64,000 nucleotides of DNA from Takakia lepidozioides (Eukaryota > Plantae > Bryophyta), in the NCBI GenBank assembly GCA_030704615.1, contig CM060733.1, positions 25,916,001-25,980,000 on the forward strand. The letters are read 5' to 3'. A program made the translations under genes and the position numbers. Below the pieces are notes generated by a model that worked only from the letters and a program-made list of their open reading frames with translations, did not search any database and was not told where the DNA came from. Positions 1-64,000 of this stretch are shown here, in pieces (the stretch's first letter is position 1; the number at the start of each line of letters is the position of its first letter).

Positions 1-1794
1 TGGAATCGGCAAGGGTTGTAACAGCCCCGCTTGCTTTTTGTACTCGCTCTGGTTTTGTTGGCATGTGGTGCATGTCTTGACATACTCCTCTACCTCCTCC
101 CTCAGTTTGGGCCAGAAATACTCTTTCTTCAAGAGTGCCGCAGTGCGCTTGGCTCCGCCGTGGCCCGCAAGCGGGCTATCATGGCATTCTCTCAAGAGAC
201 TATCTCTGATCCCTCCCTTCGGCACGTAGAGACGCTTTTGCTTATACCGGAGCAGTCCATTTTGCAAGTGGAATTGCGATTTAACCCCCCTCCTCAAGTC
301 CTGCAATACGGACTTCGCCAGCTCATCCTTCTGGCAAGCCTTCCGGATCTTCCTTTGGAGCGCCGTCTCGCCCCTGTATACCAACAAGAGCTGTTGCTTT
401 CTACTTAAATCTTGTGTGTTTCCAACAGATGTCATGTCCTTGGTTATGGGGAATTGTGCCGGCAACGGATTGGCAGGAGTGACAAGTTTTGGGGACAACT
501 TGGGCTGCGTGGCAAAATACTTCACCGTAACATTGTCCGTGAACACCTTCACTGGGTTGGAACCAACATAGTGGCGCCAAAGCTCAAGACAGTGCACCAC
601 CGCCTTCATCTCTTTCTCGTGCGTCGGCCACCGTCGCTCCACTTCGTTCAGTTTCTTACTTTTGTAAGCCATTGGACGTCCATCTTGCATCAGTACACCC
701 CCAATCACAAAGTCCGACGCATCTGTATGAATCTCGAATGGCCGATCGAACTCCGGGATTTTCAAGACTGGAGCTTCCGCCATCCGCTGCTTCAATTCAG
801 CAAAAGCTTGGCCACACAAGGTGTTCCATACCCAGACTTTGGATCTACACAGAAGGTCTGACAACGGCCCCGCGATCTTGGCGAAATTTCTCACATACTT
901 CCGGTAATAGGAGGCGAGTCCTAGGAAGGATCGCACTCCCGGGACTGAAATCGGAGGCTCCCAGTCCAAGATCGCCCTCACCTTTCTGTCATCTATTTTG
1001 ATCCCATCCTGTGTAATCACATGCCCTAGGAACTCCACTTTTGTGACCCCGAATTCGCACTTTGAAGCTTTGGCATACAGCTTCCCTTCCCGCAATTTCT
1101 GGAACACCCTTTTGAGGTGCTCCGGGTGCTCCTCCTTTGTTTTCGAATACACCAAGATGTCGTCGATGTACACGATCACAAAGTCATCCAACCACTCCTG
1201 GAAAAGACTGTTCATCAGCGTGCTAAAGGTCGCGGGTGCATTGGTGAGCCCAAAAAGCATCATCAAGAACTCATATGAACCATACCTTGTCCTGCACGCG
1301 GTCTTCTCCTCATCTCCTTCCGCCACTCGAATTTGATGATAGCCGGAGCGCAGATCGATCCGGCTGAAATACTTCGCTCCTGCCAACCGATCGAAAAGGT
1401 CGTCGATCCTTGGCAAAGGATACCGGTTTTTGATAGTCACCTTATTCAAAGCCCTGTAATCGACACACATCCGCAGCGTCCCATCCTTCTTGTCTGCGAA
1501 TAGCACCGGGGCTCCGTAAGGTGACTTACTCGGCCGGATGTACCCCTTTGACATTAGATCTTTGAGCTGAGTCTTCAGCTCGACCAACTCTCTGTGGCTC
1601 AACCGGTAGGGCGCCTTGGCAGGCGGTTCCGATCCCGGTATCACCTCAATCTTGTGGTCAACTCCTCTTCGCGGTGGCAAGCCGCTTGGTAAATCCTCCG
1701 GCATCACATCATGGTATCTCTCCAAAATCCTCTTGATCCAATCTGGGCTCGGCTCCCCATCGCCTTCTCCCTTCACTTCTCTAATGTAAAGCAA
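1..1794 (-). CDS. pol: Pol (RT-RNase H-integrase N-terminus) of gypsy copy A, open to the window edge, shifted by one base from gag-PR
   Basis: Manual translation gives [14 protein letters not shown]...YPLPRIDDL...[11 protein letters not shown] (RT), an RNase H region, and an integrase HHCC (H..PLAGHGG...CTTCQQ). It is absent from the ORF track, consistent with no stop before position 1. Confidence 0.88.
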
Positions 1795-3476
1795 AACTGG
1801 GGCTCGTGTGCCTCCTCCACGGCCCACTCCCTTGCTGACAGAAGGTTTATTCGCCCTCCCAAGGGTTTGGGCGTTTCCAATACTCGTAAGACTTCGCCAC
1901 CATCCCCACATGGTACCGTGACTACTCTTTTGCGGCCATCTACGACCGCTCCGGATTTGCTCAAAAAGGTCATTCCCAAAATGAGATCCACTCCATCGAT
2001 CTCGCAAATGGTAAAGTTCTCACGTCCTTCCCATTTCCCCAGTTGAAGAGGGACATCGAACGCCAACCTCGTCACCAATTGCGGTTCTCCTTTGGCAGAA
2101 CGCACCTCAATAGAGGCCCCCACGTCACTTGTTGGGAGTCCCAGCTTTTGTGCCGTTGCCGGTGTCATGAAGGAGTGCGACGCTCCTGTGTCCACCAACA
2201 ATGACACGTTAGTTCCGGATATTATCCCATCCACGAACAATAACTGACTCCCTTTACGTAAGGCGCCAGTTTCCTGATAAAATTCACAAGAAAATTTGCC
2301 TACCTTGCAAGTCCTGGCGACCACCGCTTCCACCAAGCGACTGATGGTATCTTCTGACAGCTCTGTGGTCGCCCGAGTCATGTTCAATTGCCGGGGCTTC
2401 GTGCACTTCTTGGCCACGTGCCCGGGCTCCCCGCAATTGAAACACACTCCATCAAAGGTCGTCTTCTGTCCGCCATAGGCCGCTCCACCCGCTTTTCCTT
2501 TTGAAGCACCGGGTGCCGCCTTGACTTGTGAAGGCCCTCCCTTCGATTTCCACGTGCCATTGTCGCCGCGTGGCCTATCCCACTTCTTTTCCGGTCGGAA
2601 GGCGTCACCTTCCCGCCGGGTCTTCTTGTGGTTCAGCTCCGTACGGCCTTGTCTTTCACCCCTAGGGACATCCGAGAAACATTCAGCCCTCTCAATTGCC
2701 TCGTTCAAAGTCTTAGGTGGCTTCTCCTCCAACTTCCGCCTAGCCCATGGGGCCAGTCCCGCCACAAAGTTGAAGACCATTTCTGGTTCTGCCATGTCCG
2801 CGACTTCGAGCAACAGCACATTGAAAGCCTGGACATATCCCCGAATGTCATCTGTTTGCTTCAAATTCCTCATCTTGTCCCGGGCAAGCCAGGACGCGTT
2901 GAGGGGCACAAATTGCCTTTTCATCAATTCCTTGAACCCACTCCAATTCAAGGTTTCCGGGCTTGGGCCTTGGTCGTGAAGGCGTTTCTGCCACCATTGT
3001 TGAGCATAGCCCCTCAAATAGGTGGGAGCCACTTCCACCCGGTCCTCGTCACTCAACTTGGCCGCCCGGAAGTACTGCTCTAGCTCCAGGAGCCAGGTGT
3101 TGAGTGCCTTCCGATTTCGGACGCCCTCGAAGGTGCCGGGTTCCTTAGGCTTCACCTTAAATTTTGCCTTAGTGGAAGTGGCATTAGCCGCCTTCAACAC
3201 GTCTTTCAACGTCCCGCCAAATTGTGCCAACAACCCTTCCCAAAAGGCTGCCGGCATGGGAGGCATCTGTTCAGATTCCTCCCACTCTTGAGCGGCCTCG
3301 TTTTCGGAGACATGCATCGCTTCCTCAAACGGCCGCCTCGGTGACACGTCGCCCCCATTGGGCTCACCAGGATCATCATCTTTTGGGCCGTTCCGCTTTC
3401 GCTTTGGCTTGCCCGACCCCATGATGAGGCCAATCCCAAGGACGATCACGTACTGAACTCTAAGCTCTGATACCAA
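1773..3476 (-). CDS. gag: Gag-protease of gypsy copy A (first ATG at 3422)
   Basis: Retrotrans_gag-like region, CCHC knuckle [14 protein letters not shown], and aspartic protease motif [10 protein letters not shown] ... DLILGM. Confidence 0.92.
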
Positions 3477-3477
3477 G

Positions 3478-3879
3478 TGTCGCGCACCTCAGTTCGGTAA
3501 GCTCCCCTTCAAGTCATAGTTGCTAGCTTGATGCGCGCGCCTAACTCCCAACCTGGCCGCCGGACCAACTTGGAGCTTCGGCTGCTCACCGGGGCATACC
3601 CAAGACTCCCCACAACTCCCACCACGAGGTCTCCGCCCCCATGGTGAGTCCTATGCCACCCCCACTAATTCCCGCTAAGCTACCACCACCCCTTGTGGAG
3701 CCACCCCCACCGCAACCCGGTGTGCGGGGCTCCACCTAGTGAGCGCCTCCGCCTCCTTGAGTGCCTTGGGCACTCAAGGGTGCTTCAGCCCCCCATACCT
3801 ATCGCTGCCGCTGCCCCCACCACAGGGGCAGTCCCTCATGTGTCCCAACCCCCTGCCCTCAAGGCAAAGGGCCGCGACA
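3478..3879 (-). repeat. 5' LTR of copy A with an internal deletion of ~320 bp
   Basis: Same termini (TGTCGCG...CGCGACA) as the 722-730 bp LTRs of copy B but only 402 bp long. The missing part includes the CTATATATAC TATA-like box. Confidence 0.9.
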
Positions 3880-4053
3880 CTTTTTGACTAGGAAGATAAC
3901 CTTGAACCAACCGCGTTGATTGCTCTGAGGCTGACCTGTCGTCTTGGTTTGGTGCTCATAACCAAAATGGGAATAATGCTTTTCTTTCACTATCATCTGA
4001 CGGACATATTTTGGACGGGGATGGTTTTCAAATCTTCACCACTATTACGTTTA

Positions 4054-5830
4054 GGGGGTTCAGTGATGCCTACCCCCCCGTGGTGCCTCTCCCGTGCAAC
4101 GCCCCCACCGGGTCGCCGTCTTGCGTGTCACAAGCCCCCTTGCGACGCGGAGGGCGTCGCAGACATAATGCCAAAATCCACAAAAACGTGGATTTTGGCC
4201 GAGTCCTCCATTGCGACGCCTGAGGCGTCGTAATGGAGTAAAAAATTTAAAAAAAACATCGCAGCTTGGCTGTGACGAACTGGGGGTCGGCCCCTGGGTG
4301 TGACCTTTCGGACGTCGGTTGGGAGGTTGCGACCAGTGTTGGGCGGTTCTTGCATTTGTGAAGGAACCTTCGGTTGCGGTTCCACAATTATTTCAAGAGA
4401 CGGTTCCGGATCCGGTTCCGGTTTTTTTTTATTGAGCCAGTTCCGGTCCGGTTCCGGATCCAACTTTTAAACATGGGGGCGGTTCCGGTTACCGGTTAGT
4501 TGCTGATAAAAACCATCGGTTCCGGTTAGGTTCCGATTCTATTTTTAAAATATATTTGTTTAATTTAATTAGATTTAAAATATTTTATCAGTCTGGTAGA
4601 TTAAATAGCAGTGTATTCACATATTTGAACTAAAATCCAACGATTTTGTTAGTTTTCACTAAACACAAAAAAACAAACAAAAATACTCTAAATAAACTAG
4701 TAGAAGAAAATGGGTAAAATTTTATGGGTTGAAAGTACTATTCAGCTACCTGGCAAGTATTGGCATCTTCAAACATTTTATTAATGAACTTAGCCAAGAT
4801 ATCATGGAGCTGGAGATTGAACCCATCATGGCCTTCAAGCATTGAACCCATAATCTCATGAGCTTGAGAGCATTAAATAAGTTTTGCCCTGGGCCCACCA
4901 GCCCACCAAGGGGTCAAGAACCGGAACCTGTTTTTATCCCCATGCGTCCCGGTTCTCCGGTTCTCACACCTAGCAGGAACCGCCGGTTCGGTTCTGCGCC
5001 GATCCCCATTGGCAGGTTCCGGTTCCGGGTCAGGTTATGTAGGAATGGGCCCGGTTCCGGTCCGGTTCCGGTTAACCTGAACCTGAACTGGCGGTTAACC
5101 TGGGTCCCGGCGGGTAACCGCCCAACACTGGTTGCGACGCCTTAGGGCGTCGCTTCAAGCACCCCGGAAATAAATAAATAAATAAATAATAAATAAATAA
5201 TATCATTTTAAATCCAACACCCTGGGCGTCGCTGTTGAGTTTTTTTGTTTTTTTTTTATAAGTCATTTTTGGCGACGCATGAGATGACTTAATCATGTTT
5301 TGGTTTTCGCAGTAGAGGGTGCAGGAAAAACGACGCCAGAGACGTCACTTACATTTGAGCAACGCGAGGAGTGTCGCTTTGAGGTCCCGATGAGCAACGC
5401 TCGTATGCATGAACTACCTTATGTACAATTAAATCATGAGTTTGTGTGTAAGTTCTATAACTAATATGTTGGTTATTGTGAAGTGTTTTACTAAGTGCAT
5501 AATCTAGTGGTCTTGAATTCTAATTTGCATAACAACACATTGAATGAATTATGAACTAGTGTCGGCTACTTGCAAACACATGCTGTTATGTTTGACACTA
5601 CGTGGCAAGTGTGTGTCCCGGTATTTTTTGAATCGTGTGGAGTCCCGCCATTTTTAAACCCGTGTGTATCCCGGCATTTTTCAAAATTCAAAATTAAAAA
5701 AAATCAAAAGCGGCGTCGCATTTAAAAAGCGATTCCCCCCCCCCCCCCCCTTATGGCCATAGCGACGCCCCGGCGTCGCAAGTGGGGATTTTCAGGGGGT
5801 TGGATCTGTGACCTCCCAAGGGGGGGCCCA
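4054..5830. mobile_element. Non-coding repeat element rich in the palindrome TGCGACGCC-N2-4-GGCGTCGCA (boundaries approximate)
   Basis: Motif copies near 4141, 4212, 5133, 5330 and 5761; the same motif family occurs at 16710-17700. Confidence 0.55.
4334..5130. mobile_element. hAT-type non-autonomous element (MITE)
   Basis: 15-bp TIRs CAGTGTTGGGCGGTT/AACCGCCCAACACTG, a perfect 8-bp TSD GTTGCGAC (4326-4333, 5131-5138), and many subterminal GGTTCCGG repeats. Confidence 0.92.
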
Positions 5831-5849
5831 GAAGGGTGGTGCATCTGGC

Positions 5850-7082
5850 GGTATATTGTCTTTTGTTGGACCTGGAAGCTACCCCCTCTTTACATTAACC
5901 GAATTCGGGCGTTGGATTGCGCTACAGGCAAGCCTAACCCCTTAACCCCCCTCTCGGCTTGGAAATCATATGGGCTCGTACTACTTGGTTTCTAGAGCTT
6001 CCGTTGGCCGGTCTGCAATTTGACCCTTACAGAAGGTTTTGGATGGATAGTTATCACACCCCCTTCATGGGCTTCACAGTCAAGCTTGGATACTTTCTGC
6101 AGATTGGGAATGCCAATTTCACTGCTTGATGGGACCACAAATGGGGACAAGCCACCGGACGAATCTGTTGGGCCAAAATCTGGGCAGATATCTGGCAGAA
6201 ACACCCTCCGGCTAAAATCAATGCCTTCCTCGACTGGAGATTGGCACACATAATTCTTCCGGTGGCTACCTTTTTCAAGGACATTGACCCCTCTTGCCTA
6301 CTCTGTTATGGCAATACAATACCTCTGAGACTGTAGAGCACTGTCTTGTTCGCTGCCCCTTTCCCTGAGGATATGGCGGCTTGTCTCTTCCTTCTATGAT
6401 GGTTGGAACTCTCTTCCCCCCCTCCTGTTGCTTCTTCTCAATATAATGGCTCATTCTGGCTGCAATGCTCAATTTGGGCTTGCATCAGACGCCACACATT
6501 ATGGTCCCTTTGGAAAGCTAGATGTACTCTAGTCTTGAAGGAAGGCACCCCTGCATAAGATTTTTTATGACTTGATGATTGAGGGGAGCAAGGTGTGGGT
6601 TTCCATGCAAACAGCTTTTTGCAGATGCAGCGAAAGAGAGACGGCATCAACTTCTCGCTAGCATCGACCTCACCTGGGTGAAAGATAATCGCCTTTGCAC
6701 CCGCATCTCTGAAACTCAAATCACTTGGAATGATGGGTTCCCCAGCCAATTGGAAGTCACCTTGTGAGCTGGACAAACCTCGAGATCAGCTGGCGCCATC
6801 AGAAGTTGCGCGCCTCTAAGTGCAGTTGGATTTTGCTGGCCTCTAGTTCTGCTTATTTTCTAGCCTCTCTGTCCCCCCTAGCATAAGCCTGCTGGCCCCC
6901 TTTCCCCCCTCACCCTTCAGTTCCTACTCTCCTTTTCTGACCTTAGGCTACTGGGTGTTCCCCATGCCTTATACTTTACTGCCCGTGGAGGTTATTTTTT
7001 CCTCCTTCTGTTCCTTCGTCCTTTTAATAAAGTTTTTCAGGGCCTCTGTCCCCTGATCTAAAAAAAGAAAAAGAAAAAGAAG
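5850..7082 (+). mobile_element. 5'-truncated, decayed L1-type LINE 3' end
   Basis: Frameshifted zf-RVT-like translation (WAKIWADIW..PAKINAFL/WRLAH..LPV...CLLC...ETVEHCLVRCPF), AATAAA at ~7026, and an A-rich tail at 7060-7082. Confidence 0.8.
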
Positions 7083-8777
7083 GCATGCCACAATGTCTGT
7101 ATCCTTGTAGTGAGGATTGAACACACTACCTACCTAGCAACCATTGGGATTATATAGAGAAAAGAAAGGAAGGAAGATATTGAAGGTACGATGGGATGAA
7201 ATTCCGTTGAGCAGAGAGAGATCCAGTGATGAGAGCGGGAGCGAGCAGCGCTCTCTCTCTCTCTCTCGCAATGGCGCCTGCACCAGATTCTGCTGGATCC
7301 GACTGCGTGGGGAGGAAGATTGTAACCGAGGAAACGACGGGCTATGGAGCCCCATGCTGTCGCGCTCACCATTCCGTGTATCGCAGGCTTTCATTGCCAA
7401 ATCTTTTCGCTGTTTATCCCGTCTGCCATTTGTGGAGCTTCTTGCATTCTTTAGAGTCTCTTCCTCGGTGTTGTTTGTGGCAGCCTCTTTCCCCCCTTCA
7501 AGAACGTTTCTGGAGCTCATCCTACTCGAGCTCCCCCCGCTCCACCCTAATCAGCGCATCCGCACACAATATAGAGAGCACAAGCGCCCATTCTGCTCTT
7601 ATGTGCTGCCACATGCATCAATATACAACGACGCCACAGCAACCGTTGGCTCCTTCGCTTGTTGTTTAGTATCACGTATCACACAGACTCAGACAATTGC
7701 CGATATTTCCAGCTCTTGTTCTTTATCACATCCATCTCGCGCATCCCATCCAGAGGGACTCCCTGCTTCTTGTCTTCTACAGCGTGGAGTTCGTTCTCTG
7801 CATATCCTCGCGGTTATGAATTTCTCCAGCGTAACCCAATGCACTTCGCGTGAGTACCGATGCAGTTGTATAAAGTCACGCAAACTTTCCCTTGCATGTC
7901 ATGGTTGTTTAGCTTAGCGCTTGTATCAGGTGGAGAGATTTGCATCTGAGGTACTCTGTCCTTCCCGTGATCTTTAGCATTACCTGAGACAGCCGCTAGC
8001 TAAGTAAGATTCACAGTTAATAACAATGTTCCAAGTTTATCTCAGCACTTAGAGAGGATTAGAGTCTTCTTTTGGTACTTGCTGTTCTGTTCGCTAGCAT
8101 CGGTGAACTCCGTGTCTTGCGGTTGAGATTGCACATATTGTCTATAGAAACTAGGAAACTTGGAACTAACTCGTCTTCTTAATTCTTCAATGGCACCTTG
8201 CCAAAGATAACTGACGGTCTTAGCCGTCTCGTAATGGGAAAGAAGTTTTCAAGAATACATCATAGAAGTAATGGCATCCAAGTCTGTGTTAAAATGACTT
8301 ACAGTTTGGCTACGGGTGTCTGGAGTGTATCAGCTGGTTTTTTGAGCTACTTTTCACTGAGGCCTCTCTGAGACTTACACATGCGGAAGCATCAATTCTA
8401 AGGGTTCAAGTTACATCCTCGAGAGACTCTTACCAGCCTCATCAACACCGATGATAACATCCCCTTCGTGTTCTTTGGAGTATCTTTGATTTACAAATGC
8501 TATATCTTCCAAGCTGGAACACTTTTAGTGGCCCCCTCACGTCTTCAAAAATCGAGTCCACTTCATCTTAAGGGTTACTCATGCATATCAACTGATTGCT
8601 GGATTTGACTTCACATCAGCAAACAACATTCTCAGCCTCATCGTTGGCCGTGAGATCGCTTGGAATCCGAGGGACTTCTTCCGGACATGTTACTTTGCAG
8701 ACTGGCAGAATTTGAGCTCTAGGTCAGTGCTAGTTCCAAGTTCGTTTTCTGGTGACGCAAAACCAGAGGGGACTGAC

Positions 8778-10631
8778 ATGAAAGCGTGTGGGAGGCTCTA
8801 CAGTGAAACTGACAGCATGAACTTCCACAGTTCAGTCATGCATGGACCATTCTTCAATGGATCTGAATTTGACGAAGTTCTCATGCTCCTACCAGAGGTA
8901 TCATTGGGAAGCCAGCTGAATCAAAATTGTACCCTTGACAAAGAGCTGCAGTGGGTAAACGACTCCCAATTTGATACACAAGCAGCTGCCAGTTCCTATA
9001 CAAATGGCTTGGTCAGATCAAACCTGGGAGTATCAGTGTCCATGCCAAATAAACAACCAGCAGAATTTTCAATGAAGGCGCCTTATATTAACGACAATGA
9101 CTTATCCTCAAGCCTGTTTTCACATCCACTCATACCATATACGGTGCCATCAAGACTGATTGCGAAAGCAGATTATGACAATGTTTCCAGGGAGAGAGAC
9201 AGACAAGAAATACTCCAGCAAAGACAGCTTATCAGAGATCTCAAAGGTCAGCTGGACATTTTGAGCTCTCAGTTTCACGCTTTGGAGGAAAAGAACATTG
9301 AAACGCTGGATCAGCTGGAGCAAGCCGAAAGTAATTTGCAGACATTGCGAAGGAATTATTTTGAGCTTCAATTGTCTAACGCTGAGCTGCTGAAGAACTA
9401 TCATATGGCGGAAAGGCATCATCCAAGCCTCCTTAGCGAAAAGGTGGCTAGATATGGCATGGGACCACCGGCAACCTCCGATTATGGAAGTATGTCTCTT
9501 CCCCAGAAGAAATATACAGATGCTGGCTCATCTGTGTCTATTTCCCCGACTGCATCTGTGTCCATGTTTGCGCCCATGAGCAATGAAGTATATAATCTTG
9601 CCAATTCTTCTTCAAAACCCATGAGATATGAGCGTTCTTACTTGATGCAGCACCATGCTTGTACCAGCCTTGCACAAAGCACACCATTTAGCAAAGCGGT
9701 TGAACCTGAGCAGACGAATCTGTTCGCACTCCCAGCATTTACTGCCGAAGCAAGGGCACCCACAGGAAAGATGGCTTTCTCCATCCCTGACCATTGCACT
9801 AAGTATATCATGCCCGAAACTCCCAAAAGTGTTTTGTCATTTGAAACCACTCCTAATGGCAAAATTCAAGGCAGCTTCTGCTCTAAATCACCAAGGTCAG
9901 ACTCAGATTTGAACGCTACTGCAACAGAATGTTTGGGGGTCTCTGCCGCATTTGCAGACTCAAACTTGAAACCTCAAGGTTCGTTGCAGCAGCCAAAAGT
10001 TGTACCGAGGAGCATTGCCGTTCGTGCGAGAGGAGTTGTGTTTGCAAGGAATACACCTGAAGAGTCTACGAAGCAACAGCCATCTTTAGTTGTGTCACCT
10101 CTTCGTCCACAACGTCTGCAGCTTACAGACTCAAGGCCTTCAAAGAGTGAGGTAAGACCTGATGTGACATGCAATCTGCATCTGTCCAGATATGAATGTT
10201 TGATATAGAAAATCAAACCTAATGTAGACCGGTAATAGTCGTGCTGCCGGAAATAGAGTCCTCATTCTGTTTTGTGATAGATGCAGGAGAGACGTCTCGC
10301 GCCAGGTCGTCCCCATGCATTAGCCGATCACAGTATAAGTAATGGCAACATTACGGAGGAACCTGTACTGGAGTTATGGGATGTGGCAGATCAGGGCATG
10401 TACAAAACAGAGCTCTGTAACAAATGGTTGGAGTCAAAGGGCAGCTGCCCATACGGGAACCGATGCCAATTTGCTCACGGTGTAGAAGAATTGCGCCCTG
10501 TGCTCCGTCATCCTCGCTACAAGACAGAGCTCTGTCGAATGGTGGCAGCAGGTGATAGATGTCCCTATGGTCATCGATGCCACTTTCGGCACATTCTCAC
10601 AAAGGAAGAGAAATCCACCTTGAATTTTTAA
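8778..10631 (+). CDS. Tandem CCCH zinc-finger RNA-binding protein (TIS11/ZFP36 type, AtC3H14/C3H15-like) with an N-terminal coiled coil; exons 8778-10151 and 10281-10631 (CDS may extend upstream through the acceptor at 8700)
   Basis: YKTELCNKW...[31 protein letters not shown]...[11 protein letters not shown]; a phase-0 GT-AG intron at 10152-10280; heptad-rich segment [40 protein letters not shown]. Confidence 0.9.
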
Positions 10632-11999
10632 CACAAGGGCAATTACAGCTGCAGAATTTGATGCTCCGTTCATGGTGCATTTGGCGCCGCGTATATGCCC
10701 TCCTAAAGGGCTAATTTCTGAAATGATATAGCCCATGATCCTAGTAGTACTGCAATTCGTGGGTATTCCAATATTGGGTAGCCTGTTCGTACTGCCTCGT
10801 GTCCAGATATGTCTTGGTGAGAAACTTGCTGGACATCCTGAATTCCCACCATGAATTGACCATTTTAATTACCTCTAGACTATTACTCCTGTACATTACA
10901 TACTAAAATCTGATGCAGGCTACCAATCGGACCTTCTGGTGCACATAGTTGGAGCTTTCGAAATCTGCTTAAGGCGAAACCGAGCAAGTCAATGATCTTG
11001 TCAGGATGTGCTCTACTCTCACATAACATTGCCATGTGAGCTGTGACTGGACTCTTGCAACCGCGTAGACCGTCCATCTCTAACTTATTTGTGCTCCTCT
11101 TTTTCACGCTTTAGCCCCTAAAACTACTGTCGCTGGGGTGGGGCAGTTCGGAGTTGCACACAGCATGATAGTTCTTAGAATACCTCCTGCAAGCGCTCGG
11201 GGATGACGGATGGAGGCGGAGGTGAGCTCCGCGTTCTGCGGTGTGAGAGTCCAACGGTCACTACGTCTCTCTCAATCGACGAGCTCAGGGCTGGCCCCTG
11301 GGATCGATTCGCCATCGGAATCAAGGAGCTAAGGGAAGTATTATGTTTGCAGTTCATTAACCAGCCCTTCGAAGGGCATCCCTTGCATTTCATTGATCGC
11401 GTTTTTTAAAATTTCTTTCATGTTCATTTCCTCTTCATCCTTGTATCGACCTCTCTGTGCACCATACCTCATTCAATGGAAGGGCGGCTCCTACGTACTA
11501 ACAGCCGTCAATCTTAAAACTTCCCACGAGACATACCGCCAGACAGCCGATTGCAATGATAAACCTGCAAATCTCTAAAAGCCCAGCTGCTTAGGCGGCC
11601 TAACTCCCGCGCCCTTCTCCTCACAACTCCCTCACTTTACCTCCTCAGCTCCTTGGCTAACTATCCTTACACTACCTGGCTATCCTTCCCGATATCCACC
11701 CCTTCTCGTCGCCATCTGTTCGCAGCTAGTCATGAATCACTTTAGCAACTCGCAATTCCACCCGCCCGGTCAGAATCGCACCAGAGGATAATTCAGGGGA
11801 CCGCCTCGCTCGCAGTACGAACTAATAAGGGCTCAAGCATCCTCAGGTACTGGATACTTCCTGGCCCACCAGGCCCGGACGTTTACAGGCAGCGACCCCT
11901 TGCTTACGCGGATCTCAGCTCCCAGTGGACCCCCGCCTCGGCCCAGCTACCAAGCTCCCCCCCTGCCTCGTGAATCGTGAATCTTGGTGTGCCAGGTGC

Positions 12000-12110
12000 C
12001 CAAGAACACTATATTTTTTTTTCACACAATTCCATGGAGAATGCAAAAAATTATTCAGATTTTCTTAAACCCAAAAGCCCGAAACGGGCTACTGGGCGTT
12101 TAAGGGTTAA
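12000..12110. mobile_element. Isolated right end of a piggyBac-like element related to 47658-48495
   Basis: Subterminal hairpin AGCCCGAAACGGGCT (12076-12090) followed by ...TTTAAGGG|TTAA, the same layout as at 48462-48499. Confidence 0.5.
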
Positions 12111-12359
12111 GAGCCGTCAGATCGGGAGTCGGCCGCTCGGCTCACACGGAGACACTTTGCTCACAAAAAGCGGACGAGAAGTACAAAGCTTTTGAGATGG
12201 GTAGAAGGGGGTTTCGGGTGGGAGAGGGAGTCAAGCCTCCTTCCTCTTGCATTGGGTATTTTGGCCAAAATATTAAGCAATATCCCATCAATTTTCTCTT
12301 TTACCATAGATTGTTTCTTTTGTTTTGTATTGAAAAACATCATAGTTTTAAAAACCATT

Positions 12360-12599
12360 AAATTGTATATTGATTTAAATAATTATCCATATCTGGAAAC
12401 TATCCATACCCTCAGGGTATATTTTGGCATATATATCCTTACTTGGGGGTTATATAGAAATCTGAAAAGTTAATTTACCCATACCTGGAGGATAAATAAA
12501 ATTTTCAATTTATCCATATTCGGAGGGTAAATGATTTGACAAAAATAATTTATTTATACCCTAAGGGTATATTGAAATCAATATACTCACCCAACACTG
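12360..12599. mobile_element. Truncated hAT-family remnant (right end)
   Basis: Ends in CCCAACACTG like the other hAT TIRs, with TACCC/GGGTA subterminal repeats similar to 44110-44921. No left end or TSD was found. Confidence 0.55.
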
Positions 12600-13519
12600 G
12601 TTTACGCGCCAAGACCAAGGAAATGACATGGCTACCTACTTATGGCGCCAATCTCTTGGGCCCAGCCCAACAAATATAAGAGCCGGTTCTATGGGCAGCT
12701 GCAAATGAATCGCCCCAGGATTAGTGAGGCGCTATTGGTCCAAATAGCACGCCAGGTCGCAGCAGGAGCCGTTGTGCTTTGACCCCCGTGCTTTGACTAG
12801 TGTATTCTTGGCCAAAATGGCCTGATTTTTGCTTTGACAGGTGCAGCACGTCACGCAGATGAAAAGCTCTGTCCGCCAGCCTCGTCCGTTTCCAACCCCT
12901 CACCCAAATTTCAGAAAAACAAAAAATTTCGTGTGAAAACTTGACACATGTCCAAAAAAAATGGGCCCGACCCGCAACGGTGGGGTTTTCGCAGATCTGG
13001 TGTGACTGGCCCCAAATTTGGCATGCAGGGGCAGGGGGTAGGTGGGGAGAGATTGTCCGGTCAATTCTCCAAAATTGTAAAAAAATAAAGGATTTCGTGG
13101 AAGGGGTCTGGTTTATCGTGGAAAGTCAAACATGCCTGGGGTGTTTAGGGGTTAACGGCGCCCCTGACTGACACCTGTCTTTTCCTACAGCGAATACATT
13201 GATTTCCATACAAACTTAAGTTAAATTTTAGGGGAGGGAATGATTCTTGATATTTTCATCCAAAACTTATATTAATTGTCCATCTGCTATGTCATGGGCC
13301 CACAGCAATTGGTGCCAAAGACTTCTAGGCGGGTGAATGGAAAGGTGTCCATGGAACCACCCCTCATTTTTAAGGAGCGATTCCCTCCTGGGGCGCTTGC
13401 TTGGGGGGAGTTTGGGGCTGCCCATGGAACCTGGCCCTAATGCTCCTAGGATGGAGACCCAACTCTTTTCCTTGGGCCCAAGAAACCTACCATTAAGATA
13501 TAATTTTTTAAGCCTATCA

Positions 13520-14260
13520 CAGCCGTAGGATTGAAACAAATCATAGATGGTGTTCAACCAAGATTGCTACAATGCCATTGAGGCATTCCAAGGTGAAAGA
13601 GCTATCAATGCTCCTTTACATGTGAGAGACTCGCAAGCACCAGGAGATTCAGTTTATGTGCAACCGAGAGAAGCAGAGGAACAACACGTCCCTATCCCTG
13701 CACAGTCAAATCAATCCTTCATGGCAGACCTCATTGGAAAAGATTTTGTTCCTGAGCCAAGCACTGAGGTAATCCGAGAAGTTCGGCCGAATGTGGTTAT
13801 TCTTGATGACCTCTTGTAGTCTGTTCATGGTCAAGTACCTCCGATCATTAACCTCGACGAGTATGGTCCTGAATTCAACACCCCTGTGAGAGGCAATGTT
13901 CCGGGTGCAAATGGCACTACTCCTGGGAGTACAAGGGTAAGACGCAAGAGATCATTTGTTTTTATGCCGGTGATTGAAGCAACCGATAAACATAGCAAAG
14001 TTATCGTGGATGCCATGGACCGACTCACTTCTACACAAGTAGATATTGACACGAACAGAACCTTTCATAGGAGAAAACAGCAAAGGAACATCTCGAATAT
14101 ATCAAAAGAAGAGACAAGAAGGCCTATAGAATGAGTAAAAATATGGTCAGCGTGCTGTCCAATATCAGCAGAGCCATGTGTCATGCCTTCATCAAAGATC
14201 AAACGAAGATGCCTCCCCCAATCAACCTTTTTGAATCTAGCTCCGAAGACAATTAGGATA
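13520..14260 (+). pseudogene. PIF/Harbinger accessory (Myb/SANT-like ORF1) gene, decayed C-terminal part
   Basis: FNQDCYNAIEAFQGERAINAPLHVRD resembles the post-Myb motif of Harbinger ORF1, followed by a coiled tail. It is convergent with the Harbinger transposase and has internal stops. Confidence 0.5.
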
Positions 14261-15902
14261 TGTCAAATGGAAAGGACTAGCAATTCAAGTGAAGGAAAAT
14301 TTCAACTGAAGACTATTCTATTGCAGGCAAATTCCAGGCCTCAATTGAAGACAAACTGAAGACTCAACCAGAAACAGTTCCAATCATCTGTAGTCTTTAC
14401 CATTCGAATAGAATTGTATAGATAATGTAGTATCCATTTGAACATTGACAAGGTTGTATAGATTGTAATGTTGAGAATAAGGAGTCAAGATACCAGTTGC
14501 TAGATGAGGATCGACCTCTACAAACCCTTTTTAGAGAGATCCCATTTTCAGTCTTTTTCCTGTGCAAAACTTTCAGCCCATAACTGTAGGACTTTGTTCA
14601 TGCCTTCTTCTCTTTGCAGTGGGAACGGCACCTTTGCAATAGGGTTTTCTTTGGCTTCAAGCATGCTGTTGGTCAATCAATTTGGGGCTCTGCTCGAGCT
14701 ATGGGGGAAAATGAATATGACCTGTACTGAGCCTTGGTTTGGTGAGGGGTAGTACCTTGTTGTATGCCTCAGATCTGCTACATTGATCTCAAGTCTGAAG
14801 CTAAACTTTGAAGCTCAATTGTGAAGCTCAATTTTGAAAACCCAAATTTGAATCTCATTTCTGCATCTCATTTCTGGACCTGGTGCAACTTCTTCTCTCA
14901 GATGTCCCTACTCCTGATAAAACTGATCCAGCTTGGCACTGCTTAGGAATGTCTTTACATCTTGTGAAAATTGGAGTCCATGTTTGCCTGTAATTTACTG
15001 CCTAGTATTGCTGTTACTCCAGCTTGATTTGAGGACACTTTCTATTGGCAATTAATCAAAGTTCAGTCACATTCCTATATGGCCATGAATTGTACTTGCC
15101 AAAGTGTCTCTTGTGCTAGGCCCTAACACAAGTAATAGGGGTGGTTCTGGTCATGTCTATGTCATGTAGCTGTAGCATGTACAATCGGACCTGAATAATT
15201 AAGCCCTCTCTTCAGGTCAATGAGCATCATCCATTTTCTGAAATGTATGTCATTAATTTGATGTGTGTGATAGGTCATATAACAGTCCGTGGAAATGCCA
15301 ACAAAATCCAGCTGGTGAACCCCCAGTGCAATCCTTGTACCAAGTCGAGGTAAACCAGGTGATACTTGTTGTGTTTGAGCAGGTGGGGTTCTCCCAATCC
15401 CATTTGTCTCACCTCATCTCCAAGTGGAAGGCAACGTTGGTTGACACTTCTGAAGAAGTTCAAGTCAATAATAATGGAAGGAAGGATTCAGGGGCCATGA
15501 ATCGCCTTCAATGGAAAATTCATGACATGCTACAAAGATCCTTTGCTTGCCAAGCTTGATCAAGCACAAAAGTGCAACTGTTTTTCAAGAACCACTATGG
15601 CCCTCTACCATACTCTAATGCAAGCATTGAGATTTACCATATTCTATAAAGGGTAGTGAAAGGCTGTGATTATCAAACATTGTCTGGATTATTCTTGAAA
15701 CGGTTATTGTTTCAATATCGGTGTTCACCAATGTTTACTTCATGTCTGTAATAAAGCAATGAAGAGTTTGCTACGCCACTTTCTATAGCGAAAAGTAGGG
15801 ATTGTAATGCTCGAGCAACAAAGCCATTGCTATTTGGACTGTTAATGGAAGTACCGCCCTCTGCCTCCGATTTGGCAGCTGCGAGTTCTCTAGATATGTC
15901 TA

Positions 15903-16706
15903 TCATTGAGGTACAATTCTGCGTGGTCTTCTGTTCCTTAGATATGTCTCTAGGATAATTCGTTGGGCAGCTTGCACATGTTGTACATCATTGTCGTTCA
16001 CATTTACTTCAGCTACCACATGATTCTGACGTCTTATATCTGCCTCTTGATCCTGGTGATCCTCTCGTTCCAATTGGACCATTAAGGCATCGACATCTAC
16101 ATCTCTCCCATCTAAAATGAGATTGTAGAGCATACAACAGCACATAACGACATTTGGAAGGAACAATATGTTGAGGTTACTCTTCAACAACAGTTCCTTA
16201 AATGTCTTCTTCAAAATCCCGAATGCCTACTCCACCAAGACCCTCCCCCTGCAGAGATGTCGATTGTATAAGGCTTCCAAAACTGTATGGCTAATATTTA
16301 CACCTCGTTTGTGGGGGATTAACAACCAAGCCAATAACGGATAGCCCTTATCCCCAATGAGATAAGGGCGAATGCCATCTTGGGATCCAGAACGCTCAGG
16401 GGTGAAGAGACCATCATAGGTCGCCTTTTGATAGAGAGTGGATAGCCGCAATATTCTAGAATCGTTCATAGAACCCGACATGCCTACAAATACATCACGA
16501 AAGCGCCTCTCATGGTCAACAACTACTTGGAGTTGTAAGCTATGTCCTTTGGATTTATAGGAAAAATAATCAGCAGCAAATGGTAGTCGATCATACCATG
16601 AACAGAAGGAAGGCCACAATAGTCCTTGAACCCTGTCATTACTCGTTCCAAATCATCCCCCTGAGGCCATCGAATTTGGCTCTTGAAGACTATGTTCACT
16701 ATAGCA
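15903..16706 (-). pseudogene. PIF/Harbinger (DDE_Tnp_4/HARBI1-like) transposase, disrupted and 5'-truncated
   Basis: IRWPQG...GLPSVHG.ID, YKSKGHSLQLQVVVDHERRFRDVFVG..GSMNDSRIL, YLIGDKGYPL, VE*AFGILK, CCMLYNLI, with a stop and a frameshift. Confidence 0.9.
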
Positions 16707-16709
16707 AAT

Positions 16710-17700
16710 GGGACGGGTTTGCGACGCCAGCCGCGCCCCCACACCCCGCGTGGCGCTGAGCCCGCGACGCCGAGCCCGCGGTGCTTTTTTTGCGACGCCG
16801 CGTCGCAAGGTGGCATGAAGGGGGAAAGAGGGCCCTCGTTGCGACGGATTTTTTTATCTTGCGACGCCCCGGCGTCGCAAAAGCATTACTGAGGGTGCCC
16901 CAGCGCCTCCGCGTCGCCAGGGCGTCGCAACAGCATCACCACAGTGGGAGTTTGTTTTTTTTTTTTTTTTTTTTTTGGGCTTTGCGGCTTTCAACTTCAC
17001 AAAAGCGTCGCTGGGGGCGCCCCGCGCTGGGACGCTAGGGGGTCGCCACAGGGGGTCGCAATGGTATTGTAGTCAGCTTAGGTCATCACAAGAACGTCGC
17101 TTGGGGCACCTAGCGGTGGGGGGTGGGGGGTGCAACAACGGCGACGACGCTGGGCTGGGGCTGGGGCTTGGCACTAAGGCTGTAGAGGTTGCAACTCTCG
17201 ACGTCACAAGAGGGACCCCCTTAGAAGGAACTTGAAGGAAATCTTTATATGTATATATATATATTTAGATTGCTTTTGTGATACATAAATGTAGCGTAGG
17301 TGTGTTGGTTAGTCTGTAGTGTCTTTAAAATGTTATAAGGTGGAGGTCTTAGGTTCAAGTATGCATTGCATGATATATGTAGAACAATGAATATATCGTC
17401 ATTAGACAGAACCGGAGTCAATGGTCAACAAGTTTTTGAAATCCAAATTTCCCGCCTAAATTCAAATGTACCCCCTTAAATTGCGACATCCGGGCGTCGC
17501 ACTTTGCGACCCCCAGACGGTGCTAAATCTGCATTGCAGAGTATATTATATATATTTTGCGACGCCCGGGTGTCGCAAATCGCGGTTTCGCTTTTTTGCG
17601 ACTCCCATTGGTCGCAAATTTGTGACGTTTTTTTGGCGACGCCCGGACGTCGCAAATTTGGTTCTTCGGCCTTTTCAACATTCACTCGCACACCCATAAA
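16710..17700. mobile_element. Second element of the TGCGACGCC/GGCGTCGCA palindrome family, abutting the truncated Harbinger transposase
   Basis: Palindrome copies near 16791, 16860, 17482, 17558 and 17636 around an AT-rich core, as in 4054-5830. Confidence 0.55.
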
Positions 17701-19575
17701 CCCATATTGCGTCTCACTCTTCCAATGGAGATCCTTCCTGTTGAAGGGTCCTGGTTTTGCTGTTTGCAAACATTGTCGAAGAGGCCGTATAAGCGGGCTT
17801 TCCGTGATCAGTATATCATCGGGTTTTGCTTCCACGTCCATGCCATATACAATACAAAGGATACGCTTCTGAACATGCAAGAAACGCGCCGCAGTACAAG
17901 ACACGATCGACAACGTGCCAGGAGAACAGTGCGCATGTTCGCGGCTGCTGGCAAGTGGCAGGCGGCAGGGATGCAGGTTTGAATTGCAGCCCTAAAAATG
18001 GAGGGCTCGGATGGGTTATGGGAATGGACGGTGGCGATCCTGCGCCGTCAGCGGACTGGCGGGCAGACTGGCGGACTGGCAGACTGGAGGGCAGCGGACC
18101 CATGGGCGGGGGACTGGCCGCGCGGCGGACGGGGGCGCGGGCGCGGTTGCTGCAGCCGCGCCCGCGGCTGGGCGACCGCACGCAGCGGCGGGCGGGCGGG
18201 GTGCTGGGGAGCCGGGCGTCCGTGCGCGGGGCCCACCGGCCACATCGCGCGTGCCCATTGAAGACCCTATTATCTTAAAATGAGAGGCCTTTAGCAATGG
18301 CTATGTCATTTTTGATGATTTGCTTGTCCAAGCCATACCATACCTCCAATCTGAGTCTATATGAGAATTCTCATTGAAGTTCTACTTGTGGTTTTCCTCC
18401 CATTGCACCCTGGCATTTCCCTTTGTAAATATGATGGAAAACTTACTAAGAGCAAGAGTGCCCCTAAAGAAGAAGAGAGGCCCCAAAAGTTTATCACACT
18501 TCCAGAGAAGAATGTTAGGACGTAGAAGCACCTTCTGCAAACTACATGGGAATGTAGTTAGGCTCCATGGGCTTTCACATTTTAATTCCAGAGGAGAATG
18601 TCAGACAAGTGTAGACAGTAAACAAAGAACTCGAACTTAAATTAGACTGGAAAGTTTGTCTACCGGTTTCTAATCGGAGGTCAACAGTGATTAAACAACA
18701 ACTGGCACAGCCAACACATCTGCTTCAAAGTAAGACAATGTATGTGTATCAATATTGTAAGAGAGGATATGGCACAAACTCGTCCAAAAAGTCTCAAAAA
18801 TTTGGAGGTGATGGACATGCCGGGCAACATGTGAAGTGAAAAATTGGAATCAATTGGCATGCATAAGATAGTAATTTTTTTTCTTCTTGTTTTGCAAAAT
18901 CTTTTGATGAGTAAGAAAAGCCTGCAGGCAACTTTTGATGATGCATCAAGGCACTGTTTTGTAGTATGCTACTGATAACCCTAAGGCCATCCACAGCTTC
19001 TCACTGTCTACTTAATCTTGACAGGATCACATCTTGCAGAGTTTATACGATTACCGCTTCTTTGAGCCTGTCTTCGACTGTTCACACAACAACAGCCACA
19101 TTAGACATTTCCTGTGTGTATTTGTGGTTGCAATCACCAGCAGTAAAACAAACTAGGGCTTCGCGATGCTCCACACCCTAACTGAGTGCAGATGGTTTTA
19201 TGGAGTAGTTTTTGTTCCCAAGTTGTTTAGTAGCCTCCGATATACAGCCACCTAATTCCTGAGAACATATTCAGCACAAGCAGCTTTCTGAACCAGACTC
19301 ATTGCAGCACCTTGAGCACCAGCCATCTTTGCAATTTTGGGGACTCAAGATTGCAGCCTCAGGCCAGAGGGTCCACCTGATCAGACCCCAGCTGAAATGC
19401 TCTTTGTCACATGGTAGATAGCGGCTGACTAGTTGGCAAATCATTCCTCAATGAGATTGTGGACTGCAAACATGCTTGGGAGTTGTCAGTGACAAATTCT
19501 CAAGCTGCAGGGGTTCCAAGTGAACCAGACATGCTTTAATCAAGTACAACAAAGGTCGAACACCATAGCACTGAC

Positions 19576-19790
19576 CTCTTTCTTCAGGCTTCCACATCGA
19601 CAGGACTTGGTAAGGACAACACGGCAAGTATCATTACATGGCCCGAAATGGCAACGCTCTTGGCAGCAGTGGATGTTACAGGGGAGCACATTTTCCACTT
19701 TTTCGCACGTGGGCCCACACGTAGGCACAACCACATCACATGCAATTCCCTTATGTTCCACTTTGCCACATGGGGGGACATTCTTTCAAA
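19576..19790 (-). pseudogene. Orphan exon of an NF-X1-type zinc-finger gene (NFXL2-like)
   Basis: PCGK..HKGIACDVVVPTCGPTCEKV...LPCNIHCCQERCHFGPCNDTCRVVLTKSCRCGSLKKE ends at a GAG|GTCAGT donor. No other NFXL exons were recognised nearby. Confidence 0.75.
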
Positions 19791-22700
19791 TTCAGATTGA
19801 ATTGATCTGGTCACTATTTACCAAGAACTTCACCTCCCAGATCATTGACATGAAACAAACCCTAACCTACTTTTCTCAGTGGAAAAGAGACATTAACAAT
19901 TTACTTGGTTTTGGTCCAGGAGTTTGTGGAGGAGGATCACCAATTGGGGGTCAACCCCATGGAAGGAGGCTTGACTGTAACAGGCCATCTCTCTGCAACA
20001 GTTTCCAAAGGTGCTTCCTAATATTGGTATCTGGCCGAACCACCACTTGCACATCTTTCGCAGCAATTGTCTTCCTCTGCAGGCCAACACAGTACATGAG
20101 TGGCACTCATTCCACAAAGGTAAACAGTAGACCACCAAGCTTGAGGTGGTTACATTGAAAACCATCTTGCACATAAGAATGTGTGTATGAGTCTTAATGA
20201 CACACATTCTATATATGTTGATTTGGAAGCCTTTAAATTACATAGCACCAAAGGAGTTGCATCACCATAGGACAGGACAGACCAAATACAAAGCAACATT
20301 ATTTGCAAGGGCAAAAAACTGAGACAAGGGTTAGAAAGGTGAGGATTGGTTCGGGAGTTTGTATGTTACTGCATAAGGACACAAACCTTTGCCTCCACTC
20401 CCTCCTTCCTATCTTATAATGTCCAATCATGCTAATCATTTCACATGCTGAAGCTACATTCTCCAGTGTAACCAGCATACACTTCCAATATGACTGGAAT
20501 CTGTCAGAAAGTGGAAAGCCTTGCTGTTCAATACCTTACACTGAGGGAGAGATCTGCGATGACAACAAGTGGGTATTTCACCAGTCAATTCTGCACCACA
20601 CTTCTGAATCCACAGCTTGAACCCTGAATTTTTTAGGTCCAACATGGACCTGCCAAAAACACCACTGTCGTTGTCTCATACTCCTCCAACAAGAAGCATG
20701 CAATCCTACCCAACAATAGCCCCACTCCCCAAGCATCATTATGTTCAGTTTCCCATGGTTGATATTGGATTCTCAACTTAAAAGATAAGTAAAGATGTGT
20801 TAACAACCTGTGAATAGTAACAGCTCCCATGCACGGTTCTGTGCATCCAGGTTGTGTAAGCAGCAATAAGCTGCAAACCAATCAACTAACAACCAAGGGA
20901 AACACTGAGCACAAGCGCTGTTCCTAGTAATAAATGGGTTACTCGACATATGCAAAAGTATTGGGTAACCATCTCAAAAGCCCAGCATCCAAGAAACATC
21001 CAGGGTTTCCACATAGCGAGAGAGAGAGAGAGAGAGACAGAGCTCACTTCAACGACTCAAAAACAGCTAACAACCTAACATACAAGGTCCCGGCAAGTGT
21101 GAATCACATCATTTATATATATCTCTCTCTCATTAGATATACTAGAGTATAATATAAGATATCAGAGTGAATATATATGAGCAGATTACACAGTATTGAG
21201 TAAGACCAAACAAGGCCACATTCATCTCCAGCCTAGGAGCCATGGAAAAGGGAAAGAGGTCCATGCTGACCTCAGTAATGTAGGAGTGCAGCAGATGTCA
21301 TCCTGGAGACCATTGAGCTATGCATTGGGTTCTCATTTGGAACCTCAAACGGAAGCTGCATTGACAGGTGCATAAAGTTGAGAGTTGTGAGGGCCCATTG
21401 TTGCTGAAGAGTGCAGAAAAATTCACTTGTGATGGCAGGTGTCTTGTGTGTCAATCTGGTCGAATTGTTGGTAGCAAGGGTCCTTATGTTGGCACGCATT
21501 GTGAGGATGCCTGCTAGAGTAGTGAGCCTTCATCCCATGGAGAAGATCACATCGGACTGTACTTGCAGGCAACTCCTGGGTAGGGGTACAGCCGTGTCAG
21601 CAGTATGGCTAAGCAACTCCTCTGTAAATAGAAATTGAGAACTTCTCGTGAATCAGTGAAGTGTTTCACAGTAGGTAGAGGAAGAAGGGAGTCAATCTAC
21701 ATGTCATGGACATGCTTCAAAAACCCAATTCAGGTGAGTTTGGGGGTTTTGTCACCTTTTTAGTATACAGTCTGGCGTGGAGTCTGGAGAGCAGGAACCT
21801 AGATCCCCCAGGAGATAAACTGAGCATCAAGTTCCTGACAAACTAGCCAGAAGAAATGTGGTCTCACTTACACATGGCGGGAGATGATCAGCAAAGGTGT
21901 GGGTGGCAGTCATGACGCTTTAAAAACCATCGGCAGGGAGGGGTGTCCATCGATGTTACGCCCACTGTCATTTCACAACACCTATGCTAGCTTTAGCAGC
22001 TCGTGAAATAGGCGCTGCAGGAACATGCTAGCATGTTCAACACGCGGCAGACCTGCAACTTCATGAATAGATCGAACATTCTTAGAAGTTTGTCTACATT
22101 TCTGGCATCTGCAAAGCCATCCAACCGTTGAAGGGCCGATTTGGCCATATAATTTTATGTTGGCAAAATTATCTCATTAATCGCTCATCACAAGGTTGAG
22201 AGCATCGATCTGAGACTGATCTCTTTTTCTGTAAAATTTAGACCCGTAGGCGAGATAAGTTTACACCCAGCCCATTGAAGCACAGGCACGGCACTAGGAT
22301 GATGGAAAGCAAAATCAAAACATTACGGGAGATGATGCTGAGGAGATAACAGAAATGCTTAGGACAAGTGTTCTACATTTCCAGACACGAGTCTCCGGAA
22401 GACGACGTTACGAGAATTGTGGATTCCAGCTTCGTCTCGTTTTCTTCTCTGGATGGCAGCGTGCACGGCCATGAGGATGGCAGTACTCAATGCGTTGTCT
22501 TCTTTGTGCGGTGAAGGGGCAGGAAGCCTCACATCATGGAGCAGATTATCTGGCCAGGCTCTGGAGCAGAAATGGGCATCCAGCTGGGCAATCCCGGGTC
22601 GGCCACTCTTGCCTCCCGAGCCTGGCGGGATGGGGAAGAAAGGTGTGGAAATGTACCTGTTTTTTTTTGGGTTATCTGTGTGAGTGGGAGCGATCCAGAC

Positions 22701-22901
22701 TCCGTATTTTCCTTGACCCATCCCAGCAGAAAATACACCCGTTGAGGTTTATAGTCATGCTGGGCTGGAGAGGAACGTTCCTTTTTCAACTCCTTATCTC
22801 CTGAAATGTAGGAAATTCCCGATGTCTCCATCATTGCTTGAGAGAGAGATTGTACTCATAAGACGTTGTTTGCCTTGTGTCATCATTGCTTGAGAGAGAG
22901 C

Positions 22902-22932
<31 letters not shown>

Positions 22933-25900
22933 TATATGGCATAGTTATGTCAGGACTTGTCCAGTCCTACATTTGGATCTAGTCCTGTTTTGTTTAACGA
23001 CATCATACATCAGACATGATCCAGCTCCTTCAATATAGACACTGGCATTTACATAGAAACCTCACAAAGTCCTGCAAAACTCAGAGTGTGAACATGTATG
23101 CCTACAAGTCTTGCTTACATAAGGTGCCATCATATGCAAGCTAGTGTTTGACCATACCTTCCTAGTTTCCATAAGTAGATTAGAAACTAGAAACCTCCAT
23201 AGATTCATACTAGAATACTTTTAGTAGAAGAGGTTGGAGTCAAAATTGCAGCTATGAGAAAAGCCATAGCTCAGCAATTAGGGGATTGGTTCTTTGAACC
23301 AGTTCTACGAATTCAAAATACAATATCTGTCCTACTTGGGCCCCTTGGAGGTAAAAGTGTCAAAGTAAATGCATGTAGCCCTCTACCTATTTCAAGGTAG
23401 GCACGAAGAGTTACAGTAGGTGTATTCTTGTCGAAGGGGTCAACAAATGGCAAGGCTGCTACTGGAGATCAGATCCTAATATCTTCCTACAGTCCATAAA
23501 AAAGAACCCAAACAAGCGGTTACTCTCAACACGAGGCATGAGGTAGCATGAAGGCTTCCCTTATGCCCTTCCTTTCCTTTTCACAATCCAAGTATGTCTA
23601 CTTTCTGAAGAAAGTGAAGCTGCCTCACCTGGTCCCATTATGCACACATGCCAAAGATTAGGCTTTGCATAGAATACCAGGCTTGACCGCTGTTATCCAT
23701 GTCCACTTAGTTAGGAGACTTTCATGGATTGCAAATCATAAGGAAAAGACAGCATACTAGTGGGTGGGAGGGTGGTAGTTATAGCACCAGTAAGCACCCA
23801 TTCCCAAAAGGAAGGTGTTACCAGAGCCAAGTACTCAAACAAGGGCACATATAGCCTGGGTATGTACCTTGCTTCCAGCCATAGTTCAGCAGTAAGGTGA
23901 CTGCTCCTTCAGCTCTTGCCTGGTCGTCTTCCAAATGAGATCAGCCAGGGCTTCTACCCACATAGGGCAGCCTCTCTTCTACCTTGGTGAGGGGCTCACT
24001 CCTTTAGTGGGACTTACCTTGATATAATGCAGGCTTTCCAGATTTTCACTGGAAAGCCCCTCACACAAGCATCAATCTGTCTGTGTGAGCCGACTTAGAC
24101 CCCAATAGGGCCTGTGCTGTAGGCTCGGCCTCGAGATTTTGGAAGTTGGTGAAGAGAGATGCAGGGCTTGATGGTCCTGAAGAGGGTCGTTCTCTGAGGA
24201 GAAAACCATTGTATCAGAAAATGGATATTGTCGTCAGGCTGCCCGCACATTGGGCATTGACGATCTCCCTTTCCTCTCTGCATCTGTTTATTGTTCAGAA
24301 GTAGACTCCCCACCCTAAGAGAGATGGGGCTTGTCTTTTCTTCCTCTATCTAGTCCTGACTACATCAACAATTTATAACAACAGCCTTCAAGGAAAGGGT
24401 GTGCCTGTATGTGATCAAACATGACATATATACAGGTTTCCCTTCCATCTTAGACTTGCCACAGAGTTAGGCAGAATGCTTCATGTAATTTGTTTCCAAA
24501 CATCACCTCTATCAAGTCTTTGCAAACTTACCACATATATGTTTTGCAGGAAACTTGATCAGCTCAGAGCTTGGACAGCTTAGGTTCTGGAATGAGCTCA
24601 TGATAAGATAGTGATAGATAGTGACCATGCACTATATCACCCACCTAACAGAATGGACAACCTCAAGTGTAGGTTAGATGCCTGGAGAGGGGCAAACCTC
24701 TGTCCCAGTTATTCTTGCATGAAGTCCTCTCAGAAGTGACACTATAACACTGGTTGCTTACTTCTAGTAAGCAGCCCTCTCCTATCCAGCTCTATTATTT
24801 TGGATAAGAACTCAAAAAGTTCATAGAAGAAGAGTGGCCCGCACCTTCACCCATCTCAAGAATCATCACAAGCATATGATGTGGGTGAGGATGTGCGAGG
24901 TAATTGGCAGGTCCTCTTGCATGCTATTGCTTTCCAAAATGAACCAATAAGTATGATGTCCAACACAGAGCACAAACACCATATACACGGGAGTCAAAGG
25001 AGTAGATGACTTCGGTTAAAACCACCTGATAGTCTCCATGTAGGGAGTGGCTTTGATATTTTCAGCCCAAAATCAGGAAGACAGCGCCTAGAAGATACCT
25101 TAAAGTCTCTTCTTGTGAGAAGATGTGACATTGGGCATGGGCCCTTGCAATACATACTTTCATTTTTCCCATCTGGATCAGAAGAAAGACTAACAACAAT
25201 TTGTTCTGCTATTTCTCCCCTCTTCATATAGTGAGACAGTGCAAAGGCATCAGCTCATTTGCCAGCATTGAACATGTAGGGTAAACCTAGCCTGTTTGGG
25301 AAGTAGTGGCTGTATGCCCAAGCCGTCTTCACAGACCATGTATGTTGCAATAGCAGATCATGGAAGACACAGCCCTAATTCCACTTTGGCATAGGAAAAG
25401 TAGAACAAAATAATCAAATTCTCCTTAAAGAGAAAGATAAGGAAAAGTTGTGCTGCTTGAGAGAATGTACTCAGAAGAGGTTGTTTGCCGTAGCCTTGTG
25501 CTGCTCGAGAGAGAATGTACTCATAAGACGTTGTTTGCCGTAGCCTTGTGGCCATTGACCCCACGCCCAGCTTGAGCAGAACACAAAGGGACAGAACCTA
25601 TCGTTGAAATCCAGCAACAATTTCCAAGTGGAGCATGTATTAAGATGGCTCGTCGATGTGGAGGTCAATCTCAGTAGATGTGACACACATCGCTATGGTC
25701 TCTCTGGAGTAGGTTAGAGGCACAATTGGCAGTCTTAGAGGCTGTTGTGCAGAGACAAATGTACTCATTAACCTCCACCTGCCAAATTTGCCTATGACCT
25801 ACCCTTGAGAGATAGTCCCCATGGCAAAACTAGGGGCTAATTGTGGGTTCTGTCCACCACGGTAGGGAAGGTCAATCTGGAGACACATATAGATTTGCAC

Positions 25901-26138
25901 AGCTAAAATGAAGCCTTTTACAGAGAATTAAGCTGCTGAAGATCCATGTTTCAGTGATGTTTGTATGCAGGCCAAGCAACTAAGATTGAACTGCTTGGTC
26001 AGGAGTTTTCACAGGTCCTGAACGGTACTGAGACAGAATGTTTCATAAGGTAAGGGTGACTTTTGGTGGAAGAAATTTTGGGACTGACACTGGCATGCTG
26101 ACTCTTTCTGGATAGATTGTATTGCGTCGCTTGGATCA

Positions 26139-29100
26139 TTGATTTTATTTCTCCTCATCATGGGAAAGCAGCAAAATGGGAATCTTACTCTAGCTATCAG
26201 TAGGTTTTTCTTCCTTGTTAGCAGGGAATGGAAGATGTTGGTCATTGTTTCTCCCTTAGTTTTTGAAAGACGCTTTGGGTATTGTGTTTGTAGCCTGATC
26301 TATTGGAGGCTGTGGTTGAAGCTTTCGGTGCTCAGCTGCCACTGGTGGTGTTCACAGAGAAGCCGAAGATCATCAACCTTAAGACACAAGGGCACAAAGG
26401 AGGCCCTTTGGGTTGAGGATTTGGGGAATGTTCCTTGGGTAGGTCGAGCACACTTTGGTGATAGTCCAAATTATGCTCAGACGACAGATTCCGGGATCAC
26501 GCTGGCCTTGTATGAAATGGAGTATCGCCCAAAATCAGCCTGGCTTGAAGGACTGAAAAAAGCAGTCAACACGACTCACATATTTGGGGATGCAACAAGA
26601 CTATGTAAGGCAGGACAACTGAAAGAGGTGCTGCACATTTTGAACCAAGGAGGCATTCAAGCAGACTCCAATACTTACATCTATATCTTACAGGAGTGCA
26701 TCAACAGGAAAGCCCTAACAGAGGGAAAGCAGGTGCATGCCCATATCATCCAAAGTGGATTCAGGCCAAGTATCTTCCTATTGAACGCCCTTGTCAATAT
26801 GTATGCCAAGTGTGGGAGCATGGCGGATGCATGGCAAGTGTTCAACAAAATGACTGAACAAGATACATCTACCTGGAATATAATGATATCAGGATATGCC
26901 AAGCATGGGTGTTGTAGGGAGGCTTTGGAGATCTATGAGAAAATGACCCGGGAAAGGGTGAGCCCTAACAAAGAGACCTTCATGTGCATTCTCAAGGCTT
27001 GTGCCAGCCTGACAGTCCTTGAAAAGGGCATAGAGCTCCATGCTGACATTTTGAAAGCTGGAATTGCACCCAATATCGTCCTGGAGAATACCCTGGTGGA
27101 CATGTATGCCAAATGCGGGAGCATAAAGGATGCACGTCAAGTGTTCGATAGTATGGCTCAACGGAATGTGGTTTCTTGGAATGCCATGACTGCAGGATAT
27201 GCTCGGTGCGGGTGTGGGAGGGAGGCTTTTGAGATATATGAGCAGATGATAGGTGAAGGGATAAGGCCCAACAAGGTCACCTTTATTTGTGTTCTCAAGG
27301 CATGCGCAAGCCTTGCAGCCCTGGAAAAGGGCACAAAGGTCCATGCTGACATCATGAAATCTGGAATTGTGCCGGATACCATTCTTGAGACTGCCCTTGT
27401 CAACATGTATGCCAAATGCGGGAGTATAAAGGATGCGTGCCTAGTGTTCGAGAATATGACCAAACGAGATGTGGTCTCATGGAATGCCATGCTAGCAGGA
27501 TATGCCCAGCACGGGTGTGGTGGAGAGGCTTTCGAGATCTATGAGCGAATGGTACGGGAAGGGGCAAGGCGTGACAGGGTGACCTTTGTGTGTGTCCTCA
27601 ATGCATGTGCCAGCCTGTCATCCCTCGAAAAGGGCCTAGAGGTCCATGCTGACATCATTAAGGCTGGAATAGTACCAGATATCATTCTGGCAAACACCCT
27701 TGTCAACATGTATGCCAAATGTGGGAGCATAAAGGATGCTCAGCAAGTGTTTGAGAGTATGGCTGAACGAGACGTGGTTTCATGGAGTGCGATGATAGGG
27801 GGATATGCGCAGCATGGGTGTGCTAGGGAGGCATTTGAGATGTATGAGCAAATGATACAGGAAGGAGTGACACCCAACAGAGTCACACTCATTTGCATTC
27901 TCAACGTTTGTGCCAGTCTCGAAAAGGTCATAGAGATCCACAATGACATAATCAAAGCTGGAATCGCACCAGATATTGTTCTAGAGACTGCCCTTGTAGA
28001 CATGTATGCTAAATGCGGGAGCATGAAACATGCGCGTCAAGTGTTTGACAAGATGGCTCATCGAGATGCAGTTTCATGGAATGCCATGTTAGCAGGATAC
28101 GTTCAGCATGGATGCGGTAGGGATGCTTTTCGGACATATGAACAGCTGATCAGGGAAGAGGTGACACCTGACAAGGTCACATTCATTTGCATTCTCAATG
28201 CCTGCACCAGCCTGGCAGATCTTGAAAAGGGTAAAGAGGTTCATGCTAATGTAATCAAAGCTGGAATTGTGCCAGACATCACTCTAGAGAATAGTCTTAT
28301 TGACATGTATTGCAAATGCGGGAGCATAAAGGACGCAAGACATATATTCACTAATATGGCTGAAAGGGATGTGGTGTCATGGAACTCCATTATTGCAGGA
28401 TATGCTCAGCATGGGTGTGGTAGGGAGGCATTTGAGATGTATGAGCAGATGATAGTGGAAAGGGTGAGTCTGGATAAGGGCACCTTCATTTCTGTCCTGA
28501 AGGCGTGTGCTGACATGGCATCCCTGGAAAAGTGCCGGGAGGTCCATGCTCACATTATCCAAGCTGGACTTGCACCCGATAGCATTCTGGAGACTACCCT
28601 CATCGACTTATATGCCAAATGTGGGAGCATTACAGATGCCCGTCAAGTGTTTGACAATATGGTTCAGCGAAGTGTGGTCTCATGGAACGCCATGATAACA
28701 GGGTATGCTCAGCATGGGTGCAGTATGGAGGCCTTTAAGATCTATGAGCAAATGATACAGGCAGGGGTGGCCCCTGGTACAGTCACATTCATTTGCATCG
28801 TCAATGCATGTGGTGGCCTGGCTGCCCTGGAAAAGGGCATGGATGTCCATTCTGACATCGTCAAAGCTGGAATTGGACCCGATATTATTCTGGAGACTGC
28901 CCTTGTTGACATGTATGCAAAATGCGGGAACATGAAGGATGCACTTCAAGTGTTCGACAATATGGCTCAAAGAAATGTGGTCTCGTGGAACACCATGATA
29001 GCAGGATATGCTCAACATGGGTGTGGCAGGGCTGCCCTCCATTTGTTTGACCATATGCAACAGGAAGGGTTCAAGCCAGATGGTATCACCTTTATTTGTC

Positions 29101-29384
29101 TATTCTCTGCATGTAGCCATGCAGGCCTTGTGGACGAAGGCCGTCACTATTTTGACTCCATGAGTAAAGATCATGGCCTCACTCCTAAAATGGAGCATTT
29201 TGGCTGCATGGTGGACCTTCTTGGCCGTGCAAGCCGATTGGAGGAGGCGGAGGACTTTATTAGCTCAATGCCAATTGATTCAGGTGCCTCTGTGTGGAAA
29301 ATCTTGCTTAGTGCCTGCAGAGTTCGTGGCAATGTGGTGCTAGCTGAACGGGCAGCACAAAACCTGCTCAAGTGGGATCCATAG
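26139..29384 (+). CDS. PLS-class pentatricopeptide repeat protein (organellar RNA-editing factor family), ending in the E region; the true start is probably downstream of 26139
   Basis: Eight regular L-S-P units (MYAKCGS..DA..VF..M..RDVVSWNAMI.GYAQHG), then L2-S2 (TFICLFSACSHAGLVDEG...HFGCMVDLLGRA) and E1 (VWKILLSACRVRGNV.LAERAA). Confidence 0.93.
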   Translation: MILFLLIMGKQQNGNLTLAISRFFFLVSREWKMLVIVSPLVFERRFGYCVCSLIYWRLWLKLSVLSCHWWCSQRSRRSSTLRHKGTKEALWVEDLGNVPWVGRAHFGDSPNYAQTTDSGITLALYEMEYRPKSAWLEGLKKAVNTTHIFGDATRLCKAGQLKEVLHILNQGGIQADSNTYIYILQECINRKALTEGKQVHAHIIQSGFRPSIFLLNALVNMYAKCGSMADAWQVFNKMTEQDTSTWNIMISGYAKHGCCREALEIYEKMTRERVSPNKETFMCILKACASLTVLEKGIELHADILKAGIAPNIVLENTLVDMYAKCGSIKDARQVFDSMAQRNVVSWNAMTAGYARCGCGREAFEIYEQMIGEGIRPNKVTFICVLKACASLAALEKGTKVHADIMKSGIVPDTILETALVNMYAKCGSIKDACLVFENMTKRDVVSWNAMLAGYAQHGCGGEAFEIYERMVREGARRDRVTFVCVLNACASLSSLEKGLEVHADIIKAGIVPDIILANTLVNMYAKCGSIKDAQQVFESMAERDVVSWSAMIGGYAQHGCAREAFEMYEQMIQEGVTPNRVTLICILNVCASLEKVIEIHNDIIKAGIAPDIVLETALVDMYAKCGSMKHARQVFDKMAHRDAVSWNAMLAGYVQHGCGRDAFRTYEQLIREEVTPDKVTFICILNACTSLADLEKGKEVHANVIKAGIVPDITLENSLIDMYCKCGSIKDARHIFTNMAERDVVSWNSIIAGYAQHGCGREAFEMYEQMIVERVSLDKGTFISVLKACADMASLEKCREVHAHIIQAGLAPDSILETTLIDLYAKCGSITDARQVFDNMVQRSVVSWNAMITGYAQHGCSMEAFKIYEQMIQAGVAPGTVTFICIVNACGGLAALEKGMDVHSDIVKAGIGPDIILETALVDMYAKCGNMKDALQVFDNMAQRNVVSWNTMIAGYAQHGCGRAALHLFDHMQQEGFKPDGITFICLFSACSHAGLVDEGRHYFDSMSKDHGLTPKMEHFGCMVDLLGRASRLEEAEDFISSMPIDSGASVWKILLSACRVRGNVVLAERAAQNLLKWDP

Positions 29385-29790
29385 CACACCTCTACAAGTG
29401 TGCTGCTATTGAACATCTATCTTGTGGCTGGAAGGTGGTACAATTGAGGACAAAGGATGATGCAGGAAATGATGGAGAAGAGCGGTATTAAGGAGCCAGG
29501 GTGCGGCTGCCTTTAAGGTGGACAACCAGGTGCATGCGTTCGTTGCAGTAGACAAATGGCCTCCACAAATTGAGATTAAAGGAAATTATTGGTGCTACCA
29601 GGTTGAGAAACTAGCCGTTGCTTGAGCTGATCACCAAGCCTCTCGGATATGTAGCTGGGTAATCGAGACCCTGGTCTGTGGTGATGCCACCAACCTCAGT
29701 CTGGAGATTGTCAGATCTTTGTACCCTTTGCCAATGTCATCTTCCACCCTTCACATTTGCCATGATTCACTTCCTCTTGCGTGTTGCTCA
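29385..29790 (+). pseudogene. Decayed E2/E+/DYW deaminase coding remnant of the PPR gene
   Basis: After the stop: VLLLNIYLVAGRW..*, KEPGCG.. /KVDNQVHAFVAVD, then EKLAVA*, LVCGD and IFH fragments with stops, frameshifts and deletions. Confidence 0.75.
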
Positions 29791-31139
29791 ATTCACCAGT
29801 TATTCCACAAGACCCAACCCATTGTTGTTAAGTTTATGAGCCTACTCTTACAGTTGGAAAAAACTATGTGTCATTGAATGCAACTGTTGGGGGGACTGCA
29901 CATTTTGTGCCGTCCATGATGAAGATCGCAATGAAGTATGATATTCAAGCACCAGCACTGAATTCAGGGACAATATTATTGTCGAGGAGTTGTCGACAGA
30001 TTGCAAGGACATGAACAAAGTGCTGAAGGTACGGGGGTTGAGGATCTGCACCAAAAGGTGCTTGAATATGGGATCCCCAAAGGCTTTGAAGAGTAGAGAC
30101 TGGATTGACTGGGGAGTATCAGTGAGATCTGTTTCTTCTCCTTATGACCAAATGAGTTTGACCTGAAAAAGTTTTGAGGGACAGTTGGTACTTGGAGGTC
30201 AGTTTCCTTTGAAGTTGAGTTATCCTGAAACACCTTACTACATGGCAAGAGCTCGACATATTGGCTAGTCATAGCAGCAAGAGCAGTATGGATAGTGGCC
30301 GCAACTATCCACTTTCCTAACGAGCAGAAGAGCAGAAGCTGAGTCCACTGCCAGAGAGAACTGAAGCTAAGGGAATACTACTGACACACATGGTGGAAAT
30401 AGGAGAGAGGAATGATAACAACAAATGAGAATGGTTGTATTGGGGCTGACCTCCCAGGGCAGGGATTACCCATTCGGCACAAAGCATCTTCTGGCAGCAG
30501 TGTCAAGACAATCGGGAAGCTGAACATGTTGAAGGTGAGTTGCAAACACTGAGCTCCAATATCTTATGCTCTTCCAAATCTCTTCCTCATTTATACACTG
30601 TATAATCAACCCTCAACTCAAAGAGATGAGATCACCTATATAGGTCAAACAATCTCCCCATCCACTCTTCGAACAATTTTTGTTATGGCCAGAAAGATGG
30701 CAGATTGAGAGGGGTCGGGTTGCATGAAGTTGCAGGAGAAGAGAAAATATGTAGAGGCAAGATTGGAAACAAGTGGCATGGATGCAGTTGCAGGGTGGCA
30801 GCCTGCCATGAAAATGCTTGCATGCTTAAATGTGTGGTGATCACGCAATCTTCATGCGTGCCAAATCACGAATGTAATCACAAGCGCTAGTATTCGACAT
30901 TCTACAAAAATTGTTGATGCTTGTTCACAATAATTTTGACACAACAAATTCCCTTGCGTGCATATGATTTGTTCTAATTTGCTAATGGAAGGGAGTTGAA
31001 CGCCGGAAACTTTATCTGCCGCTCTATGCAGATTTGTGCGGACAATGGAACCCAACTCACCAGATTTCAAGTCTCCTGGAGTGGCTGGAGGCGCTGATGC
31101 AACCCACGGAGAAGAAACCAGGCCAATCGCTGATCCTGA

Positions 31140-31340
31140 AATGGGCCTCTCAAATGACATGGAGAGGGAGGCGAGAACTCCCTTGTACGAAGGGGCGAAA
31201 GTGAGTCGACTTTCAACAATCTATTGCTCAATCTTCAAGTTCGATTTGGCATAAGTAATGTTGGGATGTCTGCCATAATGCGAACTATTGTGGACTATAT
31301 CCTTGCTCCACAACATTTGCTAGTTCAAGTCTACTCAACT
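31140..31340 (+). mobile_element. CACTA/En-Spm transposase fragment
   Basis: EARTPLYEGAKVSRLSTI/LLNLQVRFGISNVGMSAIMRTIVDYILAPQHLL matches the conserved PLY.G...S.L N-terminal block of En/Spm TnpD; frameshifted. Confidence 0.7.
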
Positions 31341-32069
31341 CCCGCAATGCTAGCAACACCTGTGGTGCAAGGAGGATATAAACTAGAGGCACCCTATAAA
31401 TTGAAATTTTAATATTAAAGCACACCTAACTTTGGAGCGTGGAAAGAAGCATTAGGGGTCTGTCTGAGTCTGTTCTGAATATATTTTCTTTTCTCTCCCC
31501 TCCTGCAATAGGTTGTTGAGAAGCGCCTTGCATCTCCTGCTTCAATTACGATGTTGATGTCTCTGTCTTGTGTTTTCTCTGCCCATGCTTTCTACTTGGT
31601 TAGAACTTGTAGTTGGTATTTAGTAGACTTCCCTGTCGAGTCTTTTGTAAGCCTCATGACCTCTCCAAGATTTTTCTTCCTTGGTTTCTATTAATATGAT
31701 TCTAAGGGAAGAGACTACGGGTACTCCTTGGATTTCAAGGCTTCCTCTCCTTTCTTTAAAAAATAAATAGCGGAGGGCACTGTCCCCTCTTTAAAATAAT
31801 AATAATAATAATAATAGCAATAATGTAAGGTCTTAATGCAAGCGCGCGTGTGTGCAGTTATTTTTTACCTATCAAATTGTGAGTGACACAAATTGGAGTT
31901 ACACCGAACATGGTAACATCTTGGGTGATGCAAGTATAAGGAGTGGCACCAAAGTGACATTGGACATGGGAGTGACACATAATGGGTGGCATCACCGGAG
32001 TGACATGGGCCGGGATGACATAGCAATCCAGTAACTTATACATGTAGAGAGAGATAAGAAAAGGTTAAA

Positions 32070-32244
32070 GTTTCTTTAACGTCCAATGAATTTACAGAGC
32101 CTATTGCTCAACACACAGGCCATCAAGGGCCCAATGGACGTTTTGAAGGCACATGTTGAAGGATTGAACCCAGGATCACCAAGGTTGTGATCACCTAGGT
32201 TATGCACAGGCAAGGTACAAACACCCAATCACTTGGCTACCTGC
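32070..32244 (-). mobile_element. tRNA-derived SINE-like element (3' limit uncertain)
   Basis: On the - strand: A-box-like TAGCCAAGTG and B-box GGGTTCAATCC, about 60 nt apart. Confidence 0.45.
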
Positions 32245-32499
32245 TCAAGTGCAAAAGGAAAGAGAGAAGACTCCGGCCGAAGTCGGCGTAACTAAGAGCC
32301 ACTTCACATTGCGGCTACTGCCCCCTTTCGGGGTAGGCCTTGTGGGACACCAAGTACCCGGGGTACATAGGGTACCTATGGTATCGACATAGATTTGGAT
32401 TCTAGTTGTCGTTTGTTGGTAATAATAGTTATGAGGGATCGGAGTGTCGTGAGGTGGATTGCTTTGAAACACTTATGATGGGGGGATGGGGATTTTGAA

Positions 32500-33200
32500 G
32501 TTGTCATGTATAGCGTTGATACTGGCATTATGTATGTTACCTCTAGTACCGGCAGTGATGACGGTTAGTGGGCCGGTGATCTAGCCTCTACGGCGGATTG
32601 CAAGGATTAGTGTGACATATTTTTGTCGTTTTTCTAAGATCGAGTCATTGGGGTAGCGATCATTACAGTATGTAAAATGGATGGTGAGTTGTGGGGATGG
32701 TGTAGTGGGTGGTGGGGTGTTAGTGGGTAGGCCTTGGACAAGGAGAATATCAGGGCACAGTCTGGCGGGGCAGGTGCATGGTGAATGGGTACATGTACAT
32801 GGGAGCAGCCATCATGGTGGTATAGTGTGGTCTGGTGGTCGGCCTTGGTAGGTGCCAGCATTAATGAGTGAGAACCACCTGGTTTTAGCGTAGCTCAGAA
32901 AAAGTTTATGGATGTGCTAAACTGCATGGTTATAACGAGTGATATGAAGGCCATGAATGACTGGATGGGTACATTGGCTAAGGAGGTGTGGCCAGGTATC
33001 GCGTTCATGGTGGGTATTTGAGCATAGTGGGCAATATCGGGATAGGAAAAGATGTGGCCAGAAGATGTGTTTACGTTGGTTGCCCATGTATTGGGCGTAC
33101 CTGAATTTGAGTGTTTGTCGGATTTGTGCATCGGTAGTGGCTTTGGTGCTAGACGTGGTTTGATAGCTCATGATGGAGGATTGTGGACTGGGTCAAGTTT
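32500..33200 (-). pseudogene. LINE CCHC knuckle and restriction-like (PD-(D/E)xK) endonuclease
   Basis: CPLC...DTWPHLLSQC...HITRYNHAV (RHN-type motif), then RL(C)PDILLVQG...IH--FTYCNDRY...EKRQKY..L...RRG*...VITAGTRGNIH. Confidence 0.8.
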
Positions 33201-33261
33201 CTGAATGTGGACTTTGGTGTGGCTAATATATGTTGTTGGTTTGCTTCATGGGTGATAGTGG

Positions 33262-33870
33262 TCATAAGATTACAGATTGGTTTGGGTGCGGGGGGGGGTC
33301 TGAGACTCGGTGTATAAACCAAAAAGGATGGGTATGAGCGATATGAATAGGGTCATTTGAAAGGTCCACTGGGGGTTTAGAGGCGCATGTCTGAGCAAAT
33401 AGATCCGCCACTTCATTACCTTTAATGCTAGTGTGCGAACGGACTTTGAGGAATTGGATAGGGTGGCTTTTGGAAATAACGAGGTTGACAATGGTTGTAA
33501 TGAGGTTGCGATCTGGGTGGTGATGGTGGGAGGAGAGGCGGGATATGTGGTTTCGTATAAGAAAGAGTGAGGTAAGGCTATATGTGAAGATGTAGTATGG
33601 AGGAGGGAAGGCATCTAGCAGGGAGAGTGCTTCGAAGATGGCCATAAGTTCAGCTCGTAATATGGTGGCAGGGCCAAGAAGTCTGAGAGCAGTGCCCTGG
33701 TTAGTGGAGGCGTGGTATATTCCGTAGCCAACATTTGGTTTGGTGAGGGATCCGTCAGTATAATGGGAGTTAGATGGAGGATATCTGAGGGGGATAGTTT
33801 GTCGGTATAGTGAGGGAATAGGAGGTGTGGGTTTTGGTGTGATAGCCTTGGGGGGGGGGGGGGGTGGCAA
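33262..33870 (-). pseudogene. LINE RNase H domain
   Basis: YTDGS...TILRAELMAIFEAL...IFT(Y)SLTSL...KVRSHTSIKGNEVADLFA; the third catalytic Asp appears mutated to Tyr. Confidence 0.9.
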
Positions 33871-34149
33871 CGCCCTTTCCCCAACTCTGTTTGGTTTGAT
33901 TTTGGGAAATGAAATGGTTGGTGCATAGTCATAGGAGGTGGTGGATGAACGATGTGTGTTGGTGGGGGTTGGTAGCCTTCATTTTGTGCGTCAAGGTTAG
34001 CAGTTTTTTTAAGTAGCTTAGAAAGAGCATCGGTATATTGATGGGGGAGGAGTGTTGGACATGCAAAATTAGGGTTAGGGTGGGTTCCCTTTGTCTAAGG
34101 TATTTGGGAAAGTGGTGGGGTATGCACATATTTAAGCTGACTAGGTTCG

Positions 34150-34700
34150 ATTGTGGCTAGTAAATTAGTCCCTGTCGGGAGATGTAGGAAAGGGTGGGAG
34201 TCATTGGGTGATTGTTGTTGGGTGAGTATGAGTATTGTGAGGGCGTGGGGGGATGAATGAGCAGCGAAGCGTGCCCATTGGAGAGCTTCATGAGTGGGGG
34301 TGTCGGGGGGGGGGTGAGCAAGACCTCTGCCAGCCCAGGTGTGCTGAGTGGCAGTACCCGTGGCTTCGAAGATACAATCCCTGTGGTGTGGACTTGCAAA
34401 TGTAATGAATTCCATAGGGCATGTGAGCGGGCTGGAGTAATATGAGTAAGTAAGTTGGAATGAATCGATGAGTAGTGCTAGAATGTCCTTGGGTATAGTA
34501 TTATGAGCGCATGCCATTGTTAGCATGCTGAGGGTACGTGGTTTCTTGGGGGGGGGGGGCATCTTTGAGGTATTGTTCTGCAAGCCAGCATAGTTCAGTG
34601 GCAAAGTCTTGTTTGGGGGGTTGTAAGATTTGTGAATTAGTGTTTGTGGTGGAATATTTTTCTCAAAGTCATGTTAGCCTGTCAGTGGGAATAAGACCAA
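34150..34700 (-). pseudogene. LINE-encoded PCIF1/CAPAM-like N6-adenine methyltransferase domain
   Basis: TIPKDILALLIDSFQLTYSYYSSPLTC..FITFASPHHRDCIFEATG...WAGRGLAHPP...ALTILIL aligns by eye with the PCIF1 pattern LP..VF..L...F.V.FECFASPLNC.F..YCS.F.D.D..FGS.G...GSFEANPPF...PLSFIVF. Confidence 0.6.
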
Positions 34701-34972
34701 TAAACAGCCGTTTTGAGCGTAGATATTAGAGAGGCGGGGGCCTATACGGACCATTGGAGGGTCATGATCTATGTCTTTATCAGGGTTGCATTCGGTCATG
34801 CATATGCGTATGTTAGGAGCAATTAACGAGTTATGTATGTTTCGGATGTTGTCATGGTTTTAGTCATGGTTAACTAGAATTACCTACTTCTAGTTAATAA
34901 GGACATTTTGGATATTTATATTTGTATTTTGTGTGTTGGGACTTCATTTGGTCTCATATACCAAGTGAGGTG

Positions 34973-35702
34973 TGTCGCGCACCTCACTTCGGTGAGCTCC
35001 CCTTCAAGTCATAGTTATTCGCTTTGATGCGCGCGCCTGACTCCCAACCTGGCCGCCGGGCCAACTCGCAGCTTCGGCTGCTCACCGGGACATAACGGTC
35101 CCCCTTTGCTCTCCCGAAAGACCCTCCACCTATTTGGGCCTAGTGGAATTCCCTTTGGTAGATGGCAGTCCGGAACAGCTCCCCACTCTTTGGTCGCTTT
35201 CCGGCTCGCTTGCTTACTCACTAGTTTTTTGGACCCAACGGGCTTGCACCGTTCTCGGGGTTACTACTCCCTATATATACTTCTGTAGCTGTCCGCGGGG
35301 GTTTCACAACCAGCCATGCCATTTTATGGGCGAACCACCACGGAGACCCTCGATTCCCGGTGGTGAGTCGCGGTGAGTCTTGGCCCACTCACCGCGGCCC
35401 TAATGGACCGTGATGAGTCCCAAGACTCCCCACGACTCCACCTCGAGGTCTCCACCCCATGGTGAGTCCTATGCCACCCCACTAAGTCCCGCTAGCTACC
35501 ACCACCACCCCTTGTGGAGCCACCCCCCGCAAACCCGGGGTGCGGGGCTCCACCTAGTGAGTGCCTCTGCCTCCTTGAGTGCCTTGGGCACTCAAGGGTG
35601 CTTCAGCCCCCCATACCTATCGCCGCTACTGCCCTGCCCCCACCACAGGGGCAGCCCCTCATGTGTCCCGACCCCCTGCCCTCAAGGCAAAGGGCCGCGA
35701 CA
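34973..35702 (-). repeat. 3' LTR of copy B
   Basis: TG...CA termini, adjacent PPT, near-identical to 41253-41974. Confidence 0.95.
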
Positions 35703-38700
35703 CCCACCCCTACCAACAGGGAGTCGATGTCCTCATCGATTTGTCGTTTTGTAGAAACGAACATCCAAGTTGTGGCGTCCCACATCAAGGAGTTTGTTTC
35801 CGCACCATGGCGTCCCATGGCAAAAAACCAAACCCCCACACTTGACTCTACTCCTCCACTAGCTAGTTCGGCCCGACTTCCTCAAGTCCCGGCCAAGGGG
35901 GAGCCTCTCCAGCTCCTCCCAGTGCACTCTTCTTGGCCTATCTTCAAGCCAAGGAACGATCCTCCCCGAGGATCGAATCGCCTTAACTGCAACAACATTG
36001 CTTGCGATCGCTCATGATGCCGCTTTTGGCATCACCTTGAGCAAGGGTTCACCTGGAACCCTCTTTGACTAGGAAGATAACCTTGAACCAACCGTGTGCC
36101 CCAATCACTACAATTGGGTCCGCCTTGGAATGCTGGCCTGAGGTACGGGAACACGCCGAAGCCGCACTACGACTTCGTCCTGAGGCTACACGATTATAGT
36201 ACGTGAAACGGAAGCAGTAGCTTCCTTCCGCGTTAGCCTGCATTACAAGGCAACCCCCTCGGTAGCGCAGTTTATATACGCGCACAACGCTCTAGATGCC
36301 GCACTAAGCCTGCCAGATCGCACTATCACGTGAACTCCCCAAGAACTCGCAAGTTTTCCTTGCCCCTTGGATGGGAGTCACCCGATTTCGGCACTGCGCA
36401 AACTCACGATTAACCCAATTTACCTCTCCCCCACTTTTGTAAGCTAGCATGCATTCTACACACACTAGCTAACCAACCATACCATGCATCACCATTCCAA
36501 ACACAATAGGACGCACAATATGGGAACCCATTTTCCTTATAACAAATTTTTGTACAATACAAATTTTTGCAATCGGATTCCTGAGCTAGCTAAGCCGGGC
36601 TAAGCATGCATTTCCTCCCCCACGCTCCAAGGTTGATGTCCCTCAACGGTTCTTCCGCTTTTGAGGTCGCCCTTCGAAAACTGCAACCCGCCTCGGATGC
36701 GTTTCCCATTTCTGAGGCACGCACCCAAGATGCCTCCACATGATGATAGCCCTTCCATTTGACGAGATACTCCGTTTCTCGGTTCCTGAACCTCCTCCTC
36801 GACTTAAGTATTGCCTCCACCCTCCACCTCGTACTCAGGTTCATTTCATGATCCAACAGCATAGATGGTGGACGCAACACTTGATCCGATTCGGACGCGC
36901 TTCATCTTTGAAGTAAGGCTTCAAAGGGAGACATGGAATACTGGGTGCACCTTGCAGTTGCCGGCAGCTCCAATTCATACACATCCTCATTCATAACCTT
37001 CCGAATGCGAAAGGGTCCCGCATACGGAGGTACGAACTTCGGAATCACTTCCGAGGTAGTCGGAAATTCTTGATGTTCAACAGACCTCTGTGCCTGCCTC
37101 AAACTTCACTTCCCTCCGCTTCCGATTCGCCTGCCTTTCATACCGTTTCTACCGTTTCCTAGCTTTGGCAATATTGTACTTTGCGAGCTTCAACAAACGC
37201 TCGCGTTCTTCCAGTACCGCCGCTACTGCGGGTTCCTCAACGTCCTGGGCGGCCCACTTGTCGGCACCAGAGTGCTTTTCCATAGACCAATACGAAAGGG
37301 GAAACTCCCGTTGCGGAGTGTTCTGTGTTATTATACACAGAACTCTGCCGCGTCTAAGTGTTCCATCCAGTCTTCTGATTGGTCTGCCGACACGTAATTC
37401 CGCAAGAATTGCTTCACTACGGAATTCATTCTTTCCGTTTGGCCGTCCTTCGTAGGTCGGAAGGCGGTGCTCATCTTCAGCCTCGTCCCCATCTTCTTCC
37501 AAAGTGCTCTCCTCCAAATTTACTCGTAAACTTTGGATCGCGGTCCGAGACAATATCCTTCGGGACTCCATGATGCTTTAAGACGTGGGCGAAGTAAAGT
37601 CGCCCTGTCTCCTGCGCCGTTGCCGTCTCCTTGGTGGGGATGAAATGGCCCATTTTACTGAACCTATCTACCACCACCATGATTGCATCGAATCCTTTTG
37701 ACAGCGGCATAGCAGTCATGAAATCCATCGAGACGCTTTCCCAAGTCCCCTCTGGAATCGGCAAGGGTTGTAACAGCCCCGCTTGCTTTTTGTACTCGCT
37801 CCGGTTTTGTTGGCATGTGGTGCATGTCTTGACATACTCCTCTGCCTCCTCCCTCAGTTTGGGCCAGAAATACTCTTTCTTCAAGAGTGCCGCAGTGCGC
37901 TTGGCTCCGCCGTGGCCCGCAAGCGGGCTATCATGGCATTCTCTCAAGAGACTATCCTGATCCCTCCCTTCGGCACGTAGAGACGCTTTTCTTATACCAG
38001 AGCAGTCCATTTTGCAAGTGGAACTGCGATTTAACCCCCATCCTCAAGTCTTGCACACGCACGGACTTCGCCAGCTCATCCTTCCGGCAAGCCTTCCGGA
38101 TCTTCTTTGGAGCGCCGTCTCGCCCTTGTACACCAACAAGAGCTGCTGCTTTCTACTTAAAGCATCGGCCACCACATTGTCCCGTCCCGGTTTGTACTGG
38201 ATATCCACGTCGAACACCGCCAAAGTATCTTGCCACCTAAGTTGTTTTGGGGACAACTTGGGCTGCGTGCAAAATACTTCACTGTGACATTGTCCGTGAA
38301 CACCTTCACTGGGTTGGAACCAACATAGTGGCGCCAAAGCTCAAGGCAATGCACCACCGCCTTCATCTCTTTTTCGTGCGTCGGCCACCGTCGCTCCACT
38401 TCATTCAGTTTCTTACTTTCGTAAGCCACTGGACGTCCATCTTGCATAAGTACTTCACCCATCGCGAAGTCCGACGCATCTGTATGAATCTCAAATGGAC
38501 GATCGAACTCCGGATTTTCAAGACTGGAGCTTCCGCCATCCGCTGCTTCAATTCAGCAAAGCTTGGCCACAAAGGTGTTCCATGCCCAGACTTTAGATTT
38601 ACACAGAAGGTCTGATAGCGGTCCCGCAATCTTGGCGAAATTTCTCACATACTTCCGGTAATAGGAGGCGAGTCCTAGGAAGGATCGCACTCCCGGGACC

Positions 38701-41252
38701 GAAGTCGGAGGCTCCCAGTCCAAGATCGCCCTCACCTTTCTGTCATCCATTTTGATCCCATCCTGTGTAATCACATGCCCCAAGAACTCCACTTTCGTGA
38801 CCCCGAATTCGCACTTTGAAGCTTTGGCATACACTTCTTCCCTTCTCGCAATTTTGGAACACCCTTTTGGTGCTCCAGGTGCTCCTCCTTTGTTTTCGAG
38901 TACACCAAGATGTCGTCGATGTACACGATCATCATCCAACCACTCCTGAAAAAGGCTGTCATCAGCGTGCTAAATGTCCTGGTGGGGCATTGGTGAGCCC
39001 AAAAGGCATCACCAAGAACTCATATGAACCATACCTTGTCCTGCACGCGGTCTTCTCCTCCTCTCCTTCCGCCACCCAAATTTGGTGATAGCCGGAGCGC
39101 AAGTCGATCCGGCTGAAATACTTCGCTCCTGCCAACCGATCGAAGATGTCGTCGATCCTTGAGAAAAGGGTACCGGTTTTTTATAGTCACCTTATTCAAG
39201 CCCTGTAATCACACCATCCGCAGCGTCCCATCCTTCTTGTCTGCAAATAGCACCGGGGCTCCGTAAGGTGATTACTCGGCCGGATGTACCCCTTTGACAT
39301 TAGATCCTTGAGCTGAGTCTTCAGCTCGACCAACTCTCTGTGGCTCAACCGGTAGGGCCCTTGGCAGGCGGTTCCGATCCTGGTATCACCTCAATCTTGT
39401 GGTCAACTCCTCTTCGCGGTGGCAAGCCGCTTGGTAAATCCTCCGGCATCACATCCTGGTATTTCTCCAAAATCCCCTTGATCCAATCTGGCTCGGCTCC
39501 CCATCGCCTTCTCCCTTCACTTCTCTAATGTAAAGCAAAACTTGGGGTTCGTGTGTCTCCTCCACGGCCCACTCCCTTGCTGACAGAAGGTTTATTCGCC
39601 TCCCACGGATTTGGGCGTTTCTGACACTCGTAAAACCTCGCCACATTCCACATGCAGCGTGACTACTCTCTTGCGGCCATCTATGACCGCTCCGGATTTG
39701 CTCAAAAAGGTCATCCCCAAAATGAGATCCACTCCATCGATCTCGCAGATGGTGAAGTTCTCACGTCCCTCCCAACTCCCCAGTTGAAGAGGATATCAAT
39801 CGCCAACCTTGTCGCCAACTGTGGTTCTCCTTTGGCAGAACGCACCTCAATAGAGGCCCCCACGTCACTTGTCGGGAGTCCCAGCTTTTGTGCCGTTGCC
39901 GGTGTCATGAAGGAGTGCGACGCTCCTGTGTCCACCAACAACGACACATTAGTTCCGGATATTATCCCATCCACGAACAATAACTGACTCCCTTTTTTAA
40001 GGCGTCAGTTTCCTGATACAACTCACAAGAAAAGTTGCCTACCTTGCAGTCCTGGCGACCACCGCTTCCACCAAGCGACTGATGGTATCTTCCGACAGCT
40101 CCGTGTCGCCCGAGTCATGTTCAATTGCGGGGCTTCGTGCACTTCTTGGCCATGTGCCCGGGCTCCCCAATTGAAACCACTCCATCAAAGGTCGTCTTCT
40201 GTCCGCCATAAGCCGTTCCACCACGCTTTTCCTTTCAAAGCACCGGGTGCCGCCTTGACGTGTGAAGGCCCTCCCTTCGATTTCCACGTGCCATTTTTGC
40301 CGCGTGGCCTATCCCACTTCTTTTCCGGTCGGAAGGAGTCACCTTCCCGCCGAATCTTCTTGTGGTTTAGCTCCGTATGGCCTTGTCTTTCACCCCTAGG
40401 GACATCTGAGAAACATTCAGCCCCTCTCAATAGCCTCGTTCAAAGTCTTGGGTGGTTTCTCCTCCAACTTCCGCCTGGCCCATGGGGCCAGTCCCGCCAC
40501 AAAGTTGAAGACCATTTTGGTTCTGCCATGTCCGCGACTTCGAGCAACAGCACATTGAAAGCCTGGACATACCCCCGAATGTCATCTGTTTGCTTCAAAT
40601 TCCTCATCTTGTCCCGGGCAAGCCAGGACGCGTTGAGGGGCACAAACGTCTCTTCATCATCAATTTCTTGAACCCACTCCAGTTCAAGGTTTCCGGGCTT
40701 GGACCTCGGTCGTGAAGGCGTTTCTGCCACCATTGTTGAGCATAGCCCCTCAAATAGGTGGGAGCCACTTCCACCCGATCCTCGTCACTCAACTTGGCCG
40801 CCCGGAAGTACTGCTCTAGCTCCAAGAGCCAGGTGTTGAGTGCCTTCCGGTTTCGGACGCCCCGAAGGTGTCGGGTTCCTTAGGCTTCACCTTAACTTTG
40901 CCTTAGTGGAAGTGGCATTAGCCGCCTTCAACACATCTTTCAACGTCCCGCCAAACTGCGCCAACAACCCTTCCCAAAAGGCGCCGGCATGGGAGGCATC
41001 TCTTGGTTTGTCGGAGCTCTCAAGGATTCCTCGGGCTCCGACTCCTCGGATTCCTCCCGCTCTTGGGCGGCCTCGTTTTCGAAAACATGCATCGCTTCCT
41101 CAAACGGCCGCCTCGGTGACACGCCGCCCCCATCGGGCTCACTGGGATCATCATCTTTTGGGCCGTTCCGCTTTCGCTTCGGCTTGCCCGACCCCATGAT
41201 GAGGCCAATCCCAAGGACGATCGCGTACTGAACTCTAAGCTCTGATACCAAG

Positions 41253-41974
41253 TGTCGCGCACCTCACTTCGGTGAGCTCCCCTTCAAGTCATAGTTACTC
41301 GCTTTGATGCGCGCGCCTGACTCCCAACCTGGCCGCCGGGCCAACTCGGAGCTTCGGCTGCTCACCGGGACATAACGGTCCCCCCTTTGCTCTCTCGAAA
41401 GACCCTCCACCTATTTGGGCCTAGTGGAATTCCCTTTGGTAGATTGCAGTCCGGAACAGCTCCCCACTCTTTGGTCGCTTTCCGGCTCGCTTGCTTACTC
41501 ACTAGTTTTTGGACACCAACGGCTTGCACCGTTCTCGGGGTTACTACTCCCTATATATACTTCTGTAGCTGTCCGCGGGGGTTTCACAACCAGCCATGCC
41601 ATTTTATGGCGAACCACCACGGAGACCCTCGATTCCCGGGTGAGTCGCGGTGAGTCTTGGCCCACTCACCGCGGCCCCAATGGACCGTGATGAGTCCCAA
41701 GACTCCCCACGACTCCCACCTCGAGGTCTCCACCCCATGGTGAGTCCTATGCCACCCCCACTAAGTCCCGCTAAGCTACCACCACCCCTTGTGGAGCCAC
41801 CCCCACCGCAACCCGGTGTGCGGGGCTCCACCTAGTGAGTGCCTCCGCCTCCTTGAGTGCCTTGGGCACTCAAGGTGCTTCAGCCCCCCATACCTATCGC
41901 CGCTACTGCCCCCCCACCAGGGGCAGCCCCTCATGTGTCCCGACCCCCTGCCCTCAAGGCAAAGGGCCGCGACA
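41253..41974 (-). repeat. 5' LTR of copy B
   Basis: TG...CA termini, adjacent PBS TGGTATCAGAGC, internal TATATATA box. Confidence 0.95.
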
Positions 41975-42339
41975 AGGTGTCAAACCTCACTTGGGACATG
42001 GGGATGGGTTTTCCCCTTGTGAGGGTTGAGGAGGGCTCATCTTCTTGTAGTGATAATGAAAGTGAACACAATGGAAATACTCCACTCATGAATCCACTCA
42101 ATCACATAAACTATTATGGCATAGCTTTCTAGGATTGTGTGCTTAGAATGTATGGTGGACAACGATGTATGTTGTGGCACGATGCTTAGGTGCATGACAT
42201 TGTCTTCAGGTTGTGCGGGAGAAACGTGTTGTTGATGAATATGAGTTAGGTAATTGGTGTTGGTGCGTTTGTGGAAGGTGGTAAAGAGGGTGAGATTGTG
42301 GTCAGGGTCGCAATCATCGTGTGGGTCAAACATGTCGTC

Positions 42340-42480
42340 TTCAATCTACCATGTGTTATCGTTTGATGGGTAACCAGCCCATTTACAATAATAAAATGTA
42401 TCCACACAAGTGGCTCCGAAGGGGTCTATTGACGTTTGGGTTTTAATTCCAAGAATAGCTTCTATGATGAAGGCATTGGG
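42340..42480 (-). pseudogene. Chromodomain within the LINE ORF
   Basis: AFIIEAILGIK...FYYCKWAGYPSNDNTW fits the chromodomain consensus (F/Y.VE.IL...Y.VKW.GY...NTW). It lies outside copy B's LTR/TSD. Confidence 0.75.
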
Positions 42481-42973
42481 ATTTTCACGGTGGTGCGGGC
42501 AAATTTGGGAGGACGTTGCTGGGGTTATTTGGAGATGGGTAGGGGTACCTGACATATTGTTACATGGAGTGGGTGGAGGTTGGGGATTGTCGTGGCATGG
42601 TGTGGTATTTTGAGTGGGTGGCGAGGAAGGTGGGTTGGGGTCGGTGAGTGCGGGATTGTTAGTATGATATGAAGCTTTAAGTTTCTGGAGGATGGAGGCA
42701 GCTGGGGCAGATCTGTATTGGGGTAACAGATCTTGAGGTGTGTGGGGGGAATGTGAGCAGGGGGTCTCACAATCAAGGATGCATGATGCTGAGGGGTGGC
42801 AGAATAGGGTGCGAAGATGATGTAGGTATCGACTGGTTTTGGCCGTAGATCTGGAATGCTTAAGGGTGAATTCAGTTGGTGTCAGGAGTCGATGCCCCGT
42901 GGCGGTGGTGAGTTGAATGAGAGTGGTAATGTGTCGCTCTTTAAAATAAATAAGGATGGGTACTTTTAAGTTT

Positions 42974-43995
42974 TTATTTAGGGTGGGAAATTTCTAATTG
43001 AGGGAGAAAAAGGCGGGTGAGCCAAGCGCGTTCTAAAGGTGAGGAGGTGTTAGGATAGTCTGGTAAGTCAGTTTGTATGCTAATTTCCATTTGTCGTAGA
43101 ATGAGTAATGTACGCGCAGTAGAGGAATGTAGGCACGCCTGTGGGTGCAGTGCAGATAGAGAGTATAGTCCATTATATTTTAGGGCAAGAAATTTGAGGA
43201 GTCCCTGATAGATTTGGCCTAGGCGTCCAGGATCATTGAGGGCCTCAATCAAGGTGCGGGCATATGAGATGATTTAGGGGCTAGAGCCAATCCCGAAGCT
43301 GTCGGTTGGGAGTTGGGTGAAGGCATTGGGGGTACTGATAGGCAGTCCACATACACGCTTTGTAAGTTGGATAATGCTCTTGTCGAGTTTTTTAATGTCC
43401 GGGAGGGAGAAGGGTGCGGCGTGGAACAAATATTGTACTTGGGTTTTTAGTACTGATTGTATGATTGATAATTTGGGTCTAATGGCAATTGAGGATTTCA
43501 GGAGAGCCAAGCTTTTATTGGCTAGTTTGGATGGCGTGGCGTCTTTCTGAACGTGTCAGGTGAGGGAAGGGACCAGCTGGATACCCATGTAAGTGTATGG
43601 CTCATCTGGCCCGAGGAAGGGGAAAAGTTTATTCTGTAATGTACATAGATCAGTTTACAGTGGGAGACGATAGCAGTTTTGGTGAGTCGGCTATGGTGCG
43701 TTGCCGCGGTGATAGCACATTTGTGAAGACTAAGTTCCATACCGGACCATTGATTGAAGCAGTATAGTTTGGTGACTTGTCGGTTTAGGTGTTGCGGTTT
43801 ATGTGCAAGGATGGTGAGGTCATCGGCATATGCTGCAGCGGAGATTTCACTCGAGGAAGTTTTGTATTGATATCCAAGCTTACCATGGGCTATCCATTTG
43901 AATAAGGGTTCCAGAAAAATAATGAATAGGTAGGGGCTTAAGGTGTCTCCTTGAATAGTGTCACGTAAGATTGGAATGGGTGGGGTAAAGCCGTA
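42974..43995 (-). pseudogene. LINE reverse transcriptase (C-terminal half) and thumb
   Basis: TPPIPILRDTIQGDTLSPYLFIIFLEPLFKWI..G..GY...ISAAAYADDL...WSGMELSLHKC, then CGLPISTP...FGIG and LIEALNDPGRLG. Confidence 0.9.
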
Positions 43996-44109
43996 GTATA
44001 CACCAGAGTATTCAGTAGTACTATTTGTCTAGATATTTCCTATTTCCTATACATGTAGCTCATAGCTACTACCATTGGCTTACTAGCAGACTCTTTATTA
44101 CCACACAAC

Positions 44110-44921
44110 AAGTGTTGTGCGGGTATATCATATACCCGGGTATACCCAGCGGATATATCAGGGTATAACCATTTGACTATAACCGGACGCGGCGGTTTTA
44201 TTTACCCGCCATTAGAATATAACATGAGGATAATTAACAGATAATTATCCTTACCCTGTACATAACCGGGCTATTTGGGTGTCGATATACCCTGCCCCAG
44301 ATGGGGGTAAGGTTTAAATCAAAGGATATATTCTTGGAGGGTGAATCCTTATCCCACCCTAACCCTTTCTCCAATTGGTTCCAGCCTTGCTCCAACCCTG
44401 CTGCAAGTAACCCACTTAACCACCTCAGTTCGTCATTGATGGACCCATCGCTTTGCACCCACCCTATGTTCAAACTCCGCTAACCCGTGGCACCTACAAA
44501 TCAACCCCTCTTGTGGCGCTTCCAAAGTAACTTGTGTTCCACCCATGTCCTCTATACAAAATTTAGTTTTTGAAGCCGTAAAGTTGTGTTATGTAGGTAT
44601 GTAGGTTATCCCTGGATTATTTTATCAAGCATTATTGAGTATATCACTCATATATCTTGAATATATAACATGATAATGAATAGAAATAAATATATTTAAC
44701 AATACCCGGTATTTATTTATACCCATGTGGTATAAATGAGGATTTTTACTATTTATTTATAACCTTCAGATTCCACCAGCAGTAATATAATATCCTTACC
44801 CCGGAGGGTAAATATATTTTGAAAATATAGTATACCCGGACTCGGAGGGTAAGATAAAATAAATTTTCTTCTTACCCGGACCCGGAGGGAATGTTTAAAA
44901 TAATTTACCCGCACAACACTG
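44110..44921. mobile_element. hAT-type non-autonomous element lacking a TSD
   Basis: TIRs (A)AGTGTTGTGCGGGTA/TACCCGCACAACACTG and subterminal TACCCG/CGGGTA repeats; the flanks differ. Confidence 0.8.
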
Positions 44922-44933
44922 GCTGATACCACT

Positions 44934-45970
44934 TGATATGTATTTATCTCTCTTTTGTTTAGTTGTGACAGATTTCAGGCAGTCCACAATAAGTGCTTTG
45001 CTTGAGTTGCGATCCACAAGAATTTACAAGAATTTCAAAGCCTTTGTTCGGTACAAGCAAGGCACAGCCTGATTCTTGGTAACAAAGAAAACCAACTCAG
45101 AATTCTATCACCTGCAAGCTATCTACAAAAGCACGGTACCGGGCTGCTCTCTCGGCCCACCCAACTGCCGCACCATGCTATCTGCATAAATCATCAGGCT
45201 AACCCAAATTTGCTCAAGCATGTCACGCCATTATCTCAACGCCAGCCATCGTCTTTGAGATCTCCCTATGTTTTCTTTCTTTTACAACTGAAAAATCCCT
45301 AGCCTTTGATCACCTTCACGCTCACGAGCTTGCTCGCCTCAACCTGTAACTGTCGGTTCGATACTATAGCAGTCGCTCGTCATTTAGAATCGGTTCACAG
45401 TTCAACTTTCATTCCTGACACCTAACAAGCTCCCCCTCCCAAAGACAGGTCATTGTCCTCAATGAGTACAAAAAAAGAAAGATAATTCAATGTCAATTCG
45501 TCTTCCTTCTCCCAAGTAGCCTCTGATGCAACCACTTAATCAAATGTTCTTTCCAAGATCGGTTGCGCAGGTGCTGCACTCGCGTTTCTAGAATCTTTTC
45601 AGGTTCAGCCATTAGCTGACCATCGCTCATAGCTTGAGGCAACATGGGCAAGATGTGTGATGGGTCTGACATATACTTCCGGAAAAGGCTGACATGGAAA
45701 GTTTTTTGAATCTTCCACGTTGGAGGCAGATCTAACTCATAGGCCACCTTACCATGGCGTTCTAGGATTGCAAATGGGCCACAGAATCTTGGTGATAACT
45801 TGTAACACTTGCGAAGTATCAAATTACTTATCTTAGGTCTGACCTTCAAGAATACCATATCACCAATAGCAAATTCACGAAAAGTCTTGTGTTTGTGAGC
45901 AAAGAACTTGGCCCGTTCATGTGCACCCTGCATACTACGCCTCACCAGATCCAGTACACTAAGTGCCACC
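44934..45970 (-). mobile_element. Tekay/Del-like gypsy remnant: integrase C-terminus, chromodomain, PPT and LTR (44934-45427)
   Basis: GDMVFLKVRP...KLSPRFCGPFAILER.GKVAYELDLP...FHVSL...EPEKILETRVQHLRNR...LIKW; PPT GGGAGGGGGAG at ~45429-45440; LTR TGTTAGG...ATATCA. Confidence 0.85.
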
Positions 45971-45974
45971 CAAA

Positions 45975-46180
45975 TGGTTCTGGAGTCAAATCCTGCTACC
46001 TTGATGGGTGTGGTATTTTCCAGGATTTTCTTCTCCCCCTTCCCTTGGGCGGTGTCCCATGTGAAAGCCTTCAGGGCGAGGCTACTGTGAAAGAGTTTAT
46101 TTTCTCCTGTCACCATAATTAAGGGGCCTGATTTGTGAGCTGGTGCTCCCAGGCGTTTCCCTTATTTAAATTTTTTTTAA
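45975..46180 (+). mobile_element. 5'-truncated copy of the SINE at 48531
   Basis: Collinear similarity (GTCAAATCCTGCTAC..GGGTGTGGTAT...TACTGTGAAAG...GGGGCCTGATTTGTGAGCTG). Confidence 0.75.
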
Positions 46181-47657
46181 TAACATTCAATAATTTTTTA
46201 GATTATTAATATTTGGGATTATTAGAGGGAACTATGAAAACCCTCGATTACACCATAAGGCACACACACCGTAGTCAGTGAAACAACAAGTTCTACTCAA
46301 GGAAGAGTAATTGCCGAACTAACAAGGCCCTCGGGCCTTTCGAAAGGAACTTGCTTATGAAGAACTCTAAAAATCACTATGAAGTAGAGAGCCTATGAGC
46401 CGATCTTGAAAAGAAGCACTCATTAGTGGAAGTGGAGTTTGGATGCTTTGGAAGATTGCTTAACGCGTTTCCAATTAATATCTCTGTCAAATTCCGGCAA
46501 GGCGGTGGATGGTACCACGAACGTTTCTCCAGCTGTTGGGGGGGTTGCTTGTTCCAAACGTAGCGATCTATTGAAGAGTTGTGGCATATGATTCCTTGAC
46601 GGGCCCAAGCTGTTGTAAAGGTAACGTGGAGCTGACCAAAATAATAGGTCGACAAAATTGCTTCTAGTTGGAAGTTGGTTTTTAAGAATAAAAATTTGTT
46701 GCTACGCAGAAGACTTACTAGTAAGTCTACTACGTAACAGCAAATTTTTATTCTAGGGAGTCATGGATTGCTGGTTTGGGTGGTGGAAAATTCTCATCTG
46801 CAATTTCATGTAAGTCGCAAACCCCCCCCCCCCCCCCCTCCCCTCCCTCCTAACGTTGTATTTGTAGCCCAGTGGTTGGGGGATTGTGCCTTGCCTTAGC
46901 ATATCATAGCTGATTTAGGGTTAAAAGTGAAGGTAGTAGTCTTGAGTAGTCTATCAGGATGAAGAGACACGAGATAAGGAGACACAAAAAATTAATCTAC
47001 CTTTCAGAGGTGTCATCATTTTTATTTTTATTTTCTTGCCTCTCATTTTAGATTAATAAGGTCTTCAATGTGCATTTGCAATTGGCGGCTGCGCATAGAG
47101 GGGAGCTTGTCTAGACTGGTGCTAGTTGATTGTCGTGGTTGACCGTTGCGTGGTCACATTATAGGGGGGTCTTCCGCGGTAGTCTTATCATCCCTGATCT
47201 ACCATTCTTTTGCACACATGGGTCTGCCTTTTCAAAGTGGTCATGGGTTTGAAACCACATATGTATATGTTGGACTTTGTAACCCAACCATAAAATGAGG
47301 TATCTAGGTCAATATGTGTGGGTATCTCGCGACTTTGAAGTCCTTGGGAAAGGTTGGACAACCTTGTTGCCAACCTTATTAAAAGGTGACATCACTTTCA
47401 AACCGAAAATGTAACTATTCATTTGGCAAGAATTTTCTTTCTACATACATACCATGAAATTTGAGACATAAGTATTAAAATACATGTTTATTTGGCACGA
47501 GAAATAGCGAGAGAGAGATGAACATTTTGCCAATATCATGAAATCTAATGGCAAACACATTACACAATAGTTTTTAAAACAAAAAAAAAAACTTGTGCAA
47601 ATGATGGTTGTAGATAGAAATGAATGACTTGCAAGGTAGTACTTCTTTTGTCTTTAA

Positions 47658-48495
47658 CCCCTAAAGGACAAGAGTTTTTTTGCAATTTGTTAGAAAAACA
47701 TGACATGGCCTCAGTCGAGTGAATGTATGTTGTTGCCAAAGAATGGACCGTACAATGTTATCAGTAGCTACATCATACATGTGGTCAAAAAATTTCAAGT
47801 CATTCCACCGTTGGAATGACCAAATTATAATGTGGGAGTGACCCCCAATTTGTAGGCTCATACAAAAACTCATGGAAAAACTTGGTTTGACCACCAATTT
47901 TCTCCATGTTCTAATTCTGGGTTTCCCTTCAATTTTTGGCCAATTGCTGCCTACCAAGTGGAGGACGTTGTGTCCAAATTTCAGCATGTAATGACATGTT
48001 TTTATTAGTGCCCCTTTGTATGTAACTGCTTAGGGGTACATATGGGCAAAAAAACAAGGCTTTTCCTTGGATGCAGCGAGCAGCAAAACTTTTGCATGAA
48101 ATTAAAAATTTCAACCGTGAGTAGATGTCAGGTAGGAATACACAGAGAATGCACCAATTCACACTTGGAATTTACAAGTTTGGCTTAGGGGATGTGGCAT
48201 AGAGTGGATTATCCAACCACCGGCTTTGGCAGGAAACGTGTCTTGGCCCTAGGCGATCATTGGTCCACGTCATGTAGTCAACACACTCACACCACACAAA
48301 ATCTGCACTTTTACACATGTCAAAAATCTTAGACGGTGATGTAGTTATCCAAATGGCAGGGTGTTTGTGCATTATAGCTGACAATATAAGCTACAACTTT
48401 GCTTTGGGGCCCACCTCATCAGATACCATCATGACTAGGTATAGCTAAGTGAAAAAACAATGCGACCCGAAACGGGTCGCGTCGTCCTTTAGGGG
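47658..48495. mobile_element. piggyBac-like non-autonomous element
   Basis: TTAA|CCCCTAAAGGAC ... GTCCTTTAGGGG|TTAA: 12-bp TIRs starting CCC, with TTAA on both sides (47654-47657, 48496-48499). Confidence 0.7.
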
Positions 48496-48530
48496 TTAAG
48501 TTTTTTCATAATACAACATTGGTACCACTA

Positions 48531-48770
48531 GTCCGTTAGCTCAGTTGGATAGCACGCATAGAGTGCTAGATGATCTTGGGGTCAAATCCTGCTACATTGT
48601 TGGGTGTGGTATGTTCTTCTTACTTTTCCCTTGCATGGCGGTGTCACATCAAAAACCCTTCACGGCAAGGTTACTGTGAAAGGGGTTGTTTTCTCCTCCC
48701 ACTGTAGTTAGGGGCCTGATTCCTGATTTGTGAGCTGTTGTTTGCCATGTGTTTTCATTCTTAAGAAAAA
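48531..48770 (+). mobile_element. tRNA-derived SINE
   Basis: A-box TAGCTCAGTTGG (48537-48548), B-box GGGTCAAATCC (48579-48589), an A-rich end, and a second copy at 45975. Confidence 0.8.
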
Positions 48771-49960
48771 ATGGGTGAAGCATGGCGACCACGACTTGCT
48801 TCAACCACTATGATCAACAATTCCTCGTTAGTTGAGGAAATTAACATCTCGCGGTAAAAAAACGGCAATCAAGGAGAAAACCCTAAACAAATGTATTCGC
48901 GTGTGATGCCTTGAAATTTGAATGGCTTGGATGCATTGAGATTTGGACGGTCCAGATGAAGAGAGAGACCAGCGGTTGGTGGGTATACCGAGAATAGCAG
49001 ACCAACCGGGAATGACGAGACCATATTGTGGAAGACCCACCTAGGGAGCGAGCGCAATGGACAAGTGCGGCAGTCAATGAGCGGAGTGCGGAGGGAGTCC
49101 CTCTTCATGCATGGACCCGCTAGTGCACGTGTGCATTGAAGACAATGTTAATCTTAAATGAGAGGCATAATGAACAAGTCTCAAGCGCGATGGACTCTCT
49201 TGCTTTGGCAAAACATAAAAAGAAGGTAGTAAGGGCATGACTCATCACAAGTTACAACACACCAATCGGAGCCTTGACACAGTGTAAGGTCCTTTGACCA
49301 CATTTTCTCCATTGACCTGAACAATTGCGTAGTCTCTCTCTACAAGAGAGCCAAAAAAAGTCCATAAAGAATAAAAAAGAATGAAGACTCTTGCTGAAAC
49401 AAACGTAACGCATTGTGCCACTTCACCCCCAAAGGGCTACCATTTGGAACGCGGAAAACTCCTAGCCATAACAAAGCAACATGGTTGCCCAACCCTCCCT
49501 CACATGCTTAAATGTTCGGAGATACCCACATGTCCATAACATTTTGACACTTCTATTCCGGTGCATTCCCTACATTAGGATGAAAAAAAGTTTACTGATA
49601 AAATGTTGATTTTTTCACACAACTTCATGACAATATTTGAGATGTCTACCTTGTGTCTATGATACGCAAAAATGGGGACATACGTATTTGCTCACATTTA
49701 AAAACTATATATGATAAGAAAAAAACTAGTCAGATTGGGACAACTTGATGTCAAATGAGACCTTGCAAGCAGCTTACGTACCTCTAGATGGTTGACTATA
49801 AGCATTACTCCATAAACCCTACATTTGTGTAGAGTGACCAAGAGGGGGGGGGGGCCTTCCTAAAATGAGAGGCCTGGCACAAAGCAATAGCTGAGTGCCT
49901 TAGAGCATCCACACCCGTGAGCCGAAAGGCTCCCTGTCACGCCTGCAGAGATATCGTGTA

Positions 49961-50648
49961 GAGAATTCCAAAAAGGCCTTGATGTGAAATGCATCGCAAT
50001 TTAGTTGATCACCCACTAAAAGTGCGCAATTCAATTGAATTGTAATATATAACTATTAACTTATTTGTCTACATAATATATATGTATGTGTATCTTCAAA
50101 TCTATATGTATATACATATGAAGGCAGAAGTTGAAAACACATGTTGCGAACACTTCTTGATGCCTGTCTATCGTTTTTGCCCGTGGCAAGGCTTGAGACT
50201 CGAGAGTGCCCACGAAGCCTGAGCGAGAGGAAATCGTGGAGTCGTGAAGCCCAAGCCTGAGCGAGAGAGACCGAGAAAGCAAGTCACGAAACCCAAGCTT
50301 AAGAGAGAGAGAAAGTCATGAAGCACTTGGAGAGGTGTCCTAAATGAGGTGGGATGATCATATCAGTTGGAGGAGGAGAAGTAGTGGGAGAACACTGCTG
50401 CTCACTCTCGAGTCTCAAGCCTTGCCACGGGCAAACAATAGATGGGCAACAAGAAGTGTTGGCAACATGTGTTTTCAACTCGTGCTTTAATACATGTATA
50501 TGTAGAGATTTAAATACATATGTACATATACATTATATACACAGATAAGTTAATAATCATATATTACAATTCAATTGAATTGTGCACTTTTAGTGGGTGA
50601 TCAACTAGATTGTGATGCATTTCACATCAAGGCCTTTTTGGAATTCCC
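49961..50648. mobile_element. Foldback/MITE with ~245-bp inverted arms, TA-flanked
   Basis: 49961-50208 is the imperfect reverse complement of 50403-50648, with a TA dinucleotide on both sides. Confidence 0.85.
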
Positions 50649-52520
50649 TAACCATGATAGACTCAGACCTAGTTGGATTCTATGGCGGGGCAGTCCTGAC
50701 TCGCGCACACCTTTGACTCCTGGGTCGTCCGCGCTCCCAACCTTTGTTCCCGTCCGCTCCTCTTTGGCATTCCTATACTGGTTGTCTCACGGTCGCTGCC
50801 AAGCTGTTGGCGGGAAGCAACGACTCGCTCCCAAACACAGCCATGGTCACGTTGACTCAATTTGAGGGGCAGGTTCGGGGTTCCAAATGAGATACGGTGC
50901 CCGCCCTTTATGGGATATAGGGTTCGGGGGCGAGGGTGTGGACGTTGTCCGCCCAGTTCGAATCTGTATCTCACCCGATTCCGTTGGCAGGCTGGGTTCA
51001 GTCTAGGGTGTGGATGCTCTTAGGCCCCGAGTCTCCAGAAGCCCCCCGTCCGAGGGCCTCACCTTGCCTAAAGAAAACAGCAAGGATTTTGCATTTTGAT
51101 GGTTGTGATTTCTTTGATCAGACTGCTCACAAGAGAAGAAACCTTATGCGACATAAGGTGCGAGAGAAGGAACCTTAGGCAGCGTAATGTGCCATCCTCA
51201 CCTGGCATCCCGCCCGTAAGGTGTCATCCTCTCTAACTAAGAAATCGTGGCTGGGTCTTTACACTATTGCTACTCGAATAATACATATTATTTGCAAACA
51301 AGCAAATGTCTTGAACAATAGGTCATAGGTTTTATGTTTGTAGTTATTTTCTCTGTAGAAACTTTAAGAAACGTTAAAGAAACTTTATCTTTATCTTTAG
51401 TTCTAAAGAAAAATATTAGACTCCTACCCAAACATACATATTCAGGCTACTTTTGTCTCTTGGAAAGGTGGAGGCTTCTCAACAAAAGCAACCATGAGCC
51501 CACCACATTAGGTCACTACATAGACCTCTCATGTCTCATCCAATATGCACCTATGTTGTATTGAACAATAATCTTACAAGGTTATTTTTTTTGTCTATGC
51601 CTTTTCTCGGAACAAAATCCATTTCAAGTGCGTTTTCCTTTGTAATCTAGTCAGGGATTAGGGATTCCTGGACACATTTCCCAAGTGGATATCGGAATAG
51701 ATTGAGGTACACGGTGTGGAATGTGAATGTTCACTTGATCCTGCGGCTGAGATGGATTACACATTGGAACCGCTTGGCCACTGGGGATTCCCACTATGGA
51801 ATTTTCCTGGAGCCTTCCAGGCTGGTTCCACATGGTCCCTTTTCCAGAACAACCCTCTACAAAACCAACAAGTGGGCCATCCCCACTTGGACAGAGGGCC
51901 CCCCTAGGAACATTTATCATCAAGGAGCTGGATTATCTTTTTTTTCTTAAAAAAATTTAAAGAAAAAGGGGTAGTAGCCCTGATAGTTTTTTTTTGTTTT
52001 TTTGTTTTTTTGGAGAACAGGGAACATGCCCTGGTTTAATAAAATTATTGAAGGGAAAAAAATAGTTTTTATTGTAAAATTTTTGGGGAAATTTTTATTT
52101 TGAAGAGTTTATTTATTCAAAGCCATATATTTAAATCAGAATAAGTAGGTAGTAGGTAGTAGGTAGTAGGCACCTAGGATGATGGGCGAATGATTCCAGG
52201 TGGCAGCAATAAAGGACCACGTGCAAGATCCAATCAAAAGGCCGGGCATTCTGTCGGGAGGATGGCACACAACTCTGTCGCGCATTCCGAGACACGAATA
52301 TCGTCCGTAATCGCTGGAATATATTCGCTCTGCTGGCCACACACAAACAGCGCACTAGTGAACTTACCCACTTACTAGTCGCAAGTTACTTTTACCGTAA
52401 CGAAGGGTAGAGTGCGCACGTAGGCATTGGGAGTCGTCGCCGTCACGATCGATCGTCTTCCTCGTTGTTAGCTCTCTACCTTTTCCCAGATTACTGTAGC
52501 AATGGCGGGGCGGCCGTGGG

Positions 52521-55500
52521 ATGCTTGGCTTTATGGGATTTGAACACCCAACCCGGGGCATGGAGTGGAGAGGATTCGGGTTGGATTCATCGGGAAAGAG
52601 GAGTTTGATTTCAGGTTTGAAGTGAAGTTACTGGGGGATCAAATGGCGGTGCAAGAGTAAATAGTTGCTGTGTCTAGTTGTTGGTTCTTCCTCGGTGCTG
52701 GATCCGACCGCCAGCCCGGGATCTGAGAGCTCGGCATCAGATGGCGCCCCACGCATTGCCTCTGCCATTTCTGCAACCACACTGCCTTCTTGGGCCTCTT
52801 CTGGAACCGGGAATTCTTAGGACGGTCTTGGGAGGCCTTCGGGGTCAGGAGTGGCTGCTGTAATAGTTGTGATCTGCATTTTAGTGGAAATTTGCAGGGC
52901 GCCTGAGTGGAGGCTTGCCGAAGACCATGGTGAGTTGGTGATTGATTTGTGCGGCATAAATCTGGTTTGTCCGTTGTATTTTGCACTTTTTGAAGTGGAA
53001 ATTTCTAACTACATGGAGGTGCGAGGATGAAAATGATGCTTGGTCTTTGTTGCTGCGGAGATTTCGCTTGAGAACCCTAGGTGCTTGAAGATTCAATCTG
53101 GACGAGGCACTCAATGTATGAAGAGTTGTAGATTTCAGTGCAGATCTTGCCTTATATGCGTATGAGTCGATCTATCTCCGCATCTGAACTTGATTATTTC
53201 TGGTGGTGGCACTGATGATGTATTGTTTGCTGGATCCAGGGGGAGGAATCCATTACAGCTAACGGAACACTGGGGCGCATCAATTCCTCTTTCTCAGGAC
53301 AGTTTCCGGGACCACGGTCTTTGCACACAGCCACTGTTGTTGGAAAGAGAATTGTAGGCGGGCAAACCTTCTGCAAATGCTTTCTTGTTTTTCAAAACTT
53401 GTTTTGAGACTAGCATGCCTTTCGACAGCTCTTCTTTTGTATTTCCTGTTACTTGTTACCATGAGGGATTTTGTCCCATGGGCCAATTGTGACTCCGGCA
53501 TCTGTTTCTTTATGGAGGCTATTTTTTCCATTGGCCTGGCAGTTTGTGTTTGGTGGCTATGGAGACAACGGAGCATTGAACGATGTATACATCATGGACA
53601 CTGCCTTAGAGAGATGGTGAGTCCAAAGAGGGATGGCTGGGGGGTCTAGGGTTTAGGGACAAGGGATCTTGAGTAATTCAAATGCCACCTTTGTGTAATG
53701 AGTTCTTTCAGCTTTGCTTTGAGACTATGCATATCATCAGGTTTGAAGGATGAAATGTGCTCTTCCTGAGGTGCAATCGGTACCAAACAAGGCAATTTGC
53801 CAGTTCTTGAACTTTTCTTGAGATATTAGAAGGGAGAGGGAATATCCTTCGTGGTCCTTACCGCAGATGTACCCTTTTGAGCAAAGGTACAGTTTTCCAT
53901 GGCTGATGCGGTCAGTAAGCACGTCGCTCCATCTTAAGGGAGTGATTATCTTGTTTTTGTAGGACCAAGCCAAAGGTGCTAGGGACTCCTCCTTCACCCC
54001 GCTGTGCTCATTCAGCCGTGCTGCTTGAGGGTGGACGTATTCTCATCTATGGAGGTTATGGCACCACAGCTGAGGGTGACATCTGGTTCCTTGAAGTGAG
54101 CCTTTCTTGTTACCTGTGCATTTCTAGAATGTATCGACAATTCATAGACCTGGCTTTGATGTCATGGCTTGCAAAGGCCATATCTTTACCTCCTAATTTT
54201 AGCAAGAGTCTAATTTAGCCAAAGTATTGTTGTTGACTGATACTATGACAGGTGGACACTCCATTTGTCAAAGCACAAACGAAGTTCTTAAAGATGGAAG
54301 TGGTGGCCTGGAGCCAGGGGGTGTTAGGGGATGCCCCGCTGCCAGTTGTTATATGTGGCCCCTCAGGTGTTGGGAAAGGAACACTCATTGGACAGTTGAT
54401 GAAAGATTTCCCAGGAAGATTTGGGTTTTCGGTCAGCCATACGACACGAAGTCCAAGGGAGAAGGAACAGGATGGACTTCACTACCATTTCACCAAGCGT
54501 CACATTATGGAGAAGCAAATCAAGGAGGGAAAGTTCCTGGAATCGGCAGATGTTCATGGGAACTTGTATGGAACAAGCTTGGCAGCTGTGGAGGCTGTGA
54601 GTAATGCTGGCAAGGTGATTTACCTCTCCTTGTTCTCATCCTCAAGGTTCTTATTTGGTGGCGTGATTCAACTACTGTGGGACATGTCAGTTGGCTAGTA
54701 CACGGGTTGAGTCGTATAGTCGACGATTCTTTGGTCAATACCTATATGGCAATTGTCTGTACAGCCTAACAGACATTGCTGATCTTTGCAATTTTGTGGC
54801 TCAGTTTATCAAATTAAGAGTTTCCCTAATTCTGCTAACAAACAGTGTGGGTGAAATCCAGAGGTGTATATTGGACATTGATGTGCAAGGGGCCCAGTCT
54901 GTGAAAAGGAGCCCTCTGAATGCTATGTTCATATTTATGAAGCCCCCATATCCTGAGGAGGAAGAGCTCGAAAAGCGTTTGCGTGGAAGGTGTGGACCTG
55001 GACACTGAGGACTTCAACTTTACTTCCTCTCATTCTATATGCACGAGGTGATGCATCTTGGTTTTGGTCACTGCTGGTTGTTGTGTGCATCCATCTAATA
55101 TAGGATGTTTATGGCACAGGGGCACAGAAACGGAGGAGCAAATACAAAAGCGATTGAAGAATGCAAAATTAGAGCTTGAGCGGGGGAAGGACACCACCCT
55201 TTTTGACCATATACTGGTCAATGCAGATCTGGATGAAAGTTATGAGAAGCTGAAGGTACGGTCAAATGTTGCATTCTACTTGGATTCATCAAGAAAGTCC
55301 GGAATAAAGTTTAGGGTGTTCCACTCGTAAGAATCTGCTTCAATATACATGGCCTCAGAGCAGTAAGAAAGTGCAGACAATGCAGGATGGCAGTAGAGGG
55401 CAATTCATATGTTAGGGTGGATAATCTCACCACTGGACATAGCAACATTCATCTGTTTCTTCTTACTTCGATCCAAGTGCAAATATCGGTCAACTGACCA

Positions 55501-56695
55501 TTGCCATTACTTTCTAGGGACAATGCTGGTGTTGATCAGACTAAATGTACAGAGCAACTGCAGGCCTGTAGGTTGATGGTATTTCATTTATCTGACCAAA
55601 TATTTTGGTATCTTGCAGATGTTGCTAGGTGTGAACAATGTACCTGCATCTGCCGAAGGCAATGACCGTGTCAAACACTGTATGGATTTTTACCTTAAGA
55701 TCTCAGAAGTGCACTCATTAAGCTCTCCATAGCCCATACCCATCACTTGTATTGATCTTGGACATACTTCATGAGTACATTGATGATCGATTAGCTTGGG
55801 GAAATATTCTTCTATTTGTCAAGGTAGTCTCCTGAGATTTGGAATGATCTGTCAGCTTGCTGCATCTAACACTAGCACAGTCTGATTGGTCACAATGACA
55901 CTAGATCCAGTGACTCAAATGTATGTCTTTCACTGAAACTCATAGTGTGGGTCTGCTATCTGTCTGGGCAATGTGCACAGCTGTGCTTGAGCCTGAAGCT
56001 AGGTCTGGCCATTCTGCTTCAACCTTGGGATCCAAGGTGTTCATCTGTGGAGGTGTCACTGCCACCACCAGCTTGAGTGCTCTTAATGATGTGTAAGCTA
56101 CATCACTCGGCCTTTCCAGTCAATTTCTAAATTTGTCTGTAAACCAGGCCCTTGCGTTGTCCCTTGCTCTCTGCGCAGTAGCGGCTCTGGCAAATTTCTG
56201 ATTTGTACATTCTCTGCCCAGTAGAACAAGGACACACTTTCTCTACTTCTGCCACATTCAAGTGAGGTCCTTGGCTATGGCTGCAAGACCTGCAACAGTC
56301 ATTGAGTATATTAAGTGTTTTTAGAAACAAGAGAGTTGTCTGTAACCTGTACATGTTGTCCACAGGTAGATTTCCCATGAAAGACTTCTTTTCTTGTTTG
56401 ATTTCACAAGCTCCGACTTCATGTTTATTTTGTTTTATTGCAATGCAGAGCCATTCTGGATGTGTCCAACCTTTCCGGAGGCGCTCCAGGCTGCACAAGA
56501 GGATTGGAATGGACATTCACCAATTGGAAGTCTAATGGGGTCATCAATGGCACCAAGCAGTCGGCTCCATTCCCTCTCAGCTACAACCACAGAGTTGTTT
56601 CTCTAATCTCCTCAGATGTCTTGGTTGCAGGGGCTTTTGATGGCAAGCAAGCTGTTAATCATGCCAAAATTTTGAAGGTGGACGGGTCAAGCTAA
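52521..56695 (+). CDS. GK: Cytosolic guanylate kinase with kelch repeats on both sides; ~10 exons (52521/52560-52614, 53298-53353, 53543-53616, 53963-54095, 54252-54614, 54862-54989, 55120-55255, 55619-55679, 55981-~56091, ~56449-56695)
   Basis: P-loop [58 protein letters not shown]; kelch motifs PRSLHTA..FVFGG, PRCAHSA..IYGG, ARSGHSA..FICGG; GT-AG phases join in frame. Confidence 0.92.
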
Positions 56696-58283
56696 CAGGC
56701 TGTTCCTTGCTAGTTTCAGCTCAGTTTGGGTTTGAGGGAAGTAGCACAAGTGGATGTTCATTTGAAATGTCGCTTGAGGGAAGTACCATATTTGTCGAGA
56801 AAACAATTTGATTTAAGGCAGCCAAACAGCTGCTGGGCAAAAGAATAAAAGGGTCGATATACATGCAAGGGACTGATGTTAATTCAGTCCCTAAGCCTGT
56901 GTTCCCTGCACAATACCACTTCATGGTGCAATATGTTTGCACTTGAAGTTTCTTCTGGTTGTACCAATTATACAATTGTCCATGTCTGTGCCACTGTTGG
57001 CTCTGTGAATGTTGGTGAGGAGAGATTGTATCAATTTGGCAATGTGTTCTGTGCCTGAAGGTGGGGACACCAAGCTCTGAGTTAATAACAAAAATGCAGT
57101 TCTAGTGTTTCACTAGATTAGAGACTGCTCTCTCTCCAGAGTCTTCTCATATGTTTCGTCTCATGACCTTGCTGATTTCGGTGTAGTGGGTCCTGATCTC
57201 ACCTACAGGTTTCCAACCAGAGTACCAGGTCTCTTTCTGGCTTGCTGTAGGATCCCTGCAAGTGACCTGGGTATGAGTTCTTCATCTTCACACTCTTCAA
57301 AGAGAGTGAAAGTTGTGGCCTGCCAATGTAACATTTGCTCGGCAATGGGCCTTTAGAAATTGCAGATTCCAATCAGAACACGACGGAAGTTACTTCTCTC
57401 TTTGCTCCTTCCGCATGGTCTTGAATGCCTAATTTTGTTCTTGGCAGTCTTCTCTCAACTCTTTTACAGCTGGAGGGCCTCCTGTTCAATACTCGTCTCC
57501 TCATCGCAATGGCAATTTGTGCGAGAGTGGTGGCCTCCACTTCATCAAATTTGGCATTTTGGAGAGTTGATGAAATGAAAGGCTAGATGGGAGGAGGGCG
57601 ACAAACAACGGCAAAGCCTACAAATCAACAAAGCAGACATCATCAGAATGCAATGAACAGCAATACACAATACACATGTGCTCACAACCATTTTGAATGA
57701 GTAGTTGTTCAGCATGAAGCTAGGCAAAGCCCATGTGGTGAGTGAGAGCATGTTGGAGATCAATTTGCGATTTGCATCTTCACAAAGCTTGGGCATCTTC
57801 ACAATACCAAGCTTTGTGAATGTAAGCAAATACCTACGCCCGCACACACCACACATGAGCGTTTTTTCCTACAGAATCTGCCACCTCACGAAACGCTCAT
57901 GGGCACATCCTATCGTACATCTCTGTTTGCATTGATGAAGCTTGGTATTGTGAAGATACAAGTCGCCAAGTTTGTGGGTTGTTGCCAAACCATTTGATCT
58001 CCAAAATCTCTCATGTTACATGAGCTTTGCCCAACTTCATGGTGAGCAACCACTCATTCATAATGCTTGTGACCATATATTGCTCAAGCTCTAATAACAT
58101 TTGTCATCAGGAAACGAGCCATTGAGAGGGAGACTGGGCTCTTAAACGAGTTGTTGAGAGAAGACAGCCCAGAGGGAGGAAAGTAAAGAAAATGAAAAAG
58201 TTCAAGACCATGCTGAAAGAACAAGAACTTATTTGAAAGAGGATGTAGTAAAGATTTACGTAGCAAATTCTACTATGTATCAT

Positions 58284-58341
58284 TGAAGCGGGCCCAAAAC
58301 GAAACCTTTCCGTGTCCACTTTTCGTTTTGGGCCCGCTTCA
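58284..58341. repeat. Perfect 21-bp inverted repeat with a 16-nt loop
   Basis: TGAAGCGGGCCCAAAACGAAA ... TTTCGTTTTGGGCCCGCTTCA. Confidence 0.9.
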
Positions 58342-58445
58342 CTCTTGTGTTAAAGGTGACAACAACCATTGTGGCCCTCACCGATTCAATTGCGTTCTTC
58401 GTATATTAAGTTCCACTGTTTTCTACTTTCCTCAATCAACAATGT

Positions 58446-58571
58446 TACATGCAATTTCAGATTAGTAATCTTCTTCGGCCAACGAAGATGCTTTGAAAAT
58501 GCAACAAATACATGCAATTTCAGATTTGTAATCTTCTTCGGCCAACGAAGATGCTCTGATAATGCAACAAA
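58446..58571. repeat. Tandem duplication, 2 x 63 bp
   Basis: TACATGCAATTTCAGATT.GTAATCTTCTTCGGCCAACGAAGATGCT..GA.AATGCAACAAA starts at 58446 and again at 58509. Confidence 0.9.
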
Positions 58572-58942
58572 CACAAATTTATGGTTTCTTGTACTTGTGA
58601 GAGCATCTATCTACTTTCCAAAACAAGCAGGCCTCTAGAAAATCTGAACCACCGCTATTTGCGCGAGTAACTTATAACCCTGTTTTCATGGGGACATTAT
58701 GTGCAATTACATAGTTGGGATGACAGTCTGGTGTGAAAATTCTAAGCTCTCAAGTTCAACCGGTGCCAATAAGAATCTTACTGTGGGCCTGCATCGCAGC
58801 TTCTTGGACAGTTTGATTCTTACCACCCATGATTGAAAGACTCACAGCTTCATTCCCTCTTTTGTCAATGTGAGTGCATAACTGTGGACCCTATACATGG
58901 GTACAACAGTCTTTACAAAAACGAGTGTCCAACTGCTGGGCG

Positions 58943-61289
58943 TTAGTTACTTTGCCTGGCACACTGTTGTAGGTACTGAAGAGCAGGGTCGTAGAAGCCT
59001 GCCATGGTCTTGTATCTTGAAATGGAGTCAGGCAGTGCTTCCAAGGCCTTCACTAACTCTGCTGCCAACTTGGGCCGAGACTCAAACACAGAAAGTGGTT
59101 TTATGTATGTGCGAATTGTAAACAGAATTGCCCCAGTCCTGCACCAAAACAAAATCATTTCAACTTTTTCAGTTTGCATTGCGCATGCAAGAGAGTAGAG
59201 CAAGCAGTTCAGGGTACATTAGGGATCTCGACGCAATGTGATCATTGAAAGTGACTCACCTTGGAAGGCGAGTCAAAGTCTCACGTTCACATCGTGTGAA
59301 GAGCCGCATGCCAGCATTTCCAATATCAATGGGGTCGTTGGAGGCCTTCAGCTGGCCTGCCATAGCTGCATATATATCCTCCTGGTCGAGCACACATAGT
59401 GGCGCATTATTATCAACAGCAAGACTTGCACACTAATAATCCCCTTGCCATCATCTTCCCCACCTCTAGGGAGTCATACGAAGTCTGAAGAGTAAAGTTA
59501 CAGTTCTTAATTAGCATGTACACACACAAACATTGAATGGCAGCATTGAACCCACCTCGTTGAGGGGCTGGAAGAGGGTAGGGTCGTCCACAATGGCCCA
59601 GTTCGACCGCCAGACTGGTTTGCCTACTTTCAGGCGCCGCATAAAGGCATCAACTGGGCCTGAAATTTCTACGTCATACAACGGCACTGGCAAATGGATG
59701 GTTTTCATATCCATACCAAGCTTCTCCAGAAGGTGCCATCTCTGTGGAAATAACACTGCTCCTGACACAAACCTCACTACGCCATCTACCTCCATTATCA
59801 GGCATAAGTCCTCCTGCACACGCCACCAATACTTAAACTGGCACTGTTTTGCCATGCAAGTGCTCATTAGGCAACGACTTTCTTGAAGTTAAATTAAATA
59901 ACCAGTATTTTGCCTACCTGGACAAGGCGAGCAGAGATCTCGAGTGGGTCAAGTGACCTGTCCAAGATGTTGAAGGTCTCTCCCGTGGAAAGATTCTGGA
60001 AAGAGGCTCCATTTCGTGCAAAACGGGTAGGAAATCGCCTGGGCAAAAAATCGGTTAACAGCTCCAAAAGTTCGCAGTTCGCATCCATGGCCTCCGGATG
60101 GCTTGCCACTGCCAAAGATTTTCTGGTTGCCAGGATTTCTCGACGCAGAGCCATCTCTTCATCATAGAACACATCTATCTCTATCCATTCATCTGGATCC
60201 AAAGGTTGCAGCCCCATTACCATTTTGTACGGAGCTTTCAAAGGCAGATATTCATAAGTTCCTGCAGGTACATCCACATGAGCTCATGTTGTTATGCTGC
60301 ATTATACACTATTACTACCACATTACTATCAGCATGATCCACTTGTCATTTTTCCAGTACAGGGTCCGAAAAAAGTTGTTGCTGCATCATGTGTCAACTA
60401 TAATTTCTCCAAATTAATAACAGGTCTACTCAGTGAGAAAATCTTCGGCCTCTACTTTGGGGTAGGGTAAGTAATTACCAGGGCCAAGATTCGGAGCGTC
60501 TGGGGATGAAGAAGGGGCTGGGGCATAGGGTGTGACCGGGAGTGGCGATCGTGCTGGGGCGAATGCCTCAGTGACATCTGCTGCAGATGAGTGCTTTCCT
60601 TCCTTGACAATGTTCCCTTGAAATCCAAAGGGGCACCTGGCCCTCACTGCTCTACACCAGCTCCTGGAAACCTGTTGATCAGGTAACGAATAATTATCAT
60701 GATGAGCGCTTGCCGCAAAGAGAGATAGACTTTTGATTAGTGTCAATATCTGCATCTGACCAGCTCAGCAGTCCCGTGTCAAACACACTTGAGGGCCTGA
60801 CCTTAAAGTCCATGACTTAAAAGTTTTCAGGTTATAGGTACAGTCAAGACTCACTTGGCTCTGTGTAGAAACCCTGAGAAAACCAGCTGCTTGGAAGTCA
60901 TCAGGTAGTGAACTATATCCAGGTTCCAAATTGTGAGGTCTCTTGCACCGAGCTGCTTCGGCTGATTGCATCTGCCAAATACCCACACTGATAAGGGTAC
61001 TGTTGGGCTTTCTCCTGACACATCTCTGAGAGAACTTTGACAAGCCTTTTGGCGATTTTGTATTCAACCCTCCCCATGAAAAAAATCAACAAATAGCCGG
61101 GCATCCACTAGTGAACCTGCTTGTGCGTGCTTATGTAAACATCACTCTCCATCCTTCACCACATGTCCATTCCCCTGTTTAATTGTGCATCAACATGTCT
61201 AACAAAGTACTCGGATGGATTCTAACAGGTCGACAATGAAACCAGGCAGTACTTACAAAGGCAGCTGCAGGCCGCTGAAGCAAAGCCAT
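58943..61289 (-). CDS. DUF3445 / heme-dependent oxidative N-demethylase alpha-subunit-like protein with an N-terminal extension; ~7 exons
   Basis: PYKMVMGLQPLDPDEWIEID...LLTDFLPRRFP...ARLVQ|EDLCL...GAVLFPQRW.L.EKLG...IH.PVP...VWRSNW...RCERETLTRLPR|TGAILFTIRTYIKPL; GT-AG junctions in phase; putative ATG at 61289. Confidence 0.85.
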
Positions 61290-64000
61290 GAGCTGGCAAT
61301 GGTGCCTAGTTCCACTTGCGACTGAACTCCAACCTGACATATAACAACCCATACAGGAGTCGTCGACTTGTACTTCTCCACCATTCCAGTCCTATTTATC
61401 ATGACACCTCACATGATTGTTCAAAGGAGATAAAGAGCAATTTCTTTTTTTTCTCCAGAGCTTTTGTCAATATTTACTATATCATCAGGAGTCAGGGAAT
61501 GGTGCTTTATAACGTCCGCGGAGAAAACCAGACAAGAAAACTAGAGAGAGGAGTCCCTGCACCTGTAAATATACCAAGGGAATTTTAGACCAACTTGAGG
61601 ACGCAAATTCTATAGCAAGTGTAGCACAGCCGATCTCCACTTTACTTCTAGTTATGTTCTGATTTTATTCTGAATTCATGACCTGTTAAATTTTTCCAAG
61701 AAGCCTACTGAAACTTAATCTCCTTTGCCTTGATTGATCAACTACAGTCAGCCGGATTCTGTGATAACGATCAGACATCCTGGAAGCATACCGCTCCGAA
61801 GGACTCCTCTCTCGTCTGTCTCCACGCCCTGCACTGACAAAAGTTGGAACCACAATAATGAACCGCAGCTGCCTTTTGTTTCGGATCATTTAGAAAAACT
61901 CAACATCGATATCGAGGTACCGGAAAATTTGGACTGAAACTCCCAGTTTACTCTTCTCACGAGGGCGAACCTTCATGCCTGCGATTTTATGAGTACTGTG
62001 GAGGTGTCGGCGCTGTATCCTCAGTAGTCAAACACACTGGACCTCCCGAGAGCCGATGAAACGTGCAAGGAAACACACGCACCCGCCGTCAAAAGTGTTG
62101 GTGGTGGAAAAGGTAGCTCTTCCCAGCCTTTTGGACCACCAATCAGCCATGCTCACATCGTCACAGTTGTTTGTTCGTCCCTAATAATAAGAAGACAGCA
62201 GCGCTAGCATGGTACACTTGGATCTGGATCTCAGTGCATTTGTCTTCAATCCCTTATATCGCGCACTAAAAGTCGGCTCAAGAGCCGGACACTTTATAGA
62301 GCAGATTCAATGACTGGGCACAGGGAATCCTGCGGCAGCTGATTCCTTACGATGTTCCAAACAACGTTCCAAAAAGTCGGGAAGGAATTAGCACTTCTAT
62401 TGCTTGGCTTTTGTGACGGTTTTTCATCGTGGGGGGACCAGAGGGAGAGATGAAGGAGACATACTGATACCCAGGCCACACCTACTTGCCTCAAAGCAGG
62501 GCCCTTCGCGGGCAGTCAGGCCGAGGCCGTTCCTACGCTGCCCGGCCGGGCGTCCGCTTGACTTAGTTTAACGCAATAGAAACTACGTTATGGAGATGGT
62601 AGTGCGTTCCTCGAATGCTGTAGCCTGTAGTAGGGCGCCACCAATGTGTGAAGGCCCCATGGGAGCAGGAAAGGATGATAGAACTCTACCATGACATCAC
62701 CCTTTGCCTTGCTGGATCTTAGCTACCATTCCCTGTTCTTCAAACTGGGTCCCGCCAAGGCAAGGATGTGGGTGTGGCCGCTTGCCTTGCAGTGAAGACG
62801 CCGTTTCCGACTAGCCTCCTGCTAACTGAGGCAAATGCATTGTGTGGCCTGGCTATGAGACTGGCAGCTGGGCAATAGAGTTTACTTTATTTGTTAGATG
62901 ATATACATGTCACCCATGCTCAGATTGGACCAGTTCACCTACTTCAATTGGGGTCAATCACATAGAGTACCTTATGAAGAGTATCTTAGATATACATTAG
63001 TAACAAGAAGGTTTCTTCAAACTCAGACCTGGAATTCCAAGTGCTCTCTTTGAAGAACTCATACTCAGGTCACTTGCAGGGGCCAGGGAGCAAAGTAGGG
63101 CCACTTTATACACGCCACAAGCGAGCCCCACAAAATGTGGTGGTGGTTGGTCATTGGAGTATGTAATTTGGCCTTTGGGCGGATACTTCACAAATGGGAT
63201 TTCAATGGAAAACTTAATGTCCATGTGGCAGTGTAATTGAAGTTTCAGCAACTTCAAATGTATTGAAGGTGTTCTTTCCTTGCTCTGTAATTCACTGGAC
63301 GTTAAAGAAACTTTATCCTTTCCTTGCCATTCATTAACCCCCACCTACCAATACCTAAATTAGACTTGGTGAAGGGAGTTTCCTTTCTCAATAGCCGTGA
63401 GGCAAAGCATTGCAGAGAAAGGAAATTCTTTATTGCCCAAAAGGGCTTTTGATCTTTTTGAGAAGACAATTGCACCATCATGGTTTGGTTGGACTCTCGA
63501 AGCATAATTAATTAGCAAGTGAAACCTACGTCTGCTACAAAAACACAGCATGATTGACTGGTCCCCTCAATGAGTGACTCAGATTATATACACAATCAAA
63601 TGCTGGAAAAGGGCTAGAGGCTGCCCATTAAGTTACCCATGTCGAGAGAGTCACAAATTGAGTCAATTCGACCTATACAAGCGAGAAAAATATTCTTGTA
63701 CATTCTACATTCTTGTACATTTCAGCATCAATGTCAAAATCCTGTTACTCCCATACTCCCATACATTAAAAATATTTAAAACAAAATCTTGTTGTTGGAC
63801 TCATGTAATGAACTCTACAATATAAGTCATTGAATTAACATCATATAAATCGAATCATAGGTAGCTGTAGAGGATAATCCTATTAGAAAGAGCCCCACCA
63901 AAATCACATTCCTTAAGAAAACCCCTAAAATGTCGCCTTAAAACAAGACAGAGAAATAAAAGTGCTGGTTCCTACTAGGGTCAAACTTGGCCAGCCAGAT

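Follow-up and report, generated by a model that had tools for sequence, protein, structure and literature searches.

A PCIF1-type methyltransferase-fold domain and a chromodomain between reverse transcriptase and RNase H in a decayed LINE of Takakia lepidozioides

The 64,000-nucleotide stretch of the Takakia lepidozioides genome analysed here (the window) contains on its minus strand a 5'-truncated non-LTR retrotransposon (~44090 to 32261), split by a Ty3/gypsy chromovirus (34973–41974), whose domains follow the order reverse transcriptase (RT), chromodomain, PCIF1-like domain, RNase H, CCHC zinc knuckle and restriction-like endonuclease (RLE). Sequence profile and fold together show the PCIF1-like domain to be truly homologous to the PCIF1 catalytic domain (human residues ~417–646). 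By its domain architecture the element is probably an abundant retrotransposon of the Dualen/RandI type, here in a dead, 5'-truncated copy with nested insertions. This copy, recognized as dead already in a preliminary description, has accumulated at least 12 stop codons and ~6 frameshifts; it does nothing now and makes no further contribution, but provides a clear nested example. LINEs are usually viewed as consisting of an RT, a nuclease and sometimes an RNase H. Here, an abundant and widely dispersed LINE lineage appears to have long retained a captured mRNA-cap adenine methyltransferase domain, one branch having a chromodomain as well. The features are:

41980–44090, minus strand: upstream LINE block with C-terminal part of the RT, thumb/linker and chromodomain (tblastn of P0081 and P0125)
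43211–44043, minus strand: RT beginning near motif 4 (QGDTLSP, YADD), with the thumb (Pfam RVT_1, P0081 alignment)
42202–42555, minus strand: chromodomain plus C-terminal extension (Pfam Chromo, P0001 alignment)
41980–42164, no strand assigned: one half of a short high-copy repeat (no counterpart in P0001; 9-bp direct repeat)
34973–41974, minus strand: nested Ty3/gypsy chromovirus (LTR alignment, TG..CA ends, target duplication, Pfam domains)
34842–34972, no strand assigned: other half of the short high-copy repeat (summed contig depth)
34098–34850, minus strand: PCIF1/CAPAM-type methyltransferase-fold domain, ~240 amino acids (phmmer, family profile, predicted folds)
33385–33792, minus strand: RNase H (Pfam RNase_H, P0002 alignment)
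32920–33033, minus strand: CCHC zinc knuckle plus RYN motif (alignment A3, profile match to R2)
32390–32870, minus strand: RLE (PD ... catalytic K) and end of the ORF (alignment A3, P0002)
32261–32389, minus strand: 3' UTR with a terminal 73-nt tail unit (32333–32261), then a TC-rich run (contig similarity breaks)

Nested insertions and the unity of the LINE

The chromovirus is delimited by LTRs with TG..CA ends (34973–35702 and 41253–41974; 730 nt; 97.2% identical) and by a 5-bp target duplication, AGGTG (34968–34972 and 41975–41979), and its internal ORFs encode protease, RT-RNaseH (RT_RNaseH), integrase and chromodomain (Pfam). The preliminary description had proposed that removing it rejoins one minus-strand LINE. 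The single element and its domain order stand, but ~325 nt (42164–41980 plus 34972–34842) still interrupt it. An alignment with P0001, a single metagenomic ORF, revealed no counterpart of this stretch, which is flanked by the 9-bp direct repeat AACATACAT (42173–42165 and 34841–34833). Its half at 34842–34972 reaches a summed contig depth of 163,000–418,000 in DNA run X1, and most of the neighbouring LINE lies at ~1,000–5,000. The ~325 nt behave like a high-copy repeat distinct from the LINE, bounded by a flanking duplication of their own. Presumably, this repeat inserted into the LINE first, and the chromovirus landed inside it later.

An important question is whether the two flanking blocks indeed belong together. 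Residues 1–65 of P0001 align to 42396–42202 and residues 65–306 to 34850–34128, i.e. P0001 is colinear with both blocks without a gap, and the blocks are therefore one element. Three other ORFs jointly tile the whole domain order—P0140 (RT, chromo-like, PCIF1), P0134 (chromo-like, PCIF1, RNase H) and P0002 (PCIF1, RNase H, CCHC/RLE)—all of these relatives being ORFs from unannotated metagenomic contigs with many decayed copies. RT, PCIF1-like domain and RNase H also occur within single ORFs of 2146 and 3192 amino acids, and both blocks have the same odd coding-strand composition (C 33–35%, G 12.5–13%), with a GC skew of +0.45 to +0.5 in the upstream block. That unrelated elements lie on either side of the chromovirus, or that a DIRS-type fragment inside a LINE accounts for the PCIF1-like piece, might be suggested by the ~325 nt lacking a P0001 counterpart and by the occurrence of PCIF1-clade domains in DIRS1 elements (PMC4738411). 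Against the colinearity with P0001, the separate nature of the repeat and the joined single ORFs, however, this is highly improbable; moreover, the domain precedes RNase H, what follows downstream is an RLE rather than a tyrosine recombinase, and Atlas TM scores are 0.75 to cellular PCIF1 versus 0.50–0.55 for RT-linked clusters.

The other parts of the LINE are recognizable despite its decay. P0081 and P0125 match the window from 44043 downwards (tblastn); the 5' truncation point is located only to within ~50 nt. The RT is matched by RVT_1 on 44028–43525 (E 4e-13; profile positions 119–193 of 205, stop-free pieces) and is 42% and 35% identical to residues 695–998 of P0081. At 42555–42349, Pfam detects the chromodomain (E 5.4e-6; 26.7 bits versus a cut-off of 25.1) with its aromatic positions F, W and Y all present; the aligned P0001 residues 1–65 have their own Chromo match (4.3e-9), and in P0140 and P0134 the chromodomain has diverged below Pfam detection. 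RNase_H matches 33870–33265 (E 1.9e-11), between RT and RLE; this region aligns with P0002 at 40% identity without a change of frame. Beyond it, at ~33033–32490, come the CCHC and PD..K motifs. Alignment A3 shows C18, C21, H31, C36 and R48-H49 to be invariant, the RYN of the window being RHN in the relatives; P108-D109 and K152 are invariant as well, with the nuclease core identified by these motifs alone. Colinearity with P0002 extends down to 32488, although the C-terminal helix of the endonuclease is found in a different frame. At the 3' end, similarity of many contigs stops exactly at 32261 and 32333, and the tail has a summed depth of 243,000 (DNA run X1).

Homology of the middle domain to PCIF1

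The middle domain had been described as an unknown domain of ~180 amino acids at 34150–34700 with a likeness to PCIF1. The likeness has held, but the domain is larger, ~240 amino acids at 34850–34128. In the window it features YYSSPLTCP (motif I), RDCIF.ATG and GRGLAHPPP (motif IV), and it is broken by frameshifts near 34670 and 34523. By itself, the piece 34604–34098 matches Pfam PCIF1_WW with 14.9 bits (E 0.02), under the curated cut-off of 31.1 bits, and has no match in the PDB. Taken alone, this could be a chance similarity of a low-complexity, decayed peptide rich in His, Pro and Thr, but the relatives make such a coincidence next to inconceivable. A phmmer search with 34523–34098 yielded 115 relatives (best E 1.3e-34), and several exceed the curated cut-off: P0081 (49.4 bits) and, from the same clade as the window, P0134 (47.8), P0137 (40.5), P0136 (40.2) and P0016 (39.6). 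The family profile matches the PCIF1 crystal chains 6irv/6irx with E 9e-9 (HMMER), pairing FsSPLtc with FASPLNC, rDaiFGatG with TDGYFGSRG and GaglahPp with GSFEANPPF, which reproduces the block-by-block correspondence noted initially.

Fold prediction, which had been suggested as a check, points the same way. Two independent AlphaFold models (pLDDT 86 and 89), built from relatives rather than from the broken window peptide, match PCIF1 only (Foldseek, E 1e-9 to 3e-8); VIA-align superimposes 206 residues on human PCIF1 417–646 (6IRW/6IRV) with Z 16.1 and an rmsd of 4.3 Å, the next match being far behind at Z 9.0. Atlas searches agree. Even though the sequences are only 20–55% identical, conservation reaches at least 90% at the P of SPL, at W.G and at the D and F of RD.IFG, which speaks for constraint on the domain. 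Over human residues ~417–646, the LINE domain thus agrees with PCIF1/CAPAM, a cap-specific adenosine N6-methyltransferase (PDB 6IRV–6IS0), in fold and in the succession of motifs: motif I of the FASPLN type, then D..FG, then W.G ahead of the motif IV loop. In contrast to PCIF1, it is embedded in a retrotransposon polyprotein, its motif IV is AHPP, with no aromatic residue, instead of ANPPF, and it lacks both a WW domain (no WW match in any relative) and any counterpart of PCIF1 upstream of residue 417, the structural alignment beginning at residue 416–417 with nothing matched before it.

Binding or catalysis

Whether the domain methylates is a different matter. At the position of the NPPF Asn, motif IV of the window clade has His in 67 and Tyr in 8 of 84 motif variants, but Asn in none, and the aromatic slot is deleted, with the window reading AHPPP. 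These counts are partly affected by decay, because the representatives, taken from unannotated metagenomic contigs, include many decayed copies, and one C-to-T change suffices to turn His into Tyr. With no Asn among the variants of the clade, HPP characterizes the family and did not arise by decay of the window copy. The preliminary description had envisaged an adenine-methylation writer and intact copies with NPP(Y/F); none of the 84 variants has the latter, and the former is not borne out, with the N553A mutant of PCIF1 being inactive (PMC9178792). With a key catalytic residue replaced throughout the clade, the domain is therefore more likely to bind than to methylate.

Most likely, then, it would be a non-catalytic, or at least non-canonical, nucleic-acid/SAM-binding module in the LINE ribonucleoprotein. 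During target-primed reverse transcription it might hold RNA of the element itself or single-stranded nucleic acid, and the chromodomain, by analogy with chromoviruses, would tether integration to methyl-lysine-marked chromatin. In PCIF1, the WW and helical domains contribute to binding of the Pol II CTD and of the cap, and the cap site is partly formed by the helical domain, which is missing in the LINE domain. Judging from the alignments, conservation in the window clade appears to include the residues matching FASPLN and D..FG of PCIF1, presumably cofactor-side motifs; together with the strongly conserved His, these would also fit an enzyme of altered chemistry.

A genuine N6-adenine methyltransferase, acting on the element's own RNA (cap-adjacent or internal A) or on nascent single-stranded cDNA in order to stabilize, mark or shield it, seems unlikely. 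Such activity would be consistent with the conserved fold and presumed cofactor-side residues, with an LP.W/Y motif that often places an aromatic residue at the position of the cap-contacting W588 of PCIF1 (PMC13290413), and with uncapped RNA and ssDNA being among the in vitro substrates of PCIF1 (PMC9178792). Moreover, some distant Dualen-like relatives (P0108, P0097, P0095 and P0112), and only these, keep NPEY or NPGY. However, the altered motif IV of the window clade, the inactivity of N553A, the coverage limited to PCIF1 residues 417–646 and the inactivity assigned to the related DIRS1 domains (PMC4738411) all argue against it. Also rather unlikely is a broader reading of the sequences, in which Dualen-type LINEs as a group would carry a captured PCIF1 catalytic domain, with the N-P-E/G-Y lineages perhaps keeping N6-adenine activity on their own capped RNA or single-stranded cDNA. 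If so, it would be the first methyl ‘writer’ for nucleic acids encoded by a LINE, and the land-plant clade would be a derived form in which a chromatin reader is combined with a methyltransferase turned pseudo-enzyme. These elements raise the question of whether the domain marks or holds the RNA or cDNA of the element or acts as a mimic of the host enzyme.

Relationship to Dualen, DIRS1 and chromoviruses

Dualen/RandI elements were reportedly described by Kojima & Fujiwara (2005) and are said to include Chlamydomonas Dualen-4b_cRei and cryptophyte Dualen-1_GCr. The Dualen/RandI-like architecture proposed earlier for the window element is supported, because full-length relatives carry both an AP endonuclease (APE) and an RLE: P0124 (3192 amino acids) has Exo_endo_phos (E 6.7e-7) upstream of RVT_1, PCIF1-like domain and RNase_H, and in P0081 an SDHIPL motif closes the N-terminal region; the window copy, truncated inside the RT, lacks the APE region. 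No elements other than Dualen combine APE with RLE (PMC9977147, PMC5029228). Also as in Dualen/RandI, one large ORF comprises APE (in relatives), RT, RNase H, CCHC and C-terminal RLE, and, among solved structures, R2 is the one to which the RT comes closest (P0081: R2 1e-27, L1 ORF2p 2e-9). The C-terminal family profile, too, matches R2 proteins (9nl2_A, E 2.9e-6), mainly over the CCHC–RHN segment. The elements found here belong to a land plant rather than to an alga, and Dualen-type elements are abundant in its genome. Additional domains reported for Dualen are a cysteine protease, a SET methyltransferase and a C48 peptidase (PMC5029228); the published Dualen descriptions searched yielded no PCIF1-type domain or chromodomain between RT and RNase H. 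An intact element would read a single ORF from the RT through the chromodomain, PCIF1-type methyltransferase-fold domain, RNase H and CCHC to the RLE, with an N-terminal AP endonuclease in addition in the complete relatives.

Our literature search for a PCIF1-clade domain in a LINE found no report; already known are the DIRS1-type tyrosine-recombinase retrotransposons, the methyltransferase-like domain of which Iyer et al. (2016, PMC4738411) assigned to the PCIF1 clade. Both cases involve a PCIF1-derived domain captured in a retroelement polyprotein, with substituted catalytic residues and a predicted non-catalytic role. The window element, however, belongs to target-primed LINEs with APE and RLE. 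Its domain lies upstream of RNase H in an element ending in CCHC/RLE and so differs in position and class from DIRS1, where the domain presumably follows RT/RNase H. Being structurally nearer to cellular PCIF1 than to the RT-linked clusters, it suggests either a capture separate from that in DIRS1 or slower divergence. This would be a second case of PCIF1 being borrowed by a retroelement, possibly an independent one.

Like the Ty3/gypsy chromoviruses, the LINE is a retroelement with a chromodomain that has its aromatic positions in place and presumably steers integration to marked chromatin; in the chromoviruses, which are LTR elements, it is located at the integrase C-terminus, whereas in the LINE it lies between RT and PCIF1-like domain. 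The gypsy element nested inside the LINE is itself such a chromodomain-bearing chromovirus.

The split LINE and the elements nested in it

Base composition and the listing of open reading frames delimit two minus-strand blocks, at 32.0–34.9 kb and 42.0–44.0 kb, which show a strong and identical strand asymmetry (33–35% C and 12.5–13% G on the coding strand) and are separated by a GC-richer insert. This insert is a Ty3/gypsy chromovirus whose open reading frames encode protease, RT-RNaseH, integrase and a chromodomain (Pfam), with the following boundaries:

34973–35702 and 41253–41974: long terminal repeats, TG..CA, 730 nt, 97.2% identical
34968–34972 and 41975–41979: target duplication AGGTG, 5 bp

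With the element removed, 34955–34972 and 41980–41996 join into a near-perfect palindrome at the insertion site, CCAAGTGAGGT..ACCTCACTTGG. The claim in the preliminary description that removal of gypsy rejoins a single LINE is borne out by P0001, an uninterrupted ORF of 444 aa from a metagenomic contig, which was the best match of the domain search, contains Chromo and PCIF1_WW and is colinear with both blocks (residues 1–65 align to 42396–42202, residues 65–306 to 34850–34128). Moreover, the whole domain order is tiled by three related metagenomic proteins:

P0140, 749 aa, single ORF: RT, chromo-like segment and PCIF1
P0134, 734 aa, single ORF: chromo-like segment, PCIF1 and RNase H
P0002, 715 aa, single ORF: PCIF1, RNase H and CCHC/RLE

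The two blocks thus belong to one element, of which no second copy was found elsewhere within the 64-kb window.

A stretch of approximately 325 nt within the LINE (42164–41980 plus 34972–34842, in minus-strand order) has no counterpart in P0001. A 9-bp direct repeat, AACATACAT, bounds it on both sides, and in a DNA run from this organism its summed contig depth is 163,000–418,000, whereas the LINE reaches a few thousand. It is part of a very abundant short repeat family; no clear terminal inverted repeats were seen in it. Given its absence from P0001, the direct repeat and the high depth, this short high-copy repeat inserted into the LINE before gypsy, which later landed inside it.

In Pfam searches with stop-free pieces of the flanks, the window copy yields RVT_1 (4e-13), Chromo (5.4e-6), RNase_H (1.9e-11) and, below cut-off, PCIF1_WW (0.02); downstream of RNase H lie a CCHC knuckle, the motif RYN (relatives have RHN), then PD and a conserved lysine. 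Along with the colinear metagenomic ORFs, these matches confirm the element and its domain order as first observed. Since the RVT_1 match is limited to profile positions 119–193, the window copy is truncated inside the RT. With 12 or more stop codons and about six frameshifts, it is an inert example, and its 1.3-kb stretch from RNase H to the RLE keeps one frame with six stops. A diverged chromo-like segment is seen by BLASTP in P0140 and P0134, and Pfam detects no chromodomain in the loci L001 and L006.

A Dualen-type architecture and a highly repeated family

Two long relatives bear on the kind of LINE involved. P0124 (3192 aa, on a contig with 63% GC) contains Exo_endo_phos, RVT_1, the PCIF1-like domain and RNase_H, and P0081 (2146 aa) contains RT, PCIF1_WW and RNase_H between an N-terminal region ending in SDHIPL and a C-terminus with CCHC/PD..K. 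The APE region of P0124 found no match among PDB sequences; a profile built on the C-terminal regions matches proteins of R2 retrotransposons through CCHC-RHN (E = 2.9e-6), and the solved structures closest to the RT are R2 (1e-27) and then L1 ORF2p (2e-9). Because APE and RLE together are described as unique to Dualen/RandI (PMC9977147, PMC5029228), the family would be Dualen-type by architecture, and the Exo_endo_phos domain of P0124 and the CCHC/RLE C-terminus support the earlier assignment to Dualen/RandI.

Additional domains described for Dualen elements are a cysteine protease, SET and C48 (PMC5029228). An ORF upstream of P0081 (L007:579–1421, plus strand) weakly matches Josephin, a cysteine deubiquitinase (E = 1.3e-4; 22.3 bits, below the Pfam cut-off of 26), which recalls this reported cysteine protease. 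On another contig (L001:6499–10706, minus strand), an unrelated APE + RT LINE lies directly downstream of P0116, a fragment from the window's clade, in opposite orientation; this arrangement is repeated in the metagenomic contigs L002–L004.

In one DNA run, 4149 contigs align at 80% or more to 32250–34972 and cover every bin; thus, the LINE family is highly repeated. In runs presumed to be RNA, a status that is a guess, contigs are confined to the tail and the RLE/CCHC part, with none over the PCIF1-like part. The tail itself is a distinct unit:

32333–32261, minus strand: the terminal 73 nt of the LINE; similarity breaks off sharply on either side of this unit, and a TC-rich run comes next

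Its summed depth is approximately 243,000, and in the presumed RNA runs (again a guess) it occurs in many different contexts; its fold consists of three small hairpins and is no better than that of shuffled sequence (z = −0.42). Just past the LINE 3' end, a 45-nt stretch (32100–32056, minus strand) occurs again 31 kb away in opposite orientation (63282–63325, plus strand) with 91% identity. The adjacent segment 32240–32140 contains the tRNA T-arm-like GGTTCAATCC, which prompted ARAGORN and Rfam searches of the 3' flank; neither found a tRNA or a known RNA family.

A PCIF1-like domain and its catalytic competence

When used as the query of an exhaustive HMMER search (E ≤ 1e-3), the in-frame piece 34523–34098 matched 115 proteins (best E = 1.3e-34), and all protein relatives come from metagenome records. 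The window peptide alone matches no PDB sequence. A word-indexed protein search restricted to entries of 0.55–1.75 times the query length also gave no match, a result that this length limit deprives of weight. For a family profile of 37 sequences, PCIF1 is the only match among 177,635 PDB sequences (E = 9e-9), and the alignment of this profile to PCIF1 reproduces the block-by-block correspondence noted initially. The curated Pfam cut-off for PF12237 (31.1 bits) is passed by P0081 (49.4), P0134 (47.8), P0137 (40.5), P0136 (40.2) and P0016 (39.6 bits). AlphaFold models were obtained for a distant member (P0081:1291–1545, pLDDT 86) and for the window's nearest relative (P0001:93–331, pLDDT 89; it shares 54% identity with the window piece). 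In Foldseek, both match six PCIF1/CAPAM entries (E = 1e-9 to 3e-8), with the families that follow at 1e-3 or worse. The P0001 model aligns to human PCIF1 residues 417–646 with Z = 16.1 and an rmsd of 4.3 Å over 206 residues (VIA-align), its second-best match being DIMT1/KsgA (Z = 9.0). In the Atlas, 30 of the 30 nearest feature clusters are PCIF1_WW, and structural TM scores are 0.75–0.76 to cellular PCIF1 clusters versus 0.50–0.55 to RT-linked clusters. Sequence, the modelled fold of relatives and the Atlas, i.e. three independent routes, hence all point to a PCIF1-like domain. The element, its architecture and the PCIF1/CAPAM identity proposed for the domain therefore stand, the last on the family profile and the fold match; its role as an adenine-methylation 'writer' is doubtful.

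When all relatives are aligned, they fall into two groups. In the group that includes the window copy, motif I is SYYSSPLTCP, and W.G.G.AHP(P/H/T) comes with a deletion of one or two residues at the aromatic position of PCIF1; across the 84 distinct motif strings of this group, the position equivalent to Asn holds His 67 times, Tyr eight times and Asn never. None thus reads NPP(Y/F), and HPP is a clade trait rather than decay of the window copy. The second, more distant group (including P0081, P0124 and P0108) has motif I ERFASPLN and motif IV HPPF, HPTF or TPEF, with NPEY or NPGY in four cases. In PCIF1, the NPPF residues line the adenosine pocket (PMC13290413), and N553A within N553PPF is inactive (PMC9178792). 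With the Asn-equivalent replaced and the aromatic residue deleted in the window's clade, it is unlikely that the domain retains methyltransferase activity. The domain is nonetheless under constraint: although the sequences share only 20–55% identity, conservation reaches 90% or more at W.G, at the P of SPL and at the D and F of RD.IFG. In the window's clade, it is probably a binding module rather than a canonical methyltransferase. This reading has a parallel in DIRS1, whose PCIF1-clade domains were judged inactive by Iyer et al. (PMC4738411).

Literature searches that paired PCIF1 with Dualen, retrotransposons or non-LTR elements, in papers other than the original 2005 Dualen description, turned up no LINE said to carry this domain. 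Dualen LINEs and retroelement-borne PCIF1-derived domains are each of an already known kind; here, both are combined in one element.
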